Part shown: positions 1-64,000 of the stretch, piece by piece
Layout: each line of letters starts with the position of its first letter
Position numbering within the stretch: the first letter of the stretch is position 1
Sequence record: PZ445429.1
Source of the DNA: a phage
Strand: one strand, 5' to 3'
DNA: 64,000 nucleotides
Notes under the pieces: model-generated
What the model saw: only the letters and a program-made list of their open reading frames with translations
The model's database searches: none
Told to the model about the DNA's origin: nothing
Made by a program: the position numbers and the translations under genes

Positions 1-1317
1 ATGAAAGTCTCTAGAGACTATATTAACACCACAGATGTTATTGACTTTGGTATTGACAAACGATTTTTCCGTCTGCCAGTCTCTAGCATTCTAGCTCAAG
101 AGGGAATTACACCTAATGCTCCTCAGATTGCAATCATTAATGCGCTGGAAGACCCAAGACACCGTTTCGTAACTGCGTGTGTATCACGTCGTGTAGGTAA
201 GTCATTCATCGCATATACACTTGGGTTCTTAAAACTTCTGGAACCCAATGTGAAGGTGCTGGTAGTTGCACCTAACTACTCACTGGCTAACATCGGTTGG
301 TCACAGATTCGTGGTCTTATTAAGAAATATGGATTACAGACTGAACGTGAGAACGCCAAAGATAAAGAGATTGAACTAGCGAATGGTTCTCTCTTTAAGC
401 TGGCTTCCGCGGCGCAGGCTGACTCCGCGGTTGGTCGTTCATATGACTTCATCATTTTTGACGAAGCAGCGATTTCCGACGTTGGTGGTGCAGCTTTCGA
501 TATTCAGTTGCGTCCTACTCTAGATAAGCCAAACTCTAAAGCTCTGTTTATTTCCACACCTCGTGGTGGTAACTGGTTTAAAGAGTTCTACGAGAAAGGA
601 TTTAATGAAACGCTACCTAACTGGGTATCTATTCATGGTACATACCGTGATAACCCACGTGCTGACCTGAACGATATCGAGGAAGCGCGTCGTACTGTTA
701 GTAAAAACTATTTTCGTCAAGAATATGAGGCTGATTTCTCCGTATTCGAAGGTCAGATCTTTGATACCTTCAATGCTATCGAGCACGTTAAAGACCTCAA
801 AGGTATGCGTCACTTCTTTAAAGATGATGAGGCTTTCGAAACATTACTTGGTATCGACGTTGGTTATCGTGACCCTACAGCAGTTCTTACTATCAAGTAT
901 CACTATGATACTGATGTTTATTACGTATTAGAAGAGTATCAGCAGGCTGAAAAGACTACAGCTCAACACGCTGCTTACATACAGCACTGTATAGATCGTT
1001 ATAACGTTGATCGTATATTTGTAGACTCCGCTGCTGCTCAGTTCCGTCAGGACTTAGCATATGAACATGAAATCGCTTCTGCTCCTGCTAAGAAATCTGT
1101 CCTAGATGGTCTGGCATGCCTACAAGCACTGTTCCAGCAAGGTAAGATCATCGTAGATGCTTCATGTACCTCACTGATCCACGCCCTAGCGAACTACAAG
1201 TGGGACTTCCAGGAGGGCGAAGAGAAATTATCACGTGAAAAACCACGTCATGATGCGAACTCTCACCTTTGTGACGCACTACGTTATGGAATTTACTCAA
1301 TTTCCCGTGGGAAATAA
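1..1317 (+). CDS. terL: Terminase large subunit (T5 TerL-like, 438 aa)
   Basis: Full-length ORF from window base 1; Walker B-like DFIIFDEAA; C-terminal nuclease-like region; position immediately upstream of portal gene. Confidence 0.85.
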   Translation: MKVSRDYINTTDVIDFGIDKRFFRLPVSSILAQEGITPNAPQIAIINALEDPRHRFVTACVSRRVGKSFIAYTLGFLKLLEPNVKVLVVAPNYSLANIGWSQIRGLIKKYGLQTERENAKDKEIELANGSLFKLASAAQADSAVGRSYDFIIFDEAAISDVGGAAFDIQLRPTLDKPNSKALFISTPRGGNWFKEFYEKGFNETLPNWVSIHGTYRDNPRADLNDIEEARRTVSKNYFRQEYEADFSVFEGQIFDTFNAIEHVKDLKGMRHFFKDDEAFETLLGIDVGYRDPTAVLTIKYHYDTDVYYVLEEYQQAEKTTAQHAAYIQHCIDRYNVDRIFVDSAAAQFRQDLAYEHEIASAPAKKSVLDGLACLQALFQQGKIIVDASCTSLIHALANYKWDFQEGEEKLSREKPRHDANSHLCDALRYGIYSISRGK

Positions 1318-1431
1318 ATAAGTATAGGATGGGATACTACTCAGTTGGTATCCCATTCCTGCATTTTAAAATCCCCTTTACAAATTCGACATGATTATGT
1401 ATACTATATTCATACAGTTGAGGAGAATACT

Positions 1432-1869
1432 GTGGCAGGAAATGTAAAATATAAACGTGATGCTATATCACTCATGCGAGACGGTATAAAAAGTCAATAT
1501 AAAAAAGCCGATCGCTGCGAAATCTGTGGTTGTGGTGAAGAATTAGAGCTTCATCATTACCATACAGTGTCTCTACTAGTTAAAAAATTTGCTAAAGAAC
1601 TCCAATTGGATTTCACTGACGAAGAAACAGTCCTCTCAAATAGGACGGCATTCTATGAAAGATATAGGCATGAGCTAGTAGATGACACTGTTACCCTTTG
1701 TGTCCACCATCACCAACTATTACATAAGGTGTACACTAAAGAACCTCCCCTTTTCTCTGCTAATAAGCAGAAGGCATGGGTTCTTAAACAAAAGGAAAAG
1801 CTACAGAATCCTCAAGAAAAGACACAAGTCAAGACTGAAACTAAATCAGGATTCGCAAGGTTCTTATAA
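1432..1869 (+). CDS. HNH endonuclease (free-standing, between terminase and portal)
   Basis: CEICGCG...HHYH...CVHHHQLLH zinc/HNH motifs; GAGGAG RBS at 1420-1425 followed by in-frame GTG at 1432 (ORF track begins at 1345 with upstream ATG; true start uncertain). Confidence 0.7.
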   Translation: MAGNVKYKRDAISLMRDGIKSQYKKADRCEICGCGEELELHHYHTVSLLVKKFAKELQLDFTDEETVLSNRTAFYERYRHELVDDTVTLCVHHHQLLHKVYTKEPPLFSANKQKAWVLKQKEKLQNPQEKTQVKTETKSGFARFL

Positions 1870-3086
1870 TGGGTTTAAAAAGCTGGATTACTGAAAAGCT
1901 AAATCCGGGTCAACGTATTATAAGAGACATGGAACCAGTTAGTCATCGCACTAACCGTAAGCCATTTACCACTGGACAAGCCTACAGTAAGATTGAGATT
2001 CTCAACCGAACTGCTAACATGGTTATCGATAGTGCGGCGGAGTGTTCTTATACTGTCGGAGATAAATATAATATTGTCACGTACGCTAATGGCGTCAAGG
2101 CAAAGACTCTAGACACTCTCTTAAATGTACGACCTAATCCATTCATGGATATAAGCACATTCCGTAGACTTGTAGTCACTGACCTACTTTTTGAGGGTTG
2201 TGCATACATCTATTGGGATGGCACAGCACTTTACCATGTCCCTGCTGCACTAATGCAAGTAGAGGCAGATGCCAATAAGTTTATCAAAAAATTCATATTT
2301 AATAACCAGATAGACTATCGCGTAGATGAGATTATCTTTATAAAGGATAACAGTTACGTGTGTGGCACAAACTCCCAAATTTCTGGACAATCTCGTGTTG
2401 CTACAGTTATTGACTCTCTTGAGAAGCGTTCTAAAATGCTTAACTTTAAAGAGAAGTTCCTCGATAACGGCACTGTGATTGGTCTTATTCTTGAGACGGA
2501 TGAAATCCTGAACAAGAAATTGCGTGAGCGTAAACAAGAAGAATTACAACTCGATTATAATCCTAGTACGGGTCAGTCTACTGTCCTGATTCTAGATGGT
2601 GGTATGAAAGCAAAACCGTACTCCCAAATATCCTCTTTTAAAGATCTAGACTTCAAGGAAGATATCGAAGGATTTAATAAATCCATCTGTCTTGCCTTTG
2701 GTGTTCCGCAAGTGTTACTTGATGGTGGTAATAATGCTAACATTCGACCAAACATCGAATTGTTCTATTACATGACTATCATTCCTATGCTGAACAAGCT
2801 GACTAGTTCTCTTACTTTCTTCTTTGGCTACAAGGTTACTCCTAATACTAAGGAAGTAGCTGCACTGACGCCAGATAAAGAAGCTGAGGCTAAACATTTA
2901 ACCTCTTTGGTTAATAACGGTATCATGACTGGTAACGAGGCTCGTGAAGAGCTTAACCTTGAACCTTTAGATGATGAGCAGATGAATAAGATTCGTATTC
3001 CTGCTAACGTTGCTGGTTCTGCAACAGGTGTATCTGGTCAAGAAGGTGGTAGACCGCAAGGCACTGCCGATGGGGATAAAGAATGA
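1869..3086 (+). CDS. Portal protein (T5 pb7-like, 405 aa)
   Basis: Size and position after terminase; start overlaps stop of upstream ORF; conserved order portal-decoration-protease-capsid. Confidence 0.8.
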   Translation: MGLKSWITEKLNPGQRIIRDMEPVSHRTNRKPFTTGQAYSKIEILNRTANMVIDSAAECSYTVGDKYNIVTYANGVKAKTLDTLLNVRPNPFMDISTFRRLVVTDLLFEGCAYIYWDGTALYHVPAALMQVEADANKFIKKFIFNNQIDYRVDEIIFIKDNSYVCGTNSQISGQSRVATVIDSLEKRSKMLNFKEKFLDNGTVIGLILETDEILNKKLRERKQEELQLDYNPSTGQSTVLILDGGMKAKPYSQISSFKDLDFKEDIEGFNKSICLAFGVPQVLLDGGNNANIRPNIELFYYMTIIPMLNKLTSSLTFFFGYKVTPNTKEVAALTPDKEAEAKHLTSLVNNGIMTGNEAREELNLEPLDDEQMNKIRIPANVAGSATGVSGQEGGRPQGTADGDKE

Positions 3087-3673
3087 TTGATTATGATGGT
3101 CTAAAGGCCATTTTTGGTGAAAAGCTGCCAGAATCTCATATCTTCTTTGCTACGGTTGCAGCACACAAGTTCGTTCCAAACTATGCTACTCTACGTAAAG
3201 AGTTTGGAATGACCACTGCACATACCAACCGCAAGGTTTGGAATAAGTTCAAAGAAGCATACGAAGTTACTGCTCCGGTTGTTCCAAACTATGCTACTCT
3301 ACGTAAAGAGTTTGGAATGACCACTGCACATACCAACCGCAAGGTTTGGAATAAGTTCAAAGAAGCATACGAAGTTACTGCTCCGGTTGTTCCGGCTATA
3401 GCTTTCACGAAGAATCTGGCTAAAACTCTAGCTGTTGATACTGGTGCAGCAATTAATCTGGGCGTAACAGTTACTGGTGGTACTGCACCATATACTTATG
3501 CTTGGACTAAAGACGGTTCTCCACTTAGTGGTGTTACTGGCCCTAATTTCAACAAAGCTACAGCTGCTGCAGAAGATGCTGGTACTTACAAAGTTGTTGT
3601 AACGGATAGCAAATCTACTTCCATTACTTCTAATGAGTGTGTAACAACTATCAACCCTGCGCTGGGGGCTTAA
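3083..3673 (+). CDS. Capsid decoration protein with C-terminal Ig-like domain (T5 pb10-like), carrying an internal 36-aa tandem duplication
   Basis: C-terminal Ig-like signature (TVTGGTAPYTYAWTKDGSPLSGVTGPNF...AGTYKVVVTD); position between portal and protease; 196 aa, which is 160 aa without the duplicated unit. Confidence 0.7.
   Translation: MIDYDGLKAIFGEKLPESHIFFATVAAHKFVPNYATLRKEFGMTTAHTNRKVWNKFKEAYEVTAPVVPNYATLRKEFGMTTAHTNRKVWNKFKEAYEVTAPVVPAIAFTKNLAKTLAVDTGAAINLGVTVTGGTAPYTYAWTKDGSPLSGVTGPNFNKATAAAEDAGTYKVVVTDSKSTSITSNECVTTINPALGA
3173..3388. repeat. Perfect 2 x 108-bp tandem direct repeat inside the decoration-protein CDS
   Basis: Unit gttccaaactatgctactctacgtaaagag...gctccggtt at 3173-3280 is repeated identically at 3281-3388; in frame (36 codons: VPNYATLRKEFGMTTAHTNRKVWNKFKEAYEVTAPV x2). 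Confidence 0.95.
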
Positions 3674-3676
3674 TAA

Positions 3677-4309
3677 ATGACAAATGCTGCTATTGACTAT
3701 AACAAGTTAAAATCAGCACCGGTTCATTTAGACGCTTACATTAAGTCTATTGATAGCGAATCCAAAGAGGGTGTTGTAAAAATCCGTGGATTCGCTAATA
3801 CAATTAGTAAAGATCGCGCTGGTGACGTAATTCCTGCTTCGGCATGGAAAACGTCTAATGCACTTGCTAACTACATGAAAAACCCGATTATTCTTTTCGG
3901 CCACGACCATCGTCGTCCAATCGGCAAGTGTATTGATCTTAACCCTACTGAAATGGGTCTCGAAATTGAATGCGAGATTTATGAAAGTTCTGATCCAGCT
4001 ATCTTCTCACTAATTAAAAACGGTGTACTGAAAACCTTCAGTATCGGATTCCGCTGCCTAGACGCAGAATGGGATGAAGCTACTGACATATTTATTATTA
4101 AAGATTTAGAACTATACGAAGTTTCGGTAGTTTCTGTACCTTGTAATCAGGACTCAACGTTCAACCTCGCTAAGAGTATGAATGGCCACGATTACACTGA
4201 ATGGCGCAAATCTTTTACTGCAACAAGTTCTAAGGCTGTCCCAGCTCAAGAACGTAATCTTTCTGAACTAGAAAAACTTGCGATAGCTTTAGGCTACGTT
4301 AAAGAATAA
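3677..4309 (+). CDS. Prohead maturation protease (T5 pb11-like, 210 aa)
   Basis: Size identical to T5 pb11; sits directly upstream of major capsid gene. Confidence 0.75.
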   Translation: MTNAAIDYNKLKSAPVHLDAYIKSIDSESKEGVVKIRGFANTISKDRAGDVIPASAWKTSNALANYMKNPIILFGHDHRRPIGKCIDLNPTEMGLEIECEIYESSDPAIFSLIKNGVLKTFSIGFRCLDAEWDEATDIFIIKDLELYEVSVVSVPCNQDSTFNLAKSMNGHDYTEWRKSFTATSSKAVPAQERNLSELEKLAIALGYVKE

Positions 4310-4326
4310 CGGAGAATTATTTAAAA

Positions 4327-5703
4327 ATGACTATTGATATTAATAAGCTGAAGGAAGAACTTGGTCTGGGTGATCTGGCTAAATCTCTGGAAGGTCTGAC
4401 TGCTGCTCAGAAAGCTGCGGAAGCTAAGCGTCTGCGTGAAGAGCAGGAAGAAAAAGAATTGGCTCGTATGAACGACCTAGTATCTAAAGCTGTTGGTGAA
4501 GACCGTAAGCGTCTGGAAGAAGCTCTGGATCTGGTTAAGAACCTGGATGAGAAGTCTAAGAAGAGCGCAGAACTGTTTGCACAGACTGTAGAAAAGCAAC
4601 AGGAAACCATCGTTGGTCTTCAGGACGAAATCAAGTCTCTGTTGGCAGCTCGTGAAGGTCGTTCCTTCGTTGGTGATAGCGTAGCTAAAGCTCTTTATGG
4701 CACTCAGGATGTTTTCGAAGATGAAGTTGAGAAACTGGTTCTTCTGTCTTATATGATGGAGAAAGACGTATTCGAAACTGAACATGGTAAGGCTCACGTT
4801 AAAGCTGTTAACGGTTCTTCTTCCGTTTCCATGTCTAGCGAAGCATACGAAACTATCTTCTCTACCCGTATTATCCGTGACCTGCAGAAGGAACTGGTAG
4901 TTGGCGCACTGTTCGATGAACTGCCAATGTCCAGCAAAATCCTTACTATGCTCGTTGAACCAGAAGCTGGTCGTGCTACTTGGGTAGATGCTTCCAAATT
5001 CGGTACTGACGAAACTGTTGGTGACGAAGTTAAAGGTCAACTGACTGAAATCAGCTTCAAAACTTACAAGCTGGCTGCTAAATCCTTCATCACTGATGAA
5101 ACTGAAGAAGATGCAATCTTCTCCCTGCTGCCTCTGCTGCGTAAGCGTCTGATCGAAGCACACGCTGTTTCTATCGAAGAAGCTTTCATGTCTGGTAATG
5201 GTACTGGTCAGCCTAAGGGTCTGCTGAAACTGGCTGCTGATGATGGTGCTAAGGTTGTTACCGAAGCTAAAGCTGACGGTTCTGTTCTGGTAACTGCTAA
5301 GACTATCTCCAAGCTGCGTCGTAAACTGGGCCGTCACGGTCTGAAACTGAGCAAACTGGTACTGATCGTATCTATGGATGCTTACTACGATCTGCTGGAA
5401 GATGAAGAATGGCAGGATGTTGCCCAGGTTGGTAACGATGCTGTTAAACTGCAGGGTCAGGTTGGTCGTATTTACGGTCTGCCGGTTGTAGTTTCTGAGT
5501 ACTTCCCAGCTAAAGCTGCTTCCGCTGAATTCGCAGTTATTGTTTATAAAGATAACTTCGTAATGCCGCGTCAGCGTGCCGTTACTGTTGAACGTGAGCG
5601 CCAAGCTGGCAAACAGCGTGACGCATACTACGTTACCCAGCGTGTTAACCTGCAACGTTACTTCGAAAACGGCGTTGTATCTGGTGCTTACGCTGCATCT
5701 TAA
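4327..5703 (+). CDS. Major capsid protein precursor (T5 pb8-like, 458 aa) with N-terminal coiled-coil scaffold (delta) domain
   Basis: 458 aa; N-terminal about 150 aa charged coiled-coil (scaffolding-like), HK97-fold-like remainder; strongly host-optimised codon usage (ctg/cgt/ggt) suggesting very high expression; followed by terminator. Confidence 0.85.
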   Translation: MTIDINKLKEELGLGDLAKSLEGLTAAQKAAEAKRLREEQEEKELARMNDLVSKAVGEDRKRLEEALDLVKNLDEKSKKSAELFAQTVEKQQETIVGLQDEIKSLLAAREGRSFVGDSVAKALYGTQDVFEDEVEKLVLLSYMMEKDVFETEHGKAHVKAVNGSSSVSMSSEAYETIFSTRIIRDLQKELVVGALFDELPMSSKILTMLVEPEAGRATWVDASKFGTDETVGDEVKGQLTEISFKTYKLAAKSFITDETEEDAIFSLLPLLRKRLIEAHAVSIEEAFMSGNGTGQPKGLLKLAADDGAKVVTEAKADGSVLVTAKTISKLRRKLGRHGLKLSKLVLIVSMDAYYDLLEDEEWQDVAQVGNDAVKLQGQVGRIYGLPVVVSEYFPAKAASAEFAVIVYKDNFVMPRQRAVTVERERQAGKQRDAYYVTQRVNLQRYFENGVVSGAYAAS

Positions 5704-5724
5704 TACAGGCTTTTCAGCCGATAA

Positions 5725-5750
5725 GGAGAGCTTCGGCTCTCCTTTTTTAT
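5725..5750 (+). terminator. Rho-independent terminator after major capsid gene
   Basis: GC hairpin ggagagc-ttcg-gctctcc followed by TTTTTT. Confidence 0.75.
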
Positions 5751-5762
5751 TGGGAAAAACAA

Positions 5763-6275
5763 ATGCAAATCATCACTGTTGAAGACTACAGACTATATGC
5801 TAATGCAAAGCGACCTGATATGGAAACTCAGGTTGAGATGATGATTAAAGCTGCCAATACGCTGATTACAAGCCTTCTAGGTATGGATGATGCAGATGCG
5901 GTAGATCAATTAATCACTACAAAACCTAGCCGTAGGAAATATTTCCTGAGTTCTCCCTCAGCCACATCTATTACAAAGATGACTATTAACGAGAATGAAA
6001 TAGACCCGGAACAGTTTAAACTGTATCCTGATGGTGTTATTCTCCTTAAGTTTAATCCTCCTGAAGGATATATGGATGTAGAGTATACTCAAGGTGGTTT
6101 CAATCCAATGCCTGAAGATCTTAAACTGGCAGCATGTCTGTTAGTAGATCACTGGCATAAGCAAGATTATCGTCAAGCCAAGACTATTGGTGGTGAGACA
6201 GTTACGTTTAACAATACTAAGTCTGGTATTCCAGAGCATATTCGTACAATCATCGAAGTCTACAGGAGAGTATAA
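5763..6275 (+). CDS. Head completion / head-tail connector protein (T5 p144-like, 170 aa)
   Basis: Position after capsid gene; size; start ATG embedded in conserved ttattgggaaaaacaaATG element. Confidence 0.55.
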   Translation: MQIITVEDYRLYANAKRPDMETQVEMMIKAANTLITSLLGMDDADAVDQLITTKPSRRKYFLSSPSATSITKMTINENEIDPEQFKLYPDGVILLKFNPPEGYMDVEYTQGGFNPMPEDLKLAACLLVDHWHKQDYRQAKTIGGETVTFNNTKSGIPEHIRTIIEVYRRV

Positions 6276-7042
6276 TGGCTCTTTCTAATCTAGCTAGACA
6301 AATTATTAAAGAGCAGCTAGATACTGCAGGACGATCTGAGAATAATAAGAATACTGTTGTGTATACAGTTGAGACAGGTTTGAAAGATCCTACAAGAGAT
6401 GGTACAGTTGCACAGGTATCTTTCAAATTCTCGAAACCAGTATCACAAGACTTATTAAATGTTAGGACAGCATCTATACTGAAGGCTGTTTCTTATAACT
6501 TAGATCTTTCTGGTGATTTAGGTGCTCTAGAGAATCTAATTCAAGCAACCGCAGGTAAACGTTCCGCCGTTGGTAAAAAACGTTCTACCGGTAGAGTTCA
6601 GGTAAACTTTGGAGATCCTAGAGATACTGAAGATGGCTATTCTGGTGCAGTAACAGGTGCTTCCGGTCGTTTCGTATCGAATAGTAACATGCGTGCTATT
6701 CTTGAGATAGTAGCTAAGGAATACTTAATCAAGGATATGAAAAAAGCAGGGGCACCCTTGAAGTTCAGAACTGGTCGCTTTGCTAACTCCTTAAAGATTA
6801 AAGACGTTATGCTACGTGACGCAGAAACTAGTAAAGGTGCTCCAGAGCTGAATGTGACGTATAACTATATGGTTCGTCCTTACTCTGTGTTCAACCCCGC
6901 AGTTTCTACATATCGAAGACTTTCTCTACGACCTTACCCTGGCGCTCGAAACCCTCAAAAACTTATTGGGGAAGCAATCGCAAAAGCTGCAAGAGACCTG
7001 ATTCACTCTAGATATAAAATCAAGGTTAATCAAGGAACCTAA
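6275..7042 (+). CDS. Tail completion protein (T5 p143-like, 255 aa)
   Basis: Position between head completion and tail terminator genes; translationally coupled to upstream gene (overlapping stop and start). Confidence 0.5.
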   Translation: MALSNLARQIIKEQLDTAGRSENNKNTVVYTVETGLKDPTRDGTVAQVSFKFSKPVSQDLLNVRTASILKAVSYNLDLSGDLGALENLIQATAGKRSAVGKKRSTGRVQVNFGDPRDTEDGYSGAVTGASGRFVSNSNMRAILEIVAKEYLIKDMKKAGAPLKFRTGRFANSLKIKDVMLRDAETSKGAPELNVTYNYMVRPYSVFNPAVSTYRRLSLRPYPGARNPQKLIGEAIAKAARDLIHSRYKIKVNQGT

Positions 7043-7045
7043 TAA

Positions 7046-7531
7046 ATGGATCACAGAACAAGTATTGCACAAGCAGTGGTTGACCGAATCACCACACAAA
7101 TGGATGGTTCACAACCTGACGAGTATTTCAATAACCTTTATGGAAACGTTTCTCGTCAAACTTATAAATTCGAGGAAATCCGAGAATTTCCTTATGTGGC
7201 AGTCCATATCGGAACTGAAACTGGGCAGTATCTTCCCTCAGGCCAACAGTGGATGTTTTTAGAACTTCCAATCCTCGTGTATGACAAAGAGAAAACAGAT
7301 ATTCAAGAGCAACTTGAAAAACTCGTAGCTGACATAAAAACCGTCATTGACACAGGTGGAAATTTAGAATATACTGTTAGTAAACCTAATGGATCGACCT
7401 TCCCATGTAAGGCAACTTATATGAGCATTACCTCAGTAGCTACAGATGAGGGTCTACTGGCCCCATATGGTTTAGCGGAAATAAATGTAACAGTGAGGTA
7501 TCAGCCACCTCGTAGGGCACTTCGCAGATAA
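7046..7531 (+). CDS. Tail terminator protein (T5 p142-like, 161 aa)
   Basis: Size and position immediately upstream of tail tube gene. Confidence 0.55.
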   Translation: MDHRTSIAQAVVDRITTQMDGSQPDEYFNNLYGNVSRQTYKFEEIREFPYVAVHIGTETGQYLPSGQQWMFLELPILVYDKEKTDIQEQLEKLVADIKTVIDTGGNLEYTVSKPNGSTFPCKATYMSITSVATDEGLLAPYGLAEINVTVRYQPPRRALRR

Positions 7532-7557
7532 GTTACAGATTAGGAGAATATAAATAA

Positions 7558-8967
7558 ATGTCTTTACAACTATTACGTAATACTCGAATCTTCGTGTCTA
7601 CGGTTAAGACTGGTCACGATAAGACCAACACGCAAGAGATTCTAGTTCAAGATGATATTTCTTGGGGTCAGGACAGTAACTCAACCGATATTACTGTTAA
7701 CGAAGCTGGTCCGCGTCCAACTCGTGGTTCAAAACGTTTCAACGACTCCCTGAACGCAGCTGAGTGGAGTTTCTCTACTTACATCCTGCCTTACTTAGAT
7801 AAGACTACTAGTAAGCAGATCGTTCCGGACTACATGCTGTGGCATGCTCTTTCTAGTGGTAAGCCTATCAACCTAGATGGCGATACAGGTGCTCACACTA
7901 ACGAAACTAACTTCATGGTTAACTTTAAGGATAACGCATACCACGAGCTGGCAATGCTACATATTTACATCCTTACTGATAAAGCATGGAGCTACATCGA
8001 TTCCTGTCAGATCAACCAGGCTGAAGTAAACGTTGATATCGAAGATATCGGTCGTGTAACTTGGTCAGGTAATGGTAACCAGCTGATCCCTCTGGACGCT
8101 GCTCCATTTGATCCTGATACTGTGGGTATTGATGATGAAACTTACATGACTATCCAGGGTTCTTACATCAAGAACAAACTAACTATCCTCAAAATTAAGG
8201 ATATGGATACTGGTAAGGCATATGACATTCCGATCACTGGTGGTAGCTTTACAATTAACAACAACATCACCTATCTGACTCCAAATATTATGTCCCGTGT
8301 AAACATTCCAATCGGTTCCTTTACTGGTGCATTCGAATTAACTGGTTCTCTGACTGCTTATCTGAACGATAAAGCTCTAGGCTCTATGGATCTGTACAAA
8401 GATCTGATTAAGACCCTGAAAGTAGTTAACCGTTTCGAAATCGCTCTAGTACTTGGCGGTGAATATGATGATGAGCGCCCAGCCGCTGTTCTAGTTGCTA
8501 AGCAAGCCCACGTTAACATCCCAACTATTGAGACTGACGATGTACTTGGTACTTCTGTAGAGTTCAAAGCAATTCCTACTGATCTGGATACTGGTGATGA
8601 AGGTTATCTTGGTTTCTCTAATAAGTACACCAAAACTACTATTGCAAATCTGATTGCAACTGGTGACGGTGGTAAAGCAGCTCCGGTTAAGGTAACAGGT
8701 ATTACTGTTAAATCTGCGGGTGATGCAACTTCCGTCGAGAATAGTGCAACTCTTCAGATGACTGTAGATGTTTTACCTGCCGAAGCTACTAATAAGGAAG
8801 TAACTTGGTCTATTTCCTCTGGTACTGCTGCCACTATTGATGCAACTTCTGGGTTACTAACCGCTGATGCTTCTAAGACTGGTGCAGTTACTGTGAAAGC
8901 TGTAGCTAAAGATGGTTCTGGTGTAGAAGGTACTAAGAGCATTACAGTTACTGCTTCTGGTGGCTAA
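7558..8967 (+). CDS. Major tail tube protein (T5 pb6-like, 469 aa) with C-terminal Ig-like (Big_2) domain
   Basis: Size; C-terminal bacterial Ig-like signature (VTGITVKSAGD...TVDVLPAEATNKEVTWSISSG...VTVKAVAKDGSG); host-optimised codons. Confidence 0.8.
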   Translation: MSLQLLRNTRIFVSTVKTGHDKTNTQEILVQDDISWGQDSNSTDITVNEAGPRPTRGSKRFNDSLNAAEWSFSTYILPYLDKTTSKQIVPDYMLWHALSSGKPINLDGDTGAHTNETNFMVNFKDNAYHELAMLHIYILTDKAWSYIDSCQINQAEVNVDIEDIGRVTWSGNGNQLIPLDAAPFDPDTVGIDDETYMTIQGSYIKNKLTILKIKDMDTGKAYDIPITGGSFTINNNITYLTPNIMSRVNIPIGSFTGAFELTGSLTAYLNDKALGSMDLYKDLIKTLKVVNRFEIALVLGGEYDDERPAAVLVAKQAHVNIPTIETDDVLGTSVEFKAIPTDLDTGDEGYLGFSNKYTKTTIANLIATGDGGKAAPVKVTGITVKSAGDATSVENSATLQMTVDVLPAEATNKEVTWSISSGTAATIDATSGLLTADASKTGAVTVKAVAKDGSGVEGTKSITVTASGG

Positions 8968-8971
8968 TTAA

Positions 8972-9871
8972 ATGTACTACTCTCTAATGAGGGAGTCAAA
9001 AGTTATAGTTGAGTATGATGGCAGGGCTTATCATTTTGATGCCCTGTCAAATTACGATATCAATACGTCCTATGAGGAATTTAAAACTCTTCGTAGGACT
9101 ATCCATCGTAGAACCAACTATGCTGACTCTATTATTAATGCACAAACTCCATCTTCAATATCGCTGGCTATAAATTTTAGTAATACCCTTACTGAAGCTA
9201 ACTTCTTTGAATGGATGGGCTTTGACCGAGAGGGTAACACATTCTTACTACCACTTTATAGTACAAATATTGAGCCAACAATGTTTAATATATACATAGT
9301 TAATAAAGATAATAACTGTGTGTACTTTGAGAATTGCTATGTATCTACTGTAGACTTTTCTCTAGACAAAAGCGTTCCTATCCTAAACGTAGGAATTGAA
9401 TCTGGTAAGTTCTCTGAGGTGTCTACTTTTACTCCTGCTGGTTCTATTGTTCAGGGTGAAGTTATGTCATATAGTCCTCCTAGAGTATCTACCAACAGTA
9501 ATGTTTTACCAGCTCTTTTATCCGCTTCTATGTCATTCCAGCAACAATGTTCTTGGAGAGAAGATAAAAGCGTATTTGACATAAACAAAATATATAATAA
9601 TAAGAGAGCTTATGTTAATGAAATGAATGCTTCGGCAACAATTGCATTTTACTATACTAAGCGATTTGCTGGTGATATGTTTTATAATATTGAACCCGAA
9701 ACTGACATACCATTAACCATCCGAAATGAACATATTTCGATTGACTTTCCTTCAGCACGTATAACAAAACGCCTACAATTCTCGGATATATACAGAGTTG
9801 AATGGGATGTAATCCCTACTGCAGACTCTGATCCGGTAAGAATCGACTTCTTTGGAGAAATAAAGAAATGA
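8972..9871 (+). CDS. Tail protein (T5 p140-like collar/tail-tip protein, 299 aa)
   Basis: Size and position between tail tube and chaperone/tape-measure genes; AT-rich, N/Y-rich. Confidence 0.5.
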   Translation: MYYSLMRESKVIVEYDGRAYHFDALSNYDINTSYEEFKTLRRTIHRRTNYADSIINAQTPSSISLAINFSNTLTEANFFEWMGFDREGNTFLLPLYSTNIEPTMFNIYIVNKDNNCVYFENCYVSTVDFSLDKSVPILNVGIESGKFSEVSTFTPAGSIVQGEVMSYSPPRVSTNSNVLPALLSASMSFQQQCSWREDKSVFDINKIYNNKRAYVNEMNASATIAFYYTKRFAGDMFYNIEPETDIPLTIRNEHISIDFPSARITKRLQFSDIYRVEWDVIPTADSDPVRIDFFGEIKK

Positions 9872-10272
9872 TCAATTTAAAAGATATTACCCTTGAAACT
9901 CGTACTATTGAGCTGGCTTACCCAGGTATGCCTAACTTCAAGCTGCAACTGAACTACATGTCTCGTGCTGCATCTAAGCGTGTTATCTCTTCCGCTAAGC
10001 GTGACGAGTGGGTTAACGGTACTATGATTCAAGTTCAGGACGATGATAAGTTTATTGAAGCTTTCGTTGATACTGCAATTGCTGGCTGGACTGGCTTGAC
10101 GATTGGAGATGTTGAGAAGCTGATGCTTATCGAAACTGAAGCTGATCCTACTACTGAAGTTCCATTTAGTCGCGATAATGCTATCATGCTTATGCAGAAC
10201 TCTGCTGCGTTTGATTCTTGGATCAACCAGACAGTGTTCCACTTAGACACTTTTCGTAGCTCAAAAGCGTAA
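9868..10272 (+). CDS. Putative tail assembly chaperone (134 aa)
   Basis: Acidic small protein upstream of tape-measure gene; the downstream ORF frame is open from 10247, overlapping this stop. Confidence 0.45.
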   Translation: MINLKDITLETRTIELAYPGMPNFKLQLNYMSRAASKRVISSAKRDEWVNGTMIQVQDDDKFIEAFVDTAIAGWTGLTIGDVEKLMLIETEADPTTEVPFSRDNAIMLMQNSAAFDSWINQTVFHLDTFRSSKA

Positions 10273-10333
10273 GCAGTTACTAGATGCTGTTGCCGATTTT
10301 GCTGATAAATGCATTAAATCATCAGCATCTAAA

Positions 10334-10702
10334 ATGACAAAACAACAATATTTAATGCTTTGTGAGTCGCTAGGTATTGAACCTGATCCTAAGGCAATGC
10401 CTGTTGAACTCGAAGATTTTCCACCTATTGTATCTACTAGTATGAATATTTATAACAGTCTTATTGACTGTTTCATACCAGGTGACTTTCCTATTTTTAT
10501 AGGAAAAGACAAAAGTGCACTAGGTGTTTTATTTGATATCTATGGGATTACTGATCCTATAGAGAAAGAGTTTGTTCTACACATCATCAATATATTTGAT
10601 TCGAAAGCTGTAGATGCAGCTCGTAAGAGAGCCGAGAAGCATGGTAAACAAAATGGTCGCACTCCGAACATTAAACCGCATGCTAGATCTCGAGCTCAGT
10701 AA
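10334..10702 (+). CDS. Putative tail assembly chaperone, second part, or hypothetical protein (122 aa)
   Basis: Position immediately upstream of tape-measure gene; reading frame open upstream to 10247. Confidence 0.4.
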   Translation: MTKQQYLMLCESLGIEPDPKAMPVELEDFPPIVSTSMNIYNSLIDCFIPGDFPIFIGKDKSALGVLFDIYGITDPIEKEFVLHIINIFDSKAVDAARKRAEKHGKQNGRTPNIKPHARSRAQ

Positions 10703-10737
10703 AAGTTTCCTCCAATGGGCGTTCCACGATGAGGCTT

Positions 10738-10770
10738 GGCTCTGGGTGATTTGCCCAGAGCCTTTTTTAT
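10738..10770 (+). terminator. Rho-independent terminator before tape-measure gene
   Basis: Hairpin ggctctggg-tgatttg-cccagagcc followed by TTTTTT. Confidence 0.7.
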
Positions 10771-10782
10771 TGGGAAAAATAA

Positions 10783-13700
10783 ATGACTGATAAGCTAATA
10801 CGAGAACTACTTATAGATGTAAAGCAGAAAGGGGCAACCCGTACTGCAAAATCTATTGAGAACGTTTCCGATGCGTTAGAAAATGCTGCTGCCGCTTCCG
10901 AACTGACTAATGAGCAGTTAGGAAAAATGCCCAAAACTCTTTACTCCATTGAGAGGGCGGCGGATAGAGCAGCTAAAAGTCTAACTAAAATGCAGGCTAG
11001 TAGAGGCATGACTGGTATCACCAAATCTATGGATAGTATTGGTGCTAAGTTAGATGACCTTGCTATTGCTATGATCGAGGTATCCGATAAGCTAGAGTCT
11101 GGATTTACACACGTTGGGAAATCTGTTAAGGCGATGGGTAACGATGTAGCTGCTGCAACTGAAAAAGTTCAAGATAGATTATATGATACTAACCGAGCAC
11201 TAGGTAATACTGCTAGAGGCTTTAATGATACAACTACCGCTGCAGGACGTGCTAGTCGTGCAATTGGTAATACTTCTGGTTCAGCACGTGGTGCAACTCG
11301 TGACTTTGCAGCTATGGCTAAAGTGGGTGGTGGTTTACCTCTTATGTACGCTGCTATCGCATCTAACGTGTTCGTTCTACAATCTGCATTCGAACAACTT
11401 AAGATGGGTGACCAGTTAAACCGTCTTGAGAAGTTTGGTACTATTGTTGGTACTCAAACAGGTACTCCGGTACAAACTCTAGCTAGATCTCTACAAGAGG
11501 CTGCTGGTTATGCAATCTCCTTCGAAGAAGCAATGAGACAAGCATCCTCTGCTTCCGCATATGGATTTGATGCTGAACAACTTAATAAATTTGGTCTAGT
11601 AGCTCGTCGTGCTGCTGCTGTTCTTGGTGTTGATATGACTGATGCACTTAACCGTGTAATCAAGGGTGTATCCAAACAAGAAATCGAACTTCTGGACGAA
11701 CTTGGTGTTACTATTCGTCTTAATGATGCTTACGCTGACTACGTTAAACAGTTAAATGCTGCTAACACAGGTATTACGTATAACGTCAATAGTCTTTCCA
11801 CTTTCCAAAAGCAACAAGCATATGCTAACGCAGTAATCGCTGAATCTACTAAACGTTTCGGCTACTTGGATGACGTACTTCGTGCAACTCCATGGGAACA
11901 GTTTGCTGCTAATGCTGATGCTGCCCTGAGAAAGGTTCAACAGGCTGCTGCTAAGTATTTAGGGCCGGTAATTGATTCTATTAACGCAGTATTCTATACT
12001 TCTCAAGCATCTATCTCAGCTTCTGCTGCTAGAGCACAGGAAGAAACTAACCGTCAGATTGACCCAACTAACGTTGGTGCTGTAGCTTTAAGTCTTTCCG
12101 CTTCTGAGGAAGGATATAATAAAGCTCTTGATATGTATAAAGAATCTCTAGAAAAGCGTAATAAGTTAAAAGCTGATCTAGACAAGCGTATGGAACAGGC
12201 TGACTTCTTTACCGCAGGTGCAATTCGTTCTGTGGCTCAAGGTGTTCCGGTAAGTGCTGCGGCTCTTGGTGCTTCGGAGGAAAACAAGAAGTTCGTAGCT
12301 GAAACTGCGGCTATGGCACTCCAAGTAGAACGTTTGGATAAGGAAGTTACTGATTCAACCGATAACTTAGGTGCATGGAAATCTGCATATCAAGCTGCTG
12401 GTGCTGCGGCTGCTAAGGCTAATCCAGAATTTCAGAAGCAGATTAATCTGCAGAAGGATATGAATGACCCTGATGCGGTTTATGACTTTAACTCCGCAAC
12501 TCTGAAAGGACTGACAGAACAGCAGAAAGCATATGATCAGGCTAAGAAAACTGCTAGTGATTTAGCTAACGATATCCAGAACATTGCTCAGAATACTAAT
12601 ACTGCGGCTAAAACTAGTGCATCCCTATCAGATACGATTAAGACTATTGAGTCTCTTTCTGCTGGTACTGGTAAAAATGCTGATGAGTATGTTAAGAGCC
12701 TGAACTTAGGATATAATACCCTTAGTGAGATGAAGACTGCTTCACAAGCTCTTGCTGGTTATGTAAAACTAACCGGTAATGAAACTAAGAATCAGTTAGA
12801 AGTTCAGCAGAAGATTGCCGAAGTGTATAACCAGACTAAGGACAAAGAGAAAGCACAGGAAGCTGGTAGACGTCTGGAAATCCAACAGTTAGAAGAACAG
12901 GAAGCAGCTCTTAAGCGTGTCCTAGAAACTAACAAGGGTAACAAAGCAATCGAAGGTGAGATAGCTAAGATTCAGTTAGAACGTATCAAGATCACTAACC
13001 AGGGTATGGAAGCTCAGAAGAAGGTTAAGGATTATACCGATAAGATTCTTGGTGTTAATCGTGAAATTGCTCTCCTGAATAACCGTACTATGACAGATAC
13101 TCAATATCGTTTAGCTCAGTTGAACCTTGAACTGACTGTCGAGAAAGAAAAGTATGAATGGTACTCCAAACAGGTTGATAAGCATAAGGAAGCTGAACAA
13201 TCAAGACGTGCTCAGGCACAAATTGAACGTGAAATATGGAAGTTCCGTCAGGATCAGCAGATGGAAATGGCTTCTGGACGTGAAAGAGCTCTTAATATTT
13301 CACAGATTAGCAGAAACGTTACGGGGGAATCTCAGAGACTAACCGAACAGCAAGCTCTGTACCAAAGTTTACTGGAAATTACAAAAGGAAATGCACAAGC
13401 TCAGGAAGAGTATAAGCGTAAAATCCAAGAAACTTCGGCAGCTCTAGCACAGCTTAAGATGCAACGTGATGCTCAGATGCAGCAGCAAGTCACTTCTTCT
13501 GTTGGTGGTGTTTACACTCCAACAACTGGACTGGAAGGAGATGATAAAGCAAATATGGATATGCAGAATAGAATGGCATCCTATGACCAGGCTATTTCTA
13601 AGCTGTCTGAACTGAACTCCGAAGCAACTGCTGTAGCACAAAGCATGGGTAACTTAACTAATGCTATGATCCAGTTCTCCCAAGGATCTCTGGATACTAC

Positions 13701-14463
13701 CTCTCTAGTAGCGGCTGGTATGCAAACTGTATCTTCAATGATTCAGTATAGTGTTGGTCAGCAGGTAAGTGCTATTGATGCGGCTATTGCAGCAGAACAG
13801 AAGCGGGATGGTAAATCTGAGCAATCTAAAGCTAAGATCAAGAAGTTAGAGGCTGAAAAGCTCAAGATCCAGCAAGATGCGGCTAAGAAGCAAATCATTA
13901 TCCAGACGGCAGTAGCAGTGATGCAGGCAGCAACAGCTGTTCCGTATCCATTCTCTATTCCTCTGATGGTTGCGGCTGGTTTAGCAGGTGCTATGGCTCT
14001 TGCTCAAGCATCCTCTGCATCTGGTATGTCTTCTATTGGGGACTCTGGTGCTGAGACAGCTGGTTACTTAACTCTTGGAGAGCGCCAGAAGAACGTAGAC
14101 GTTTCTATGTCGGCTAACGCAGGAGAACTTTCTTATATTCGAGGTGATCAAGGGATTGGTAATGCTAACTCTTTCGTACCTCGTGCAGAAGGTGGTAATA
14201 TGTATCCTGGAGTTAGTTACCAGATGGGTGAGCATGGTACCGAAGTAATCACTCCTATGGTTCCGATGAAGGCTACTCCTACTGATGAACTCAAAGGATC
14301 TTCAAAAGGTACATCGGGTAGACCTATTGTGCTGAACATCAGTACAATGGATGCGGCTAGCTTCCGAGACTTTGCTTCGAGCAACAGTGCTGCTTTCAGG
14401 GATGCCGTGGAACAGGCTCTTAATGAGAATGGAACCACCCTGAAATCACTTGGTAATTCTTAA
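10783..14463 (+). CDS. Tape measure protein (T5 pb2-like, 1226 aa)
   Basis: Very long Ala/Gln-rich coiled-coil protein; hydrophobic segment near C-terminus (IPLMVAAGLAGAMALAQA); position upstream of distal tail protein. Confidence 0.85.
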   Translation: MTDKLIRELLIDVKQKGATRTAKSIENVSDALENAAAASELTNEQLGKMPKTLYSIERAADRAAKSLTKMQASRGMTGITKSMDSIGAKLDDLAIAMIEVSDKLESGFTHVGKSVKAMGNDVAAATEKVQDRLYDTNRALGNTARGFNDTTTAAGRASRAIGNTSGSARGATRDFAAMAKVGGGLPLMYAAIASNVFVLQSAFEQLKMGDQLNRLEKFGTIVGTQTGTPVQTLARSLQEAAGYAISFEEAMRQASSASAYGFDAEQLNKFGLVARRAAAVLGVDMTDALNRVIKGVSKQEIELLDELGVTIRLNDAYADYVKQLNAANTGITYNVNSLSTFQKQQAYANAVIAESTKRFGYLDDVLRATPWEQFAANADAALRKVQQAAAKYLGPVIDSINAVFYTSQASISASAARAQEETNRQIDPTNVGAVALSLSASEEGYNKALDMYKESLEKRNKLKADLDKRMEQADFFTAGAIRSVAQGVPVSAAALGASEENKKFVAETAAMALQVERLDKEVTDSTDNLGAWKSAYQAAGAAAAKANPEFQKQINLQKDMNDPDAVYDFNSATLKGLTEQQKAYDQAKKTASDLANDIQNIAQNTNTAAKTSASLSDTIKTIESLSAGTGKNADEYVKSLNLGYNTLSEMKTASQALAGYVKLTGNETKNQLEVQQKIAEVYNQTKDKEKAQEAGRRLEIQQLEEQEAALKRVLETNKGNKAIEGEIAKIQLERIKITNQGMEAQKKVKDYTDKILGVNREIALLNNRTMTDTQYRLAQLNLELTVEKEKYEWYSKQVDKHKEAEQSRRAQAQIEREIWKFRQDQQMEMASGRERALNISQISRNVTGESQRLTEQQALYQSLLEITKGNAQAQEEYKRKIQETSAALAQLKMQRDAQMQQQVTSSVGGVYTPTTGLEGDDKANMDMQNRMASYDQAISKLSELNSEATAVAQSMGNLTNAMIQFSQGSLDTTSLVAAGMQTVSSMIQYSVGQQVSAIDAAIAAEQKRDGKSEQSKAKIKKLEAEKLKIQQDAAKKQIIIQTAVAVMQAATAVPYPFSIPLMVAAGLAGAMALAQASSASGMSSIGDSGAETAGYLTLGERQKNVDVSMSANAGELSYIRGDQGIGNANSFVPRAEGGNMYPGVSYQMGEHGTEVITPMVPMKATPTDELKGSSKGTSGRPIVLNISTMDAASFRDFASSNSAAFRDAVEQALNENGTTLKSLGNS

Positions 14464-14467
14464 TACT

Positions 14468-14497
14468 GGAGGAGGACTTTATGTCCTCCTTTTCTTT
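14468..14497 (+). terminator. Rho-independent terminator after tape-measure gene
   Basis: Hairpin ggaggac-tttat-gtcctcc followed by T-rich run. Confidence 0.65.
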
Positions 14498-14571
14498 ATG
14501 GAAAAATAAAAATTTCTTGATAAAATTTTCCAATCCTATTATAATATTGTTATTAAGAGGAGAAATTAACT

Positions 14572-15186
14572 ATGAGACTACCAGACCCATACACGAACCC
14601 AGAGCTATCAGGGTTAGGTTTTGAAAGCGTTAACTTAGTAGACAATGACCCTATGATTCGTGATGAATTACCTAATGGTAAAGTTAGGGAGGTTAAGGTG
14701 TCTGCTCAATATTGGGGTATTAATATCTCTTATCCAGAATTATTCCCAGATGAATTTGCTAAATTAGACTCATTCATTCTAGATTATAAAAGAACAGGTA
14801 GCTATATTGATGTGTTATTACCACAATATGAAGCTTTTCGAGTTCGTGGTGATACTAGTGCTGTAAATATTCCTGCTGGACAAAAAGGTTCAACAGTTAT
14901 TATGGACACTAAAGGTACACTTCGTGGACTGCCTAAACCAGGCGATTTATTTAAATTGTCCAACCATCCAAAAGTGTACAAAATCACTTCTATCAACATA
15001 GCAGGAAATACTTGGAATATAAGTGTTTATCCTGATCTATTCATTACTACTACGGGTAGTGAGAAACCGGTATTTAATGGTATTCTGTTTAGAACTAAAT
15101 TAATGAACGGAGACAGTTTTGGCTCTACGTTAAATAGTAATGGTACATATACTGGTATTTCACTTTCCTTGAGGGAAAGTCTATGA
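14572..15186 (+). CDS. Distal tail protein Dit (T5 pb9-like, 204 aa)
   Basis: Size identical to T5 pb9; position between tape measure and baseplate hub. Confidence 0.75.
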   Translation: MRLPDPYTNPELSGLGFESVNLVDNDPMIRDELPNGKVREVKVSAQYWGINISYPELFPDEFAKLDSFILDYKRTGSYIDVLLPQYEAFRVRGDTSAVNIPAGQKGSTVIMDTKGTLRGLPKPGDLFKLSNHPKVYKITSINIAGNTWNISVYPDLFITTTGSEKPVFNGILFRTKLMNGDSFGSTLNSNGTYTGISLSLRESL

Positions 15187-18032
15187 AGAAAATTCTTGAC
15201 AGTGCAAGAGAGTATTTAAGAACCAATAATAAAATAAAAACTGCATGCCTTATTACTCTTGAATTGCCAAGCTCTACCGGATCAAGTTCTGCGTACATTT
15301 ATCTTACAGACTATTTTAGGGATGTAATTTATAATGGTATTCTTTACACATCTGGTAAAGTTAAGTCTATAACAACACATAAACAAAATAGAAAACTTTC
15401 CATTGGTAGCCTTTCTTTTACTATCACAGGTACTGCTGAAGATGAAGTATTAAAACTAGTCCAAAATGGTGTATCCTTCCTAGATAGATCCATCTCAATC
15501 CATCAAGCGGTTATTGATGAAGAAGGTAACATTCTTCCTGTAGATCCAGACACTAATGGTCCTTTACTCTACTTCCGTGGTAAAATCACTGGTGGTGGTA
15601 TTAAGGATAACATTGGTACTTCTGGAGTTAGTACATCTGTTATTACATGGAACTGTTCAAACCAATTCTATGACTTTGATAGAGTAAACGGACGTTTCAC
15701 AGATGATGCTGACCATAGGGGACTTGAGATTGTTGCTGGCCAATTAGTTCCATCTAATGGTGCTAAACGACCTGAATATCAAGAGGACTACGGATTCTTC
15801 CACGCTAACAAGAGTATTTCTATTCTTGCTAAGTATCAGGTTCAGGAAGAACGTTATAAGTTACAATCTAAGAAAAAGTTATTTGGTCTTTCTAGAAGCT
15901 ATAGCCTAAAGAAATACTATGAGACTGTAACTAAGGAAGTCGATCTTGATTTTAACTTAGCAGCTAAATTCCTTCCAGTAGTATACGGAGTTCAGAAAAT
16001 TCCTGGAATCCCAGTATTTGCAGATACTGAACTGCATAACCCTAATATCGTATATGTAGTATACGCTTTCTGCGAGGGTGAGATTGATGGATTTCTAGAT
16101 TTCTACTTTGGTGATGTACCAATGATCTGTATTGATCCTAATGATAGTAAGTCTCGTACTTGTTTTGGTACTAAGAAAGTAGCTGGTGATACCATGCAAC
16201 GTATTGCTTCTGGTCAACCAAGCTCTGAACCTTCTGTTCATGGACAGGAATATAAGTATAATGATGGTAATGGCGATATCCGTATCTGGACTTATCATGG
16301 TAAGGCTGATCAATCTGCTGCTGATGTTCTAGTTAACATTGCAAAAGAGAAAGGTTTCTATCTACAGAACATGAATGAGAATGGACCGGAATACTGGGAC
16401 TCTCGTTATAAACTGTTAGATACTGCTTATGCTATCGTTCGCTTTACTATTAATGAAAACAGAACAGAAATTCCAGAAGTTAGTGCTGAAGTTCAAGGTA
16501 AGAAGATTAAGATCTATCATTCAGATGGTAGAGTAACTGCTGATAAGACCAGCTTAAATGGTATATGGCAAACTCTGGACTACCTAACCTCTGATCGCTA
16601 CGGTGCTAATATCACTATCGATCAGTTCCCACTCCAGCAACTTATTCAAGAAGCAGCTATTTTGGATATCATTGATGAATCCTATCAGGTTTCTTGGCAA
16701 CCCTATTGGAGATACGTTGGATGGACTGATGCTGTAGGAGAGAATAGACAAATAGTTCAAATGAACACTATTCTCGATACCTCTGAGTCAGTATTTAAAA
16801 ACGTGCAGGGATTAATAGAGTCTTATGGTGGTGCTATCAACAACTTATCTGGTCAATATAGAATAACTGTTGAGAAGTTCTCAAACACCCCATTAGAGAT
16901 TGACTTCTTAGATACCTATGGTGATCTGGAATTGTCAGATACTACTGGTAGAAATAAATTCAACTCAGTACAAGCCTCTATACTAGATCCTGCATTAAGC
17001 TGGAAAACTAACTCCATTACATTCTTTAACTCTATATTTAAGGAACAAGATAAAGGGTTAGATAAAAAACTTCAACTTTCTTTTGCAAATATCACTAACT
17101 ACTATACTGCGCGTAGCTTTGCAGATAGAGAACTGAAAAAGTCTCGTTACTCACGAACTCTTACTTTCTCGTTACCATATCATTTCATAGGTATTGAGCC
17201 TAACGATCCGATTGCTTTTACATATGGTCGTTATGGTTGGGATAAGAAATACTTCCTAGTTGATGAAGTTGAAAACTCTAGAGAAGGTAAGATTAATATT
17301 ACACTGCAAGAGTATGGTGAGGATGTATTCATTAACTCCGAGCAGGTTGATAATAGTGGTAACGATATCCCTGATGTTAGTAATAACGTACTGCCTCCTA
17401 GAGACTTTATGTATACACCAACACCGGGTGGACAAGTAGGATCTATTGGTAAGAATGGTGAGTTATCTTGGCTTCCTAGCTTAACTAATAACGTTGTTTA
17501 CTACTCCATTGTTCATTCTGGACATGCTGATCCTTACATCGTACAGCAATTAGAAACTAATCCAAATCTACGAATGATCCAAGAAATTATTGGAGAACCT
17601 GCTGGTTTAGCAGTCTTTGAGATTAGAGCTGTAGATATTAATGGTAGACGAAGTTCTCCTGTAACACTATCGGTAGAACTTAACTCTGCTAAAAACTTAA
17701 GCGTCGTTAGTAATTTCAGGGTTACTAATACAGCTTCAGGAGATGCATCGGAGTTTGTAGGACCAGACGTTAAGTTGGCCTGGGATAGAATTCCAGAAGA
17801 AGATATCATTGATGGAATCTTCTACACTCTCGAAATCTACGATAACCTAGATCGTTTATTAAGAAGTGTACGAATTGAAGATCAGTATGTCTACGATTAT
17901 CTACTGATATACAATAAGGCAGACTATGCTCTTCATAACGAGGATGCTCTAGGTATTAATAGGAAGTTACGCTTCCGTATAAGAGCAGAAGGTGATAATG
18001 GCGAGCAATCTGTGGATTGGGCATCTATTTAA
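15183..18032 (+). CDS. Baseplate hub / tail-associated lysin-like protein (T5 pb3-like, 949 aa)
   Basis: Size identical to T5 pb3; start overlaps the Dit stop; conserved order. Confidence 0.75.
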   Translation: MKKILDSAREYLRTNNKIKTACLITLELPSSTGSSSAYIYLTDYFRDVIYNGILYTSGKVKSITTHKQNRKLSIGSLSFTITGTAEDEVLKLVQNGVSFLDRSISIHQAVIDEEGNILPVDPDTNGPLLYFRGKITGGGIKDNIGTSGVSTSVITWNCSNQFYDFDRVNGRFTDDADHRGLEIVAGQLVPSNGAKRPEYQEDYGFFHANKSISILAKYQVQEERYKLQSKKKLFGLSRSYSLKKYYETVTKEVDLDFNLAAKFLPVVYGVQKIPGIPVFADTELHNPNIVYVVYAFCEGEIDGFLDFYFGDVPMICIDPNDSKSRTCFGTKKVAGDTMQRIASGQPSSEPSVHGQEYKYNDGNGDIRIWTYHGKADQSAADVLVNIAKEKGFYLQNMNENGPEYWDSRYKLLDTAYAIVRFTINENRTEIPEVSAEVQGKKIKIYHSDGRVTADKTSLNGIWQTLDYLTSDRYGANITIDQFPLQQLIQEAAILDIIDESYQVSWQPYWRYVGWTDAVGENRQIVQMNTILDTSESVFKNVQGLIESYGGAINNLSGQYRITVEKFSNTPLEIDFLDTYGDLELSDTTGRNKFNSVQASILDPALSWKTNSITFFNSIFKEQDKGLDKKLQLSFANITNYYTARSFADRELKKSRYSRTLTFSLPYHFIGIEPNDPIAFTYGRYGWDKKYFLVDEVENSREGKINITLQEYGEDVFINSEQVDNSGNDIPDVSNNVLPPRDFMYTPTPGGQVGSIGKNGELSWLPSLTNNVVYYSIVHSGHADPYIVQQLETNPNLRMIQEIIGEPAGLAVFEIRAVDINGRRSSPVTLSVELNSAKNLSVVSNFRVTNTASGDASEFVGPDVKLAWDRIPEEDIIDGIFYTLEIYDNLDRLLRSVRIEDQYVYDYLLIYNKADYALHNEDALGINRKLRFRIRAEGDNGEQSVDWASI

Positions 18033-20090
18033 ATGATTTCGAATAATGCACCAGCCAAGATGGTCTTAAATAGTATTATGACTGGATATACTATGGCGTA
18101 TATCCAGCATTCTATCTATACCGACTACGATGTTATCGGTAGATCATTCTGGCTTAAACTTGGCGAAGAAGTGGATAGAAGAGATTTCACTGGAATCGAC
18201 ACTTTCTTTGTTATGATCAATAACTTAACTCCCTCAACTACCTATCAGGTTCAGGGAGCTTTTTATGACTCAATTATTGACTCAGAACTTTTAAATGCAA
18301 AAATTGGTATTAACCTCTCTAATGAAACTAACTTTAAAACAAAAGAGAAGCCAATAATTGTTGCAGCAAGATCTGAGTCAGAACCTGTGGATGTTGGGGT
18401 GGGCGCACCAATAGTTGTTGTGGAAACAACTGGTGAAGCAAGCTACTGTACTATTGAGTTAAAAAGTACAGCCACTGAAGACAGTCCATGGACTAAATAT
18501 TATATTGGGGCTTTAGGTTCTACTATTAAATTTGGTGGAGTTCCTATCGGAGATTATAAGATCAGAATATCTGGTCAAGTAACTATGCCTGATGGTGTTA
18601 CAGTTGATTCTTCTGGGTACTATGAGTTCCCTAATATTCTAACTGTAGCTTATAATTTTGTTCCTCCTACTGCACCTATCGATATTGTTTTTAAAGCTGC
18701 ACGAATTGCTGATGGTAAAGAACGATATGATGTTAGAATTGAGTGGGACTGGGAACGTGGTGCTGGTGCTAACGTTCGTGAATTCTTGGTTACTTACATA
18801 AACTCCGAGGAATATGCTAAAACCGGATGGGCTAAAGCTCAAAAGATAAACGTGGGTGCTGCCAGAGCTGCAACAATTATATCATTCCCATGGAAAGTTG
18901 AACATACTTTTAAGGTATCATCAATTGCCTGGGGACCAAGTAAACAAGATATAACAGAGTCAGCTCCTGTAACGTTTATTCTGAATGAAGATACTCCTCT
19001 AGATAATAGTTTTGTCAATGAGACGGGTATTGATGTTAACTATGCCTTTATTAAAGGCAGCATGAAAGATGGGGAAATCTGGAGACAAACATTCCTAATT
19101 GATGCAGCTACTGGTGCTATTAACATTGGTCTGCTAGATGAAGAAGGTAAAGCACCTATTTCTTTTGACCCTATAAACCGTGTTGTTAACGTTGATGGTA
19201 AAGTAATTACTAGAGATATTAATGCTGCGAACTTTATCATGACTAACTTGTCTGGTAAAGATAACCCAGCAATTTACACTCAAGGTAAATCCTGGGGGGA
19301 TAATAACTCTGGTATTTGGATGGGTATGGATAATACCTCTGCCAAAGCTAAGTTAGACATTGGTAATGCTACACAATGGATACGTTATGATGGTACTACT
19401 CTGCGTATTTCTAGTGGTGTAGTGATTGGAACACCAAATGGTGACGTAGATATTGGAACTGGTTTACAAGGTAAGCAAACAGTATTTGTTTATAAGTTAG
19501 CAACATCTTTACCGGCCAAACCGCTAGAACAAGATTATCCACCTCCTGGTTGGTCAAAAACTCCACCTAACCGTACAGATATGACACAAAATATCTATGC
19601 GACTACAGGTACACTTGACCCAGTTACTAACAAACTTCTTGAAGGTACTAGCTGGTCTGATGTAGTTCAATGGAGTGGTACTGAAGGTACTATAGGACAT
19701 GATGGACAGCGTGGTCCTGGGATGTACTCCATGGGTATTCCTGGATTAGGCGGTTGGGATGATGGACAAGCTAACGCATTCTTTCAAAATAACTTTGGAA
19801 AACCTCCGGTTAAATACGATGTTCTAACACAATTTAACAGTAATGCTCCACAAACAGCATTTACCCGTCAGTGGAACGGAGCTGGATGGATTAACCCTGC
19901 AATGGTTCTTCATGGCAATATGATTGTTAATGGAACTGTTACTGCGGATAAGATTGTGGCAGGAAATGCCTTCTTATCACAAATCGGTGTTAATATAATC
20001 TACGATAGAAATGCTGCGTTATCAGGGAACCCTGAAGCATACTACAAGATGAAGATAGACCTAAATAGTGGGTATATCCATATAAGGTAA
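18033..20090 (+). CDS. Central straight fibre protein (T5 pb4-like, 685 aa)
   Basis: Size and position after baseplate hub; Gly/Thr-rich beta-like repeats. Confidence 0.7.
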
Positions 20091-20095
20091 TTATA

Positions 20096-20518
20096 ATGAG
20101 TACAGAAAACCGAGTTATTGATATTGTTGTTGATGAGAAAGTACCTTATGGTCTTATCATGCAGTTTATGGATGTTGATGACAGTGTATATCCACCAACA
20201 GAAGTTCCTGTTAACTTAACCGGATATTCACTCCGAGGAACTATTAAATCTAGTTTAGATGAGAACGCCGAGGTTCTAGCTAACTTTAAAACTCGTGTTA
20301 TTGATGCTGCTCAAGGTGCTGCTGCAATTAGTCTTTCCGTTGCAGACGTTACTAATATTGGTGAAAAAGCATCTAAAGAACGTGATAAGTATAACCCAAG
20401 ACAACGTTTTGCTGGTTATTATGATATCCTAATGACTCGTGATGTAATTGGCTCTGAAGTCAGTTCTTTCCGTATTATGGAAGGTAAAGTATACATCAGC
20501 GATGGAGTAACTCAATAA
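20096..20518 (+). CDS. Tail collar protein (T5 p132-like, 140 aa)
   Basis: Size identical to T5 p132; immediately upstream of lateral fibre gene. Confidence 0.65.
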
Positions 20519-22557
20519 TGGCACTTAAAACTAAAATTATTGTACAGCAGATTCTGAACATAGATGACACTACAACTACTGCTAGTAAGTATCCTAAATA
20601 TACAGTAGTTTTAGGTAACTCTATCAGTTCTATTACTGCGGGTGAACTGACTGCGGCTGTGGAATCATCCGCAGCTTCAGCTGCTGCTGCAAAAGATTCT
20701 GAAATTGCAGCAAAATTATCTGAAACTAACGCTAGAGACTCAGAAAATAGAGCTGCTATTTACGCTGATTCTTCTGAAGCTTCTGCTACTCAAGCAGCTA
20801 CTTCTGCTACGGAATCTGAGAGACAAGCTGGATTATCTAAGGCTAGCGCTGAAGAATCCGCTGCATCTGCTACAGAAGCCGGCACACACAAAGATGCGGC
20901 TCAGTTAGCTGCTCAAAATGCTGAAAGAAGTAGAGAACTAGCCGAACAAGCTAAAACTGCTGCTCAACAAGCTCAAGTAGCCGCTGAAACTGCACAAACT
21001 GGTGCAGAAACTGCTAAAGAAGGAGCCGATGCTGCTGCAACAACTGCTGGTGAGCATGCTGCTGCTGCTAAGCAATCAGAACTAAACGCTAAGATTTCTG
21101 AAACTAATGCTGCTGGTTCTGCTACTGAAGCTGGCGATAAAGCTATCGATGCTACTACTGAGGCAGATCGTGCTAAAGCTGAGGCAGATCGTGCTACTCA
21201 GGTTGTTGATGGTAAACTTGATAAAGTAGATATTTCTGGTTTTATCAAAGTTTATAAGACGAAAGCAGAAGCTGATGCTGATGTTGCAAACCGTGTTCTA
21301 GACGAAAAGGTTCTAGTCTGGAATCAAACTGATTCAAAGTACGGTTGGTATAAAGTTGCTGGTACTGCTGAAGCTCCTGTCCTAGAGTTAGTAGAAACCG
21401 AGCAAAAACTCGTATCAATCAACAACGTTCATGCAGATGATGCAGGTAACGTACAGATTACACTTCCGGGTGGTAACCCTTCTCTATGGTTGGGTGAAGT
21501 TACTTGGTTCCCTTATAACAAGGATTCAGGTGTTGGTTACCCTGGTGTTCTACCTGCTGATGGCCGTGAAGTTCTTCGTGTAGACTATCCAGATACTTGG
21601 GAAGCTATTGAAGCTGGTCTGATTCCTTCTGTTTCAGAAGCTGAATGGCAAGCCGGTGCAACTCTCTACTTCTCCACTGGTGACGGTTCTACCACATTCC
21701 GCCTACCAGATATGATGCAAGGACAGGCATTCCGTGCACCAACTAAAGGCGAAGAAGATGCTGGTGCTATCAAGGAACAGATCCCCTATATCACTACTGT
21801 TAACGGAATCAGTCCTGCTGATGATACTGGTGCTATTAAGCTTCCTTACGTGGCAATGGTTAATGGTACTATTGTACCAGATGAGAATGGAAACCTTGCA
21901 TTAGGTAACGTTGTTACCAAAAATATATGGGATGGGGTTAATGGGGAAGTTCTGCTACGTGGTGCCTTTGGTTTGGGTGGTGCAGGTATTGCGCTAAATG
22001 AACCTAATTTAGTATCCTTCTTCAAGGCTATGCGTGCCTTTGGTTCTGGTTATTATCGTAATGATACAGGTACTGAGGGCCTACCATCATACTCCGCTGG
22101 ATTCTACTCTAAGACTGGTGATACGCACTCCTTTATCTGTCCACAGTACTCAAGTGGTATTGTTTTTGTTGGTACTATTAATGATAATGTACTTGATGGT
22201 GAATCACCTGTGGTACATACTAATATTCTTTATGGTACTGCAAATAAGCCTGATTTAAATAATGATACTCAAGGAATTCTTGGTATTAGTAAAGGTGGTA
22301 CAGGGGCGACGAATGCAGCAGGTGCAAGGGCTAACATAGAATTAGGAGAAACTAATACACCTAGCTTTGCCGAAGTTGCTGCTAGCTTATATAATGGATT
22401 CAATTCTGGTCTGTTATATATGAGGAATCACGATGCTTCTAGAAACTTAATTTCTTATTCCTCTATTTACAACGAACTTCAATCTGGTGTAGCGAAAACA
22501 ACAATAAGGACTACAAACTCAACCACCGATAAAACAGCCTTCTACCAGTTTGACTAA
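20518..22557 (+). CDS. Lateral (L-shaped) tail fibre protein, N-terminal part (LtfA-like), ending at an in-frame TAA
   Basis: Ala-rich heptad coiled-coil N-terminus typical of T5 pb1-type fibres; ends at TAA 22555-22557; the same frame continues open into the next ORF. Confidence 0.7.
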   Translation: MALKTKIIVQQILNIDDTTTTASKYPKYTVVLGNSISSITAGELTAAVESSAASAAAAKDSEIAAKLSETNARDSENRAAIYADSSEASATQAATSATESERQAGLSKASAEESAASATEAGTHKDAAQLAAQNAERSRELAEQAKTAAQQAQVAAETAQTGAETAKEGADAAATTAGEHAAAAKQSELNAKISETNAAGSATEAGDKAIDATTEADRAKAEADRATQVVDGKLDKVDISGFIKVYKTKAEADADVANRVLDEKVLVWNQTDSKYGWYKVAGTAEAPVLELVETEQKLVSINNVHADDAGNVQITLPGGNPSLWLGEVTWFPYNKDSGVGYPGVLPADGREVLRVDYPDTWEAIEAGLIPSVSEAEWQAGATLYFSTGDGSTTFRLPDMMQGQAFRAPTKGEEDAGAIKEQIPYITTVNGISPADDTGAIKLPYVAMVNGTIVPDENGNLALGNVVTKNIWDGVNGEVLLRGAFGLGGAGIALNEPNLVSFFKAMRAFGSGYYRNDTGTEGLPSYSAGFYSKTGDTHSFICPQYSSGIVFVGTINDNVLDGESPVVHTNILYGTANKPDLNNDTQGILGISKGGTGATNAAGARANIELGETNTPSFAEVAASLYNGFNSGLLYMRNHDASRNLISYSSIYNELQSGVAKTTIRTTNSTTDKTAFYQFD

Positions 22558-22611
22558 AATGGTCAATTTAGTGCTCAGAAAATAAAAATTGGTGCTAACT
22601 ACGCTTTTACA

Positions 22612-23580
22612 ATGGAAGGAGGTGAGCGAAACAATCTTGAGCTTTATGCCGGGGCTAGTGTTCCTTTGGATGATTGGGCTAACTTTACTAGGTATAACTG
22701 GTATAATGATATGTCAATATCCGGTGCTGTTAGATCTGGTTCAGACAAGATTAAATGTCATCGTTTAAGAGTTTATAGTCCTAGTATTGATGGGGCGGAC
22801 TTTGATTTCTATCCAACAGGCTACCATAAAGCGCGTGCATTTAATGCTGGCACTGTGGGTAACATTCATGGTTGGGGTATTGAGCAGTACGATAGTGGTA
22901 ATGGAATTCCATTCAATTCAGTGAGTACAACTAACAATAACGCATCATTCAGTCCGGTAGTCGCGGGAGGCACTTCAACTCCAAACGGTTATAACATACG
23001 TTTCGCAATTGGTATGTTGTCCCCGGGCGCCGCTGGATGGTCCAGGACAATACTCAAGCTGCTAGGTGATAACGATAAACATAGAGGATTTGAATTTAAC
23101 GTAGATGGTAGTTTAGGAACATGGGCAAACGCGCCCGGGGATATGTGGGGAGTTGGTTATGATTTTGCAAAAAACCCAACTTCAGACCGTGACTTAAAGA
23201 AAGAAATTATTTACACAGATGGAAAGGAAAGTTATGACCGTGTTATGCAGTGGTTGCCTACTATGTTTAAATATAAGTGGGGCGATACTCAACGTTATGG
23301 TCTTATAGCCCAGGATCTTGCAAAAATAGATCTTCAATATGTAAAAATCGTACCTGGCTCTCCAGTTTTTGAAGACGTAATTGGAGTTGACACGGATGGT
23401 AACGAATATGTGGATCGTCAAATTGAAACCGATAGAGCTGATGACACACTTGCTCTTGATAGTAACGTTATTCTAACGGATATGGCTTGTGCTATGGTGT
23501 ACATGGGTAATAAAATGAATACTTTAGAACAAGAGTTAGAACAACTCAAACAAGTTGTAGCTGCCTTAACTCCAGTATAA
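22612..23580 (+). CDS. Lateral tail fibre C-terminal part with intramolecular chaperone (peptidase S74-like) domain; same frame as upstream fibre ORF
   Basis: C-terminal chaperone signature (DRDLKKEIIY...YGLIAQDL...coiled coil QELEQLKQVVAALT); frame open from 22558; the annotated ATG at 22612 may not be the true start. Confidence 0.6.
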   Translation: MEGGERNNLELYAGASVPLDDWANFTRYNWYNDMSISGAVRSGSDKIKCHRLRVYSPSIDGADFDFYPTGYHKARAFNAGTVGNIHGWGIEQYDSGNGIPFNSVSTTNNNASFSPVVAGGTSTPNGYNIRFAIGMLSPGAAGWSRTILKLLGDNDKHRGFEFNVDGSLGTWANAPGDMWGVGYDFAKNPTSDRDLKKEIIYTDGKESYDRVMQWLPTMFKYKWGDTQRYGLIAQDLAKIDLQYVKIVPGSPVFEDVIGVDTDGNEYVDRQIETDRADDTLALDSNVILTDMACAMVYMGNKMNTLEQELEQLKQVVAALTPV

Positions 23581-23627
23581 AAAAAGTATAATAGGGGGCT
23601 TATGAAAGCCCCTATAAAGGTAATAAA

Positions 23628-25394
23628 ATGTCTAGACAATTAATGCCAAAAAGTGGGGCTATGGCCCCCTATGTTGTTGTTAACAGAGATGCGGCGGTTG
23701 CTGGTGTTTTCTCTGTTGATGGGGAGGCTGGTGCTGTTGTACTAACCTCTAAATATCTACAGCTTACAAAATATACTACTGATAAGACTGCTACTGACGC
23801 ATCTATTAATAGTATTAACGAATCAATAGGTAATATCAATACTGCTATTGGCGGTATTAACACTAACCTAGGTACGAAGGCGGCAAAAGGTGCTAATAAC
23901 GATATTACAGAATTAAACGCACTGACTAAGGCTATTACTATTGCTCAGGGTGGTACAGGTGCTAGCACCTTATTAGAGGCAAAAACAGCTTTACAAATAG
24001 ATCGTTTAAGACAGCAGGATAATGGTACCTTTATTACGTCTCCTGATGGAAAATATTCTTTATTCGTTTATAATAGCGGAGACTTTGGATTAATCAATAG
24101 TTCTACCGCTGCCGTCCAGGCCATGAAAGTGCAGTTCGGTGGAACAGGGGCTTCTGATGCTAAAACAGCAAGAAAAAATCTAGATGTTCCTGTAGGGGCT
24201 ACTGCTGTACCTATTCCTCCTAACAGTAATGTTCTTGGTTTTATTGGTGCTACCGGGCAAAGTGGTTACTACTCTTCAGGTAACCTAATTACCTTTGGTC
24301 CTCCAGTAGACGAGGATTGGTGGACTTTTAATTTTCACTGTCATAGTACAGATATTGATGGCTTCGCCCAATACGGTATATTGAAGGCGGTAGGAAAATC
24401 TGGAAGCTCATGGCTTACTATACTAAACGGTACTGGTAACTGGTTGCCGTGGCAAAAACAATTTAACGGTCAGTCTACCGTTCCTATTACAAATGGAGGG
24501 ACAGGAGCTACTACAGTGGCTAAGGCAAGAGAGAATCTCTTAGTAGACCAGGTAGATAGAGCGGGGGAACAATCAATGCTTTGGGCTCCGGATAAAGATA
24601 CCTATTTCTTTGTATATGCTGCAGGAGATTGGGGTGTCTACGATAAGTCTGCTGCTATTAGAAAACCTCTACCTATTGCTTCGGGAGGTACAGGAGGTAC
24701 AGATGTTAATACTGCCCGTAATAACTTATCTCTTGGCACACGTCAGCAAGTAATTTTCGACTCAGTATACCTGCCTGACTATAAAGGAGGGGATTGGTCG
24801 TATGGTTATGGTTGTAAAATTAATGGGGGTGCTCTATCTAGTTGGTCTTCTAGGCCTGTAGCTGTTAGCGTAGATGGTAACACTACTGATGTAGCTGTAG
24901 GTATTGCCAAAGTAACTATTCCTGGAAAGGGATACGCTTGTAACGTTGATGGTATCCTATGGGGGGATGGCACTTCTGAACTGGATATAATGACAGGTGC
25001 TTCCAGATTCTATTTCCATAGTGATGGGGGAGCTAGAGCATCTAACTGGATTAACGTTTCTGATATTAGAACTAAGTCTAATCTTACTAAGATCGAAGAT
25101 TCTCTAAGTAAGGTTAAGCTGTTATGCGGCTATACTTACCAGAAACGAACTAATATTGATGACCCTGAAAGCAAAGATTATTCTATGGAAGCAGGTATTA
25201 TTGCTCAGGATCTCCAGAAAGTATTACCTGAAGCTGTATACCAAGTAAGCCAAGACGGTTATCTTGGTGTTAGTTATGGTGGTGTTTCTGCTCTTCTAGT
25301 TAGCGCTGTTAACGAACTTAATGGGATTGTTGAGCAACAGAGGCAAGAAATTGATGAACTCAAGGAATTAGTAAAACAACTACTCACTAAGTAA
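23628..25394 (+). CDS. Second lateral tail fibre protein (LtfB-like, 588 aa) with C-terminal intramolecular chaperone domain
   Basis: Repeated GGTGA(T/S) fibre motifs; C-terminal chaperone signature (IRTKSNLTKIED...YSMEAGIIAQDL...EIDELKELVKQLL). Confidence 0.7.
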   Translation: MSRQLMPKSGAMAPYVVVNRDAAVAGVFSVDGEAGAVVLTSKYLQLTKYTTDKTATDASINSINESIGNINTAIGGINTNLGTKAAKGANNDITELNALTKAITIAQGGTGASTLLEAKTALQIDRLRQQDNGTFITSPDGKYSLFVYNSGDFGLINSSTAAVQAMKVQFGGTGASDAKTARKNLDVPVGATAVPIPPNSNVLGFIGATGQSGYYSSGNLITFGPPVDEDWWTFNFHCHSTDIDGFAQYGILKAVGKSGSSWLTILNGTGNWLPWQKQFNGQSTVPITNGGTGATTVAKARENLLVDQVDRAGEQSMLWAPDKDTYFFVYAAGDWGVYDKSAAIRKPLPIASGGTGGTDVNTARNNLSLGTRQQVIFDSVYLPDYKGGDWSYGYGCKINGGALSSWSSRPVAVSVDGNTTDVAVGIAKVTIPGKGYACNVDGILWGDGTSELDIMTGASRFYFHSDGGARASNWINVSDIRTKSNLTKIEDSLSKVKLLCGYTYQKRTNIDDPESKDYSMEAGIIAQDLQKVLPEAVYQVSQDGYLGVSYGGVSALLVSAVNELNGIVEQQRQEIDELKELVKQLLTK

Positions 25395-25395
25395 A

Positions 25396-25432
25396 AGAAA
25401 ACCCCAGTGGATTGTCCACTGGGGTTTATTAT
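25396..25432. terminator. Bidirectional terminator at the convergent junction of late (+) and early (-) blocks
   Basis: Perfect 10-bp stem ccccagtgga/tccactgggg with 2-nt loop, A-run on the left and T-run on the right. Confidence 0.8.
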
Positions 25433-25695
25433 TATCTACTTCCGGCAATAACACCTAAATTAAATACTGCTAACATAGCTCTGAGTGTAGGATCTTCAGA
25501 CTTACTACACAATTCGACAAAAGCGTCTTCATCCCAATGGATTACATTACCTTCACGGTCTACTTTAAGAACCACGTTATTCAGATTAGGTTCAGCAACT
25601 GCTACATGATAAGTATTTGACTGCTCAAAATTACCTACCATATTAAGATCTGAATAATTATTTACTTCCTGAGCTTCCAAAGCCGCCTTCTCCAC
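25432..25695 (-). CDS. Hypothetical protein (87 aa; possibly 70 aa from internal Met)
   Basis: ORF downstream of dut; overlaps the dut stop by 38 nt if the longest start is used. Confidence 0.4.
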   Translation of the reverse strand: MEKAALEAQEVNNYSDLNMVGNFEQSNTYHVAVAEPNLNNVVLKVDREGNVIHWDEDAFVELCSKSEDPTLRAMLAVFNLGVIAGSR

Positions 25696-26104
25696 GATCA
25701 GTCTCCTCTAGTTCGTCAACGATTTCAAAATGATGAGTTGAGTAGTGTGGTAGTACTACTAGCTGACAAAGTCTCTCGAAATTCTCCAGAGTTTGCATTT
25801 CAGAACCGTAGTTAAACAGGTTCATCTTAATAGTACCACGGTAGTCTGAGTCGATCACTCCTGCGGTATTTGCGATCATTAGTTTACGCTTACCTAAAGA
25901 GCTGCGAGGAACTACCAGACCAAACCAACCTCGCGGAATTTCCACCGCGACACCGGTGTCGATCATAAGGGATTTGCCTGGTGCAATAGCACGTAAATCT
26001 GCTGCAAGGTTAGTACCAAAGAATGCACGCAGATCCATACCTGCGGCATCATCAGAACCAATCTTCGGCATGCAATCTGGATGAGTTAGTTTAATTTTAA
26101 TCAT
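25658..26104 (-). CDS. dut: dUTP diphosphatase
   Basis: dUTPase motifs (AAGMDLRA, RSSLG, ANTAGVIDSDYRG, C-terminal GGFGSSG). Confidence 0.85.
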   Translation of the reverse strand: MIKIKLTHPDCMPKIGSDDAAGMDLRAFFGTNLAADLRAIAPGKSLMIDTGVAVEIPRGWFGLVVPRSSLGKRKLMIANTAGVIDSDYRGTIKMNLFNYGSEMQTLENFERLCQLVVLPHYSTHHFEIVDELEETDRGEGGFGSSGSK

Positions 26105-26976
26105 TGTCCTGCGATCTCCAAAATATCTTTCGTAAACTTATCTAATACGTCTTGACCCACAGCAGCAATAGCATCTACACAATAGGTCGGCAAATCAACC
26201 AGAATCAAGTTTCGGAAAAGCAACTCCTCCGATGCGTTCAGATTCTGTATATACTTCTGTTTTCCAGGCAGAGGGAGTTGATCAATAATATCCAGAACAT
26301 TACCAAATTCACGGATAATGTTATAACCACGTTTTGCACCAATGCCCTCAACACCACGGATGTTATCACCGAGATCTCCCATAATTGCTTTCAGAGAGAT
26401 AAATTGGTCAACATCATCAACGTTATGGTGTTCATACATATCACGAAGATGGTACTCACGACGTGTGGTGAAGGAGAAGCGAGAAACTCGATCAGTTAAT
26501 AGAGTATCCCAGTCACCATCAGTAGAGATCAGCCAAACGTGATCATATAAATGACCAATGAGCTTAACAATATAAGCTGCCATATCGTCTGCTTCTACAC
26601 CACGAATAGTGAAAGTTGGGAATGTGGTTTCACACAACTCGAAAGCATCACGAAGATACTCGAAGAACTGTTCATCTAGTGCTTTCTCTTCTTCTGTACG
26701 TTGAGCATACTTTTCATCACGGTTCCCTTTGTAATCAGGAAGATGCTCTAAACGGAATACAGACTTTCCTTTATCACCGAGAACGATTGTGGTTCTAGCT
26801 GAATAGGATTTTGCGAGAGATTGAATTGTAGAAACATAACTTGATGCGAATGGTTTCTTACTATTATTATGTTTGAAGCGGAAGCCCAAGTTAGTTCCAT
26901 CAACAATCATTAGGTTGCGACGAGAAGCCAGCTCAGCTTCTTCCTCTTCAATAAATTTTCCCCAGGATTTACTCAT
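26101..26976 (-). CDS. Flap endonuclease / 5'-3' exonuclease (T5 D15-like, 291 aa)
   Basis: N-terminal LMIVDGTNLGFR and acidic metal-binding clusters typical of FEN/5'-nuclease; 291 aa as in the T5 exonuclease. Confidence 0.85.
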   Translation of the reverse strand: MSKSWGKFIEEEEAELASRRNLMIVDGTNLGFRFKHNNSKKPFASSYVSTIQSLAKSYSARTTIVLGDKGKSVFRLEHLPDYKGNRDEKYAQRTEEEKALDEQFFEYLRDAFELCETTFPTFTIRGVEADDMAAYIVKLIGHLYDHVWLISTDGDWDTLLTDRVSRFSFTTRREYHLRDMYEHHNVDDVDQFISLKAIMGDLGDNIRGVEGIGAKRGYNIIREFGNVLDIIDQLPLPGKQKYIQNLNASEELLFRNLILVDLPTYCVDAIAAVGQDVLDKFTKDILEIAGQ

Positions 26977-27458
26977 TATTTAATTAAGTCCTCAACAGAT
27001 GCGTGATGTAACCACGGTTCGAATAACCCGATTACGATTTCCATGTCTTTCTTATTTAACACCATATGGGTGCGACTCATTAAGTTGTCAACCATCGGGT
27101 CTGAGCTATCCAAAGCAATTAACCACTGTCCTCTGTCTTTCTTGAATATTAAGGCTGGTTTGGAGTTCATCTGTTCACCTTCACGGGAACACTGCTGCCA
27201 CCACTTCTCTAGAGTGGATTCACCAACGTTAAATAAATTACTTGATATGTTATCATCTTTATACCACTTAACTTCGAAGCAGTATTTACTAATGTGTCCG
27301 CTTTGTGGTGGAAGGTAGATGTCACCCTTCAGTCCATGGCTCTGGCCAAAAGCACCAGAGCCTGGAACACGTTCCCACTCAAGACCTGTACGTTCACGCA
27401 GTATATCTCTTACCTGATATTCACCACGTTTACCTTTCTCTCTACTATCTACGGCCAT
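26976..27458 (-). CDS. PD-(D/E)xK nuclease-like protein (Holliday-junction-resolvase-like)
   Basis: Ordered E...D...EVK motif (GEYQV, GDIYL, FEVKW) reminiscent of Hjc-type resolvases; sits beside SbcCD-like genes. Confidence 0.45.
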   Translation of the reverse strand: MAVDSREKGKRGEYQVRDILRERTGLEWERVPGSGAFGQSHGLKGDIYLPPQSGHISKYCFEVKWYKDDNISSNLFNVGESTLEKWWQQCSREGEQMNSKPALIFKKDRGQWLIALDSSDPMVDNLMSRTHMVLNKKDMEIVIGLFEPWLHHASVEDLIK

Positions 27459-27461
27459 GTT

Positions 27462-29300
27462 TTATTCTAAGTAGGAAAATCCTTCTGCATCTTTTTTGAC
27501 AGTAATCTTATGGGCTAATGGATGCGTATGCCCATGAGAAACAATGATAGAGTTCAGACTATCTTCCTCATTTAATAGTTCAACAAGAGTATCAAGTCCT
27601 TTCGTATCAATAAAGCTAATAACTTCGTCAAGGAATAGAAGATTAATATTAACTTTGCTGATAGATGTTAACAGCATTCGAATTGCCAACAGAGTTGCTA
27701 GGTTAATTCTACTCTGCTGACCAGTAGAGCAGTTCTCCATACTGGTACGGTTTCCATCATTGAAGATTACTACTTGTAATTTAGTTTCATCAAGCTCAAA
27801 TCCAAGTGCGAACTTACCACCAGTCATAATAGAAAGATATTTATTAATCAATTCCTCAAATACTTTCACACTATGCTCTAGTTTATATCCTACCAGATTT
27901 TTCAATGCAGCTATCAGAATATCAAGATCAGCGACAGCTTCTGATACTCCATCCAGTTTGGACGTTATCTCAGACATTTCTGCCTCAGCTTTCTCAATCT
28001 GTTCTAGTTTCGCTTTATACTTTGCATTGGCTAACTCGACATTTGCATTATGCTCTTTGGCAATTGCAACTTTAGAACGTCCATCTGCGATTTCCTGTTC
28101 TAATTGTCGGATTTGCACCTGTAGGATTTGCACATTGAGTTCTTCAAAAGAAGCATCACTCATTGAATTTTTGAACTCGCCCCTAGCTGCTATTGCCTTA
28201 TCCAAAGCATCCTTAGCTCTAGTATACGCAGTGTACTCGACTTGTTCTTTCTTCAACTGCTCCAATGTAGCTTCAAGAGATTGTTTCTCTTTAAACAGAG
28301 GATCATATTCTGTTCTAGCCATATCCATTGCTTTTTGAGCAGCAGTTGTATCAAGATGCGTACCACAAGTAGGACATTCAGTATTTGAAGCCTCTTGCTT
28401 AAACTTCTGATAACGTTTCTTGACTTCTCCCGCACGTGAGGTAACAATCGTTAAGTCACGCGTAACACTTGAGATCTCTTCAGATTGGTCAGTGGGCGCA
28501 GGGAAATTTTTGAAAGGCTCGAAAGATTGTTCGGCAACTTGTACAGCTTTGTCCAAATTACGGAGTTTAGTAATATTAGCCTCTTGTGACTTGGCTAATG
28601 CCGCCTTAATTTTCGATTCAGTAAGTTCTTGTGCTAACGGTTCTTCATCAAATTCTGGAACTTCAACTGGCTCCTGTAAACTTCCGAGATTACCTTTTCC
28701 ATTGAGGATCTTCGTAATTACGGCCATCTGGCCTTGCAAGTTACTTAACGTACTTGCCACTTCTTTACGATCAGCCTTAATAGTTTCTGACATCTCTTTA
28801 TACTGTTCCTGATTGAACAGATTAACAAGAAAAGCTTTACGTGTTGCATCAGTTGCTTTGAGGAAGTCTAGATTGGAACCAACAGATTGATAGATTAGTT
28901 TAGTGAATGTTTGGAAGTCACCACCCATAATCTCTTCAATCATCTTGTACGTTTGAGTTGCTGTGTGTCCACTGATATCTTCTCCATTCTTAATCAGTGT
29001 AACCTTAGCAGTTGATTTAACTACTTTATGCAATTCATACTCATCTTCATCTTTCGAGAAGTAAGCATGCATATCATACTCTTTCTTCGGAGAACCCCAA
29101 GAGAATAGGGCGTCCTTCTTGATACCACGTGAGTTCTTGTTATAAAACAATTCCTCAATAACAGTAGCAATAGTAGACTTCCCTAGACCGTTTCCTCCGA
29201 TTAACTGAGTAACTGGATTCTTATCGAAATGAATTACGATATCCTTACCGTAAGACATAACGTTGCTGAATTTTAGTGTCTTAATTATAATCTTTGACAT
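27462..29300 (-). CDS. SbcC/Rad50-like recombination ATPase (T5 D13-like)
   Basis: Walker A GGNGLGKST; long coiled coil with CPTCGT zinc hook; C-terminal LLFLDEVISFIDT Walker B/D-loop. Start placed at ATG 29300 (MSKIIIK) rather than ORF-track 29375 to avoid a 95-nt overlap. Confidence 0.8.
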   Translation of the reverse strand: MSKIIIKTLKFSNVMSYGKDIVIHFDKNPVTQLIGGNGLGKSTIATVIEELFYNKNSRGIKKDALFSWGSPKKEYDMHAYFSKDEDEYELHKVVKSTAKVTLIKNGEDISGHTATQTYKMIEEIMGGDFQTFTKLIYQSVGSNLDFLKATDATRKAFLVNLFNQEQYKEMSETIKADRKEVASTLSNLQGQMAVITKILNGKGNLGSLQEPVEVPEFDEEPLAQELTESKIKAALAKSQEANITKLRNLDKAVQVAEQSFEPFKNFPAPTDQSEEISSVTRDLTIVTSRAGEVKKRYQKFKQEASNTECPTCGTHLDTTAAQKAMDMARTEYDPLFKEKQSLEATLEQLKKEQVEYTAYTRAKDALDKAIAARGEFKNSMSDASFEELNVQILQVQIRQLEQEIADGRSKVAIAKEHNANVELANAKYKAKLEQIEKAEAEMSEITSKLDGVSEAVADLDILIAALKNLVGYKLEHSVKVFEELINKYLSIMTGGKFALGFELDETKLQVVIFNDGNRTSMENCSTGQQSRINLATLLAIRMLLTSISKVNINLLFLDEVISFIDTKGLDTLVELLNEEDSLNSIIVSHGHTHPLAHKITVKKDAEGFSYLE

Positions 29301-30258
29301 ATTTAGCAGCTCTAGCCAAGATTCTATCAATGTCGTCTTGAGACAGCTTTTCAACTTCACGGAAGTAAAGCTCAAGCTCGCCTAACATATCAAGATCAAC
29401 AAGATTTAACTTAGCATCTTTAGTAACTCGATGGTTAATCTTTTTATCTAAGAGATCAGAATCTTTAATAGACTTTAACTGAACGACGTCACCAGTGACT
29501 TCATAAATTACACGGTCATAGTCACTAGGCTCCATTTCCTCACCAACTCCGATTGTTTTACGAATCAGTTGTGGTAAGTCACCAAGTTCAATCCATTCTA
29601 CTTTTAATGTGTCGGTATCAATGATAAAACAACCATTTGTACCTTTTGTTCGTTCTCTATGGAACGATGTAGTTAATGGAGATCCTGGATAAAGAAGTCT
29701 AGTAGAACCAACAGTTTGACTATTAGTATAAGAATGTAAATCGCCAGCAATTACAGTGTCATAACAGTTATACCTCGTTAGATCAATCTCTGGTTTTACA
29801 TGTGGAGGGATTTCACCACGAACATGCGTGAAACATAGTTTTGACTCAGATGGTTTCCACTTTGGTTTGTGGATTTCATCATAAGGGATAATATCAAATT
29901 CAGGAGAACGATATGGTTTAGTAATGACTTCCCAATTTCCGTTTGTTACTTTATTAATAACTCCTGCATAATGATACAGACATGAAATAGTTTTAGTTAA
30001 CATTTCATGGTTCCCAGTGAAGATCTTGCCTGAATGGTCAAGTCTTGACATGAACTGTTCAAGAAGTTCTATTTCTTCCGACGATGGGTCGGCAACATCA
30101 AGAATATCACCACCAGCAATATGCAGATCACAGTTATGATTATGGAATATGTCATTTAACCGTTCTCCTAGCATCAGGAAGCGACGTTTCTGCCATTCCT
30201 TTGGAACTTTATCTTGTCCTAATTTGATATGATGATCAGCACTAAATAGTATTCTCAT
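29281..30258 (-). CDS. SbcD/Mre11-like nuclease (T5 D12-like)
   Basis: Calcineurin-like phosphoesterase motifs (FSADHH, GDILD, GNHE); partner of SbcC-like gene. Confidence 0.8.
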   Translation of the reverse strand: MRILFSADHHIKLGQDKVPKEWQKRRFLMLGERLNDIFHNHNCDLHIAGGDILDVADPSSEEIELLEQFMSRLDHSGKIFTGNHEMLTKTISCLYHYAGVINKVTNGNWEVITKPYRSPEFDIIPYDEIHKPKWKPSESKLCFTHVRGEIPPHVKPEIDLTRYNCYDTVIAGDLHSYTNSQTVGSTRLLYPGSPLTTSFHRERTKGTNGCFIIDTDTLKVEWIELGDLPQLIRKTIGVGEEMEPSDYDRVIYEVTGDVVQLKSIKDSDLLDKKINHRVTKDAKLNLVDLDMLGELELYFREVEKLSQDDIDRILARAAKYVKDYN

Positions 30259-30297
30259 AAGTTAAAAAGAAAGGGAGCCGTAGCTCCCCTTGGTTTA

Positions 30298-31071
30298 TTA
30301 GTCGTCCAGATCGCTAGCAGCTTCAGCGTCGATGCCTTTCTGAGAACCAGCATCTCCACCAGACTTAGCGTCACCGCCGTCTTGCTTCTCACGACCTTCC
30401 ATGAAGGCGAGAATAGCTTCTTTCTGCTCTTCATAGGACGGAACCGGGTAGGTTTCTTCCAGAGAAGGAACTTTTTCGAACTTGATGAACTCACCAGTAT
30501 CATCACACATAGCTTCACCAAGGATATCAACATCAGCGGCGTGCAGTTTAGACTCAGCACTGGTAGGATCTTTCAGTTTCATCTGGAACTGCATTGCTGC
30601 GATCTGCTGTACATCGTACTCAGTATCGAAGCCTTTACCTTTCTTCTCGATAGAAATATCGATATCGAATGGATCTGCCAGTTCAAGCTGCTTCATGATA
30701 GACTGGATGCCTTTCAGGATAGTAGCTTTAACTTCCATAACTTTCAGTTTGTTATCGGAACGGTCGATAACGAAAGCAATGTAGTTTTTCTTCGGTTTCA
30801 GCGGAACACGATTACCATCTTTGTCCAGCTCTTTCTCGAAGAAGCCCATTTCGTGAATCGGGTCAGCTTTACCGCGAACGAAGCTCTCTTTAGTACGGTT
30901 GAAACGCAGGCACTCAAACGGAGCTGCATTACCATCTTTGTTAGTCAGCCAGTAGACATAACGTGGAAGAACACCAGAAACGATACGAACACGAGTTACA
31001 CCGTTGTTGAATTTCAGGAAGTCGATTTTATCGTTAGAACCGCCAGTAGTTTCGCCCCAAGACTTAGCCAT
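30298..31071 (-). CDS. Hypothetical protein with acidic C-terminal tail (possible ssDNA-binding protein)
   Basis: 257 aa; C-terminus DAGSQKGIDAEAASDLDD resembles acidic tails of SSBs; host-optimised codons; an overlapping 101-aa ORF (30255-30560) is disregarded. Confidence 0.45.
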   Translation of the reverse strand: MAKSWGETTGGSNDKIDFLKFNNGVTRVRIVSGVLPRYVYWLTNKDGNAAPFECLRFNRTKESFVRGKADPIHEMGFFEKELDKDGNRVPLKPKKNYIAFVIDRSDNKLKVMEVKATILKGIQSIMKQLELADPFDIDISIEKKGKGFDTEYDVQQIAAMQFQMKLKDPTSAESKLHAADVDILGEAMCDDTGEFIKFEKVPSLEETYPVPSYEEQKEAILAFMEGREKQDGGDAKSGGDAGSQKGIDAEAASDLDD

Positions 31072-31426
31072 ATTTTATTTCCTCTTTAAAGATTATCTTC
31101 GATTTATTGATTGCAATAAGTGGGTTAGTGTCGATTACAGAACGTGGTATCCATATGGGGACATATTGCATGTCCAAACTCGGATCGTTTGTAAACTTAT
31201 ATTCGGCATAATTTCGTAGACTTAGAATTCCTAGATATTCTGCCAGTTGTCTATTAGACAATTTGTAAGGGTTATCAACAATAGTTGATTCATTCAAGAT
31301 GAATGAAGAACCGACCAGTAACTGGTGAGCATCAGGCTCTGCAAGCATTCTATTAAATAGCTTGACAATCAGGTCGGAGTTTCCTCTAGCTAAGAGGTAA
31401 ATTCTCTCGTAATCAAAGAATTTCAT
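31064..31426 (-). CDS. Hypothetical protein (120 aa)
   Basis: ORF preceded by two tandem promoter-like elements and a gagaga RBS-containing leader. Confidence 0.5.
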   Translation of the reverse strand: MKFFDYERIYLLARGNSDLIVKLFNRMLAEPDAHQLLVGSSFILNESTIVDNPYKLSNRQLAEYLGILSLRNYAEYKFTNDPSLDMQYVPIWIPRSVIDTNPLIAINKSKIIFKEEIKYG

Positions 31427-31446
31427 TTTTGTCTCTCATCAATTTA

Positions 31447-31495
31447 TGTATATATTATACATTAAATCGGGAGGATTTGACAAGTACAATTTTTA
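31447..31495 (-). promoter_or_regulatory. sigma70-type promoter (TTGTCA, 18 nt, TATAAT) for gene 31064-31426
   Basis: On - strand: -35 at 31478-31483, -10 at 31454-31459; A-tract upstream. Confidence 0.55.
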
Positions 31496-31547
31496 TTTTT
31501 CTGCTTCGGACTTTCTTATCAATCCGAAACTTTCTCTCTCAAATTTA

Positions 31548-31595
31548 TGTGTATATTATACAATAATTATGAGCAGTTGCCAAATGCAATTTTAC
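31548..31595 (-). promoter_or_regulatory. Second tandem sigma70-type promoter (TTGGCA, 17 nt, TATAAT) immediately downstream of the HNH gene
   Basis: On - strand: -35 at 31578-31583, -10 at 31555-31560; downstream leader near-duplicate of the one at 31427-31460. Confidence 0.5.
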
Positions 31596-32122
31596 TTATC
31601 TAAGTCCTCACGTCGGCAAATATATCCTTTGAATAGTTCTTGCCTGGAATCCATACCTAGATGCTGTGCTCTAAGTTCGTTAGCTTTATTTATAGCTAAC
31701 TCTAATTCTTCATAAGGGAATAACCCACCATATATTTTAACACCTATACAGTTAGTTATTTCTACTTTCCATTTAGAAGAGTTAGTATCCCAGTGTATAC
31801 CTAAGTATCCCGAAGTACTTCTAGTGTTTCTGTTTCTGCAGTTTTGCTGATGTGTGATCTCTCGCAAGTTATTCCATCTATTATCCCATCTTATACGATT
31901 AATATGGTCTATCTCTTCAGGAAACCTGCCTTCCATGTATAGGAAGGCTAGCCTATGCGCAGGATAAGATATTTTATCTATTTTTATATAGACATAACCA
32001 TTAGAATTACGAGACCCCGCAATACTTCCTTTCGCAGCTCTACCTTTAGCTACTCTACGAGTAAAATCACCTGTATCTGGATTATACTCGAAAAGTTCTT
32101 TGAGCTTATCTTGTGTTATCAT
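31592..32122 (-). CDS. HNH homing endonuclease with AP2-like DNA-binding domain
   Basis: HNH region (YPAHRLAFLY...IDHINRIRWDNRWNNLREITHQQN) plus AP2-like segment (GYLGIHWDTNSSKWKVEI...YGGLFPYEELELAINKANE). Confidence 0.75.
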   Translation of the reverse strand: MITQDKLKELFEYNPDTGDFTRRVAKGRAAKGSIAGSRNSNGYVYIKIDKISYPAHRLAFLYMEGRFPEEIDHINRIRWDNRWNNLREITHQQNCRNRNTRSTSGYLGIHWDTNSSKWKVEITNCIGVKIYGGLFPYEELELAINKANELRAQHLGMDSRQELFKGYICRREDLDK

Positions 32123-32123
32123 T

Positions 32124-33470
32124 TTATGCCTTAAATACTTCCTGGGCTAATCTAACTGCTTTCTCCGGAGTCATAGTAATAGTTTTCCACGCATTATTGC
32201 GATACACGGCCATACGTCCAGAAGCCTGTCTTAAACCAGTACCTCCTTTCATAATTAAATCTACAACAATCGGATCTAGTTTTCCGTCAACAATACGTTG
32301 AACGCGACCTGCTAGCTGTTCTATGAGAGATTCATTATTAATGAGACTTCCCATTATTAAACAAGACAGCTCGTTAAGAGAGATACCTTCTGAGAAGATA
32401 CTCTGAGCTGCTGCAAGTACACATGGTCCGCCCTCCGCTACATCTTTCTGGATCCTTAATCGATCATCTAAAGGAGTTGCACCTATAATCTCATGGGTTG
32501 TAACACCACGTTGTGCGAGAGCTTCTAGTATTGTTTGAATTAATTCTGTTCTATCACTTACAAAGAGAACCTTATGCCCCATAGACACATATAAATGAGC
32601 TAGATTTATAATAGTTTCCCGATATTCAGGATGATTATATACATCGTTAGCCCGTAGTGCCCACGGTACGTTCTGGTTTCCTGATAACTCAACAGGCACG
32701 GAGTACCTATGGATTGTGGGTGGAACAGTGTTATTAACAGGTGGGCTAAAGATCTTATATCCAAAGAAATCTTTGAACATAACTTGTAAGCCATCTTTAC
32801 GTTTTAACGTGCCTGATAGACCGATCTTGTAGCGAGCACACGAGATCTCTAGGAAATTAGTGAAAGTTGTAGCCACACAGTGGTGAACTTCATCAACTAT
32901 AACAGTACCGAACACCTTAGAAAGATTATTCGCATGTTTGTTCACTGTTTGTATATTACTGACCACGATTGGTGGATCAATATTATACTTCCCAGAACCT
33001 ATAATACCAGGCTCGAACCCAAACCATTTACGAACTTCTGCAGCCCACATTTCACGAATGGATGTGTTAGTGCAGATTACCAGAGTTTTCTGACCAAACT
33101 TATACGCAAGAGCTAGAGCTAAGATAGTTTTACCAAATCCAGGCTTACCATTGATAATACAAGTATCATCACACTCTTCATATATAGGAAGCTGATCTTC
33201 TTCACGTAGCTTGAACTGAGGTTCTGGTATTTCTACCGGAGCTAACGTGCGTTTATCAACTAATTCGTATTTTACTCCCTTAGCCTCTAGTAAATCCAGA
33301 CGCGTAACGGGAATCCACTTAATCTCTTTAGCAACAACACCACTATTCTTATACATAATAGGGTATTTACTAGTCATTGTCTCGATGTGATAAGTGGTTT
33401 GTTTACTACAGTAATCCCAGAGTTCATCATCGGGCTTGAAATAGGCTTTATTAGATATAACAACCTTCAT
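32124..33470 (-). CDS. SF2 ATP-dependent DNA helicase (T5 D10-like, 448 aa)
   Basis: Walker A GKPGFGKT, DEVH box (VIVDEVHH), helicase C-terminal motifs. Confidence 0.8.
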   Translation of the reverse strand: MKVVISNKAYFKPDDELWDYCSKQTTYHIETMTSKYPIMYKNSGVVAKEIKWIPVTRLDLLEAKGVKYELVDKRTLAPVEIPEPQFKLREEDQLPIYEECDDTCIINGKPGFGKTILALALAYKFGQKTLVICTNTSIREMWAAEVRKWFGFEPGIIGSGKYNIDPPIVVSNIQTVNKHANNLSKVFGTVIVDEVHHCVATTFTNFLEISCARYKIGLSGTLKRKDGLQVMFKDFFGYKIFSPPVNNTVPPTIHRYSVPVELSGNQNVPWALRANDVYNHPEYRETIINLAHLYVSMGHKVLFVSDRTELIQTILEALAQRGVTTHEIIGATPLDDRLRIQKDVAEGGPCVLAAAQSIFSEGISLNELSCLIMGSLINNESLIEQLAGRVQRIVDGKLDPIVVDLIMKGGTGLRQASGRMAVYRNNAWKTITMTPEKAVRLAQEVFKA

Positions 33471-33964
33471 AATTTTATTCTAAGTCTAGGAATTTCAGGC
33501 TCCTCTTGATGGACTTGGTAAATAACAGGGCTATTATTTACCAGAATATAGCTTATATAAGCTGGAACATAGGATAGTACGAATGGATATGGAACTTTGG
33601 CCACATAACATTGATACTTTCCATTATAAATTCTTGCAGAATGCAGAACTTTAGACGTGATAACATCATAGAACGTAGTTTTCTTCCAATTAATAAGATT
33701 TCCATCAGAATCTATGAACTGGCTACGCTTTGACCCAACTAATTGGGACAACATTGATATTCTACCACGAATAGGATAGAGCTTATAAGGTAATTCTTTC
33801 CGCTTCTCGAATAGGTCTAACCTACGTTGAGAGAATGTGCCAGGCAACTTCCTGTTATCTAGCACATATTTATTATATCTTGTTGTAATTACGGAATAAT
33901 CACCTTCCTGCTCAATTGATACAAACGCCCGTAAAGCATATACGGGCAATTTGAAATCAAGCAC
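33467..33964 (-). CDS. Hypothetical protein (165 aa)
   Basis: ORF between DNA polymerase and helicase genes, overlapping stop/start. Confidence 0.5.
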   Translation of the reverse strand: MLDFKLPVYALRAFVSIEQEGDYSVITTRYNKYVLDNRKLPGTFSQRRLDLFEKRKELPYKLYPIRGRISMLSQLVGSKRSQFIDSDGNLINWKKTTFYDVITSKVLHSARIYNGKYQCYVAKVPYPFVLSYVPAYISYILVNNSPVIYQVHQEEPEIPRLRIKL

Positions 33965-36524
33965 CTAAAATCCTTTTCACATTATCCAGATCTTTACATA
34001 CAGCAATAAACTTATCATCCTTGTACTTGCTGTGGTCTGGGTGCTCTTTATCCATTGCAACTAACTTCTTATACTCGAAATCTGCATCGAGTAATACACC
34101 CTTAACATAACGAGTATATTCATCATCATCAATACAAGCGATTGATGGGTGCTGTTTCTTCATCTTACCACAAGAGTAGTCGCGAGAACCACCTTTCTCA
34201 GAATCAGAATCAATACCGATTGGGCAGCCAGGGATACTAATACCACGATCCTTCTGGATGTTACGAATCAGAATCTCGTTATACTGATCGATCAGATCTT
34301 CACGTACAATGGCAACCACGGAGTCGTGAACCAACATGACGATCTTCATCTCTTTTCCTAGACCCAGTGACAGGATTTCTTCATCAGCATCAATAGCACC
34401 TAACAACAGGCTATCAGAAGATGCAGACTGAATGATTGCGTTAAATCCAGAACGGATTTCTTCACCCTGAACACCACGATCTTCGGAATGGATGTTGTGC
34501 AGACGACGCTTACGACCAAAGTGACTATAGATGAATCCAAAGTTCTTGATCTGATCGTGGCACTTATCAATCCAACGCTTAAGCTGAGGGAACTGACCGA
34601 AGTAAGTTTCGATATAGTCCTTAGCATCTGCAACGGTACATTCAACAAACGGTTCGCCTGTCTTAGCAGCCTGTTCCAGAAGAGCTTCGTTAACAGAATG
34701 AGCTACTTTCGCTGGGCCAGAACCATACAGAATACCGAAGGTAATTGCCTTAGCAGCCTGACGCAGAGCTGGGAACAGCTTTTTAACATCACGTGGTTCA
34801 CAGGTCAGTTTAAATACCATGTGTGCGATGTTTGAGTGGAAGTCAGGGTATTTATCCGGCTCATTCTTCATGTTGATAAATACTTGTTGCATGTTTCTGT
34901 CACCAGACAGTACAGCAGCGTAATAAACTTCCGCAGTTGTTAAGTCCCATGCGATTACACGATATCCAGGGGGAGCTACTACACAACCCTTGATAATAGA
35001 TTCATCACGTGGTAACTGTTGCAGGTTTAGCTTACCAGAAGAACTCAGACGACCAGAAGTAGTCATGTGTTCGTGGAAACCGGTACGAATGCAACCATCT
35101 GCATCGATGCTCAGAAGAATCTTCTCAACATAAGTAGAGATCAGCTTAGTCAGCTTACGAATCTCTAGCAGAGTTTTAGCAATCGGGTGCTGAGTAGCCA
35201 GTTCATTCAGAGCTTCTGCATTTGTAGAATCTGCACCTGTATCCGTCAGTTTACCAGTTGGAGTCAAACCAACATAATCAAACAGAAGAACACGGAGTTG
35301 CTTAACAGAGTTCGGGTTAAACGCTTCGTTCTGATTCTTCTCCAGCTGAACGACTTCTGGATAAGTATACAGCTTCTCACGAGCCATATTTAATCGATGT
35401 GTCAACTGATACTGAGCTTCTTTCAAGCGATCAACGGAAATCGGTACACCACGATCTTCAACACGTTGCAGGAATACACAACCAGGCATCAGAACTTCGT
35501 AGTATAGACTGCAAAGCTTTTCGTTCTTCTCAATTTTTGGTAAGAAGAAGTTATGCAGACGCAGAGTAGCATCGGTATCTTTTGCAGCATATGGCCACAT
35601 AATATCAAAAGGAATCAGATCATAGCTGAAATCCTCTTTTTTGATCTTATGTGCCTTGCAATAATCATCCTTGAACTTATCCAGTTCAAAGTCATAATCG
35701 CCCATGTCAGTATACTTCATAGCCAGAGATTTCAAGCCGTGAGTACCACGACGTTCATCAAGAACATAGTGTTGCAACATGGTATCATGAAGTCTACGCT
35801 CTTTATGTGCTTTCTCGAAGGAAAGTCCTAGATGATAGGAGTAAAAGTGCATATCGAACTTCAAGTTATGAAAAACGATCTGATGATTCTTGCTATCCAG
35901 AATTTTCTGGAGATAATGTACAGCTACTTCGGTAATGCTGTCAGAGTCAATATAGACACCCTGATACTCTTGGTGAGACATAGAAACACCAAGAAGATAA
36001 CCATCACGAGCATACAGAGCTGAGGTTTCGGAGTCGAATGCGATAGGTCCGATAACCATATTATACACCATCTTGATGTATTCTTCAGCTTCATCTGGAT
36101 CAGTAATAGGACGATAATCACCAGCTTTTGCAATCTTCTCACGACCATTAATAATGTCATGAATACTTTCAACAGTTGCATCGAAAACTGGTTTCATTTC
36201 AGGTTTAAAGTGTAGCTGAGCTGGACTAATACTTGCAATCCAGTTGGCATAGCCTCCATGCTCTACACGTTTACCAGTATAATCACCGATACCTTTCTTA
36301 CCTGCGAAATACAGGAAAGGTTCAGCACCAACTAGTACAACAAAATCGTAATCGTTCGGATCGAACGGGTTATCTGGAGTTCCGATTGTAATATGCTTTT
36401 TCAGCAAACGGCCAGATAACTTCTCGTTACACATATGGAATACATCAACTTCCTCACCATAAAGCTGGAAGTGTTTATCATAACGAGTGTTATTTAGAGC
36501 TTTATCAACTACTGCAATTTTCAA
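33957..36524 (-). CDS. DNA polymerase, family A (T5 DNA polymerase-like, 855 aa)
   Basis: 855 aa; 3'-5' exonuclease motifs (FDSETSAL) and family A polymerase motifs (YGSGP, finger/palm region); same size as T5 polymerase. Confidence 0.9.
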   Translation of the reverse strand: MKIAVVDKALNNTRYDKHFQLYGEEVDVFHMCNEKLSGRLLKKHITIGTPDNPFDPNDYDFVVLVGAEPFLYFAGKKGIGDYTGKRVEHGGYANWIASISPAQLHFKPEMKPVFDATVESIHDIINGREKIAKAGDYRPITDPDEAEEYIKMVYNMVIGPIAFDSETSALYARDGYLLGVSMSHQEYQGVYIDSDSITEVAVHYLQKILDSKNHQIVFHNLKFDMHFYSYHLGLSFEKAHKERRLHDTMLQHYVLDERRGTHGLKSLAMKYTDMGDYDFELDKFKDDYCKAHKIKKEDFSYDLIPFDIMWPYAAKDTDATLRLHNFFLPKIEKNEKLCSLYYEVLMPGCVFLQRVEDRGVPISVDRLKEAQYQLTHRLNMAREKLYTYPEVVQLEKNQNEAFNPNSVKQLRVLLFDYVGLTPTGKLTDTGADSTNAEALNELATQHPIAKTLLEIRKLTKLISTYVEKILLSIDADGCIRTGFHEHMTTSGRLSSSGKLNLQQLPRDESIIKGCVVAPPGYRVIAWDLTTAEVYYAAVLSGDRNMQQVFINMKNEPDKYPDFHSNIAHMVFKLTCEPRDVKKLFPALRQAAKAITFGILYGSGPAKVAHSVNEALLEQAAKTGEPFVECTVADAKDYIETYFGQFPQLKRWIDKCHDQIKNFGFIYSHFGRKRRLHNIHSEDRGVQGEEIRSGFNAIIQSASSDSLLLGAIDADEEILSLGLGKEMKIVMLVHDSVVAIVREDLIDQYNEILIRNIQKDRGISIPGCPIGIDSDSEKGGSRDYSCGKMKKQHPSIACIDDDEYTRYVKGVLLDADFEYKKLVAMDKEHPDHSKYKDDKFIAVCKDLDNVKRILGA

Positions 36525-36586
36525 ATTTAGTCTCCTTTTGGTAAGTAAGTATAACTTCAGTGTTTCTTCTCTAACTTACCAATATA

Positions 36587-37477
36587 TTATACCAAATCTT
36601 TGAGCGATTCGGCAACTAAAATTTCAATACGTTGAGCCAACATATCGATCTCTTCTTTATTTAAGTCACCTGGGTCTTTGCCTTCTGGAAGAAGGAAGTT
36701 ACCAACTACAGGTGTTAAACGTGTTTTTGTACGAATTAGCTTCGCTAGTGCTTGGGCAGCTTTATTACCAGAGGCATCATTATCTAGCAAGATAACAACT
36801 ACTCTTACTCCAGCAATAATGTAAGGACTAAACTTATCCGCAATGTTATCAGATGTAAACTGATGTGTACCAAAGCAGCAAGAAGCATAATCTACACCAT
36901 TGTCTTCTAGATTTAACATATCAAAGATACCTTCAACTAGAACAAGAACTGGTGTATTATATCGTACAGGGAAAATCGGTGGTGAAACTTGTTTTGGTTT
37001 TACTAAGTATTTAGGAGGGGCAGAACTGTTTATAGAACGTCCCAGGAATAGGATATTGCGTCCAACAGCATCTGTTATTGGGAATACAATTCTGCCTTCC
37101 CAGTCTGCTTGATGTTGGAAAGCAAAATATTTCTTCAAGGTCTTAGAACTGATACCTCGGAAATCACCTTCGAAAAGGTAAGCAGATTCAGGAATTGCAA
37201 GATTCGTAGATCCATTCCTAATCTCTGAAATCTTTTTACGTACTTGTGACAATCTTGGGGACTGTCTGTACTGAGTCTCATTAAAATAATGGTAAATGCT
37301 CGGTATTCCTCTACCGAAGCCACAGCTCAAGCAATGCATAATACCTGATTCAGGATCAATACGCAAGCTTGGGTGTTTATCATCATGATCTGGATTGAGA
37401 CAACAGATGAGGATGTCCCCACCTGTGTCTTTGTATTCAATGCCTTTCAGATCAAGTAGTTCTGTTATTCTACTCAT
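36587..37477 (-). CDS. DNA primase (DnaG-like; zinc-binding plus Toprim)
   Basis: CxxC..HxxC zinc motif (CCLNPDHDDKHPS...CLSCGF); Toprim-like acidic motifs (LVLVEGIFD, LLDNDASG). Confidence 0.7.
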   Translation of the reverse strand: MSRITELLDLKGIEYKDTGGDILICCLNPDHDDKHPSLRIDPESGIMHCLSCGFGRGIPSIYHYFNETQYRQSPRLSQVRKKISEIRNGSTNLAIPESAYLFEGDFRGISSKTLKKYFAFQHQADWEGRIVFPITDAVGRNILFLGRSINSSAPPKYLVKPKQVSPPIFPVRYNTPVLVLVEGIFDMLNLEDNGVDYASCCFGTHQFTSDNIADKFSPYIIAGVRVVVILLDNDASGNKAAQALAKLIRTKTRLTPVVGNFLLPEGKDPGDLNKEEIDMLAQRIEILVAESLKDLV

Positions 37478-38997
37478 ATATCGCTGGCCTGTTCACCTGT
37501 TGAATTTTCAGCTTTGTCTTTCTTAGCACGTTTAGGTTGAGCTGGTTTATCCTTTTCAATAGGAATAACGAACTCAGCTTCCATTTGCGCAATATCTTCC
37601 ATTGCTAGGTTGGTAGTGTTATCCATTCGCAGAGTTTCCCAGTTCATCTTAGGCATAAACTTCACACTATCAGAGGAACGAGTCTTAACGAAGTCAAACA
37701 TAATAGCACCTTGACCATTATCAGCTTTTGCAGCATTAAGATTAGCAGCCATATCTGCGGAATCAAGAATCCCTTTAGACATACGCGTTCTACCATCTTG
37801 GTCAATCTGGTAAGGAGCAACACCAGCCACGTTATGTTTCTGGCAGATAGATTTGAAAGACGAACTAACGACCATCTGTTCTTTCCAGTCATACATGTCA
37901 ATGGTCTTTGAATCTGGAAGTCTTGTTTGGTTAATATAGTCTAGAAGAGCTACAGTAACCTTATCACCATATTTAGCAACTAGTTTATTTAATTCTACGT
38001 CAACCGTCGTAATAGACAGTTCAGGATCGTAAACGATGATCATAGGAGTGTGAAGCTCATAGCCTTCAAGGAGTTTACTTTCCATATCATAGAAGTCACT
38101 CATTTTAGCCATAGTGTATTGCTTAACGAAGTTATCGAAAAGCTCTTCACCCCCATTAAACATCCTAGCCCTAGTTCTGGCTAATCTCAACAGAGCAGCA
38201 CCTTCAAGAGTGTTATTACGCATTGCTAATGCAGATACTCCAGCTAACATAGCCAGATTACGTCTAAACACTTCGTGCTCTTTCATCTCAATTGAGAAGT
38301 ATGGAGCAATGTCTCCATTCAAATATTGCTGAACCTGTATGTTTGAACAGATAATGGATTTACCAGTACCACGCCAACCACCAAGCAGTAACGTTTCTGT
38401 GCGAGCTAAACCAATTTGAGCGTCGAACTCATTACAAATACCAAGAGCGATCAAGTTCAGTTTGGTATCTTCTTCTCTCTGGAAAATACGCATTGTGTCT
38501 GCGTTGAATACCTTTCCAGTATTCGTTACTTTCTCTTCTAATTTTAAGTGAAGGGAGGCAACTCGGTTGAGAATTTCTCCCTGATCCAGCATTGTTAAAT
38601 CTTGAAGCACGTCTGTTTCTAGAAGTTTCAGGAATAGATCCTGTGTATATTCGGCTTCTAGGACTTCAAGCGCCTGTTCCATGCTCACTTCTGGAATTTG
38701 AGTGTTAGCTAAGACGACAAGAGCTTGAGAAAGGCGGGCGTTCCTATTGGCCTCAAGCATCAGTGCGTCAATGGACGGCATTGCGTTATATTTCTTATAA
38801 TAATTCTGGACGGCTTGGTAAATTGAGGAGAAAGCGTCATTAAAATGATCTTTATGCAGTTTTGAGAATGTTTCCAATGCTATTTGCTTCTGTTCAGAAG
38901 CGAGAAGCATCTTCAACACTACAGCTTGCACGTTAAACAAGGTCATTCTCCTTTGCACGCTTTCGTGCCTTCTAAATGCAAAAAGGGGAAGGAGCAT
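37474..38997 (-). CDS. Replicative DNA helicase (DnaB-like)
   Basis: RecA-like core with Walker A LLGGWRGTGKS; 507 aa; coupled to primase gene. Confidence 0.65.
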   Translation of the reverse strand: MLLPLFAFRRHESVQRRMTLFNVQAVVLKMLLASEQKQIALETFSKLHKDHFNDAFSSIYQAVQNYYKKYNAMPSIDALMLEANRNARLSQALVVLANTQIPEVSMEQALEVLEAEYTQDLFLKLLETDVLQDLTMLDQGEILNRVASLHLKLEEKVTNTGKVFNADTMRIFQREEDTKLNLIALGICNEFDAQIGLARTETLLLGGWRGTGKSIICSNIQVQQYLNGDIAPYFSIEMKEHEVFRRNLAMLAGVSALAMRNNTLEGAALLRLARTRARMFNGGEELFDNFVKQYTMAKMSDFYDMESKLLEGYELHTPMIIVYDPELSITTVDVELNKLVAKYGDKVTVALLDYINQTRLPDSKTIDMYDWKEQMVVSSSFKSICQKHNVAGVAPYQIDQDGRTRMSKGILDSADMAANLNAAKADNGQGAIMFDFVKTRSSDSVKFMPKMNWETLRMDNTTNLAMEDIAQMEAEFVIPIEKDKPAQPKRAKKDKAENSTGEQASDI

Positions 38998-39012
38998 AGC
39001 CCCCTCCCCTTA
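38978..39012 (-). terminator. Rho-independent terminator downstream of D5-like gene
   Basis: GC-rich hairpin aagggga...tcccctt with A-run on + strand (U-run on - strand transcript). Confidence 0.55.
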
Positions 39013-39028
39013 GGTTTAATTTACCAGA

Positions 39029-39796
39029 TTATTCAGCAGCCGCAGCTTTTGCATCCAGTTTAGCACGCTTAGCAGCACCATCATAGTCCTTAGCAACCAG
39101 ACCACGACGAGACAGCATAGATTTAACACCGCGCTCAGACTTACCAGTTTTCTCAGCAACTTCTGCAACAGTCATAGAAGCCAGATCCAGACCTTCTAAC
39201 AGATCTTCACGAGTCTTAGCACTTGATGTTTCCTGTACCGGCATAGCAGCGATACGACCTTCACGAAGCAGGCTCAGAGCTTTACCACGGATCTGCTTAA
39301 TATTACGACCGAAGTGAGCAGCGATAGCTTCAATAGTAGCACCAGCAACAACCTGATTAACGAAATCAGTTTCTTCGTCAGGAGTGAAGGAACGAACAGC
39401 AGCAGCTTTTTCAGTTGGCTTAACAGAAGCGGTCATTTCCAGACTCAGGATCTTACCCTGTACCTGCTTAGCACCGAACTGACCACCAGCTACAGCAGCA
39501 GCGATTTCAGCGTAAGTATACTGACCAGCATGAGCGTTCAGGAAATCAACTAGTTCAGCTTCCTGCTCAGGAGTCCACGGGGATTTCTGTACTTCGTTAG
39601 CTTTCTGTACTTCGAAACCTTCTTTACGCAGCTTAGAGCCAACAGAGCGAGCGGTAACGTCTTTGCCAGTCTCGGTAGCCAGTTCAGCAGCGATAGCAGC
39701 TACTTGTTCTTGAGAGATTACAGCAACACCCAGAGCAGTGGCTTTTGCTTTCAGAGACTCGGTTACACCTTCTACGTTCCAGTTCAGTTTAGACAT
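39029..39796 (-). CDS. DNA-binding protein with four tandem HTH-like repeats (T5 D5-like)
   Basis: 255 aa, Ala-rich, four repeats of roughly 35-aa modules; host-optimised codons. Confidence 0.5.
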   Translation of the reverse strand: MSKLNWNVEGVTESLKAKATALGVAVISQEQVAAIAAELATETGKDVTARSVGSKLRKEGFEVQKANEVQKSPWTPEQEAELVDFLNAHAGQYTYAEIAAAVAGGQFGAKQVQGKILSLEMTASVKPTEKAAAVRSFTPDEETDFVNQVVAGATIEAIAAHFGRNIKQIRGKALSLLREGRIAAMPVQETSSAKTREDLLEGLDLASMTVAEVAEKTGKSERGVKSMLSRRGLVAKDYDGAAKRAKLDAKAAAAE

Positions 39797-40571
39797 TATT
39801 ATTTTTCTCCAATAGTTCTTTAATCGACAGGATTTCTATCCCATTCGTTTCGGCTTTCTTATAAGATGAGGAAGAACGTTTTGATTCATCCTCACAGATT
39901 AGGTATTTGACGTCTTTGGTAACGGACTTCTTGACCGTATATCCTAGACTTTCTAAATAGTTTGTTGCATCCGTTCGATTTGCAAAGTCTTGCAAAGATC
40001 CGGTAATACAGACCGTGATTCCATTTGGCTGGGCAACTAAATCATCTGTAATGATGATATCAGCTTTAGCACCTCGAATACCAGTTGAGAATTTCCACGG
40101 TAGTTCAATAACATCCTTGCCTTGTGGGGAATTTAGCCAGGTTTTGTAATTTTCTCCAGCCTTGCCGTCAGCCTTCACATCGTGGAAGCTAGTGCAATTT
40201 TGGGACAGTTTCTTTGCTGCAACCTCTCCAATAAGAGGAATTCCTAAAGAACCGAGAACTGAACCAAAGTCAATGTCTCCGCGAACCTTAGTATTTAACT
40301 CGCTAATCAACTTAGCGGCAACCTTGCTACCCACAGCTCCTACCAAATCTTCTTCGGTCAGGTAAAACAGTTCTGAGATCTTAGTCAGCTCCAGCTTCTC
40401 AATAGTTTTCGGGCCAAAGCCCTTTAACTTCATTTTTGTGCAGAAGTTCTCGATTAACTTACTTGATTGCGCTGGACAGTTGGACTTATTCCTACAGAAT
40501 AATTGCCCGTTGACAAGATCTAGCTTAGAACCACAAGAGGGACATTGTGTTGGAATTTCGATTTTCATCAA
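39789..40571 (-). CDS. ligB: NAD-dependent DNA ligase, subunit B (zinc finger / HhH / BRCT part)
   Basis: N-terminal C4 zinc finger (CPSCGS...CRNKSNC), HhH region (KLKGFGPKT), C-terminal BRCT-like segment (ITGSL...YLICED). Confidence 0.75.
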   Translation of the reverse strand: MMKIEIPTQCPSCGSKLDLVNGQLFCRNKSNCPAQSSKLIENFCTKMKLKGFGPKTIEKLELTKISELFYLTEEDLVGAVGSKVAAKLISELNTKVRGDIDFGSVLGSLGIPLIGEVAAKKLSQNCTSFHDVKADGKAGENYKTWLNSPQGKDVIELPWKFSTGIRGAKADIIITDDLVAQPNGITVCITGSLQDFANRTDATNYLESLGYTVKKSVTKDVKYLICEDESKRSSSSYKKAETNGIEILSIKELLEKNNNV

Positions 40572-40591
40572 ATTTCTTCCTTATCAATTTA

Positions 40592-40632
40592 TATAAATAT
40601 TATAGCAAGTATTTAAGCATTTAGCAACTACA
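40592..40632 (-). promoter_or_regulatory. sigma70-type promoter (TTGCTA, 17 nt, TATAAT) for ligB-side operon
   Basis: On - strand: -35 at 40622-40627, -10 at 40599-40604; A-tract upstream. Confidence 0.6.
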
Positions 40633-40770
40633 ATTTTAACTAACTTTGCTTACCCTCGCCATAACTTTCTATCCCTCAACTGAATGATAATAGTATATAC
40701 CTAAGCGGCGAAAATGTCAATAACCACTTTATAATTCCGACATGGTAAACGGGTAGCAAAGGGTTACGAA

Positions 40771-41745
40771 TTAGTCGTATACTCGCTCTACTATACAAGG
40801 GATTACACCACCAGCACGAATCACTCGAATCTGGCAACCGATCTCTAAATCGAGAGCGTTAATATAATCAACGTTATTAAGAGTTGCTTTAACGATTGTG
40901 GCATCATCAATAATCACCGGTTCGAAATAACCAACTGGAGTTACTTTACCAGAAGCCCCTACTTGCCATTCAACTTTAACAAGTGTGGTAATTTCGCCTT
41001 CTTCATCCTCTTTAATAGCAAATGCACCACGAGGAAATTTATTAGTCCAACCTTCACGGAAGAATTTGTTGTTATCATTAATACGAACAACTTTACCATC
41101 TGTCGGAATCCATTTAAAGAAGGAACGAACATTAATAACTGTCAAGAAGTTCTCATTCTCTAGCCAAAGCATATCTTTTAAATAGGCTTCTGTAATACCG
41201 ACTGTTTCCGCTGAACACTGGATACCATATGCAACGAAGATTAAACCACCTTCACCAATACGTTGCATGAAATCATCACTATCTTTTAGGTTAATAGCAC
41301 CAGAAGCATAGTTACGTTTGTTCTCTACTTCTTTAGTAATGAGAACTTCACCAGTGATTTGAGTTGGTACTTTTTGGGAAATAGTTTTGGGGATGTTCAG
41401 CATTTTAACATTATGCGTTACATCATTCCCTAGAATACCGTTACCACGAGTTAACGCTTGAACAAACTCACCATTAATATATAATAGAGAAATCGCACAA
41501 CCATCTAACTTATCAGTTTCAACCTGACCAAGTGGGTTGAATGGAGCTTTATCACCACGATCGTAATAGACTTTCTGCAAAGAATACATACGATACAAAT
41601 GAGGGATATCACCTTTCGGTCCGATTTCTTCCTCTAGTGGGAATCTTTTAATCAGACGATCATATTCTTCATCGGAAATAAGACTCATTCCCTGGTAGTA
41701 CGCTTCTTGACAACGTTTAATAAAGTCTTTTACATTATTCATCAT
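40771..41745 (-). CDS. ligA: NAD-dependent DNA ligase, subunit A (adenylation / OB part)
   Basis: Adenylation-domain KxDG motif (KLDGCAISL), NAD-ligase N-terminal helix (EYDRLIKRF). Confidence 0.75.
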   Translation of the reverse strand: MMNNVKDFIKRCQEAYYQGMSLISDEEYDRLIKRFPLEEEIGPKGDIPHLYRMYSLQKVYYDRGDKAPFNPLGQVETDKLDGCAISLLYINGEFVQALTRGNGILGNDVTHNVKMLNIPKTISQKVPTQITGEVLITKEVENKRNYASGAINLKDSDDFMQRIGEGGLIFVAYGIQCSAETVGITEAYLKDMLWLENENFLTVINVRSFFKWIPTDGKVVRINDNNKFFREGWTNKFPRGAFAIKEDEEGEITTLVKVEWQVGASGKVTPVGYFEPVIIDDATIVKATLNNVDYINALDLEIGCQIRVIRAGGVIPCIVERVYD

Positions 41746-41953
41746 CTGCGATTTCCATTTTGAGTTCTTTACTATACTGTGCAGCCATACCAGCTAAATC
41801 AGCAGCTTCTTTCAACCACGCATCTTTGTACGCTTTCTGGTTTGGAGTGCCGATACTATCCTGGTAATTGATTCTTGCTATGGAGAGCAAATTAAGTTTT
41901 GCTTGAATCTTTGGAAGTGTTATTGTCATTGCCATAATTGATCCTCTCATCAA
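41735..41953 (-). CDS. Hypothetical protein (72 aa)
   Basis: Small ORF with RBS-containing leader downstream of promoter. Confidence 0.45.
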   Translation of the reverse strand: MMRGSIMAMTITLPKIQAKLNLLSIARINYQDSIGTPNQKAYKDAWLKEAADLAGMAAQYSKELKMEIADDE

Positions 41954-41957
41954 TTTA

Positions 41958-41998
41958 TATAAATATTATATATGAAAACTGAGTCGAAAGCAAGTACA
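41958..41998 (-). promoter_or_regulatory. sigma70-type promoter (TTGCTT, 17 nt, TATAAT)
   Basis: On - strand: -35 at 41988-41993, -10 at 41965-41970; conserved leader with GAGAGGA-type RBS. Confidence 0.6.
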
Positions 41999-42020
41999 TT
42001 TATAAAGAAAAAGCCAAGAA

Positions 42021-42329
42021 CTAGACATTCTTGGCTTTGAGTTCTTCAGCTCGTTTCTGTACTTCATGCAAGACCTCTGATTCACTGAGGATTTGCGTAA
42101 AAGCGTAGAATAGCTGTGATGTAGTTTCTAGGGTATAAGGAAAAGAGAAGCCGGATTTCGTTGGAAACCACTCTCCAGTAATATCTTGGAGCCAGTAACG
42201 AATTCCCATGTATAGATTCCCACGAAATTCAGATACGGTTAGTCTTACTTGTTCCCCCTCCTTCTCCCAAAGCATGATGGACTGGTCGTCAACGTGTCCT
42301 TCATAGTTTTGATTTACCTGATCGCTCAT
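42021..42329 (-). CDS. Hypothetical protein (102 aa)
   Basis: ORF with flanking hairpin; no recognisable motifs. Confidence 0.45.
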   Translation of the reverse strand: MSDQVNQNYEGHVDDQSIMLWEKEGEQVRLTVSEFRGNLYMGIRYWLQDITGEWFPTKSGFSFPYTLETTSQLFYAFTQILSESEVLHEVQKRAEELKAKNV

Positions 42330-42344
42330 TTACATATCCCAAAT

Positions 42345-42370
42345 ACACAAAAAGCCCCATATAGGGGCTA
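42345..42370 (-). terminator. Rho-independent terminator
   Basis: Hairpin agcccc-atata-ggggct with A-run on + strand (U-run on - strand). Confidence 0.6.
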
Positions 42371-42379
42371 ATTGGTTTC

Positions 42380-42676
42380 TTATCGGCCTACTGGAGAAGC
42401 ACGATCTAACTCTGACTGGAGGCTCGTCACACGGCGAACTTTCGCAACAGGAATGAAACGGAAGCTATCATTAGTACGAGAGAAAACGAGGATTTCATCT
42501 TCTTTCGGCTTACGGATGCGCTCACGTTTAATACGCTCAGCCAGGTATTTATCCTGAGCTGGATCAAATTCCATCGTACCCTGAAGGTACGTGGTTCCTT
42601 TCTGACGAAGTTTTTCGTAATGAAGATAAAACTCACCAAATTTTTCGCATTGAGCAATAATTTCAGCTTTATTCAT
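42380..42676 (-). CDS. Hypothetical protein (98 aa)
   Basis: ORF between terminator and upstream gene. Confidence 0.45.
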   Translation of the reverse strand: MNKAEIIAQCEKFGEFYLHYEKLRQKGTTYLQGTMEFDPAQDKYLAERIKRERIRKPKEDEILVFSRTNDSFRFIPVAKVRRVTSLQSELDRASPVGR

Positions 42677-42712
42677 AACTGTATTCCTTGTGTTGGTGGA
42701 TTTATCTAAGAA

Positions 42713-43123
42713 TTACTTAGTGATAGCTCGGATAGCTTCTGCCAGATGAGCAGCTGCTTTACCGGTCAGCTTGTCGATGATTGCGTCGTCCAGGAAGTCC
42801 GGGGCTAAGCCAGCATCAGAGAATGCAGAGCGAAGATCGGAGTGAGCCTGAGCTTTGGAAGTACGAGAACCACCAGAAGCTTTTTCTCCAGTAGATGCGC
42901 TTGATTTAGAAGTAGAGCCAGCAGCTTTCTTGATATACAGACCTGCTTTGGTCAGCTTCATACGGAAACCGTTCGGAGTTACACCATTTTCCTGAGCAAT
43001 TTCGCTAACAATTTCCATGCTAACGCCCGGACGCTCATCTTCTGGGAATTGCTCCATACGAGCAACGTAGTCGGAAGACATTTTTTCGAACAGTTCATCA
43101 GTCCACTGAGTTGGAGTAGTCAT
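42713..43123 (-). CDS. Hypothetical protein with HTH-like module resembling D5-like repeats (136 aa)
   Basis: Segment VSMEIVSEIAQENGVTPNGFRMKLTKAGL resembles the repeats of the 39029-39796 protein; Ser/Ala-rich linker. Confidence 0.45.
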   Translation of the reverse strand: MTTPTQWTDELFEKMSSDYVARMEQFPEDERPGVSMEIVSEIAQENGVTPNGFRMKLTKAGLYIKKAAGSTSKSSASTGEKASGGSRTSKAQAHSDLRSAFSDAGLAPDFLDDAIIDKLTGKAAAHLAEAIRAITK

Positions 43124-43230
43124 ATTTTTCGATTTCCTTAATTAAGAATTAAACAGAATAGTTCTTTCAAACTATGAGAATATTATATCAAGAATTACAG
43201 GATTAAGCAACTGAAATTTTTCAGTAACTG

Positions 43231-43485
43231 CTACACATCTAGTTCAACGATCTCCCAATCGTCGGCCAGAGCTTCGTCTAGAGTTAGCTCAGTGGTTTTC
43301 CACGATGCATCGTCTAGCGTGAGTTTAGTACGCCCATCTTTAGACCACCACCAAGTAAATTCTATAATGTCGTTATTATCAACATCTACTTTGATGATAG
43401 TGGTAGAATAAGTATTATTTTCCCAGCTATCTCGCTGGAGATATTTTACGTCTCCAGCTTTTAACAGATCAGTTAGTTTACTCAC
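43231..43485 (-). CDS. Hypothetical protein (84 aa)
   Basis: Small acidic ORF. Confidence 0.4.
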   Translation of the reverse strand: MSKLTDLLKAGDVKYLQRDSWENNTYSTTIIKVDVDNNDIIEFTWWWSKDGRTKLTLDDASWKTTELTLDEALADDWEIVELDV

Positions 43486-44182
43486 GGCGTTTTCCTTTCT
43501 CTTTATCGAGTTTCAGTGCAGCTTTAACAGCTTCATTAACCAACGTGATAACTTCTTCACGGCTCCATTTAAAGCCAAGAGCTTTAACATCAACTCCCAG
43601 CTTTTCCAGATGTTTAACAGAAGCTAATTCGTAGTGCATATAGTGAACGTTCTGTTGTTTACCTTCTGATAACAACCAAACACGATAGCAACCAACTGGG
43701 TTAGTCATTGCTTTCTTGATTTCACCAATACACTGATAGCCAGGAACCCAAACAAGTTCACCAACTTCAAATTCCTCTGCCATTGCATCATCAGGAATCA
43801 ATGGAGGATTCAATGGATCAACAATATCATTTAAACGAAGCAGAGCACCGTAACGTTCTAGAACAGATTTAATCATCGCTACAGAACGATAATTACGATC
43901 AGCGATTTCTTCAAAAGAATCACCAGAAAGATACTGTTCAATTACGTTTGCAAGCTCAACACCTTCAATCAGTGTTCCGCGCTTCTTCTTTTTCATTTCC
44001 GCAACTTGAACCTGACGATCTCTCCATTCCTCGATCATTCGTTCCATAGTTGGGTTAGAAGAAACGCCGAGCATTTCACATGCTGCTTTCTTAGTACCAC
44101 CATTCTCTAGATGTTCAATAACCTTTTTAAAGGTTTCATCAGGGATTTCATGGATAAGTTTCTTTCTACGAGAACCAGCCAT
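43478..44182 (-). CDS. Hypothetical protein with HTH-like segments (234 aa)
   Basis: HTH-like GGTKKAACEMLGVS near N-terminus; basic C-terminus. Confidence 0.45.
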   Translation of the reverse strand: MAGSRRKKLIHEIPDETFKKVIEHLENGGTKKAACEMLGVSSNPTMERMIEEWRDRQVQVAEMKKKKRGTLIEGVELANVIEQYLSGDSFEEIADRNYRSVAMIKSVLERYGALLRLNDIVDPLNPPLIPDDAMAEEFEVGELVWVPGYQCIGEIKKAMTNPVGCYRVWLLSEGKQQNVHYMHYELASVKHLEKLGVDVKALGFKWSREEVITLVNEAVKAALKLDKEKGKRRE

Positions 44183-44206
44183 ATTTAAACTCCTCTCTCA
44201 AATTTA

Positions 44207-44247
44207 TGAATCTATTATACAGAAAAATTTTTCTGAAAGCAAATAAA
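44207..44247 (-). promoter_or_regulatory. sigma70-type promoter (TTGCTT, 17 nt, TATAAT)
   Basis: On - strand: -35 at 44237-44242, -10 at 44214-44219; leader with GAGAGAGGAG RBS before ATG 44182. Confidence 0.6.
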
Positions 44248-44250
44248 TTT

Positions 44251-44484
44251 TTACGATTCTTTGAGCAAAGAAGCAAGTTCAGCATAGACTTTATCTAACT
44301 CAAAGCCAATGCGAAGAGACACACGAGTCTTCCGTTGTTTAAGTAACCATATGGAGACGTTAGGGATGCCAGCGAGACGAGGTGGTACAACCCTACATAG
44401 TTTCTCCGCAGTATCGTAAACAGAAGTTTTACGTTCTTTTACGGGAAACTTCCTTGTTTCCCACTTTTTATTCTTCGCTGTCAT
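44251..44484 (-). CDS. Hypothetical basic protein (about 77 aa from internal Met)
   Basis: ORF overlapping the 3' end of the large helicase gene; start placed at MTAKNKK. Confidence 0.35.
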   Translation of the reverse strand: MTAKNKKWETRKFPVKERKTSVYDTAEKLCRVVPPRLAGIPNVSIWLLKQRKTRVSLRIGFELDKVYAELASLLKES

Positions 44485-47380
44485 TTCTAGCCCCCAATTC
44501 AGCAAGAGCTTCCTCATGCATCTGACGTTCTTCATCTGTCATAAACTTAACTGGAATCGGCATACATTCGATCTTACAGTAAGTTCTGTACCAGTCCACA
44601 ATCTTTTCCGTATCCAGATCTTTACCGATACCCATCATGCCAAGATACATACGAGCATATTTTGGGTTAGCGCTCTGACCTGTCTTAAGGAAGAAATCCT
44701 TCTTCTTATTCTTAAGAGCTTCGATAAACGGTTTGATTGTTACGTTTGAACACTTTTTAATATCTTCCCAGAACATGTCGTGCATCTTATGGAAGAATGC
44801 AGCTCTATCGTTTGGTTTATCCTTAATATACTGTTCAACGTGTTCCACTATTACATCTTTAATAGAATCCAGATGATAATAGCGAACCAGAAGTAACTTG
44901 GCTTCATAGGCATCTGCATGACGTGGTGCGCAATATTCAGGAGTTGAGTGCAAAATAGCTTTGATTCGCTCTTCTATATACTCTTTGCCTGCACCTTCGA
45001 TAGTTCCCCAGCTTTCGCTGAAAATATCGATAGTTGCACCCTGATCAAGCAGATAATAACGCAAAGTACTAGTATAGTTTCTAGATTCCAGCTCACGACG
45101 ACGTGCGTACAGTTGTTGGGCTAACTCAATCCAACCTTCGTCAATATTATATTGCTCGGAACCCGCAGAAAATCCACTCGTAGATTTATCAATAAAATAA
45201 TAAATGTTCTGAGCACCACGGTCGCGCCTGATTGCTTGGAAACGCATGTTTGGCGCTTGGTTTGAGGTTCTAGTGATTACGAATACGTTATCAAAATAGT
45301 TAAAGTCAACACCACTAGTTACAGATGGACTACATAACAAACAATCAATCTGTTGATCAATTAGCTCATTAGTTGTATAATCCAGAATACGTCGGATATC
45401 TATATCAGACGTAGAGTTTGAGTGAATTTCTTTAACCAACGCACCAGTATTACGACGTAACGCCATTCCCTTTTCATTCAGTTCATCTGGTCCACAGTCA
45501 GATACTAGGATTGACTTCTCACCCATCTCTAGAGATGTTTGAAGTGCAACCCAAATACTGGATTCGTCAGGGAATTCATAAGCGTGAGCTTTCGCCAGCA
45601 TTTTACGGTGATGATTATAGAATGCAACTGGTTTATCAAAATCAATCAAAGAACCATAGGCTTCAATCGTTTCTGCACTGATATCACCATCAGATAAGAT
45701 AACAGTTTTAGCAGTAATAAGGATATCACGAAGAACCTGAATACATTCACGACGGTTTTTAACAACCGGAGCGAATAACAGATCATTCATTACTGCGTCA
45801 CATTCATCAATAAAGATCGTATCAATCTGACCCACAAAGCTCTTGAACTTATGGATAGAGTGAATAGTTGAAGACATACGATCAATAGCACCACGTTTGA
45901 AGTTCAGCATATCAACTGACTTATCATACTGGCCAGCACCGAATTTCTTCGCGTTAGAAGATACAAGTGCCCTAGTATTTGTGATTGCAATAAAGTTTCC
46001 TGGAAGAACACCTGCATCTAGCCACTTAGTTACTGCTGTAGTTTTACCCGTACCAAGACTTGCCTTAACAAATGTTAAATGTCCTTTTGGGGGTACAATG
46101 TTAATTTTCAGGTACGGAACTTCTGGTGGAGAATCTGTGTCTAGACGTTTTAATGGTACACCTTTTAAGTTTGGTGGAATCTCACGTTTGGAGTTATTTA
46201 CAAAGGCTTTGAGAGCCTGCTTACGACCATTATTAAAGTAATCTTGAATATTACGACTATTATCTTTAGTCGCAATATACTCAGATAAAGCTGGTTTAAT
46301 CTCACGTTCTAACCACGTAAAGTCAACACCATCTTCTAACGCTCTGTGATAAAGTTTTGGGATAATACGCAGGTACACTCCATCCTCAGCTTCTTCTAGT
46401 TCGCTGATGGTTTCTTCCACTTTATCAGATGCAGCCTTCTTGCCTTTAATTTGATCAAGTAAGGAGTAGAACTCTTCTTTAAACTCACCTCTAGTTGTTT
46501 CAAAGTCAACTAGGTTATTAGGTAGATTCACCTTCGAACCCTTAACATATACAAGACGTGGTTTATTCTCCGCTTTAAACGGATCGACTATATCATCATC
46601 AAATAAGGGATCTGCGAAATAGTGAAGCTGAACAGAAGAATAATAAGCTAAGTCAGCAATATCAAAACCATACTTTTGCTTACTACTGTCATTGATAGAT
46701 GTAAATAAGAACTTTAACTGTCCCTGCGTTACCTTGACATTAGATTCTAGCATTAAGTGCATTCGGATACCTGGTTTTAATCCAGCCGAAGACGATGCAT
46801 GGGCAATAAACCCTGCATCAAGAGGAAACATATCCTCACTAATACTATTCAACATCTTAATAATATGACGTGCCATGCCAACAAGATTAAACTTGTCATA
46901 GCCACCAGTATCTACAATACCATCCACGTCCATAGCAATAATATGACTAGGATTGGATACATTAAAGTTTCCTCTGGTACGACGCACATTATCTTTTGGA
47001 GCTAAACATTTACCACGAATAGCTACAATATGCGGGTCTTTGGTAAGACGACGCATGATAGGTAACATTTCAGCAAGGTTTTGCGGGTCAAGTTCTTCAA
47101 GTACATCAAATTTGAAGGGCATGGAAGCTGGTTTACCTTCTGGATGCTCTTTAGAGAATCGCTTTGCAAAGGTGTAATCTTCCACTTTGATCTCTTTCCA
47201 GATGCCAGTGGCTTTATCTCTGGAAAATCCTGCGTGACCTTGTAGGATTGAGAACACAACAATACTCCTATGTTGGTTATTCGGATATCTTTCTTTAGGA
47301 CTATTCAAAAGAATAGAACAACTATTACTACCATTTACACAAACATTAATCATCATCAAGCAGTATGAATAAGTTATCAT
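44468..47380 (-). CDS. Large SF2 helicase-like protein, origin-binding-protein-like (970 aa; true start uncertain)
   Basis: Walker A SLGTGKTT and DExD-like FIDECD in the central region; N-terminal about 50 aa Cys-rich and atypical, so the real start may lie downstream. Confidence 0.6.
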   Translation of the reverse strand: MITYSYCLMMINVCVNGSNSCSILLNSPKERYPNNQHRSIVVFSILQGHAGFSRDKATGIWKEIKVEDYTFAKRFSKEHPEGKPASMPFKFDVLEELDPQNLAEMLPIMRRLTKDPHIVAIRGKCLAPKDNVRRTRGNFNVSNPSHIIAMDVDGIVDTGGYDKFNLVGMARHIIKMLNSISEDMFPLDAGFIAHASSSAGLKPGIRMHLMLESNVKVTQGQLKFLFTSINDSSKQKYGFDIADLAYYSSVQLHYFADPLFDDDIVDPFKAENKPRLVYVKGSKVNLPNNLVDFETTRGEFKEEFYSLLDQIKGKKAASDKVEETISELEEAEDGVYLRIIPKLYHRALEDGVDFTWLEREIKPALSEYIATKDNSRNIQDYFNNGRKQALKAFVNNSKREIPPNLKGVPLKRLDTDSPPEVPYLKINIVPPKGHLTFVKASLGTGKTTAVTKWLDAGVLPGNFIAITNTRALVSSNAKKFGAGQYDKSVDMLNFKRGAIDRMSSTIHSIHKFKSFVGQIDTIFIDECDAVMNDLLFAPVVKNRRECIQVLRDILITAKTVILSDGDISAETIEAYGSLIDFDKPVAFYNHHRKMLAKAHAYEFPDESSIWVALQTSLEMGEKSILVSDCGPDELNEKGMALRRNTGALVKEIHSNSTSDIDIRRILDYTTNELIDQQIDCLLCSPSVTSGVDFNYFDNVFVITRTSNQAPNMRFQAIRRDRGAQNIYYFIDKSTSGFSAGSEQYNIDEGWIELAQQLYARRRELESRNYTSTLRYYLLDQGATIDIFSESWGTIEGAGKEYIEERIKAILHSTPEYCAPRHADAYEAKLLLVRYYHLDSIKDVIVEHVEQYIKDKPNDRAAFFHKMHDMFWEDIKKCSNVTIKPFIEALKNKKKDFFLKTGQSANPKYARMYLGMMGIGKDLDTEKIVDWYRTYCKIECMPIPVKFMTDEERQMHEEALAELGARNDSEE

Positions 47381-47746
47381 ACCTCAGTGCTGCGCTCTCT
47401 TAACTCTTATCCAGATCAGAACCTAGGTCATTGGCCGCTAAGCCGATTCTGATTGCCCTCACTATCCTATTGGTAGGTGGCTACTGGACGTGTCACCATT
47501 CGCTGCTCTTTTCGTTCGCACCCCCATATAAAACTCTGCCTATATAACGAGCTAAATATGCACGGTTTGGATTTACCTTTCCGAATTCAGGGTACGCAGA
47601 TCACTTAATTGATAATTAACTAATGCAGTATAAACACTAGTAATAGTTAAAACAACCCTTAATGGGGCAGCCTAACTGTTCCGTATTGCGGATTGTAAAC
47701 AAGAAAAATTAGCAAAATCAATTTTTACTAATGTCTCTCAATTCAA

Positions 47747-47787
47747 TATAAATATTATATCAAGATTTTGAGCATCCTGCAAGTAAA
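47747..47787 (-). promoter_or_regulatory. sigma70-type promoter (TTGCAG, 17 nt, TATAAT) about 370 nt upstream of the helicase-like gene
   Basis: On - strand: -35 at 47777-47782, -10 at 47754-47759; A-tract upstream. Confidence 0.5.
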
Positions 47788-47873
47788 ATTTTTCCGAAGG
47801 TGCTATCAGTGTCTTTGAGCACAGAGAAAACCGAGCCAAAATGACTCGGTAATCAGGATTGGACTAATGAAAA

Positions 47874-48269
47874 TCAATCATCATTTAGGCCTGGAACATA
47901 GATCCCAATGCGATTTAATTTACCTTTAGCTTCTTCGAGAATATCTTCGGTGTACTCCCAAATATCATCTTCTACTTGCAAAAGATAAGGGGATTCACCA
48001 GTTTCGGGGTCACGTGTAATGGCTAAGCCACGTGGATGGAATATAGAGAAGTTGAGGGCAACAATCAAGCCCATACTGGACAATTCATTCCAGTCAGCTT
48101 CCCAACCATCATCTTCATCTTCGTCCACAAAGACACCTACACTAGGGTCTGTTACAGAAGTAAACGGAAATGTTACACTAACCTTGTCAACCCCCAACCA
48201 ACGTGCAAGGAGCCCTTCAGCACGCTCTACCAAACTAGGATCTATCTGACGCCAAAATACTTGTTCCAT
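47874..48269 (-). CDS. Hypothetical acidic protein, paralog B of tandem pair (131 aa)
   Basis: Shares motifs with adjacent ORF (WNELSSMGLIVALN, ETGESPYLLQV, IGIYVPGL). Confidence 0.55.
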   Translation of the reverse strand: MEQVFWRQIDPSLVERAEGLLARWLGVDKVSVTFPFTSVTDPSVGVFVDEDEDDGWEADWNELSSMGLIVALNFSIFHPRGLAITRDPETGESPYLLQVEDDIWEYTEDILEEAKGKLNRIGIYVPGLNDD

Positions 48270-48278
48270 TCTGCCTCC

Positions 48279-48707
48279 TTAAGCAGTTAAACCTGGGATC
48301 ATATACCCTAAACGACGAAGTTTCTGAATCCCCTCATTTACTTCTTCGGGCGAATATGACCAGCCCTCACGTTCATTTACCTGGAAAGCAGGAGCTTCAC
48401 CAGTGCGATAGTTTACAATAAGACGGTGATTTGCAGGCATAAACAGCTTATGGTTCAAGGCAAAAACCAGACCCATTTCATCGAGTTCTTTCCAGTCTAC
48501 AATTTCTTCTACTCCCTCACCTAAATCCACGCTAACTCCAATACATGGAGCTTCCTCTAGTGGGCCTTTAAAGGATAGGAAGATATCGTTATTCTCACAC
48601 CAAATCTTAAGCAGATTGATGGTTTCATTATACATACCATTAGGGAGAGAACGCCAGAAGTTGAGGAGCATAGGGTTTACCTCTTTCATGAAAAGATTAT
48701 CGAACAT
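48279..48707 (-). CDS. Hypothetical acidic protein, paralog A of tandem pair (142 aa)
   Basis: Shares motifs with adjacent ORF (WKELDEMGLVFALN, RTGEAPAFQV, LGYMIPGL). Confidence 0.55.
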   Translation of the reverse strand: MFDNLFMKEVNPMLLNFWRSLPNGMYNETINLLKIWCENNDIFLSFKGPLEEAPCIGVSVDLGEGVEEIVDWKELDEMGLVFALNHKLFMPANHRLIVNYRTGEAPAFQVNEREGWSYSPEEVNEGIQKLRRLGYMIPGLTA

Positions 48708-48709
48708 AT

Positions 48710-49249
48710 TTACACCTTAAGTTTCTGAAGAGCCTTACACATTTCAAGATCTGGACTAAACTCCAGCATATAGCTGATAGCATTTAAATCTTGAAGGTTT
48801 ATTCCAGTCCTGCCATTTACAATAACAGTAGGGAATTGGTACATCATAGCACCAGCATCATCTAGGACACACCAATGCTTGAGCTTATATTTTTCGACGA
48901 AACGTAAAACAGAATTACCCCGAGATAAACCACCTCCAGTAAAATCTGTTGTACCAAGGAAACGATCGATCAAACCGAGTCCGGTCATAATCTGAACGTT
49001 CTCCATTTCATTTCGTACAGAAAACCATGAAGAGACCCCAACAATCATTATTGGGGAGGGTTTAAGAAAGTTCTGAAAAGCCTGGAGTAATGGCTTATAA
49101 ACCCAATCACTGCCAAAGAACAGCTTTTCACTGTCTGGAGCATGATGGTGAGAGATGCTCGAATTGAGCACCCCATCAATATCCAGGAAAATCACAGGAG
49201 TATTACTTATTTCCACTAGTAGCATCCCACGTCCAGACTTTAACTTCAT
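48710..49249 (-). CDS. HAD-superfamily phosphatase-like protein (possible nucleotidase)
   Basis: HAD motif I FLDIDGVL near N-terminus; alternative start at Met 49225. Confidence 0.55.
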   Translation of the reverse strand: MKLKSGRGMLLVEISNTPVIFLDIDGVLNSSISHHHAPDSEKLFFGSDWVYKPLLQAFQNFLKPSPIMIVGVSSWFSVRNEMENVQIMTGLGLIDRFLGTTDFTGGGLSRGNSVLRFVEKYKLKHWCVLDDAGAMMYQFPTVIVNGRTGINLQDLNAISYMLEFSPDLEMCKALQKLKV

Positions 49250-49388
49250 CAGTAAAAGGAACCGGAACCTTCAATTCACCTTTACCCCACATAACAGATA
49301 GGAACAGAGAATAAATGGTAATCATACCGATTAGGTTGACAAACCATACTAGACCTTTCCAGATACCCTTAAAAATCTTCTTCACCAT
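49203..49388 (-). CDS. Small membrane protein (about 61 aa from internal Met)
   Basis: Single predicted transmembrane helix (GLVWFVNLIGMITIYSLFLSVMW). Confidence 0.4.
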   Translation of the reverse strand: MVKKIFKGIWKGLVWFVNLIGMITIYSLFLSVMWGKGELKVPVPFTDEVKVWTWDATSGNK

Positions 49389-49551
49389 ATTCTCCCTCCT
49401 TAATAAGGAACTCTTTCCATTCTGCTGTATCCTCATAGATAACGCAGAAATCATCACTCTTCCATGAGAAGTCATCGGTAGCAAATTCGAAACGGTAGCA
49501 CCAACTACCGTCCGGCCATACTAAAAGATCACACATGCTCTTGCGGTGCAT
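49369..49551 (-). CDS. Hypothetical small acidic protein (60 aa)
   Basis: ORF overlapping the end of the SIR2-like gene and the start of the membrane-protein ORF. Confidence 0.35.
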   Translation of the reverse strand: MHRKSMCDLLVWPDGSWCYRFEFATDDFSWKSDDFCVIYEDTAEWKEFLIKEGEYGEEDF

Positions 49552-50380
49552 AAATAGTTCCTTCCATAAAGGCTTCTACTTGACCAATGAAATGCTTGTT
49601 ACCAAAAACTTCGGCAGCTCCAGCACGCCATACAGTAACACCACGTTTCTCATACTCAAGCTGTTCATCATAACGAACTTGAGGATTAACAACCATCATC
49701 TTAGTTCCACGACATACAGCAGGAAATAATTCCCAGTTGAAGTTGATAACTTGGTTGCTACAACCCACCACAATAACCATGTCATTGCTAGTAAGAGTAT
49801 CAAACAGGTTGATTTGACCCATGTACCACGGAGCCGTCTCACCAAAGAATGTTACGTTTGGTTTTACCCATTCGTAATCCTCAGGGGCAATCGCAGTATA
49901 CCCAACATCTTCGATGATTTGGTTGCGACCCTGACGATAGATCACCTCTTTCAAGTACCCGTGAGCGTGAATGATTTCATCACGAGGGATACCAGCACGT
50001 TCCAGAAGGTCATCAACGTTAGTAGTGAAGTTCTTCACGCTATCCGCACCATAACGCTGGAACCATTCTGCAATTCGCAGATGGGCAATGTTAGGCTCAA
50101 CAGTCTGTAATTCCTGACGACGCATGTTGTAGAACTCATGAGTCTTGAGATATAGATCGTTACCATCTTCATCAATGCCAGGGAAACGAGCACTGAAGTA
50201 GTTAGGATCATCTTCACCACAGAAGCGACGGAAGCCAGCTTCAAAGTTAGGCAAGCTACATACTTCCTCTAGATCGTACTCATCCCACAAGGATTTCCCA
50301 CTAGCAGTATCAGTACGGAATGCACGGATACCACTATCAACACTTAAACCAGCACCACTAACAACGATTAGTCTACGCAT
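49529..50380 (-). CDS. SIR2 (sirtuin)-family protein lacking the zinc-ribbon cysteines (283 aa)
   Basis: Sirtuin Rossmann motifs GAGLSVDSGIRAFR and NVDDL...HAHG plus VVVGCS...VVNPQ; no CxxC...CxxC zinc module detected. Confidence 0.65.
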   Translation of the reverse strand: MRRLIVVSGAGLSVDSGIRAFRTDTASGKSLWDEYDLEEVCSLPNFEAGFRRFCGEDDPNYFSARFPGIDEDGNDLYLKTHEFYNMRRQELQTVEPNIAHLRIAEWFQRYGADSVKNFTTNVDDLLERAGIPRDEIIHAHGYLKEVIYRQGRNQIIEDVGYTAIAPEDYEWVKPNVTFFGETAPWYMGQINLFDTLTSNDMVIVVGCSNQVINFNWELFPAVCRGTKMMVVNPQVRYDEQLEYEKRGVTVWRAGAAEVFGNKHFIGQVEAFMEGTIYAPQEHV

Positions 50381-50574
50381 TATACGATTCCTTGCTTGAA
50401 TCCTTCGATGATATTTTGGAGCAGAATTGCTTCTTCTGGGCGAACCTTCTCTTGCTTAATAAGCATATCCAAACCAGCAATACAGGTAGCTACTCCAGCA
50501 TTATACCCAGCATTCCACTGCTCCATGAGCATATTTTCTAAATTACTTTTTAGATTCTGATTCAAGAAGTCCAT
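50380..50574 (-). CDS. Hypothetical small protein (about 64 aa)
   Basis: ORF upstream of SIR2-like gene; start placed at MDFLNQN. Confidence 0.35.
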   Translation of the reverse strand: MDFLNQNLKSNLENMLMEQWNAGYNAGVATCIAGLDMLIKQEKVRPEEAILLQNIIEGFKQGIV

Positions 50575-50746
50575 AAAGTTTTTCCTCCAATTCCATAATA
50601 CGATTTTCGTAAGAAGCACGCAGCTTCTCGATGGACAAAGCACGAACTGTAACTTCATCTGAATTGATCGCTAGCTGAGCTAGATCTTCTGTTTCCATAC
50701 GTCCGTTGTAAATTAAGCGATATTTGAGATGTTTTACGTTTTTCAT
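50543..50746 (-). CDS. Hypothetical small protein (67 aa)
   Basis: Charged coiled-coil-like ORF. Confidence 0.35.
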   Translation of the reverse strand: MKNVKHLKYRLIYNGRMETEDLAQLAINSDEVTVRALSIEKLRASYENRIMELEEKLYGLLESESKK

Positions 50747-50755
50747 TCTTGTTCC

Positions 50756-51037
50756 TTAGTTCTGTACTGTAAACTCATTCTTATCACAGTGAGCATAATA
50801 ATACCCATACATACGATAAATTTTCACAGCCTTAGTAGACCCCTTCGATTCTTCATAATCGATCCAGAGCCACTTGTCTTTACCTACATAATGTACCCGA
50901 AACTTCTTAACTTTCTTATCATTCCATGTTGCAACAACACGACGATAATCAAATCCGCCCAACCAATCTAGAGCCTTACGTTCTTCACTAGGCTCTCCAA
51001 GATGGGAAACATCTACTTTAGGAAGCAATTCGCTCAT
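50756..51037 (-). CDS. Hypothetical protein (93 aa)
   Basis: First ORF after promoter at 51060-51096; leader with GAGAGGAG RBS. Confidence 0.5.
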   Translation of the reverse strand: MSELLPKVDVSHLGEPSEERKALDWLGGFDYRRVVATWNDKKVKKFRVHYVGKDKWLWIDYEESKGSTKAVKIYRMYGYYYAHCDKNEFTVQN

Positions 51038-51059
51038 AGCTTTCTCCTCTCAAATTTAT

Positions 51060-51096
51060 AAATCAATTATACATAAGTTTTAGCTAGAAAGCAAAT
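51060..51096 (-). promoter_or_regulatory. sigma70-type promoter (TTGCTT, 17 nt, TATAAT)
   Basis: On - strand: -35 at 51089-51094, -10 at 51066-51071. Confidence 0.6.
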
Positions 51097-51097
51097 A

Positions 51098-51130
51098 AAA
51101 TAAAAGCCAGGTCGACTAGCAACCTGGCTG
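51098..51130 (-). terminator. Rho-independent terminator downstream of nrdD
   Basis: Hairpin agccaggt...acctggct with A-rich run on + strand (U-run on - strand). Confidence 0.6.
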
Positions 51131-51135
51131 ATTCA

Positions 51136-53010
51136 TTATTTAGCGCGAATGTCCTGATGTTTCACTCGACCCATAACCTCATGTTGTTTACCTGGGTTAA
51201 ACGGACGAGCACCTGGATTTCCAAGATAGCCACAAACTCGACGAGTTACCTCAAGAGTCTCAGGATCATGGTTGCCACAAATAGGGCATTTGAAACCATC
51301 CTCAGAAGCTATAGTTTCACCCAAGAACCCACATTCCCCACAAGAGTCTACTGGAGTATTAATACCGAAGTAATGAACTTTACTTGCAGCATAGTTAATA
51401 ACCCATTCCAGTGCATCAGGGAATCGTTTCATATCCGGTAATTCCACATAGGAAATGCACCCACCAGAAGCAATAGGAGTAAAGTTAGACTCATAATCAA
51501 ACTTCACATTTGGAGCAACCTTACGTTCTACATCAAGGTGATGGGAATTAGTGTAATATCCTTTAGCCAGAATATCTTCATGCTCTGGGAAATACTCACG
51601 GTCTAGGCGACAGAAGCGATCACATAGAGATTCAGATGGTGTAGCATACAGACTATACCCTAATTGAGTCTCTTCCTTCTTCTGATCAGCACGATCACGC
51701 ATGTATTGTAGCACACGTTGAACGAACTTGATACAAGACTCAGACATTGTATCTACATCTTTACCAAACATGAGTTGCAACATTTCGTGGCAGCCAATAT
51801 ATCCTAGGGATACAGAAGCACGCTTGTAGAAATGATCAAATACATATTCATCTGGCCCCAGACGTAATCCAAAGGCTCCTGACATATAGAGGATGGGCGC
51901 AGCTTTAGCTTGAATGTATTTTAAGCGATCAACTCTCCACTCCAATGCTTTTAACGCGGTATCCACACGCAGCTCAAGCAGATCGAAGAATAGATCAATA
52001 TTTCCTTCCGCTTCGATAGCGATTCGAGGAAGGTTTACGGAAACAACGCCTAAGTTGTTACGACCAGAAGTTTCACCATCTTCCGCAGCAGCCAGGAATG
52101 AACGACAGCCCATAGAGACTTTGTAGCCCCCCGTAACTTCTACAACCTTATCATAACTGATGTAGTCAGGATACATACGTTCAGCAGTACATTTCATAGC
52201 TAACTTCTTGATATCATAGTTAACATCACCAGGTTTCATGTTTACGCCCTCACGCAAAACAAATACCAGTTTAGGGAAGATAGCTGTACGTTTATTGATA
52301 CCCAAACCATCCATACGTACTTCTAGTATTGCTTTCTGTACAAGACGTGCTTCCCAAGAAGTTCCTAGACCAAAACCAAAGGTAATAAACGGACTTTGAC
52401 CATTAGAGTTGAACATCGTATTGATTTCATACTCCAGGCCCTGACAGGCATCGTAAACTTCTTTCTCAGTCATTTCCGTAGCCATTACAGATGCTTTAGC
52501 TTCATCCTTAGTCCAGCGCTTTGCAAACGCATGATTCTTATCATAAGACTTACGAACATAAGGAGCCAATACTTCATCTAATCGGTCCACAGAAGTACCC
52601 CCATATTGATGTGAACTAACCTGAGTGATAATCTGAGCTGTGATAGCAGCCGCAGTAGTAATAGAGTTTGGTGTACTGATTTCAGCATTACCAACCTTCA
52701 TACCATTCTTCAACATATCTTCCAAAGCAACCAGGCAACAGTTAGTCATACCTAACGCAGCGTAATCAGCATCATGGAAGTGAATATCACCAATCATGTG
52801 AGCATTTCGAATCTGGATTGGCATTTCTTCCAGAATCAGATATTTACTCAATTCCCCTGCAAGCATATCCCTTTGTGTAGGGAAACGTTCTGAGGGCTTA
52901 TTGGCATTATTAAACAGCAGCTCTTCATCTGCTGAACCTTCGATAATTTCTTTGCAGTTTCGAATCAAGGACTGCATTCCTTTATACTTTAGTTCTTCAT
53001 TGCGATTCAT
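51136..53010 (-). CDS. nrdD: Anaerobic ribonucleoside-triphosphate reductase
   Basis: C-terminal zinc ribbon (CGECGF...CPICGN) and glycyl-radical motif (RVCGYLG); 624 aa. Confidence 0.85.
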   Translation of the reverse strand: MNRNEELKYKGMQSLIRNCKEIIEGSADEELLFNNANKPSERFPTQRDMLAGELSKYLILEEMPIQIRNAHMIGDIHFHDADYAALGMTNCCLVALEDMLKNGMKVGNAEISTPNSITTAAAITAQIITQVSSHQYGGTSVDRLDEVLAPYVRKSYDKNHAFAKRWTKDEAKASVMATEMTEKEVYDACQGLEYEINTMFNSNGQSPFITFGFGLGTSWEARLVQKAILEVRMDGLGINKRTAIFPKLVFVLREGVNMKPGDVNYDIKKLAMKCTAERMYPDYISYDKVVEVTGGYKVSMGCRSFLAAAEDGETSGRNNLGVVSVNLPRIAIEAEGNIDLFFDLLELRVDTALKALEWRVDRLKYIQAKAAPILYMSGAFGLRLGPDEYVFDHFYKRASVSLGYIGCHEMLQLMFGKDVDTMSESCIKFVQRVLQYMRDRADQKKEETQLGYSLYATPSESLCDRFCRLDREYFPEHEDILAKGYYTNSHHLDVERKVAPNVKFDYESNFTPIASGGCISYVELPDMKRFPDALEWVINYAASKVHYFGINTPVDSCGECGFLGETIASEDGFKCPICGNHDPETLEVTRRVCGYLGNPGARPFNPGKQHEVMGRVKHQDIRAK

Positions 53011-53032
53011 TATACCCTCCTTCTCTAACTAA

Positions 53033-53072
53033 GACTACTATTATAACTCATTCGAAGGCGGATGTCAACAAT
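53033..53072 (-). promoter_or_regulatory. Consensus sigma70 promoter (TTGACA, 17 nt, TATAAT) for nrdD
   Basis: On - strand: -35 at 53063-53068, -10 at 53040-53045. Confidence 0.65.
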
Positions 53073-53112
53073 ATTTTACTATAAAGTTCTGTAACATGAT
53101 CTGAGTCAAAAA

Positions 53113-53150
53113 ATTTTATTTGCCAACCTCTACTAAAAATAGTATAATCA
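53113..53150 (+). promoter_or_regulatory. sigma70-type promoter (TTGCCA, 17 nt, TATAAT)
   Basis: -35 at 53120-53125, -10 at 53143-53148; A/T-rich upstream. Confidence 0.55.
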
Positions 53151-53253
53151 CGCATCCGTGTACGCGATATAAAATGATTATCTAGTACCATACATCTCCC
53201 AATAAAAGCAAGCAAATTTTTTATTTAAATGCAATATCATAGGCTTATTTAAA

Positions 53254-53291
53254 ATTGTAGTTGCTTTCTCCCGTATATATTGGTATAATAT
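53254..53291 (+). promoter_or_regulatory. sigma70-type promoter (TTGCTT, 17 nt, TATAAT) for phoH block
   Basis: -35 at 53261-53266, -10 at 53284-53289; aaaatt upstream element. Confidence 0.6.
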
Positions 53292-53362
53292 ATTTGTAAG
53301 TTGATAAACAAGATCTTTTTGTTGATCCTCTGTTAGCGAAGTACACTATAGGAGTGTTATTT

Positions 53363-54115
53363 ATGGGAAAAGCACGTCAAAAAAGAGAGAACCGCAATGG
53401 TTCAAGAAAGCGTGGCAACAAGTATGAGAGTAACGTAATTCAAGCAGATTTCTCTGGTGATTACGCCAATCCAGTTGCTAAATCCCTAGTTGGTAAAAAC
53501 CGTGAGCAAAAATCATATATCAATATGATCAAGAACAACACAGTGACTGTGGGTATTGGTGAACCAGGTACTGGTAAAACCTTTATTCCGTCCGTTCTTG
53601 CAGCTCAGGAACTCGTAGACATTCACTCAGATATTGAGCAAGTGATCCTCGTGCGTCCGAACGAACCTCTAGGTAAATCTCTTGGTATGCTCCCAGGTGA
53701 TCTGGCAGAAAAGCTAGAGCCTTGGTTGGAACCAATAGCCGATGGCATGAAATGGGCAATCGGTGATCACGCCTACAAAGGATATGTCGAACGTCAGAAA
53801 ATTAAATTCCTGGCTATCGAACATGCCCGTGGCCGAACTTTCAACAACTCCTATGTAATTGTCGATGAAGCTCAGAATATCTCCGTTGAAGCAATGATCT
53901 GTCTTTTGACCCGTGTAGGACAAGATTGTCGTTTAATTATCTGTGGAGATATAGCTCAGAAAGACATCAAGGGTGATTCAGGTCTAGCACTTCTTATGGA
54001 AGTCTATGAGAAGTACGAAAACTCTCCTTTCTCTATGATCGAACTGATCGACAACGTTCGCTCACCAGAGTCTAAAGCATTCTACGATATCTTTAAGGAT
54101 ATGGGGAAGGTGTAA
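53363..54115 (+). CDS. phoH: PhoH-like ATPase
   Basis: Walker A GEPGTGKTF; Walker B VIVDEAQN; RBS taggag then ATG 53363 (ORF track starts at GTG 53354). Confidence 0.85.
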   Translation: MGKARQKRENRNGSRKRGNKYESNVIQADFSGDYANPVAKSLVGKNREQKSYINMIKNNTVTVGIGEPGTGKTFIPSVLAAQELVDIHSDIEQVILVRPNEPLGKSLGMLPGDLAEKLEPWLEPIADGMKWAIGDHAYKGYVERQKIKFLAIEHARGRTFNNSYVIVDEAQNISVEAMICLLTRVGQDCRLIICGDIAQKDIKGDSGLALLMEVYEKYENSPFSMIELIDNVRSPESKAFYDIFKDMGKV

Positions 54116-54116
54116 T

Positions 54117-54359
54117 ATGGGAAACGTCGTACATCTGCACCGCAAAACTAAGATCCACCGTACTTCATTGAGTGCTGCTAATATGATTACACGTAAGGAA
54201 GGGGAAGAAAGTCCTAAGACTACCCTAGCGTGGAAAATTGTAGCCTCTAATCCAAATCGGCCTTTCAACTATAATGAACTGAGTACTTCTATAGACATTC
54301 TTATGGCTAAGGAAATACGACAGAAACTAACTGATATGACCGATAAACTTAAATGGTAA
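54117..54359 (+). CDS. Hypothetical protein (80 aa)
   Basis: Small basic ORF followed by an imperfect hairpin and T-run. Confidence 0.45.
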   Translation: MGNVVHLHRKTKIHRTSLSAANMITRKEGEESPKTTLAWKIVASNPNRPFNYNELSTSIDILMAKEIRQKLTDMTDKLKW

Positions 54360-54482
54360 GACAGACGAGCCTGGGTATGAAAATATCCGGGCTCTTTTTA
54401 TCTGTAAAATTGTACTTGCTAAATGACTGAGAATAAAGTAAACTATTTCCTAAATCCTGATAACTACAAAAAGGAAAGCCAA

Positions 54483-56813
54483 ATGAGCCATCGCATCGAA
54501 AAAGTAATTAAACGTGACGGTACTGTTCAGGACTTTGCTCCTGAAAAACTCAATGATTGGGCTGCATGGGCATGTAAAGATACTGACGTAAGTTGGTCTG
54601 CCGTAGTTATGGCTGCCCTGAAAAATCTACCCAAAGGTGTTGTAGATTCCGATACACTCCAAGATGTGTTAATTAAAGCTGCTGAAGGTCTTATCAAAGA
54701 CAATCCAGCATATGATACTGTAGCAAAGGAATTACGTCTTGCGCAGATGCGTAAACGCCTCTATGATTCCTTCGAACCACCTTCTCTACGTTTCTTCCAC
54801 GATCATATGGTTCGTGTCGGCGCTTGGGAAGACATGAGTGCATGGATTAGCGATGATCAGTTTGACGCTCTGAACCAAGTTATTGATCATGATCGCGATC
54901 GTTTATTCACCAGTGGTGGACTGAAACAGTTCTTCGACAAGTATTCCCGTCGTAATATTGCAACTGGTGAAATTTATGAAACCCCGCAGTTTGCCTACAT
55001 GGGTATGGCAATGGCGATGCTATCTCAACCTAACTGGACAATTCTCGATGCAATCGACCTCTACAACGCAATGTCACTCCATAAAATCAACGTGCCGACT
55101 CCACCTCTCGTGGGTCTTAGGAGCAGCGACCGCGGTTTTGCTTCTTGTTGTCTTGTTGATAGTACTGATACCCTCGATTCAATCGACACAGCCGAGCACA
55201 TCGTCTTCAAAATGGTCGCAGCCAGAGCGGGAATCGGGTATCATCTTGAAAGCCGATCAATTGCTGATCCGGTGCGAAATGGGGCATTCCCGCATTCCGG
55301 AAAACTGCCATATTATCGACACATTGACCGATCAGTAAAAGCTAACACTCAGCAAACCCGTGGTGGTTCTGCTACTGTGTCTTACCCATACTTCGATCCT
55401 GAAATCATTCAGTTGATGCAGGTTAAGCAGCAACGTGCTACAGACGAGAATAAAATCGATAAGATGGATTACTCTCTGAGCTTTAACAACCTTCTGTTAA
55501 AACGTTACCTGAAAAATGAAGATATTACGCTAATGTCCTACTTCTACGCACCAGAAGTTCATGAAGCGTTTTATGGCGAAGATGAGGCTAAGTTTGAAGA
55601 AATCTACGTGGCAGCGGAGAAACGTGTGGCATCTCTTACAAAGATCGACCACGAAGGAAAAACAATTCCAGCAGCTCCTAGAATCTCTGCAAAAGAAATC
55701 CTAGATACTTGGTTACGTATCCGTATGGAAACAGGGCGTATGTATGCTCATCACATTGGTGAATCTAACCGTCATGGTAACTTCCTTGACCCGATTCGTA
55801 TGACCAACCTTTGTGTTGAAATTACTCAGCCAACCCGTCCATTCCATCACATTACGGAGCTGTATAAGACCCAAGATCAGTTAGACGATATGCGTCCAGA
55901 AGATATTGGTGAAGTATCTCTGTGTAACTTAGGTGGTGTTGTACTAGGTCGTATGGAATCTCTGGCTGAATGGGAGAAAACTTGCTACATTCTTCTGAAA
56001 TTCGTTGATACAATCATCGAGATTCAGGATTACCCATTCCCAACTATGGAGTACACGGCTAAGAAACGTCGTAACGTTGGTATTGGTCTGATGAACGCAG
56101 CAGGTGCAATGGCAGCAGAAGGTTTGGCTTACGAAGGTGTTGAAGCCCGTAACTGGATTCACCGTGAAGCTGAAAAGCTGTCCTACTTCCTACATAAAGC
56201 CTCTGTACGTCTGGCTAAAGAACAAGGTGCATGTGACTGGTTTAATCGTACTAAGCCTTCGCAAGGAACTCTGGTAATCGACACGTACAAGAAAACTGTT
56301 GATGAACTGGTAACTGTAGGTCTAGAAATGGATTGGGAATCTCTGCGTGCAGATATTCTGAAATATGGTATGCGCAACTCTGTTCTGACTGCTCAGATGC
56401 CAGGTGAAAGTTCCTCTGTACTGCTAGGTGTTACTAACTCTATCGAACCGCCCCGTAAGATCGTATCTATCAAGGGTAGTGCAGTGAATAAAGTAATTGC
56501 AATTGCTCCAGGTGCAACTGATTGGGATACATTAATGAGCTATAAACTGGCTTATGATGTAGATCGTATCGAGTGGATCAAATGGGTAGCAACCATGCAG
56601 AAATTCTTCAGCCAGTCTATCAGTACGAATATGTACTATGACTACACCAAGTTCGAGAATGAAATCATTCCCGGCCCAGTAGTAGTTCGTGACTTTATGA
56701 CTGCTGTTAAGTACGGTTGGAAAACTTGGTACTACGCTAACTTCAACACTGAAAATGGTGGTGGAGCTGGTGAAGAAGCAGCAGGTTGTGCATCAGGTGG
56801 TTGTAACCTATAA
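54483..56813 (+). CDS. nrdA: Ribonucleoside-diphosphate reductase, alpha subunit
   Basis: N-terminal ATP-cone (VIKRDGTVQDF...LNDWAAWA); class I RNR large-subunit active-site region; start chosen at MSHRIEK after AAAGGA RBS (ORF track starts 54423). Confidence 0.9.
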   Translation: MSHRIEKVIKRDGTVQDFAPEKLNDWAAWACKDTDVSWSAVVMAALKNLPKGVVDSDTLQDVLIKAAEGLIKDNPAYDTVAKELRLAQMRKRLYDSFEPPSLRFFHDHMVRVGAWEDMSAWISDDQFDALNQVIDHDRDRLFTSGGLKQFFDKYSRRNIATGEIYETPQFAYMGMAMAMLSQPNWTILDAIDLYNAMSLHKINVPTPPLVGLRSSDRGFASCCLVDSTDTLDSIDTAEHIVFKMVAARAGIGYHLESRSIADPVRNGAFPHSGKLPYYRHIDRSVKANTQQTRGGSATVSYPYFDPEIIQLMQVKQQRATDENKIDKMDYSLSFNNLLLKRYLKNEDITLMSYFYAPEVHEAFYGEDEAKFEEIYVAAEKRVASLTKIDHEGKTIPAAPRISAKEILDTWLRIRMETGRMYAHHIGESNRHGNFLDPIRMTNLCVEITQPTRPFHHITELYKTQDQLDDMRPEDIGEVSLCNLGGVVLGRMESLAEWEKTCYILLKFVDTIIEIQDYPFPTMEYTAKKRRNVGIGLMNAAGAMAAEGLAYEGVEARNWIHREAEKLSYFLHKASVRLAKEQGACDWFNRTKPSQGTLVIDTYKKTVDELVTVGLEMDWESLRADILKYGMRNSVLTAQMPGESSSVLLGVTNSIEPPRKIVSIKGSAVNKVIAIAPGATDWDTLMSYKLAYDVDRIEWIKWVATMQKFFSQSISTNMYYDYTKFENEIIPGPVVVRDFMTAVKYGWKTWYYANFNTENGGGAGEEAAGCASGGCNL

Positions 56814-56822
56814 TAAAAACAA

Positions 56823-56850
56823 GGAGATCTTCGGGTCTCCTTTTTTCTTT
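56823..56850 (+). terminator. Rho-independent terminator after nrdA
   Basis: Hairpin ggagatc-ttcg-ggtctcc followed by TTTTTTCTTT. Confidence 0.75.
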
Positions 56851-56854
56851 GAAA

Positions 56855-56891
56855 TTTTACTTGCTAATCGCTACCAGATTTGCTATAATAT
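56855..56891 (+). promoter_or_regulatory. sigma70-type promoter (TTGCTA, 17 nt, TATAAT) upstream of HNH and nrdB
   Basis: -35 at 56861-56866, -10 at 56884-56889; aaatttt upstream. Confidence 0.65.
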
Positions 56892-56913
56892 CTCTATATT
56901 AAGGAGATATACT

Positions 56914-57432
56914 GTGAAACCTCAACTAACAAAAGAATTTCTAGAGAAATATCTAGAACTCAGAGAAGATACTCTCTATTGGAAGCCAAGAGAGACTAAT
57001 AAAGGTGGATTTAATACTAGATTTGCTGGAAAACCTGTAGGAGCCGTCAATGGAAATGGCTACCTATGCTTCCGACTTAACGTGGAAGGTTATAGATGGG
57101 AATTAAGAAATCATGTAGTAATCTTCTGTCTCTATTATGGATATTACCCAACTAAGACAGTAGACCATAAAGATACAAATAAACTTAATAACCATCCTTT
57201 AAATCTACGAGAATCAACCGATGCTGGTAATGCCCAAAATAGGGGAGCCGGTAAAAACAATACCCATGGACATAAAAACCTAGAGCCTCTTAGTTCAGGA
57301 AACTGGAGGGTTAGGATAACACACAACGGTACTGTTTACAGATCTTCCGCAATGCCTCTAGAAAAAGCTCTAGAACATAGAGATATTAAACTTAAAGAAT
57401 TTCATGGCGAATACGCTAATAATGGAGAATAA
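56914..57432 (+). CDS. HNH homing endonuclease with AP2-like domain, inserted between nrdA and nrdB
   Basis: HNH region (VDHKDTNKLNNHPLNLRESTDAGNAQN) plus AP2-like (GNWRVRITHNGTVYRS...LEKALEHRD); AAGGAG RBS then GTG at 56914. The ORF-track ATG at 56755 lies inside nrdA and the terminator and is rejected. Confidence 0.7.
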   Translation: MKPQLTKEFLEKYLELREDTLYWKPRETNKGGFNTRFAGKPVGAVNGNGYLCFRLNVEGYRWELRNHVVIFCLYYGYYPTKTVDHKDTNKLNNHPLNLRESTDAGNAQNRGAGKNNTHGHKNLEPLSSGNWRVRITHNGTVYRSSAMPLEKALEHRDIKLKEFHGEYANNGE

Positions 57433-57435
57433 TTA

Positions 57436-58581
57436 ATGACAACCTTACTAAATCTGAACTGGAATCCTGATTCTGAAGAGCTATTTCTCGGAGATGCCCT
57501 GGGAGTAGCAGACTATGTTCGTGTTGCTCATCCAGAGCTAGAACGACTCGCACTATTACAGAGGAGCCAGTTTTGGACTGAAACTGAAATCAGTCTAGAA
57601 AGTGACAAAAAGCAATGGCCTAATCTTCCAAGAGAAATACAAGAAATCACTCTGCTGAACTTAGCTTGGCAGGTTCAAACAGATTCTTTCATTAGCCGTG
57701 CTCCTGAAGCAGCTATTATGCCGCTTGTAAGCCGTCCTGAATTGGAGGGTATGCTCAAGCAGTGGAGCTACTTCGAAGATCTGCACAGCCGTGCGTATAG
57801 TAATATTATTCGTAACGTTCTGACTGATCCAGCAGAATTTATTGATTCTGTAACTAAAAACCAAGAAGCATTTGCACGTATCGCAGATTCTGTTGAACTG
57901 TTTGATGAATTGTATCTGTTAGGTCAGTATTTCCTTGCAGTACGTGATCATCGTGGTGATAATACTTATCCAGAAACTGAGTTCCCTGAAGTTAAACGTG
58001 AAACTCAGGCTAAGCTGTTAGATGCTTACTTTGCAATCTACGGTCTGGAAGCAATGCAGTTCTACGCATCCTTTGCATGTACCTTTGCTCTAGCAGAGAA
58101 CGATATTCTGCAAGGTATTGCTAAGAACCTGCAATTAATCGCTAAAGATGAAGCTCTACATACTCAAATGTCTAAAGCTATCATCCAGATTATGTTTCAG
58201 CAATTTGATAAAGATCTGGTAGATGAAGCATTAGCTAAAGCACCAACACAACTCCTAAAAACTCTGAAAACTGAGATTGAATGGGGTCATTTTATCTTTA
58301 AAGGCCGTAGTCTGATTGGTTTGAACGCAGAACTGCTTGAAGAATACCTTTACTTTGTAGGACGTAACGCATTTATGCACATTGGTGTAGAATGGCCAAG
58401 CCACTTACCTGTAATTACTAAGAACCCTATTCCGTGGATCATGAACTGGTTGGATACTACATCTTTACAACCTGCTCCGCAAGAGATTCAGATTGGCGCA
58501 GCATATCGTGTAGGTCAAGTCACAGAAACATCTATGGATACTCTGAAAGATCTTGGCAACGAATTTGAGGGTATGTTCTAA
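57436..58581 (+). CDS. nrdB: Ribonucleoside-diphosphate reductase, beta subunit
   Basis: Ferritin-like di-iron / tyrosyl-radical protein; 381 aa; follows nrdA. Confidence 0.85.
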   Translation: MTTLLNLNWNPDSEELFLGDALGVADYVRVAHPELERLALLQRSQFWTETEISLESDKKQWPNLPREIQEITLLNLAWQVQTDSFISRAPEAAIMPLVSRPELEGMLKQWSYFEDLHSRAYSNIIRNVLTDPAEFIDSVTKNQEAFARIADSVELFDELYLLGQYFLAVRDHRGDNTYPETEFPEVKRETQAKLLDAYFAIYGLEAMQFYASFACTFALAENDILQGIAKNLQLIAKDEALHTQMSKAIIQIMFQQFDKDLVDEALAKAPTQLLKTLKTEIEWGHFIFKGRSLIGLNAELLEEYLYFVGRNAFMHIGVEWPSHLPVITKNPIPWIMNWLDTTSLQPAPQEIQIGAAYRVGQVTETSMDTLKDLGNEFEGMF

Positions 58582-59111
58582 TGATAGCAGCAATCTATGC
58601 AACTGGGCCGAATGGGGAGTTCGGCCTCAATGGTAAACTCCCTTGGGGTTCTTTCAAAGAAGAACTAGATATCTTCTATGCTACTTTGGATTCTCTAGCA
58701 CCTGACAATATTATTGTAGGAGCAGGAACTTGGTTAGCATTCCCTGAGACTCTGCAAAAAAGAATACTAGGAGATTCTGACCTATTTATTTATGCAAATA
58801 GACCACTACCTAACTCTGTAGGATCAGCCACACGCATAAGTAATATTGGATATAGTCTGCCTGATTTCCTCAAGGAAGAAGTAACTGTAGTATTAGGAGG
58901 AGCAACTCTGCTTCTTGAAATGTACGTCAATAATCATCTAGATATGGCGTATGTATCTACTATTACTTCAGCCACACCATTATCTGCTGATGTACATCTG
59001 CATCATCATATTACTTTAACTAATTCAATGGCAACTAGAATGGACTATGTGGCAGGACAGAATGCAGATAAAACGCTTTCATTCTTACAAGAATTGGTGA
59101 TATTTAAATGA
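58581..59111 (+). CDS. Dihydrofolate reductase
   Basis: N-terminal [21 protein letters not shown] and VVLGGATLL motifs; 176 aa; coupled to thymidylate synthase. Confidence 0.8.
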
Positions 59112-59962
59112 AGCAATATATTGAAACTGGAAAACGTATTCTTGAAGAGGGTGTATGGGTAACGAATCCTAGAACAGGGGTTCGTTGCCTAACCATTATT
59201 GATGCAGACTTTACCTTTAACGTAGGAGCAGGAGAACTGCCGCTAGTAACTACTCGTAAAGCATTTGCTAAACAAGCAATAATGGAAATGATCGGATATC
59301 TCCGTGGGTACGACTCAGCAGCACAATTCCGCGCTATTGGTGTTAATACATGGAATGCTAATGCAAATGAAAATATTGCCTGGCTAGGTAATCCATTCCG
59401 TAAAGGCGAGGATGATATGGGACGAGTCTATGGTGTTCAAGGACGTCATTGGACTAATTCTGATGGTATGGTATTTGATCAGTTAGCCAAAGTCTATCAT
59501 AATTTGAAAAGAGGGATTGACGATCGTGGAGAAATTTTAACTTTTTGGAACCCTGGGGAATTTCGTAAAGGATGCCTACGTCCGTGTATGCATACCCATC
59601 AATTCTCTATTTTAGGTGATACACTATACCTAAACTCTTTCCAGAGGTCTAATGATTTCTTGCTGGGCCAAGTATTTAATATGGTGCAATGCTATGCACT
59701 TCTAGCTATTATGGCACAGATTACAGGTCTTAAGCCAGGTATTGCTCGTCAAAAGATTATTAATCTTCATATCTATGAAGATCAGTATAATGTTCTGATG
59801 GAGCACAAGCAATTCGATCGTGAACCTTTTGCACCTCCTACTTTAGAAATCAATCCAAATATTAGAACTTTGGATGATGTATTAACGTGGGTAAGTAAGG
59901 ATGATTTTACTGTTCGTGGCTATGAACACCATCCTGCTATTGCATATCCATTTACGGTGTAA
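59108..59962 (+). CDS. thyA: Thymidylate synthase
   Basis: Active-site Cys region ([12 protein letters not shown]), folate-binding motifs; 284 aa. Confidence 0.85.
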
Positions 59963-59965
59963 CAT

Positions 59966-60319
59966 ATGTTAATTATACTATTATTTGTCATATTCTTTCT
60001 AAAACATTTTATGGCCGATTATCCACTCCAAACACCATATATGCTAAGAAAGACGCATAAAATAGGGTGGAAACTTCCATTATTAACCCATTCGCTAGTA
60101 CATGCTGGATTAACATTTGCAATTCTAATCCTATTCACATCACCAGGAATGTCTATAGCTTTAGCTATTATGGAATTAATTCTACACTTTATTATAGATT
60201 ATTGGAAAGCACAACGCTGTAAATACGCTATAAGCGATGCTAAGTTTTGGATAGCTTTAGGATTTGATCAGTTACTGCATTATCTGACATACGCCCTAAT
60301 AATCTTGATTATAATCTAA
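59966..60319 (+). CDS. Hypothetical integral membrane protein (117 aa)
   Basis: Three to four hydrophobic helices (LIILLFVIFFL, LTFAILILF, IALAIMELILHFII, ALIILIII). Confidence 0.5.
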   Translation: MLIILLFVIFFLKHFMADYPLQTPYMLRKTHKIGWKLPLLTHSLVHAGLTFAILILFTSPGMSIALAIMELILHFIIDYWKAQRCKYAISDAKFWIALGFDQLLHYLTYALIILIII

Positions 60320-60323
60320 TTCA

Positions 60324-60350
60324 AATAGCCCTTCGGGGCTATTATATTTA
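60324..60350 (+). terminator. Rho-independent terminator
   Basis: Hairpin atagccc-ttcg-gggctat followed by T-rich run. Confidence 0.6.
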
Positions 60351-60352
60351 AA

Positions 60353-60389
60353 TTTCATTTGCTTACTGAGTGAAATTCAAATATAATAT
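60353..60389 (+). promoter_or_regulatory. sigma70-type promoter (TTGCTT, 17 nt, TATAAT)
   Basis: -35 at 60359-60364, -10 at 60382-60387. Confidence 0.6.
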
Positions 60390-60417
60390 ACTTCTAATTT
60401 GACAGAAGGATTTAATA

Positions 60418-60996
60418 ATGACAGCCATAGTAGCATTTAAATATAAAGATAAAGTATACTTAGCTGGTGATCGTATGGGTTCTAATGGCTATACGAAACT
60501 GCTGGTTAAAAATCCGAAAGTATTCAAAATCTCTGATGATTTGTACTTCGGATACACTAGTTCCTTCTACATGGGACAATTACTAGAGCATAGCTTTACT
60601 GTACCACCACGTTTAGCAGATATTTCTGATGATAAATATTTATATACGGAAATAGTACCTAAATTACGTGATATGTTTAACCAGAAAGATTTTGGCGAAA
60701 AGAAAAATGAAAAATATGCTGAACCTAATCTGGGACAATTTATTATGCTCTACAAAGGAAGAATCTTTATTTTCCAATCTAATGCTTCTATTCTAGAAGT
60801 TGAATATGCCGGTGTAGGCTGTGGAGGAGAAGATGTACTTTCCAGTATTCGTACAGGTTTAGCTATTGCGGATTGTCGAGCCACAGATTTAGATGTAGAT
60901 GATATATTTGAAATCATTGATCTGGCTTTTACGCATTGTGCAGATTATATGTGTGGTGTATCTTCTCAACATGATGTTTTAGTAATTGGAGAATAA
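60418..60996 (+). CDS. HslV/proteasome-beta-like Ntn-hydrolase (192 aa)
   Basis: N-terminus MTAIVAFKYKDKVYLAGDRMGSNG parallels HslV [23 protein letters not shown] (Thr directly after initiator Met); later GVGCGGEDV aligns with the HslV GSGG segment. Confidence 0.55.
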   Translation: MTAIVAFKYKDKVYLAGDRMGSNGYTKLLVKNPKVFKISDDLYFGYTSSFYMGQLLEHSFTVPPRLADISDDKYLYTEIVPKLRDMFNQKDFGEKKNEKYAEPNLGQFIMLYKGRIFIFQSNASILEVEYAGVGCGGEDVLSSIRTGLAIADCRATDLDVDDIFEIIDLAFTHCADYMCGVSSQHDVLVIGE

Positions 60997-60998
60997 AT

Positions 60999-61268
60999 AT
61001 GTCTATTCTTTTATCTGCTTTAGAAGCAAAACAAAATACTATTGCTAGCATTAAAAAGGAAGTAATTGACCTAGAATCACTTATTGCCGTAGAGATTGAC
61101 AAAGCTATTAAAGATAAAGAATTTAATTGTCACATCCAGGGATTAACTGAATACTCAGAAAACGCTAGAAATAGCGTCATGCAAAAACTTAGCAAACTAG
61201 GTTATGTTGTAGAAGCTAAGTATGAACAGCGTGAAGGTTTTTGGCTTGAAATTGATTGGAGCAAATAA
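60999..61268 (+). CDS. Hypothetical protein (89 aa)
   Basis: Small coiled-coil-like ORF, overlaps start of RNase H gene. Confidence 0.45.
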   Translation: MSILLSALEAKQNTIASIKKEVIDLESLIAVEIDKAIKDKEFNCHIQGLTEYSENARNSVMQKLSKLGYVVEAKYEQREGFWLEIDWSK

Positions 61269-61744
61269 TGTCGGTTTTCCACATATATACAGATGGTGCA
61301 TGTAAAGGCAATCCTGGTTTAGGTGCGTGGGGATTCGTTGTCTATAATGATAATGATGATCGTATTGGCTCTAAATCTGGCTTCAGCCCTAAAACTACTA
61401 ATAACGAAATGGAACTTACTGCAATTGTAGAAGTTCTTCGTTGGTCTACTAAGAAAGATAATCGTCCAGTAATTATCTACACTGATTCTGCTTACTGCAA
61501 AAATGGTATGGAAAGCTGGATGTGGTCTTGGCAGAAGAAAGGCTGGAAGAAGGGAGATGGTGAAACTCCTCTTAATCTAGAACTCTGGCAAGAAGCATTT
61601 AAACTAACTCAACAGTATATTAACTTCCATGATACCAATCCAACCTTTGTTAAGGTTAAAGGTCACTCAGGTATTCGTGGTAATGAAGAAGTTGATGCTC
61701 TATGCAATACTGTAATTACTGAGCAAGAACTTGCTGAGATGTAA
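61256..61744 (+). CDS. rnhA: Ribonuclease H
   Basis: RNase HI motifs (IYTDGACKGNPG, EMELTAI, YTDSAY, HSGIRGNEEVDAL). Confidence 0.85.
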   Translation: MEQIMSVFHIYTDGACKGNPGLGAWGFVVYNDNDDRIGSKSGFSPKTTNNEMELTAIVEVLRWSTKKDNRPVIIYTDSAYCKNGMESWMWSWQKKGWKKGDGETPLNLELWQEAFKLTQQYINFHDTNPTFVKVKGHSGIRGNEEVDALCNTVITEQELAEM

Positions 61745-61758
61745 TAAATAATTTAAAA

Positions 61759-61795
61759 ATTCACTTGCTTAAAGCCCTCGAATTTAGTATAATAT
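61759..61795 (+). promoter_or_regulatory. sigma70-type promoter (TTGCTT, 17 nt, TATAAT)
   Basis: -35 at 61765-61770, -10 at 61788-61793; aaaaattcac upstream; GAGGAGG RBS downstream. Confidence 0.65.
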
Positions 61796-61820
61796 TCGTA
61801 TTGAAAGTGAGGAGGGCTTT

Positions 61821-62099
61821 ATGCGAATTTACAACTCAAATTCATTAGGATTTAAACCTTTGAGAAAACGCGCACAATCTCCGCGTCAGATCAGAAAGGC
61901 AAATATTGGTGAGCCAGAAACTAGGCTTCCACCACCTCCGGAGCAGCGTCTAGTTTATCTAGATGAAGAATTAGCCGAAAGGGAACGCAAAGCTCAAGAA
62001 GAAATTGAGCGCAAGAAACTGTGTACTGCTCCTGCATATAACAAGGGTGGTTATCAGTACGTTTCCAGTGAGGAACAAGCTAAGATGATCGGCAGATAA
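61821..62099 (+). CDS. Hypothetical protein (92 aa)
   Basis: Basic, Pro-rich central PPPPEQR; own promoter and RBS. Confidence 0.5.
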   Translation: MRIYNSNSLGFKPLRKRAQSPRQIRKANIGEPETRLPPPPEQRLVYLDEELAERERKAQEEIERKKLCTAPAYNKGGYQYVSSEEQAKMIGR

Positions 62100-62109
62100 T
62101 TTTTAAAAA

Positions 62110-62146
62110 ATTCATTTGCTAAACGCTTCAAAATTTCGTATAATAT
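62110..62146 (+). promoter_or_regulatory. sigma70-type promoter (TTGCTA, 17 nt, TATAAT)
   Basis: -35 at 62116-62121, -10 at 62139-62144; aaaaaattca upstream. Confidence 0.65.
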
Positions 62147-62182
62147 ATCTCATAAATTGATCAACAAAAAGGAAAACAAATA

Positions 62183-62698
62183 ATGGCTAAGCAGAAAAAC
62201 GCAAAAACTCAGGCAGCTCCGGCAGTTAAAACTTTCGCTCAGACCGAAGCCAATCGTAAGGCTCGTCTGGAACGTCATCTGCGTAAGCATCCTACTGATG
62301 CTCAGGCTCAGACTGCCCTGAAGTCTGCGGCTCCGGTTCGCCAGAAGCCGAAGGCCAAGAACTCTACTCGCGCAACTGCTAAGCAGGTTGTGTTCATCAA
62401 GGGTGAAGGTCATAAGTCTGTACCGGTAACTCTGAGCTTTAACGGCGGTGCTGAGATGTTCGCCCGCAACGGTATGGCTCTGAAAGACTACGAAAAAGCA
62501 GTCAATCAGAAGCGTAAGCCAATGGCTGACGTAATGCGTGAATCCCGTGGACAGTTTGGCTCCGTTAAACCGAATATTTTCGGTGTAGAGTATAGCCGTG
62601 ACAACGTTCGCGCTCTGTGCTACGGTATCGGTATTAAGTTTACTGGTGCTTCTGATCGTAAATCCGCTAAACCTACTCGTAAGCGTAAAGCGAAGTAA
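62183..62698 (+). CDS. Hypothetical highly basic protein with host-optimised codon usage (171 aa)
   Basis: Lys/Arg/Ala-rich; codon usage biased to ctg/cgt/ccg/gct, unlike AT-rich neighbours. Confidence 0.55.
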   Translation: MAKQKNAKTQAAPAVKTFAQTEANRKARLERHLRKHPTDAQAQTALKSAAPVRQKPKAKNSTRATAKQVVFIKGEGHKSVPVTLSFNGGAEMFARNGMALKDYEKAVNQKRKPMADVMRESRGQFGSVKPNIFGVEYSRDNVRALCYGIGIKFTGASDRKSAKPTRKRKAK

Positions 62699-62759
62699 TG
62701 ATTGATGGGGCGAAAGCCCCATATACTAACTCTTTCTCTGACTAATTAAGGATATTTTT

Positions 62760-62975
62760 ATGTTCTCTAAGAAACCACGTTCCGTTACTGAAATCGTTGC
62801 TTCCTTTACCACTATTACTGATGAACTTCAAGCTCGTATTGAAGCTGACCAGAAAACTGCTGCTGATATTCAGAAACAGCAGGAAGAACTCGCTCTGAAA
62901 CTGGCTGAAACCAATAAGAGTGAAAAATCTGCTCAAACTATTAAGGAAAATATCCTTAAACTGCTGGGCAAGTAA
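62760..62975 (+). CDS. Hypothetical protein (71 aa)
   Basis: Charged coiled-coil-like ORF between two GNRA-type hairpins. Confidence 0.45.
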   Translation: MFSKKPRSVTEIVASFTTITDELQARIEADQKTAADIQKQQEELALKLAETNKSEKSAQTIKENILKLLGK

Positions 62976-62984
62976 TTTAAATCA

Positions 62985-63008
62985 GGGGGCGAAAGCCCCT
63001 CTTATTTG
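62985..63008 (+). terminator. Putative terminator or structured hairpin
   Basis: Hairpin aggggc-gaaa-gcccct followed by cttatttgg; near-identical hairpin ggggc-gaaa-gcccc at 62706-62722. Confidence 0.45.
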
Positions 63009-63016
63009 GAGAAACT

Positions 63017-63229
63017 ATGCGTAACTTCGTTGCAAAGAATGATTTTAACCGTGCTAGCACTCACAAGTCTGCTAGAGACTACACTCGTCTTTCTAAACAT
63101 GAGCTTCTAGAAGAAATCATGGAAGAAAACTGGGATGTTAGTGAAAATGGAACAGACCTGTTTGAAGAAGAGGAACTTCCTCTGAAAGACCCCAAACAGT
63201 GGGAGTCTATTAAAGAGACAGCTCTTTAA
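63017..63229 (+). CDS. Hypothetical acidic protein (70 aa)
   Basis: ORF with RBS ggagaaact before ATG. Confidence 0.45.
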   Translation: MRNFVAKNDFNRASTHKSARDYTRLSKHELLEEIMEENWDVSENGTDLFEEEELPLKDPKQWESIKETAL

Positions 63230-63259
63230 TAGTTTTCTACAACAATAAAGGACATAATT

Positions 63260-63961
63260 ATGAAATTCAAGCCCTTTGGTATGCTGGACATTGAATCTCT
63301 AGGTACTCCAGGAAATTGCGGTACTACTCATATTGCAATGCCTTCTTTCGCTTTTGTAGCGATGCACGGAATTGATAAAGATCCTGATCTGGTATTCGTT
63401 ACTCTAGACGTTCAAGATCAGCTTAATGCGGGTGCTAAGGTAACTGCCTCTACTATTGCATTCTGGATGGATCAAGCTAAAAACAGTCCATCTGCGCTCC
63501 ATATTATGGAGGCTCTAAATGGTCGTAATCCTAAACTGATTGCCTTCCGTGATGGTAAGCATCACTGCACTAATGACGTAGGCTCTAATTATGCTGCCTT
63601 CTCTATGGCTCAGAACATTATGGAATTGTCTCTAGGAGATAATGCTCTGTATTACGGCAATGGCCCAGAGTTTGATATGACAATCTACTCTGCAAATACG
63701 TTCCATGCCGGAACCCATGAAGAAATAGTTCCGTGGAAATTCTGGAACTTAGGTAACGTTCGATCTTTCCGTAATCAGTGGATGCAAGCTGGTTATAGCT
63801 ATAAAGATCTAGAAGCCGAAGGTGCTAGCTGGGCAAAAGCTAAAATGGAAAAGATGGACACCATTCGTTATGGAATCTATCCTGTGAAGCATGATCCAGC
63901 ATTCGATGCTTTAGTTGAAAGTTATTGTGTAGCCGTCATGATCGAAAAAATCAAAATTTGA
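63260..63961 (+). CDS. Hypothetical protein, possible DEDD-type exonuclease-like (233 aa)
   Basis: N-terminal LDIESLGT resembles DEDD motif I and C-terminal HDPAFDA resembles motif III; motif II is not clear, so the assignment is weak. Confidence 0.35.
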   Translation: MKFKPFGMLDIESLGTPGNCGTTHIAMPSFAFVAMHGIDKDPDLVFVTLDVQDQLNAGAKVTASTIAFWMDQAKNSPSALHIMEALNGRNPKLIAFRDGKHHCTNDVGSNYAAFSMAQNIMELSLGDNALYYGNGPEFDMTIYSANTFHAGTHEEIVPWKFWNLGNVRSFRNQWMQAGYSYKDLEAEGASWAKAKMEKMDTIRYGIYPVKHDPAFDALVESYCVAVMIEKIKI

Positions 63962-63993
63962 TTTGCTTTCAGCTCCAAAATTCTGTATAATAT
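63957..63993 (+). promoter_or_regulatory. sigma70-type promoter (TTGCTT, 17 nt, TATAAT)
   Basis: -35 at 63963-63968, -10 at 63986-63991; at the window edge. Confidence 0.55.
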
Positions 63994-64000
63994 ATTCATA

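What the first reader, a model, noticed from the sequence alone, without database searches (positions are those of the whole stretch)
23628..25394. Two consecutive fibre genes, each carrying its own C-terminal intramolecular chaperone domain
Classical T5 has one very long L-shaped fibre gene. Here the fibre region comprises a roughly 1019-aa fibre (split by the TAA) ending in a chaperone domain, followed by a second 588-aa fibre with an independent chaperone domain. This is the architecture of branched lateral fibres with two receptor-binding specificities described for some T5-like phages, and implies polyvalent O-antigen or receptor recognition.
Basis: partly seen in the sequence, partly recalled or inferred. 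Interest (0 to 1): 0.5.

Follow-up and report, generated by a model that had tools for sequence, protein, structure and literature searches.

The report
Known two-gene T5-like side-fibre locus
This is the ordinary, already described two-protein side-fibre locus (ltfA plus ltfB) of a T5-like phage; each fibre protein ends in its own self-cleaving folding domain, and the only oddity is a one-base stop codon that breaks the first fibre gene in this genome.

Summary
ORF 23628-25394 encodes a 588-aa fibre protein. The gene before it (20518-23580) has 1019 sense codons and one in-frame TAA (22555-22557). Both proteins end in a Pfam Peptidase_S74 intramolecular-chaperone domain, and both keep the Ser-x4-Lys dyad of T5 pb1 (Ser1264/Lys1269): LtfA S889/K894, LtfB S478/K483.

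The locus is ltfC-ltfA-ltfB of an Epseptimavirus. It is 97.3% identical in DNA to phage vB_EcoS_Ace, and LtfB is 586/588 identical. It passes every sequence test of the DT57C-type branched fibre:
- an LtfA anchor like T5 pb1 and DT57C LtfA;
- a central LtfA region like phiEco32 gp14 and SU10 gp12;
- an LtfB N-terminus like phiEco32 gp15.

This architecture was published in 2016, and similar DNA is found in more than 300 phage records, so it is already known.

The TAA is a single G-to-T change of a GAA codon that is conserved in four relatives. As written, this genome cannot make an anchored LtfA with its receptor tip and chaperone. The most likely cause is a recent loss-of-function mutation, of the kind that arises readily when such phages are grown on rough hosts. 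A sequencing error is the alternative. Interest is low.

The parts
20096..20518 (+). ltfC, the collar/assembly protein to which the lateral fibre attaches (140 aa)
   Evidence: Pfam LtfC PF23926, E 1.9e-15. 95% identical to DT57C LtfC. Its stop overlaps the ltfA start by one base.
20518..23580 (+). ltfA, 1020 codons, interrupted by an ochre codon at codon 680
   Evidence: Same length and position as the intact 3063-nt tail fibre gene of phage Ace. 991 of 1020 codons give the same residue as in Ace. PHROG 5481 tail fiber, E 1e-251.
20518..21207 (+). LtfA residues 1-230: N-terminal anchor and Ala-rich coiled-coil shaft
   Evidence: 49% identity to T5 pb1 residues 1-215. PDB 8HQZ chain d (DT57C LtfA), E 4e-244 over residues 1-458. 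63 Ala in residues 40-230.
21184..22359 (+). LtfA residues 223-614: region like phiEco32 gp14 and SU10 gp12, the proposed docking site for LtfB
   Evidence: BLASTP to phiEco32 gp14 residues 239-607, E 6e-38. PDB 7Z47_D (SU10 long tail fibre proximal protein) aligns to residues 230-442, E 1.7e-44. The docking role is inferred from PMC4728585.
22555..22557 (+). In-frame TAA (ochre) at LtfA codon 680
   Evidence: Ace, EscoHU1, GEC_vB_N3 and EH1 all have GAA (Glu) here, so this is a single G-to-T change. The flanking sequence is otherwise identical to Ace.
22612..23181 (+). LtfA residues 699-888: distal, variable receptor-binding region. It lies downstream of the stop, so it is not made as part of an anchored fibre.
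   Evidence: 99.5% identical to Ace and 98.4% to Salmonella phages EH1/EH7, falling to 40-60% in other T5-like phages.
23182..23580 (+). LtfA intramolecular chaperone domain (residues 889-1020). Predicted cleavage at T888|S889, with S889 at 23182-23184 and K894 at 23197-23199.
   Evidence: Pfam PF13884. The TSDRDLK motif aligns with T5 pb1 T1263-S1264...K1269. The top 11 Foldseek hits of the AF2 model are all IMC/ICA domains: 7DC3, 3GW6, 4UW8, 3GUD.
23594..23613 (+). GC-rich 8-bp hairpin in the ltfA-ltfB intergenic gap
   Evidence: dG -13.8 kcal/mol, z -2.2. EscoHU1, DT57C, KKP 3953 and TrudiGerster also have a self-complementary stretch in the same gap, GC-rich in the first three, each with a different sequence. 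This was read by eye from the alignment; those sequences were not folded.
23628..25394 (+). ltfB, an intact 588-aa second fibre gene (the coordinates of the finding)
   Evidence: 586/588 identical to Ace QNR52196. PHROG 12321 tail fiber, E 2.5e-234.
23628..23768 (+). LtfB residues 1-47: N-terminal adaptor like phiEco32 gp15, the proposed attachment to LtfA
   Evidence: 70% identity to phiEco32 gp15 residues 1-47, E 9e-17. LtfB residues 1-198 are 55% identical to DT57C LtfB.
23934..24728 (+). LtfB shaft: two copies of an 83-aa module (residues 103-185 and 285-367), each bounded by GGTG(A/G)...NL motifs, flanking a roughly 100-aa insert
   Evidence: The modules are 36% identical, E 5e-19. There are four GGTG motifs, at residues 108, 171, 290 and 353.
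24807..25058 (+). LtfB residues 394-477: distal tip just before the cleavage site, the putative receptor-binding end
   Evidence: PHROG matches to fibre tips start at about residue 394. The wider region 199-477 is 99.6% identical to Ace, 88% to Salmonella phage JNwz02 and below 60% in most other records.
25059..25394 (+). LtfB intramolecular chaperone domain (residues 478-588). Predicted cleavage at V477|S478, with S478 at 25059-25061 and K483 at 25074-25076.
   Evidence: Pfam PF13884 full length, E 2.6e-12. PDB 6F45_A, E 2.9e-11. S, D, K and the G-IAQDL motif are invariant in alignment A4. The profile built from A4 hits 6F45, the 8HQZ C-terminus and 7DC3.
25399..25427 (.). Bidirectional intrinsic terminator that closes the fibre operon
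   Evidence: 13-bp stem with T-runs on both strands. T5 has an annotated bidirectional terminator at the equivalent place.

Best explanation
The region is the lateral (L-shaped) tail fibre operon ltfC-ltfA-ltfB of an Epseptimavirus, a T5-like siphophage. In the intact form of this system, LtfA trimers are anchored by their N-termini in the LtfC collar. LtfB trimers dock by their gp15-like N-terminus onto the gp14-like central region of LtfA, which gives a branched fibre with two distal tips. Each protein is folded and trimerised from its C-terminus by its own S74 intramolecular chaperone domain. That domain then cuts itself off (LtfA at T888|S889, LtfB at V477|S478, Ser-Lys dyad) and exposes the receptor-binding tip. 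The tips probably bind O-antigen and let the phage pass the O-antigen layer before pb5 binds its outer-membrane receptor. In this genome, ltfA carries a recent single-base nonsense mutation (GAA to TAA, codon 680). An anchored, full-length LtfA with its tip and chaperone therefore cannot be made, while ltfB is intact. The phage is expected to have lost LtfA-dependent host recognition, and probably all lateral fibre function. It should still grow on rough hosts that lack O-antigen. Shown here: gene structure, homologies, domains, the dyads and the point mutation. Inferred: branching, cleavage, O-antigen binding and the phenotype. I put about 0.95 on the architecture being the known LtfA/LtfB system and about 0.65 on the stop codon being a real mutation and not a base-calling error.
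For: Gene order and annotation match Ace, EscoHU1 (annotated 'L-shaped tail fiber protein A/B') and DT57C. LtfA residues 1-442 are 88% identical to DT57C LtfA, LtfA 223-614 matches phiEco32 gp14 (E 6e-38), LtfB 1-47 is 70% identical to phiEco32 gp15, and LtfC is 95% identical to DT57C LtfC. PDB 8HQZ and 7Z47 match LtfA. Both C-termini exceed the Pfam S74 cut-off. The S-x4-K dyads align with T5 pb1 S1264/K1269, whose role was shown experimentally (PMC4690869). The fold search with the LtfA C-terminal model returns only IMC/ICA structures at the top. A single G-to-T change creates the TAA, against GAA in four relatives. Downstream of the stop there is only one other nucleotide difference from Ace in ltfA, so there has been no decay. 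The other large genes of the window have normal T5-like lengths, so this is not a generally poor assembly. The literature supports branching, two specificities, the requirement for ltfA, and LTF-less mutants reaching about 30% of clones on E. coli C600 (PMC4728585; PMC10713586).
Against: No reads are available, so the TAA could be a consensus error. Broken LTF genes in other deposited genomes (KKP 3953, 100268_sal2) may include artefacts. Branching has never been resolved at high resolution, even for DT57C: LtfB density was weak or absent in cryo-EM. In SU10 the homologous pair is described as the proximal and distal parts of one fibre. The LtfB chaperone fold could not be confirmed by modelling (pLDDT 54.8). 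Receptor identity is untested.
Confidence: 0.8

Rival explanations
1. The TAA is a sequencing or consensus error, or a minority allele called as consensus. The phage really has an intact LtfA and a fully functional two-tipped branched fibre, exactly like phage Ace.
For: The difference is one base. The codon is GAA in all four relatives that share this segment. The sequence downstream of the stop shows no decay. Other deposited T5-like genomes show fragmented fibre genes that could be artefacts.
Against: It is a substitution and not a homopolymer indel. No other large gene in the 64-kb window looks broken. Spontaneous LTF-null mutants are documented to reach about 30% of clones when such phages are grown on a rough host, so a real mutation is expected to be common.
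Confidence: 0.3
2. The truncated LtfA (residues 1-679) still assembles. It keeps the anchor, the coiled coil and the gp14-like docking region, all upstream of the stop, and so acts as a stump that displays only the LtfB branch. The phage would then be monovalent, not fibre-less.
For: The stop lies at codon 680, beyond the region homologous to phiEco32 gp14 and SU10 gp12 (residues 223-614). A functional DT571/2-ABF fusion kept LtfA residues 1-663. The Ala-rich coiled coil may trimerise on its own. ltfB is intact.
Against: Fibres of the S74 class depend on the C-terminal chaperone for trimer folding (established knowledge on K1F endosialidase and T5 pb1; PMC4690869). The ABF fusion regained a chaperone from LtfB, whereas the similar fusion DT530(1) was nearly inactive. 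There are no data on C-terminally truncated LtfA.
Confidence: 0.15
3. LtfA and LtfB form one serial fibre with proximal and distal halves joined at an elbow, as described for the homologous SU10 gp12/gp13 pair. There would be only one functional tip and no branch.
For: The SU10 paper describes gp12 as the proximal and gp13 as the distal long-tail-fibre protein, with one elbow. LtfA residues 230-442 match SU10 gp12.
Against: LtfA continues for about 400-550 residues beyond the gp14-like region and has its own variable tip and its own chaperone with an intact dyad. The phiEco32 gp14 C-terminus did not align to the S-x4-K motif. DT57C and DT571/2 genetics assign separate specificities to LtfA and LtfB.
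Confidence: 0.05

Closest known systems
LtfA/LtfB branched lateral tail fibres of T5-like phages DT57C and DT571/2 (Golomidova et al. 2016, PMC4728585; Ayala et al. 2023, PMC10713586)
   Same: Same gene order ltfC-ltfA-ltfB next to dut. LtfA residues 1-442 are 88% identical, LtfC 95%, and the LtfB N-terminal 198 residues 55%. The gp14-like and gp15-like modules are the same. Both proteins end in pfam13884.
   Different: The distal halves are unrelated, so the receptor tips differ. LtfB is shorter (588 against 788 aa). Here the C-terminal parts of ltfA and ltfB share no significant similarity and no long DNA repeats, unlike DT57C. ltfA is interrupted by an ochre codon here.
Escherichia phage vB_EcoS_Ace (MT833283), tail fibre proteins QNR52187 and QNR52196
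   Same: 97.3% DNA identity over the whole locus. LtfB is 586/588 identical and the LtfA distal tip 99.5% identical. Gene lengths are the same.
   Different: Ace has GAA at LtfA codon 680, so its gene is intact. The window differs from Ace in a mosaic patch at 21500-22300 that is closer to Salmonella phage GEC_vB_N3.
T5 pb1 (Ltf), a single L-shaped tail fibre with a C-terminal intramolecular chaperone (PDB 4UW7/4UW8; PMC4690869)
   Same: Homologous N-terminal anchor (49% over 230 aa). C-terminal S74 chaperone with a Thr/Val-Ser...Lys cleavage motif. Same genomic position.
   Different: T5 has one 1396-aa protein and no LtfB. The receptor domain is unrelated.
Kuravirus fibre pair phiEco32 gp14/gp15 and SU10 gp12/gp13 (PDB 7Z47; PMC9509320)
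   Same: The central part of LtfA matches gp14/gp12, and the N-terminus of LtfB matches gp15.
   Different: These are podovirus fibres attached to an adaptor ring and described as proximal and distal segments. The gp14 C-terminus shows no S-x4-K motif in my alignment.
Peptidase S74 / intramolecular chaperone domains (K1F endosialidase 3GW6, GA-1 gp12 3GUD, MyRF ICA 7DC3)
   Same: Sequence family, Ser-Lys dyad, C-terminal location, long terminal helix, and fold for the LtfA domain.
   Different: Only 12-18% identity to the solved structures. Cleavage was not demonstrated here.

Membership tests
DT57C-type LtfA/LtfB branched lateral tail fibre locus | Two adjacent large fibre genes directly downstream of ltfC, in place of the single T5 ltf | tested here: met
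   ltfC at 20096-20518 (Pfam LtfC), ltfA at 20518-23580, ltfB at 23628-25394, then a terminator and dut on the opposite strand. Same layout in DT57C, Ace and EscoHU1.
DT57C-type LtfA/LtfB branched lateral tail fibre locus | LtfA N-terminus homologous to the tail-anchoring N-terminus of T5 pb1 and DT57C LtfA | tested here: met
   88% identity to DT57C LtfA residues 1-442. 49% identity to T5 pb1 residues 1-215. PDB 8HQZ_d, E 4e-244.
DT57C-type LtfA/LtfB branched lateral tail fibre locus | Central LtfA region homologous to phiEco32 gp14, the proposed LtfB dock | tested here: met
   LtfA 223-614 against gp14 239-607, E 6e-38. SU10 gp12 (7Z47_D), E 1.7e-44.
DT57C-type LtfA/LtfB branched lateral tail fibre locus | LtfB N-terminal ~45 residues homologous to the phiEco32 gp15 N-terminus | tested here: met
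   70% identity over residues 1-47, E 9e-17.
DT57C-type LtfA/LtfB branched lateral tail fibre locus | Both genes are intact open reading frames | tested here: not met
   ltfA has an in-frame TAA at codon 680 (22555-22557), where relatives have GAA. ltfB is intact.
DT57C-type LtfA/LtfB branched lateral tail fibre locus | LtfB is physically attached through LtfA, and the two tips recognise different receptors | not testable with these tools
   Known only from DT57C and DT571/2 genetics. It would need virion proteomics, EM and host-range tests.
Peptidase S74 intramolecular chaperone domain (PF13884) | Profile match above the curated threshold at the extreme C-terminus | tested here: met
   LtfA 30 bits and LtfB 47.3 bits against a cut-off of 22. 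All database homologues found carry PF13884. The profile of both domains hits 6F45, the 8HQZ C-terminus, 8JOV and 7DC3.
Peptidase S74 intramolecular chaperone domain (PF13884) | Catalytic Ser with Lys five residues downstream, equivalent to T5 pb1 Ser1264/Lys1269 | tested here: met
   LtfA TSDRDLK (S889, K894) and LtfB VSDIRTK (S478, K483) align with T5 NTSDARLK. S, D and K are invariant in alignment A4. The T5 residues are from PMC4690869.
Peptidase S74 intramolecular chaperone domain (PF13884) | IMC fold: mixed alpha/beta body plus a long C-terminal coiled-coil helix | tested here: inconclusive
   LtfA C-terminus: AF2 model with pLDDT 63.6, and the top 11 Foldseek hits are all IMC/ICA structures (7DC3 at E 9e-4, then 3GW6, 4UW8, 3GUD), which is supportive. 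LtfB C-terminus: model pLDDT 54.8 and no meaningful hits. Both models have the long terminal helix.
Peptidase S74 intramolecular chaperone domain (PF13884) | Autoproteolytic release after trimer folding | not testable with these tools
   Needs protein expression, with S889A and S478A controls.
T5-type single L-shaped tail fibre (pb1) | One ~1400-aa fibre gene and no second fibre gene | tested here: not met
   T5 has a 1396-aa ltf followed directly by the terminator. Here there are two genes.
Kuravirus serial proximal/distal long tail fibre (SU10 gp12/gp13) | The proximal protein serves only as a shaft and has no receptor tip or chaperone of its own | tested here: not met
   LtfA has a variable distal region and its own S74 domain. 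The phiEco32 gp14 C-terminus did not align to the cleavage motif.

The most novel reading that the evidence does not exclude
The ochre codon may be more than simple gene loss. It lies just distal to the predicted LtfB docking region. A stable LtfA(1-679) stump could still carry LtfB, which would turn a bivalent branched fibre into a monovalent one. That would be a one-step, revertible way for a T5-like phage to drop one receptor specificity while keeping the other.
Probability: 0.12. Interest if true: 0.35.

Novelty: already known. Interest (0 to 1): 0.12.

Why it matters
It matters little beyond annotation. The locus should be labelled ltfC / ltfA (disrupted, E680 ochre) / ltfB. Host-range predictions for this phage should not assume two working fibre tips. 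By near-identity of both tips to phage Ace, which is reported as O157:H7-specific, a repaired ltfA would probably restore an Ace-like host range. This is relevant only if the phage is considered for biocontrol. The truncation position offers a cheap natural test of whether the LtfA C-terminal chaperone is needed to assemble the proximal part of the fibre and to display LtfB.

Tried and rejected
- Suppressor tRNA or recoding of the TAA: ARAGORN finds no tRNA gene in the 64-kb window. No evidence for readthrough was found, and this was not pursued.
- Same allele elsewhere: an exact-pattern scan of IMG/VR for the TAA/GAA context found nothing. Neither the 679-aa truncated product nor this exact LtfB is in the gene-position index. 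The source genome and independent occurrences of the stop could therefore not be traced.
- Reinitiation at ATG 22612 to give a free 322-aa C-terminal fragment: I saw no Shine-Dalgarno-like sequence upstream of it, and such a fragment would lack the anchor. Rejected as a functional product.
- Recent duplication of ltfA into ltfB, or recombination-prone repeats as in DT57C: BLASTP between the two proteins and between their C-termini is not significant, and there are no long direct DNA repeats.
- Sequence search of the LtfA C-terminal ORF against PDB chains gave no hit. This was resolved by modelling plus Foldseek and by a profile search.
- The AF2 model of the LtfB C-terminus was too poor (pLDDT 54.8), and its fold search was uninformative.
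- The two large homologue searches returned only 6 and 2 proteins, so the alignments for modelling stayed shallow.
- The promoter scan over the locus was not above the shuffled expectation (14 found against 15.9).
Full report
**1. What is in the sequence**

Between 20096 and 25427 the + strand carries a compact operon. It holds a 140-aa ORF (20096-20518), a 679-aa ORF (20518-22557), a 322-aa ORF in the same frame (22612-23580) and a 588-aa ORF (23628-25394). The 679-aa and 322-aa ORFs are separated only by a TAA at 22555-22557 and 17 sense codons. Together they form one reading frame of 1019 sense codons with one internal stop. The short ORFs on the opposite strand inside these genes have no support and lie within genes that are annotated as continuous in relatives.

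**2. Identity of the locus**

The 5.6-kb region is 97.3% identical to Escherichia phage vB_EcoS_Ace, an Epseptimavirus of the Demerecviridae. Similar DNA is found in 315 phage records, mostly Salmonella and Escherichia T5-like phages. In Ace the same positions are annotated as a tail protein, a 3063-nt tail fibre gene and a 1767-nt tail fibre gene. In EscoHU1 they are named L-shaped tail fiber protein A and B. The flanks of the window are about 98% identical to many Epseptimaviruses.

Upstream genes match Pfam models of T5 pb4, and the 140-aa ORF matches Pfam LtfC.

**3. Test against the published branched-fibre system**

Golomidova et al. (PMC4728585) defined the DT57C and DT571/2 system by four features:
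- two genes, ltfA and ltfB;
- an LtfA N-terminus like T5 Ltf;
- an LtfA region like phiEco32 gp14 and an LtfB N-terminus like phiEco32 gp15, which is the basis for proposing that LtfB docks on LtfA;
- pfam13884 chaperone domains on both proteins.

I fetched DT57C, phiEco32 and T5 and compared them with the window.
- LtfA residues 1-442 are 88% identical to DT57C LtfA.
- LtfA residues 223-614 match gp14 residues 239-607 (E 6e-38).
- LtfB residues 1-47 are 70% identical to gp15 residues 1-47.
- LtfB residues 1-198 are 55% identical to DT57C LtfB.
- LtfC is 95% identical to DT57C LtfC.
- LtfA residues 1-230 are 49% identical to T5 pb1.

Against solved structures, LtfA matches the DT57C LtfA chain of 8HQZ (E 4e-244) and the SU10 long-tail-fibre proximal protein 7Z47_D (E 1.7e-44). 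Every sequence-level criterion is met.

**4. The two chaperone domains**

Pfam Peptidase_S74 matches both C-termini above the gathering score: LtfB with 47.3 bits over the full-length model, LtfA with 30 bits.

In T5 pb1 the bond Thr1263-Ser1264 is cut, with Ser1264 activated by Lys1269. The S1264A mutant is not processed, and the uncleaved chaperone masks receptor binding (PMC4690869). In my alignments the motif is conserved in both window proteins:
- LtfA: T888-S889-D-R-D-L-K894;
- LtfB: V477-S478-D-I-R-T-K483.

In an alignment of both window domains with six database homologues, the Ser, the Asp, the Lys and the G-IAQDL motif are invariant. A profile of that alignment finds the S16 fibre construct 6F45, the DT57C LtfA C-terminus, 8JOV and the MyRF ICA domain.

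An AlphaFold2 model of the LtfA C-terminus has modest confidence (pLDDT 63.6). Its top eleven Foldseek hits are nevertheless only intramolecular-chaperone structures: 7DC3, 3GW6, 4UW8 and 3GUD. The LtfB model was too poor to use, but LtfB has the stronger sequence evidence.

The two domains are not recent copies of each other. BLASTP between them is not significant, and the genes share no long DNA repeats. This fits the view that ltfB was acquired by recombination and not by duplication (PMC10644984).

**5. The stop codon**

The TAA replaces GAA (Glu680). GAA is present in Ace, EscoHU1, GEC_vB_N3 and EH1, the four fetched relatives that share this segment. It is a single G-to-T transversion.

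Downstream of it, ltfA differs from Ace at only one further nucleotide. The event is therefore very recent, or it is an error. No tRNA gene, and so no suppressor, is present in the window. The other large genes in the window have normal lengths for T5-like phages.

The stop lies distal to the gp14-like region and about 210 residues before the cleavage site. The encoded anchored product (679 aa) lacks the variable tip and the chaperone domain.

Golomidova et al. found that an ltfA amber mutant loses infection of hosts recognised by either LtfA or LtfB but still grows on rough strains. They also found that about 30% of clones grown on E. coli C600 had spontaneously lost fibre function. A spontaneous null allele fixed during propagation on a rough host is therefore the most economical explanation (my estimate 0.65). 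A base-calling error is second (0.3). Within the 'real mutation' case there remains the possibility that the truncated LtfA still displays LtfB.

The window starts exactly at the ATG of a 438-aa ORF. This suggests a deposited, re-oriented isolate genome and not a metagenomic contig, but its origin could not be traced.

**6. Likely specificity**

The LtfA distal region (residues 699-888) is 99.5% identical to Ace and 98.4% to Salmonella phages EH1/EH7. The LtfB distal half is 99.6% identical to Ace and about 88% to Salmonella phages JNwz02 and KKP 3953. Most other T5-like phages are below 60% in both, which is the pattern expected of exchangeable receptor modules.

Ace is reported to be highly specific for O157:H7, with some Citrobacter freundii and Shigella sonnei strains (PMC9512901). 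By inference only, an intact version of this locus would give an Ace-like host range. Which tip binds what is unknown.

**7. Branch or series?**

The SU10 paper describes the homologous gp12 and gp13 as the proximal and distal parts of one elbowed fibre. DT57C cryo-EM did not resolve LtfB. The branched geometry therefore rests on genetics.

For this locus a purely serial fibre is unlikely. LtfA continues for several hundred residues beyond the docking region and has its own variable tip and self-cleaving chaperone.

**8. Verdict**

BASEL (PMC8594841) and the BF23 paper also note one-gene and two-gene fibre variants across the Markadamsvirinae.

The functional implication of polyvalence does not hold for this genome as written, because ltfA is broken. 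Novelty: already known. Interest: low.

Noticed in passing
window 23594-23613: An 8-bp GC-rich hairpin (AGGGGGCUU-AUGA-AAGCCCCU, -13.8 kcal/mol, z -2.2) with no T-run sits between the ltfA stop and the ltfB start. EscoHU1, DT57C, KKP 3953 and TrudiGerster each show a self-complementary stretch in the same gap, GC-rich in the first three, but with unrelated sequence. This was judged by eye from the alignment; those sequences were not folded. The structure may be conserved, for example as an attenuator or an mRNA-stability element that sets the LtfA:LtfB ratio.
   Followed up: partly
window 21500-22300 (LtfA residues ~415-592): This is a mosaic patch. About 128 of the 152 nucleotide differences from phage Ace across the 5.6-kb locus fall here. 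Over 21400-22700, which contains the patch, the window is closer to Salmonella phage GEC_vB_N3 (93.6%) than to Ace (90.2%). This suggests a recombination tract in the fibre shaft, not the tip.
   Followed up: partly
window 23934-24182 and 24480-24728 (LtfB residues 103-185 and 285-367): LtfB contains an internal duplication of an 83-aa module (36% identity, E 5e-19). Each copy is bounded by GGTG(A/G)...NL motifs. The same motif occurs once in LtfA, at residue 593.
   Followed up: partly
window 25399-25427: A perfect 13-bp-stem bidirectional terminator lies five bases after the ltfB stop, between the convergent fibre operon and the dut-side genes. T5 has an annotated bidirectional terminator at the equivalent position.
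   Followed up: partly
window 1-1317: The window begins exactly at the ATG of a 438-aa ORF. The fibre locus sits at nearly the same coordinates as in BASEL phage TrudiGerster (20465-26472). This suggests the source record is an isolate genome re-oriented to start at that first gene, which I take from memory to be the large terminase subunit and did not check.
   Followed up: no
L006 (Salmonella phage KKP 3953) 723-5741; L007 (phage 100268_sal2) 3806-5789: Other deposited T5-like genomes also have fragmented fibre genes. In KKP 3953 ltfA is annotated as four CDS and ltfB as two, and in 100268_sal2 ltfB is two overlapping CDS. Broken LTF genes, whether real or artefactual, seem common in this group.
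   Followed up: no
database searches: The 5.8-billion-protein homologue search returned only 6 and 2 hits for the two chaperone-containing C-termini and none of the many T5-like phage fibres. The LtfA hits include proteins named as bacterial in the database (Citrobacter sp., E. coli). This hints that this LtfA-type tip plus chaperone module also occurs in prophages.
   Followed up: no

What the first reader, a model, noticed from the sequence alone, without database searches (positions are those of the whole stretch)
47381..47873. About 500-bp non-coding tract with promoter upstream of the origin-binding-protein-like helicase gene
No ORF of 60 aa or more and no convincing start lies between the paralog pair and the 970-aa helicase-like gene. 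A near-consensus promoter (-35 at 47777-47782, -10 at 47754-47759, - strand) sits at the far end, leaving a 5' leader of about 370 nt or more, longer if the true helicase start is downstream of the Cys-rich first 50 codons. Such a tract next to an initiator-like helicase is a natural candidate for a replication origin, a structured leader or a small RNA.
Basis: partly seen in the sequence, partly recalled or inferred. Interest (0 to 1): 0.55.

Follow-up and report, generated by a model that had tools for sequence, protein, structure and literature searches.

The report
Structured RNA upstream of T5 helicase
The largest gene-free stretch in this T5-like phage window is not an empty spacer: it encodes a conserved, elaborately folded RNA, apparently undescribed, that sits in front of the replication helicase gene D2 in T5-like phages and comes in swappable versions.

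Summary
The window matches Salmonella phage bux (T5-like) at 100% over the 701 bases tested. The tract is real and longer than reported. The helicase gene (T5 D2) starts at GTG 47257, not ATG 47380, so 47258-47873 (616 bp) is non-coding.

It holds, on the minus strand:
- the upstream operon's terminator (47850-47830)
- a promoter, TTGCAG-17-TGaTATAAT (47782-47754)
- a ~490-nt leader

The leader folds into a 5' hairpin (P1), a small domain (P2) and a 331-nt core (47649-47319). A long-range stem (P3) closes the core. It continues as an imperfect rod (P5) and ends in a multi-helix domain with an invariant UUAGCG-loop hairpin (P7).

Compensatory changes support the helices. On 29 aligned leaders 99.8% of cells pair, against 37-48% when partners are slid. 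P5 and P7 show no mismatch across 8-10 divergent lineages. About 18% G·U pairs fix the strand as D2-sense.

Rfam, tRNA and conserved-ORF searches were negative, and no iterons were found. The core occurs as divergent cassettes between near-invariant flanks, and each cassette travels with its own variant of a D2 segment. Vibrio and Aeromonas relatives show the same layout.

Function is unproven. Most likely it is a D2-coupled RNA acting in replication initiation or D2 control.

The parts
47830..47850 (-). Intrinsic terminator of the upstream DUF7415 gene pair (ACCGAGUCAUUUUGGCUCGGU followed by a U run)
   Evidence: Terminator scan. Annotated as a terminator in T5, BF23 and Sw2. The hairpin is kept in relatives.
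47754..47782 (-). Sigma-70 early promoter: -35 TTGCAG (47782-47777), 17-nt spacer, extended -10 TGaTATAAT (47762-47754); upstream A/T tract at 47783-47795
   Evidence: Sequence. An equivalent promoter is present in nearly all related loci scanned (42 distinct leaders). Annotated as a promoter in T5. This stretch is 92-98% identical between bux, T5 and type-B phages.
47747..47747 (-). Predicted transcription start (A, 7 nt after the -10). Inferred, not mapped.
   Evidence: Spacing rule applied to the sequence. The initial transcribed motif UUGAGAG is shared by most of the leaders.
47701..47739 (-). P1: 5'-terminal hairpin (GAGAGA-C-AUUAGUAAAA / UUUUGCUAAU-U-UUUCUU)
   Evidence: RNAalifold helix 1, 16 pairs, 100% paired. 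A hairpin of different sequence sits at the same place in Klebsiella, My1, Providencia and Proteus relatives.
47652..47696 (-). P2: small domain containing the hairpin CAG-UUAGG-CUG and the conserved ACGGAACAGUUAGGCUGCCCC
   Evidence: Helix 2. The motif is kept in My1 and L059. By eye in the sequence of L087, the inner hairpin changes CAG/CUG to CGG/CCG; this was not checked by the script.
47319..47649 (-). Core of the RNA (331 nt): closing stem P3, imperfect rod, stem P5, central multi-helix domain. This is the exchangeable cassette.
   Evidence: Long-range inverted repeat. Rod duplex energy is 3.3-6.4 SD below shuffles in 6 of 8 lineages, and cognate arms pair far better than non-cognate arms. 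P3 span is 305-322 nt in 6 lineages. Identity profile.
47640..47649 (-). P3, 5' strand (UAACUAUUAC)
   Evidence: Pairs with 47319-47328. A-U changes to G-C at one position, with T5 as the G·U intermediate. Stems of 13-23 bp and other sequence sit at the same place in L059, My1 and L087.
47319..47328 (-). P3, 3' strand (GUAAUAGUUG)
   Evidence: As above.
47594..47604 (-). P5, 5' strand (GUG-AU-CUGCG-U): 3 bp, AU bulge, 5-6 bp
   Evidence: Pairs with 47387-47395. Three states occur among close relatives (CUGCG/CGCAG, CUGUG/CACAG, CUACA/UGUAG). There are 0 mismatches in 64 cells over 8 lineages, and the strands lie 207-216 nt apart.
47387..47395 (-). P5, 3' strand (GCGCAGCAC)
   Evidence: As above.
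47415..47453 (-). P7: two-step hairpin. Outer stem AUCAGAAUC/GGUUCUGAU, inner stem GGC/GCC, invariant loop UUAGCG (47441-47436), 9-nt bulge on the 3' side.
   Evidence: CUUAGCGG is invariant in the 12 distinct hairpin sequences recovered from the related leaders. Stems covary, with 0 non-pairs in 10 lineages and 3-4 pair types per outer position. Helices 8 and 9.
47301..47316 (-). P8: small hairpin CUAUUC-UUUU-GAAUAG just 3' of the core
   Evidence: Helix 12. It is invariant among type A/B phages, so it is neither supported nor contradicted by covariation.
47255..47269 (-). Shine-Dalgarno AGGAG (47269-47265) and the true start codon GTG (47257-47255) of the D2 helicase
   Evidence: Annotated start in T5, BF23, Gostya9 and S126. 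Protein alignment begins here. My1 and Klebsiella relatives have ATG at the same place.
44468..47257 (-). D2 helicase gene ('replication origin binding protein', 929 aa). Context, not part of the RNA.
   Evidence: PHROG 3712 and a weak Pfam Herpes_ori_bp match at 391-533. T5 D2 is a characterised bipolar helicase (PMC3632103).

Best explanation
The tract encodes a structured RNA. It is transcribed early by host RNA polymerase from the promoter at 47782-47754, on the same strand as the D2 helicase gene and, in this phage, as its ~490-nt 5' leader.

The RNA has two parts:
- A near-invariant 5' part: hairpin P1 and domain P2.
- A 331-nt core (47649-47319) whose ends pair (P3). The pairing continues as a long imperfect double-stranded rod (through P5). 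The rod carries a ~200-nt multi-helix domain with an invariant UUAGCG-loop hairpin (P7).

Shown here:
- the fold
- which strand carries it
- its conservation across the enterobacterial T5-like lineages examined (471-764-nt leaders)
- a comparable long non-coding gap in Vibrio and Aeromonas members
- its existence as exchangeable cassettes between constant flanks

Inferred:
- The rod resembles a substrate for a double-strand-specific RNase. Cleavage there would release the core as a stable RNA, in the way rRNA precursor stems do, and leave a D2 mRNA that begins near P8.
- The RNA works together with D2.

My preferred mechanism has about 35% probability. In it, transcription and folding of this element provide the specific site where D2 starts phage DNA replication. 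D2 is a helicase whose N-terminal domain appears primase-related. The site could be the RNA itself, an R-loop, or the displaced same-sense DNA strand. Each cassette would be matched to its own D2 variant. Autoregulation of D2 by binding its own leader is the closest alternative within the same picture.
For: Structure:
- RNAalifold on 29 distinct leaders gives 90 pairs, 19 with compensatory changes.
- 99.8% of cells pair, against 37-48% when partners are slid. The covariation score is 0.242 against 0.024-0.068, and 0 of 500 shuffles reach it.
- P5 shows three pair states among close relatives.
- Scripted check of hand-registered helices: P5 has 0 non-pairs in 8 lineages, with strands a constant 207-216 nt apart. 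P7 has 0 non-pairs in 10 lineages around the invariant loop. P3 spans 305-322 nt.
- Alignment-free test: cognate 5'/3' rod arms give -27 to -43 kcal/mol, against -13 to -35 (mostly above -28) for arms from other lineages.

Strand:
- About 18% of paired cells are G·U, which would be C·A on the other strand.
- The sense fold has z = -4.2, against -2.1 for antisense.

Not coding and not a known RNA:
- No ORF is conserved.
- No tRNA or tmRNA was found.
- No Rfam family matches, even at E up to 10.

Constraint:
- The promoter, P1 and P2 are 92-98% identical between genera, while flanking genes are 56-90%.

Link to D2:
- A long non-coding gap lies directly upstream of D2 in T5, My1, Klebsiella, Proteus, Providencia, Vibrio and Aeromonas phages. 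The upstream neighbours and their orientation differ.
- D2 residues ~351-400 are 96% (A-A) and 94% (B-B) identical within a cassette type but 66% between types. The C-terminal half is ~100% identical.
- No discordant cassette/segment pair occurs among 20 distinct loci, although a recombinant patch lies between them in L065.
- D2 is a replication helicase proposed to act in initiation (PMC3632103).
Against: - No transcript data were available. The start site, the processing and the stability of the RNA are predictions.
- G·U pairs identify the strand, not the chemistry. The displaced same-sense DNA strand could adopt the same fold.
- Co-segregation of cassette and D2 segment may be plain linkage, since they lie 1.2 kb apart.
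- No iterons or other repeated motifs were found, and cumulative GC skew does not turn here.
- A recombineering study reports a strand bias in T5 that suggests dominant unidirectional replication from a genome end (PMC10055335). That does not favour a central origin.
- In Aeromonas TS3 and Vibrio D145, terminator-like hairpins (read by eye in the sequence) separate the element from D2. Proteus Stubb has a consensus promoter directly before D2. So co-transcription with D2 is not universal.
- Fold z-scores are weak in several lineages and not significant for three Vibrio gaps.
- The structure tested was predicted on the same alignment, which inflates the paired fraction.
Confidence: 0.6

Rival explanations
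1. It is a purely cis-acting regulatory leader. The fold controls how much D2 is made, through attenuation at P1, mRNA stability or access to the ribosome-binding site, and has no role of its own.
For: In bux and T5 no terminator or convincing promoter lies between the RNA and the D2 start, so D2 must be translated from this transcript. Short hairpins that can mask the Shine-Dalgarno sequence are predicted in several lineages, for example UCCUA/UAGGA in bux and UUCUUC/GGAGAA in Klebsiella. P1 is followed by a U-rich run.
Against: A fold of 330 nt, and up to ~1200 nt in Aeromonas, is far more than such control needs. The large core never overlaps the ribosome-binding site; P7 lies about 190 to 420 nt upstream of the start codon. 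By eye in the sequence, Aeromonas TS3 and Vibrio D145 place terminators between the element and D2, and Proteus Stubb places a consensus promoter there. The masking hairpins are local and differ between lineages. P1 has an A/U-rich stem and was not called a terminator.
Confidence: 0.2
2. It is a free-standing trans-acting RNA unrelated to D2, such as a decoy or sponge for a host factor or defence system, or a scaffold. It lies next to D2 only through inherited gene order.
For: The core is delimited by a closing stem like an excisable unit. It occurs as very different cassettes between constant flanks in both enterobacterial and Vibrio phages. That pattern is typical of loci under diversifying selection. 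Some relatives appear to give it its own terminator. Large structured RNAs of unknown role are known from other phages (my own knowledge: ROOL, GOLLD).
Against: Adjacency to D2 survives rearrangement of the neighbourhood. Cassette type travels with a D2 segment. There is no similarity to any E. coli sequence that it might mimic.
Confidence: 0.15
3. It is a classical double-stranded DNA replication origin bound by D2, and the apparent RNA helices are incidental.
For: It lies next to the gene annotated as origin-binding protein. The promoter region is A/T-rich. From memory, old electron-microscopy work placed one T5 origin near the middle of the genome; that paper could not be read here.
Against: No iterons or direct repeats beyond chance were found. 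The conserved signal is base-pairing with G·U pairs on one strand only, and the sequence changes freely as long as pairing is kept. A double-stranded protein-binding site would not behave like this. GC skew does not turn here. The 'origin-binding' label rests on a 22-bit Pfam match within the helicase motor.
Confidence: 0.04
4. It is a non-functional spacer or a decayed mobile element.
For: Cassette replacement and an optional 88-nt insert show that the locus tolerates large changes.
Against: Parts of it are more conserved than the neighbouring genes. Helices are maintained by compensatory change over large divergence. No empty site was seen in 536 related records.
Confidence: 0.01

Closest known systems
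ColE1 RNA II (plasmid replication primer)
   Same: A transcript of about 500 nt from a strong promoter. Its defined stem-loops are needed for function. It is made just upstream of the place where replication functions act, by host RNA polymerase.
   Different: No origin has been mapped here. There is no evidence for a persistent RNA-DNA hybrid, for RNase H cutting or for an antisense regulator. There is no sequence or Rfam relation. This element precedes a helicase gene and is probably its leader.
Transcription-dependent phage origins (T4 oriF/oriG R-loops; T7 primary origin promoters)
   Same: A promoter whose transcript is proposed to start replication, located in the replication gene region of a lytic phage.
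   Different: Those origins need a promoter plus an unwinding element, not a conserved RNA fold. Here the conserved feature is the fold itself. This comparison rests on my own knowledge and was not tested.
Initiator/origin specificity pairs of lambdoid phages (O protein N-terminal domain and its iterons)
   Same: A cis element next to the initiator gene occurs in several versions, and each version travels with a matching variable segment of the initiator.
   Different: In lambda the element is a set of repeated DNA sites inside the gene. Here there are no repeats, and the signal is strand-specific pairing. Linkage alone could explain the association.
rRNA precursor stems and T7 early-mRNA RNase III sites
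   Same: Long-range pairing of the two ends of a structured RNA into an imperfect helix of about 40 bp that encloses the mature part.
   Different: Cleavage has not been shown, and no RNase III consensus exists to test against.
Large structured phage-associated RNAs (ROOL, GOLLD) and phi29 pRNA
   Same: Large, intricately folded non-coding RNAs carried by phages and recognised through covariation.
   Different: No match to their Rfam models, even at permissive thresholds. The genomic context differs: this one lies next to a helicase gene, not next to tRNAs or at a genome end.

Membership tests
Any described RNA family (Rfam 15, 4227 models, including riboswitches, ribozymes, 6S, ROOL, GOLLD, HEARO) | Score at or above the family's gathering threshold | tested here: not met
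   There were 0 matches in the whole window. At E up to 10 on 47200-47950 the only hit was a sub-threshold match to the terminator hairpin. Nothing relevant was found in 9 related loci.
tRNA / tmRNA | Cloverleaf or tmRNA fold detected by ARAGORN | tested here: not met
   0 genes in the window.
Sigma-70 promoter (T5 early type) | -35 and -10 hexamers with 16-18 nt spacing, conserved in position in relatives | tested here: met
   TTGCAG-17-TATAAT with an extended -10 TG. Present in nearly all related loci scanned. Annotated in T5. Activity was not measured.
Structured non-coding RNA (generic) | Helices maintained by compensatory substitutions, more than in slid or shuffled controls | tested here: met
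Structured non-coding RNA (generic) | Absence of conserved coding capacity | tested here: met
   ORFs of 20-73 aa differ in length, frame and presence between lineages. Matches occur only where the DNA itself is nearly identical.
Structured non-coding RNA (generic) | Transcript detected | not testable with these tools
   No expression data were available. No paper on it was found in 6 literature searches.
Replication origin (iteron type) | Repeated initiator-binding motifs | tested here: not met
   Only four two-copy direct repeats of 9-15 nt, typical of chance.
Replication origin (any type) | Initiation of DNA synthesis at the site | not testable with these tools
   Needs marker-frequency, 2D-gel or nascent-strand mapping. 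Cumulative GC skew turns near 25 kb and 53-55 kb, where gene orientation flips, not here.
Intrinsic attenuator/terminator at P1 | G+C-rich stem followed by a U run | tested here: not met
   The P1 stem is A/U-rich with G·U pairs and was not called by the scan. Only the hairpin at 47850-47830 was called.
Multi-copy mobile miniature element (for the 88-nt optional insert) | Several copies per genome | tested here: not met
   51 records, one place each, always at this locus.

The most novel reading that the evidence does not exclude
T5-like phages carry an undescribed class of large structured RNA (about 330 nt in T5 and bux, up to about 1.2 kb in an Aeromonas relative). This RNA would be the specificity element for the replication initiator D2. 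That is, the origin would be defined by a folded transcript, or by its R-loop or displaced strand, rather than by repeated DNA sites. Exchangeable RNA cassettes would co-evolve with a variable D2 segment.
Probability: 0.25. Interest if true: 0.85.

Novelty: new variant of a known kind. Interest (0 to 1): 0.7.

Why it matters
T5 has been a model phage for seventy years, yet how and where its replication starts is still unknown. D2 is called an 'origin-binding protein' only because of a weak similarity to a herpesvirus helicase.

A strongly constrained, strand-specific fold directly in front of D2, with its own promoter, gives a concrete object to test. So does the set of matching RNA and D2 variants.

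Even if it has nothing to do with replication, it would add a large structured RNA family in a well-studied and therapeutically used phage group. Genome annotations of these phages currently leave this locus blank, fill it with spurious small ORFs, or extend D2 over it.

Tried and rejected
- **Rfam and ARAGORN:** gathering and permissive thresholds on the window and on 9 related loci, plus ARAGORN. Nothing relevant.
- **Iterons:** a direct-repeat search found none.
- **Small proteins:** the 38- and 43-aa plus-strand ORFs and the 33-aa minus-strand ORF, which some records annotate as genes, are not conserved between lineages. I rejected them as genes.
- **Host mimicry:** there is no blastn match to 5,426 E. 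coli genomes.
- **Mobile-element origin of the 88-nt insert:** it is single-copy and locus-specific.
- **Covariance model of P7:** a model built from three type-A sequences was too sequence-specific. It scored type B at only 16 bits, missed distant lineages and gave two stray hits inside D2. I replaced it with a scripted check of hand-registered helices.
- **Alignment of the P7 hairpins:** MAFFT put gaps in the wrong strand, and structure-aware MAFFT modes were not installed.
- **Thermodynamic z-scores:** these are only modest in several lineages and not significant for three Vibrio gaps. I do not rely on them.
- **Word-indexed protein search:** the D2 N-terminal domain returned only two fragments.
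- **Metagenome scan:** it added few new lineages.
- **Literature:** six searches found no description of this element. The 1976 paper on T5 origins could not be read.

Full report
**Where we are.** A 701-base stretch spanning the tract (47200-47900) is 100% identical to Salmonella phage bux (Demerecviridae, Epseptimavirus). It has relatives in 536 phage records. The gene below the tract is T5 gene D2, annotated 'replication origin binding protein'. D2 is a biochemically characterised bipolar helicase proposed to act in replication initiation (PMC3632103). The annotation rests on a 22-bit Pfam match to the herpesvirus UL9 family inside the helicase motor, residues 391-533. Solved UL9 structures match only at E = 0.007. 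The N-terminal 390 residues have distant relatives that carry PriCT-2, VapE or DUF5906 domains. From this I infer, without proof, a primase-like N-terminal domain.

**The observation.** No ORF of 60 aa or more lies in 47381-47873. This is the larger of only two ORF-poor gaps in the window; the other is 53011-53353.

The promoter is as described: TTGCAG (47782-47777), 17 nt, TATAAT (47759-47754), preceded by TG at 47762-47761 and by an A/T tract. A generic promoter scan of the region is at chance level and did not list this site, because its -35 matches only 3 of 6. The site is credible for two reasons. An equivalent promoter was found at the corresponding place in nearly all related loci scanned, giving 42 distinct leaders. 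And T5's own record annotates a terminator and a promoter there.

The tract is longer than reported. T5, BF23, Gostya9 and S126 start D2 at the GTG equivalent to 47257 (927-929 aa), behind AGGAG. The protein family aligns from that codon. My1 and Klebsiella relatives have ATG at that place. So 47258-47873 (616 bp) is non-coding and the leader is about 490 nt. The hairpin at 47850-47830 is the terminator of the upstream DUF7415 gene pair.

**What the tract contains.** Aligning bux with BF23, Gostya9 and S126 showed three things:
- near-identical flanks
- a middle part that differs almost completely between 'type A' (bux, T5, BF23) and 'type B' (Gostya9 and others)
- a long-range inverted repeat in which A-U becomes G-C by changes on both sides

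I collected 31+35 loci from IMG/VR, 10 from metagenomes and several from GenBank. I then extracted the leader from the predicted start site to the start codon. This gave 42 distinct sequences of 471-764 nt.

On 29 distinct type A/B leaders RNAalifold predicts 90 pairs, 19 with compensatory changes. Counting that structure gave:

| Measure | Structure as predicted | 3' partners slid by 1-3 columns |
|---|---|---|
| Cells forming a standard pair | 99.8% | 37-48% |
| Pairs with changes on both sides | 19 | 1-4 |
| Covariation score | 0.242 | 0.024-0.068 |

No shuffle out of 500 reached the observed values. The structure was predicted on the same alignment, and many 'events' are the single A/B split. 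I therefore put most weight on helices that vary within types or across more lineages:

- **P5.** Its strands lie at 47604-47594 and 47395-47387. Close relatives show three states: CUGCG/CGCAG, CUGUG/CACAG and CUACA/UGUAG. Across eight lineages that share little sequence it keeps the same design of 3 bp, a 2-3-nt bulge (AU in seven of eight lineages) and 5 bp. There are no mismatches in 64 cells. Six of eight positions show two or three pair types. The strands are a constant 207-216 nt apart.
- **P7.** It spans 47453-47415. The loop context CUUAGCGG is invariant in all 12 distinct hairpin sequences recovered. Its inner and outer stems change freely, with no non-pair in ten lineages and three to four pair types per outer position.
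- **P3.** It closes the core (47649-47640 with 47328-47319). Stems of 9-23 bp and unrelated sequence replace it at the same span of 305-322 nt.
- **The rod, without alignment.** The 5' and 3' arms of the rod pair at -27 to -43 kcal/mol with their own partner. With arms from other lineages they give only -13 to -35, mostly above -28. Six of eight lineages lie 3.3-6.4 SD below shuffles.

**Which strand, and is it coding?** About 18% of paired cells are G·U. These would be C·A mismatches on the other strand, so the fold belongs to the D2-sense strand. That is the strand the promoter transcribes. The sense fold is more stable than the antisense fold and than shuffles (z = -4.2 against -2.1). In other lineages z-scores are modest. 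G·U pairs do not distinguish RNA from the displaced same-sense DNA strand. No ORF is conserved between lineages. No tRNA, tmRNA or Rfam family matches. There is no similarity to E. coli genomes.

**Anatomy in window coordinates (minus strand).**

| Element | Coordinates |
|---|---|
| Terminator | 47850-47830 |
| Promoter | 47782-47754 |
| Predicted start | 47747 |
| P1 hairpin | 47739-47701 |
| P2 domain | 47696-47652 |
| Core | 47649-47319 |
| P3 | 47649-47640 with 47328-47319 |
| P5 | 47604-47594 with 47395-47387 |
| P7, with loop at 47441-47436 | 47453-47415 |
| P8 hairpin | 47316-47301 |
| AGGAG | 47269-47265 |
| GTG start codon | 47257 |

**Evolutionary pattern.** Between bux, T5 and type-B phages the promoter, P1 and P2 (47828-47631) are 92-98% identical. 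That is more than the flanking genes, at 56-90%. The core is 86-100% identical to T5 but only 28-60% identical to type B. The core therefore behaves as a cassette exchanged between constant flanks. Its distribution cuts across genera: T5 and BF23 (Tequintavirus) share type A with bux (Epseptimavirus), while Gostya9 (Tequintavirus) has type B.

An 88-nt module between P1 and P2 is present in 51 records, once each.

Beyond the enterobacterial T5-like phages, a long non-coding gap lies directly upstream of D2 in the following relatives, although the upstream neighbours and their orientation differ:

| Phage | Gap upstream of D2 |
|---|---|
| Vibrio Brizo | 712 nt |
| Vibrio JSF10 | 1100 nt |
| Vibrio D145 | 728 nt |
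| Aeromonas TS3 | 1590 nt |

Vibrio phages repeat the cassette design. Brizo, Pontus and VPT02 share about 125 nt at the 5' end (97% identical) and about 35 nt at the 3' end. In between are unrelated stretches of 500-680 nt. A hairpin covaries among Brizo, VF16 and PVo5. The TS3 element folds with z = -4.5 and contains a 10-bp hairpin with a UUAGCG loop. Fold z-scores for the three Vibrio gaps are not significant. Homology between the Vibrio elements and the enterobacterial one is not shown.

**Link to D2.** D2 is almost identical between type-A and type-B phages in its C-terminal half. Residues ~351-400, just before the Walker A motif, are 96% identical within type A and 94% within type B, but 66% identical between types. 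Every RNA lineage has its own version of this segment. Among 20 distinct loci no cassette occurs with the 'wrong' segment. This holds even though L065 carries a type-B patch (3' leader and first ~20 codons) between a type-A cassette and a type-A segment. That fits co-adaptation, but linkage over 1.2 kb can also explain it.

**Mechanism.**
- Shown: a conserved, strand-specific fold behind a conserved promoter and ahead of D2.
- Inferred: the element is transcribed early. In bux and T5 it is the D2 leader, because no terminator or convincing promoter intervenes. Its closing rod of about 40 bp could be cut by a double-strand-specific RNase, releasing a stable core.
- The conserved role is probably not control of D2 translation. 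By eye in the sequence, Aeromonas TS3 and Vibrio D145 have terminator-like hairpins between the element and D2, and Proteus Stubb has a consensus promoter there.
- My preferred reading, at about 35%: the folded transcript, its R-loop or the displaced strand is the specific site at which D2 starts replication.
- The remaining probability goes to a cis-regulatory leader (about 20%), a trans-acting RNA unrelated to D2 (about 15%), and other D2-coupled roles such as autoregulation.

A classical iteron origin is unlikely, because there are no repeats and the constraint is on pairing rather than on sequence. Two further points weigh against any origin here. GC skew does not turn at this locus. A recombineering study inferred mainly unidirectional T5 replication from a genome end (PMC10055335). 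The older report of multiple internal origins could not be read.

**Comparison and novelty.** In operation the element most resembles ColE1 RNA II or the transcription-dependent origins of T4 and T7. In its variant-matching it resembles lambdoid initiator/origin pairs. In form it resembles the large structured RNAs of other phages. It is not a member of any described RNA family that I could test. Six literature searches found no description of it. I rate it a new variant of a known kind, namely a phage structured RNA or leader. The fold is well supported and the function is open.

Noticed in passing
window 47258-47380 (-): The 970-aa ORF overcalls the D2 helicase by 41 codons. The real start is GTG 47257 behind AGGAG. 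The extra 'Cys-rich' codons are the 3' strand of the RNA rod and hairpin P8. Several GenBank records, such as Sw2 and PMBT31, carry the long version or-43-aa ORFs inside the tract.
   Followed up: yes
L005 (S126), L004 (Gostya9), L050, L057, L066; insertion point corresponds to window ~47700: An optional 88-nt module (97 nt counting the duplicated UUUUUCUU) lies between P1 and P2. It occurs in 51 phage records on both type-A and type-B backgrounds, always single-copy at this locus. It contains its own hairpin (AUUUACGG...CCGUAAAU).
   Followed up: partly
window 46058-46207 (D2 residues ~351-400): A short hypervariable segment of D2 lies just before the Walker A motif. It is 66% identical between RNA cassette types and 94-96% within types, while the C-terminal half is ~100% identical. 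Each RNA lineage has its own version.
   Followed up: partly
L073, L088, L089, L090, L091 (Vibrio phages Brizo, Pontus, VPT02, VF16, PVo5): The same constant-flank, variable-middle design is seen upstream of D2 in Vibrio T5-like phages, with at least three unrelated middle parts of 500-680 nt. Whether these are homologous to the enterobacterial RNA is not established.
   Followed up: partly
L076:280-1525 (Aeromonas phage vB_AdhS_TS3): A non-coding element of about 1.25 kb upstream of D2 has a very stable fold (z = -4.5). It shows a perfect 13-bp long-range stem (GCACCUGAUAGGU / ACCUAUCAGGUGC) enclosing ~600 nt. It has three UUAGCGG occurrences and a strong terminator-like hairpin before the D2 gene.
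   Followed up: partly
window 47874-48269 and 48279-48707 (-): The two upstream genes are paralogs, both with Pfam DUF7415 and PHROG 2502, of unknown function. In some relatives (L014, L017, L025, L030) a gene with an HNH-endonuclease-like motif lies directly upstream of the promoter instead. In others (L019, L021, L027) an unrelated small gene does.
   Followed up: partly
window 53011-53353: This is the second ORF-poor gap of the window (343 nt), upstream of the 624-aa anaerobic ribonucleotide reductase gene. It lies close to where cumulative GC skew reaches its minimum (about 53-55.5 kb) and gene orientation flips.
   Followed up: no
window 47296-47300 with 47266-47270 (-): UCCUA just after P8 can pair with UAGGA of the ribosome-binding site. 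Comparable local masking hairpins are predicted in Klebsiella, L059 and L087 relatives but with different sequences and geometry.
   Followed up: partly
L065 / L030: This locus is a natural recombinant. It has a type-A core and a type-A D2 segment, but a type-B 3' leader and first ~20 D2 codons. This shows that recombination breakpoints fall right at the end of the core.
   Followed up: partly

What the first reader, a model, noticed from the sequence alone, without database searches (positions are those of the whole stretch)
47874..48707. Tandem pair of paralogous acidic proteins
ORFs 48279-48707 and 47874-48269 share a distinctive C-terminal half (W-x-EL-x-x-MGL-[VI]-[FV]-ALN; [RE]TGE-[AS]-P; [LI]G-[YI]-x-[IV]-PGL) while their N-termini differ. 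Duplicated, diverging small acidic proteins in phage early regions are frequently inhibitors of host enzymes or defences (DNA mimics, anti-restriction proteins).
Basis: seen in the sequence. Interest (0 to 1): 0.5.

Follow-up and report, generated by a model that had tools for sequence, protein, structure and literature searches.

The report
Paralogous DUF7415 proteins of T5-like phage
The two adjacent small acidic genes are true ancient duplicates, the counterparts of phage T5 genes T5.106 and T5.107, and belong to a catalogued phage-only protein family (DUF7415) with no known function or known fold, so the duplication is confirmed but the idea that they block host defences is still untested.

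Summary
ORF A (47874-48269, minus strand, 131 aa, pI 4.05) and ORF B (48279-48707, minus strand, 142 aa, pI 4.67) align without gaps at 32% identity (E 2e-21; shuffle z = 30).

The window is a T5-like phage (Epseptimavirus, 99.8% identical to published genomes). The pair corresponds to T5.106/T5.107, the last two genes of an early operon: nrdD, Sir2-like, HAD, B, A, terminator.

The 50-residue core module also occurs alone or fused in T4-like phages and P2/186-like prophages. Partners include Lar, ASCH, a MazG-like dNTP pyrophosphohydrolase and thymidylate kinase. It is almost absent from plasmids.

A keeps the family core (35/50 identical to consensus); B has lost it (19/50). Both are under purifying selection (dN/dS 0.05-0.27). 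A published knock-down screen calls T5.107 marginally "Fit" and T5.106 not.

Most likely they are non-enzymatic binding proteins for host take-over or counter-defence. DNA mimicry is unsupported. The family is already catalogued, so interest is modest.

The parts
47874..48269 (-). ORF A, 131 aa (stop codon included), pI 4.05, net charge -19. Orthologue of T5.107 and bas26_0047. Two-module DUF7415 protein with the canonical core.
   Evidence: AF2 pLDDT 91.4. dN/dS 0.08-0.27.
48279..48707 (-). ORF B, 142 aa (stop codon included), pI 4.67, net charge -9. Orthologue of T5.106 and bas26_0048. Paralogue of A with a degenerate core.
   Evidence: AF2 pLDDT 90.4. dN/dS 0.05-0.14.
48099..48269 (-). A residues 1-57: N-module (beta-alpha-beta-beta) plus the variable acidic linker DEDEDDGWE. 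This module type is found only in two-module proteins of T5-like phages.
   Evidence: Scores 44.4 bits against Pfam DUF7415 on its own. Secondary structure. The N-module HMM hits only two-module proteins. The loop is variable in orthologues.
47949..48098 (-). A residues 58-107: canonical DUF7415 core (DWNELSSMGLIVALNFSIFHPRGLAITRDPETGESP...WEY), 35/50 identical to the family consensus.
47877..47948 (-). A residues 108-131: C-terminal helix and G-x-x-[IV]-PGL tail, shared with B and with other two-module relatives.
48501..48668 (-). B residues 14-69: N-module. It is preceded by a 13-residue extension (48669-48707), of which residues 1-7 are predicted disordered (pLDDT below 50).
   Evidence: Scores 73.2 bits against Pfam DUF7415 on its own. 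Secondary structure and pLDDT.
48351..48500 (-). B residues 70-119: degenerate core (H to M, G to N, S to A at family-conserved positions), 19/50 identical to the consensus.
48282..48350 (-). B residues 120-142: C-terminal helix and LGYMIPGLTA tail.
48274..48280 (-). Shine-Dalgarno AAGGAGG for A, overlapping the TAA stop of B (48279-48281), 4 nt before the ATG. Only 9 nt separate the two genes, which is consistent with translational coupling.
   Evidence: Sequence read directly.
48713..48718 (-). Shine-Dalgarno AAGGTG for B, inside the 3' end of the HAD gene (whose stop is at 48710-48712), 5 nt before the ATG.
   Evidence: Sequence read directly.
47822..47850 (-). Intrinsic-terminator-like hairpin (9-bp stem ACCGAGUCA/UGGCUCGGU) followed by a U-tract, 24 nt after the stop of A. 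It marks the end of the operon.
   Evidence: Fold -18.8 kcal/mol, z = -3.4. T5 has an annotated terminator at the same position.
48710..49249 (-). Context: upstream gene of the operon, a HAD_SAK_2 phosphatase-like protein (T5.105 orthologue). It is present in some T5-like lineages only.
49529..50380 (-). Context: Sir2-like protein (T5.102 orthologue). It lies 0-3 genes upstream of the DUF7415 gene or genes in every T5-like lineage where the upstream region could be read.

Best explanation
Shown: A and B are tandem paralogues of one phage-specific gene family (Pfam DUF7415, PHROG 2502) and the orthologues of phage T5 genes T5.107 and T5.106. They are the last two cistrons of an early operon (nrdD terminator, small ORFs, Sir2-like, small ORFs, HAD-like, B, A, terminator) and carry tightly spaced ribosome-binding sites. 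Each protein has an N-module, a 50-residue core module, a helix and a PGL tail. Each is confidently predicted to fold into one compact alpha/beta unit that resembles no solved structure. A keeps the family-wide core motif; B has lost it. Both are maintained by purifying selection. The duplication predates the split between T5-type and Sugarlandvirus-type phages, and more distant T5-like phages carry one copy.

Inferred: the proteins are not enzymes. They most likely act by stoichiometric binding early in infection. The same core module occurs in T5-like, T4-like and P2/186-like phages, whose replication and transcription machineries have little in common. The shared target is therefore most likely host-encoded and conserved among Gammaproteobacteria, or a universal molecule. 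The most likely role is host take-over or counter-defence, with A as the main effector and B as a diverged copy with a changed or auxiliary specificity.
For: - Paralogy: E 2e-21, z = 30.
- Family: DUF7415 at 98 and 125 bits against a cut-off of 27; PHROG 2502 at E 2e-58 and 3e-59.
- Identity and synteny: 99.8% to phages bux and GreteKellenberger; T5.106/T5.107 with annotated promoter and terminator; own terminator and Shine-Dalgarno evidence.
- No enzyme family matches in Pfam, NCBIfam or PADLOC.
- Core conservation: consensus; A 35/50 and B 19/50 identical to it.
- Selection: dN/dS 0.05-0.27.
- Distribution: 911 phage records across T5-like, T4-like and P2-like phages; 80 viral loci, mostly P2/186-like prophages next to gpA, methyltransferases, CII and DinI; 22 mostly gammaproteobacterial genome loci; 2 plasmids.
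- Promiscuous fusions: Lar, DUF5405, HTH_37, ASCH/DUF3850, dATP/dGTP pyrophosphohydrolase, thymidylate kinase, DUF551.
- Copy number and order in T5-like lineages.
- Fast divergence relative to neighbours: A 64% and B 72% identical to T5, against 91-93% for HAD and the ori-binding protein.
- Experiment: T5.107 is one of 17 'Fit' T5 genes in CRISPRi-ART (mean -2.90, p = 0.02); T5.106 is not (PMC11879866).
Against: - No binding partner or phenotype is known. The host-directed binder step is inference from distribution alone.
- The invariant N, H-P, G and S positions of the core could form a small ligand or catalytic site in an oligomer rather than a protein interface. They could also be purely structural turn residues.
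- Fusions and neighbours lean towards nucleotide metabolism (thymidylate kinase, MazG-like, Nudix, nrdD/nrdG), which fits an accessory metabolic role as well.
- The CRISPRi-ART effect on a laboratory K-12-type host is marginal and the screen is insensitive: the primase/ori-binding gene T5.108 also scored Not Fit. If the effect is real, it points to a general rather than a host-specific role.
- One Tequintavirus has an A allele 98% identical to the window but a B allele only 75% identical. The two genes therefore reassort and need not work as a matched pair.
Confidence: 0.4

Rival explanations
1. Accessory or regulatory subunits of phage enzymes. The module would be an adaptor or oligomerisation domain. 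It would attach to or regulate the co-operonic Sir2-like enzyme, or nucleotide-metabolism enzymes more generally, rather than target the host.
For: - A Sir2-like gene lies 0-3 genes upstream, in the same operon, in every T5-like lineage where the upstream region could be read: T5, the window, Sugarlandvirus, My1 and five metagenomic lineages. In one case the two genes overlap.
- Sir2, A and B all diverge fast (52%, 64%, 72% identity to T5) while HAD and the ori-binding protein stay at 91-93%.
- The module is fused to thymidylate kinase and to a dATP/dGTP pyrophosphohydrolase.
- In Jiaodavirus it sits between nrdD and nrdG, overlapping both. In other T4-like phages it lies next to a Nudix gene.
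Against: - T5-like genomes are syntenic throughout, so adjacency within one family is weak evidence.
- No Sir2 or HAD homologue lies within 6 kb of the single-module genes in 80 other viral loci.
- The fusion partners are heterogeneous and include Lar, HTH and DUF5405, which are not metabolic enzymes.
- In P2/186-like prophages the neighbours are replication and regulatory genes.
Confidence: 0.2
2. DNA-mimic anti-restriction proteins. The acidic surfaces would imitate DNA and block type I restriction-modification or other DNA-binding defences, as Ocr, ArdA and Arn do.
For: - A is the most acidic product in the window.
- Acidity is conserved: A-type median pI 4.29, B-type 4.75, distant two-module relatives 4.50.
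- The genes are expressed early.
- A Lar restriction-alleviation domain is fused to the module in three prophage loci (28.8 bits against a cut-off of 28.6).
- Orphan Dam-like and C5 methyltransferases are neighbours in 18 and 9 of 66 loci.
Against: - No sequence or fold match to Ocr, ArdA, Arn or any other solved protein.
- The DEDEDD loop is replaced by SGYAGE or by insertions in orthologues.
- Single-module relatives are only mildly acidic (median pI 4.9, range up to 10.2).
- The module occurs in 2 of 72,556 plasmids.
- From general knowledge, T5's known protection against EcoRI restriction maps to the pre-early first-step-transfer DNA, not to this region.
Confidence: 0.1
3. Small-molecule sponge. 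Oligomers of the module would sequester a nucleotide-derived immune signal or metabolite, as Tad1, Tad2 and Acb2 do.
For: - The core motif is very strongly conserved across unrelated phage groups, with invariant N, G and S and near-invariant H-P. That fits a conserved small ligand.
- The proteins are small, phage-only and under purifying selection.
- Partners handle nucleotides or NAD (Sir2, HAD, MazG-like, Nudix).
- One GenBank record labels a homologue 'anti-CBASS protein acb1'.
Against: - The acb1 label has no support in any search run here.
- A strongly negative net charge is unfavourable for binding anionic nucleotides.
- The invariant residues sit at predicted helix-strand and hairpin turns and may be purely structural.
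Confidence: 0.08
4. The similarity is chance, or the ORFs are non-functional remnants.
For: None found. Some database records carry contradictory labels ('tail tube protein', 'exonuclease').
Against: - z = 30 against shuffles.
- Both ORFs are intact in hundreds of phage genomes.
- dN/dS is 0.05-0.27.
- Both have strong Shine-Dalgarno sites and a terminator follows.
- Both AF2 models are confident.
- T5.107 has a knock-down phenotype.
Confidence: 0.01

Closest known systems
Pfam DUF7415 (PF24187) / PHROG 2502; phage T5 T5.106 and T5.107
   Same: Full membership. Both proteins and each of their four halves exceed the Pfam cut-off. Both give full-length PHROG 2502 matches. Gene order, operon position and terminator are the same as in T5.
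   Different: Nothing differs. The window's genes are 98-99% identical to deposited Epseptimavirus genes. The family has no assigned function.
Single-module DUF7415 proteins (PHROG 3954) of T4-like phages and P2/186-like prophages
   Same: They share the 50-residue core IDWNELS-GLI-IN-EILHP-GLA-RD-ETG-S-WEY. A is 35/50 identical to the consensus.
   Different: They lack the N-module and the PGL tail. They lie in different genomic contexts (gpA, methyltransferases, NudE, nrdD/nrdG). They are often fused to other small domains and are not linked to Sir2.
DNA-mimic anti-restriction proteins (T7 Ocr, ArdA, T4 Arn)
   Same: Small, strongly acidic, early-expressed and phage-encoded.
   Different: No sequence or fold similarity. 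The acidic loop is not conserved. The module is absent from plasmids. No functional data exist.
Lar / Ral restriction-alleviation proteins
   Same: Three prophage relatives fuse the DUF7415 core to a Lar-type zinc ribbon.
   Different: A and B contain no Lar domain. The Lar match in the relatives is borderline (28.8 bits against a cut-off of 28.6).
Anti-CRISPR AcrIC4 (PDB 8dfo_M)

Membership tests
Pfam DUF7415 (PF24187) | Score above the curated gathering cut-off (27 bits) | tested here: met
   A scores 98.1 bits and B 125.5 bits. The four halves alone score 44.4, 57.6, 73.2 and 55.1 bits.
Pfam DUF7415 (PF24187) | Two homologous repeats per protein (internal duplication) | tested here: inconclusive
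   The Pfam model hits both halves, and both halves have the same beta-alpha-beta-beta order. Profiles built here from N-halves only and from C-halves only do not detect each other: hhalign probability 2.7%, and hmmsearch finds no cross hits.
PHROG 2502 (T5.106/T5.107 family) | Full-length match to the profile | tested here: met
   E 2.2e-58 (A residues 1-130) and 2.9e-59 (B residues 11-142) over profile positions 2-134 of 134. The CRISPRi-ART annotation table lists T5.106 and T5.107 as phrog_2502.
DNA-mimic anti-restriction proteins (Ocr/ArdA/Arn) | Strongly acidic protein | tested here: met
   A has pI 4.05 and net charge -19 (most acidic of 70 in the window). B has pI 4.67 and net charge -9.
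DNA-mimic anti-restriction proteins (Ocr/ArdA/Arn) | Sequence or fold similarity to a known mimic | tested here: not met
DNA-mimic anti-restriction proteins (Ocr/ArdA/Arn) | Conserved array of surface carboxylates that imitates the DNA backbone | tested here: inconclusive
   The densest acidic stretch of A (DEDEDD, residues 49-54) is not conserved in orthologues. Overall acidity is conserved.
DNA-mimic anti-restriction proteins (Ocr/ArdA/Arn) | Binds and inhibits a DNA-binding defence enzyme | not testable with these tools
   Needs biochemistry or plating assays.
Lar restriction-alleviation family (PF14354) | Lar zinc-ribbon domain present | tested here: not met
   Pfam finds only DUF7415 in A and B. 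The Lar domain occurs only in fused prophage relatives.
Nucleotide-signal sponges and nucleases (Tad1, Tad2, Acb2, Acb1) | Sequence or fold similarity to the solved proteins | tested here: not met
Nucleotide-signal sponges and nucleases (Tad1, Tad2, Acb2, Acb1) | Binds or degrades an immune signalling nucleotide | not testable with these tools
   Needs binding assays.
'Tail tube protein' and 'exonuclease' (labels in some GenBank records) | Match to a tail-tube or nuclease family | tested here: not met
   No such family appears in Pfam, PHROGs or NCBIfam. The genes lie in the early replication and nucleotide-metabolism region.

The most novel reading that the evidence does not exclude
DUF7415 would be a new fold and a new class of phage effector module, used across T5-like, T4-like and P2-like phages of Gammaproteobacteria to neutralise one conserved host factor or immune pathway. 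In T5-like phages the duplicated two-module form would work together with the phage Sir2-like enzyme as an NAD-linked counter-defence or host-take-over module. That would explain why T5.107 is one of the few unknown genes with a fitness effect.
Probability: 0.15. Interest if true: 0.7.

Novelty: already known. Interest (0 to 1): 0.33.

Why it matters
The gene pair is catalogued in Pfam and PHROGs and is present in hundreds of sequenced T5-like phages, including T5 itself. The sequence observation is therefore not new. What remains open is the function of a widespread phage-only module that has no structural relative among solved proteins. The module is carried by three very different phage groups. 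Its T5 representative T5.107 is one of only a handful of unknown-function genes with a measurable fitness effect. If a conserved host target or a link to the phage Sir2-like enzyme were found, a function could be assigned to about 900 phage records at once. It might also reveal a new take-over or counter-defence mechanism.

Tried and rejected
- Sequence search of A and B against PDB found only compositional leucine-rich-repeat noise.
- Testing the internal repeat with my own profiles failed. N-only and C-only profiles do not cross-detect, so I do not claim the internal duplication as shown.
- An A+B complex prediction was not feasible. MAFFT aligned the B homologues onto the A part of a linker fusion, making that alignment useless. 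I dropped it and used the second structure job for B alone.
- A search for HAD or Sir2 homologues near single-module genes in 80 viral loci found none.
- Rfam found nothing in 47000-49500. NCBIfam and PADLOC gave no hits.
- Literature searches for DUF7415 and for T5.105, T5.106 and T5.107 in main texts gave no papers. HIDEN-SEQ (T4, Bas37, Bas54) and the JSS1_004 paper turned out not to concern this family.
- The labels 'tail tube protein', 'exonuclease', 'MazG-like' and 'anti-CBASS acb1' in GenBank records were rejected as unsupported.

Full report
**What is there**

The stated interval holds two minus-strand ORFs.
- A: 47874-48269, 131 aa.
- B: 48279-48707, 142 aa.

BLASTP aligns them without a gap over 124 residues at 32% identity, E 2e-21. 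The Smith-Waterman score is 175 against 28.4 ± 4.9 for 2000 shuffles (z = 30).

The statement that the N-termini differ is not accurate. The alignment starts at residue 5 of A and 17 of B. The N-halves alone give z = 8.3, with 24.5% identity against 38% in the C-halves.

A has pI 4.05 and net charge -19, the most acidic of about 70 ORF products in the window. B has pI 4.67 and net charge -9.

**Where it comes from**

The region is 99.8% identical to Salmonella phage bux and Escherichia phage GreteKellenberger (Demerecviridae, Epseptimavirus). There the genes are bas26_0047 and bas26_0048, annotated as hypothetical proteins.

In phage T5 the orthologues are T5.107 (A) and T5.106 (B). They are the last two genes of an early operon with this order:
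- the nrdD terminator, then an annotated promoter;
- T5.100 to T5.107, including the Sir2-like T5.102 and the HAD-like T5.105;
- an annotated terminator, followed by the ori-binding/primase gene T5.108.

The window shows the same layout.
- A terminator-like hairpin lies 24 nt after the stop of A (47850-47830, fold z = -3.4).
- AAGGAGG overlaps the stop of B, 4 nt before the ATG of A.
- AAGGTG lies inside the end of the HAD gene, 5 nt before the ATG of B.

**Family and fold**

Both proteins match only Pfam DUF7415 (98 and 125 bits, cut-off 27). Both match PHROG 2502 (unknown function) over their full length. Their C-halves also match PHROG 3954.

Each of the four half-proteins passes the Pfam cut-off on its own. 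However, N-only and C-only profiles built here do not detect each other. An internal duplication is therefore suggested by the Pfam model and by the identical order of secondary-structure elements, but it is not shown.

AlphaFold2 gives confident models:
- A: pLDDT 91.4, pTM 0.86.
- B: pLDDT 90.4, pTM 0.83.

Both have the same architecture: strand, helix, hairpin, then strand, broken helix, hairpin, helix and tail.

**Distribution**

An exhaustive profile search found 154 cluster representatives. Most are single-module proteins of 70-110 aa. The consensus is IDWNELSELGLIVAINREILHPLGLAIARDPETGESPGLLVAEDGVWEYS.

tblastn finds the module in about 900 phage records. These are T5-like phages, many T4-like phages of Klebsiella, Enterobacter, Cronobacter, Aeromonas and Vibrio, and P2-like phages.

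In 80 viral contigs the module sits mostly in P2/186-like prophages. Its neighbours there are the replication gene A (31 of 66 loci), a Dam-like methyltransferase cluster (18), a C5 methyltransferase (9), CII and DinI.

In T4-like phages it lies either between nrdD and nrdG or near a Nudix gene and a GmrSD_N-like gene.

Fusion partners are Lar (borderline), DUF5405, HTH_37, ASCH/DUF3850, dATP/dGTP pyrophosphohydrolase, thymidylate kinase and DUF551.

Only 22 genome loci were found, mostly Gammaproteobacteria. Only 2 of 72,556 plasmids carry it.

**History of the pair**

The N-module occurs only in two-module proteins of T5-like phages.

Two copies are present in:
- Markadamsvirinae;
- a Sugarlandvirus-type Klebsiella phage;
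- two metagenomic lineages.

In each of these the divergent copy is upstream and the canonical copy downstream.

One copy is present in phage My1 and four other lineages.

A crude neighbour-joining tree groups the upstream copies with B and the downstream copies with A. That suggests one old duplication followed by losses. This is tentative.

A is 35/50 identical to the family consensus and B 19/50. B has lost the conserved H, G and S positions.

Both genes are under purifying selection, with dN/dS 0.05-0.27. They diverge much faster than their neighbours: A is 64% and B 72% identical to T5, against 91% for HAD and 93% for the ori-binding protein. The Sir2-like gene is also fast, at 52%.

Phage JLBYU43 has an A allele 98% identical to the window but a B allele only 75% identical. 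The two genes therefore reassort.

**Experimental evidence from the literature**

In the CRISPRi-ART transcriptome-wide knock-down of T5 (PMC11879866), T5.107 is listed among 17 'Fit' genes and described as of entirely unknown function. Its mean guide fitness is -2.90 (p = 0.0215, 5 guides). T5.106 is 'Not Fit' at -3.28 (p = 0.167).

The effect is marginal and the screen is insensitive. T5.108, the primase/ori-binding gene, also scored Not Fit.

No paper in the library mentions DUF7415.

**Interpretation**

Shown:
- an old tandem duplication of a catalogued phage family;
- real genes under purifying selection and with expression signals;
- a compact fold with no relative among solved structures;
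- a canonical copy (A) and a degenerate copy (B).

Inferred:
- The proteins are probably binders rather than enzymes. They are small and match no catalytic family.
- The same core occurs in phages with unrelated replication and transcription systems. The common target is therefore probably a conserved host factor or a universal molecule. That points to host take-over or counter-defence (confidence about 0.4).

The main rival is an accessory role for the co-operonic Sir2-like enzyme or for nucleotide-metabolism enzymes (0.2).
- For it: Sir2 lies 0-3 genes upstream in every T5-like lineage where the upstream region could be read, and the fusions include thymidylate kinase and a MazG-like domain.
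- Against it: T5-like genomes are syntenic throughout, and the single-module genes have no Sir2 nearby.

Against it are four points:
- no fold match to any known mimic;
- a non-conserved acidic loop;
- near-absence from plasmids;
- a possible fitness effect on a laboratory host.

A nucleotide-sponge role (0.08) is not excluded. Chance similarity or pseudogenes are excluded.

**Verdict**

The interpretation can be neither supported nor refuted. The feature is an already catalogued family of unknown function. It is a reasonable target for experiments but is not surprising in itself.

Noticed in passing
window 47258-47873: About 616 bp of non-coding DNA lies between the terminator after A and the ori-binding/primase gene, and it is AT-rich (GC 0.29 at 47600-47799). 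The mechanical 970-aa ORF (44468-47380) is probably over-extended. The GenBank annotation (929 aa) and the PHROG alignment (from residue 42) both put the start near 47257. T5 has the same long gap with an annotated promoter. No Rfam match and no notable repeats were found.
   Followed up: partly
L091 (Escherichia phage JLBYU43) 601-1434, against window 47874-48707: There is a mosaic junction between the two paralogues. The A allele is 98% identical in protein to the window, while the adjacent B allele is only 75% identical and is of T5 type. A recombination point must therefore lie in or near the 9-nt spacer.
   Followed up: partly
window 48710-49249: The HAD_SAK_2 phosphatase-like protein is labelled 'Sir2 (NAD-dependent deacetylase)' in PHROG 18062 and in the T5 record (T5.105). 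It has no Sir2 domain, so the label looks like an annotation spill-over from the neighbouring gene.
   Followed up: partly
window 49529-50380, against T5 (L004 12448-13266): The phage Sir2-like protein is only 52% identical between this phage and T5, although the flanking HAD and ori-binding proteins are 91-93% identical. It is a fast-evolving or exchanged gene of unknown role.
   Followed up: no
GenBank records under hits H6, H41, H44, H86, H87, H104, H126; proteins P0001, P0024, P0041, P0042: Orthologues carry contradictory and unsupported product names: 'tail tube protein', 'exonuclease', 'anti-CBASS protein acb1' and 'MazG-like family protein'.
   Followed up: yes
hits H99, H145, H185 ('Listeria phage LM 4-11-1', records of 2.4-2.7 kb); proteins P0045, P0047 ('Enterococcus faecalis', partial): T5-like sequence, 80% identical or more to this region, is deposited under Gram-positive phage or host names on very short records. 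This is probably contamination or mislabelling.
   Followed up: no
L037, L038, L039 (P2/186-like prophage contigs), about 6001-6426: A 141-aa protein joins a DUF7415 core to a Lar-type restriction-alleviation zinc ribbon. This is the only link found between the family and a named anti-restriction function, and it only just passes the Pfam cut-off.
   Followed up: partly
L002 3977-4195 and L088 2477-2710 (Jiaodavirus, T4-like): A 72-77-aa single-module DUF7415 gene is wedged between nrdD and nrdG and overlaps both. In T5-like phages the two-module genes are also in the operon just downstream of nrdD. It is unclear whether this is coincidence.
   Followed up: partly
window 49203-49551: Two overlapping mechanical ORFs lie between the Sir2-like and HAD genes: 49203-49484 (TTG start) and 49369-49551. 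They correspond to the small genes bas26_0050/0051 and T5.103/T5.104 (PHROG 5116, unknown function). The 49369-49551 product is 53% identical to the T5 counterpart over 45 residues.
   Followed up: no
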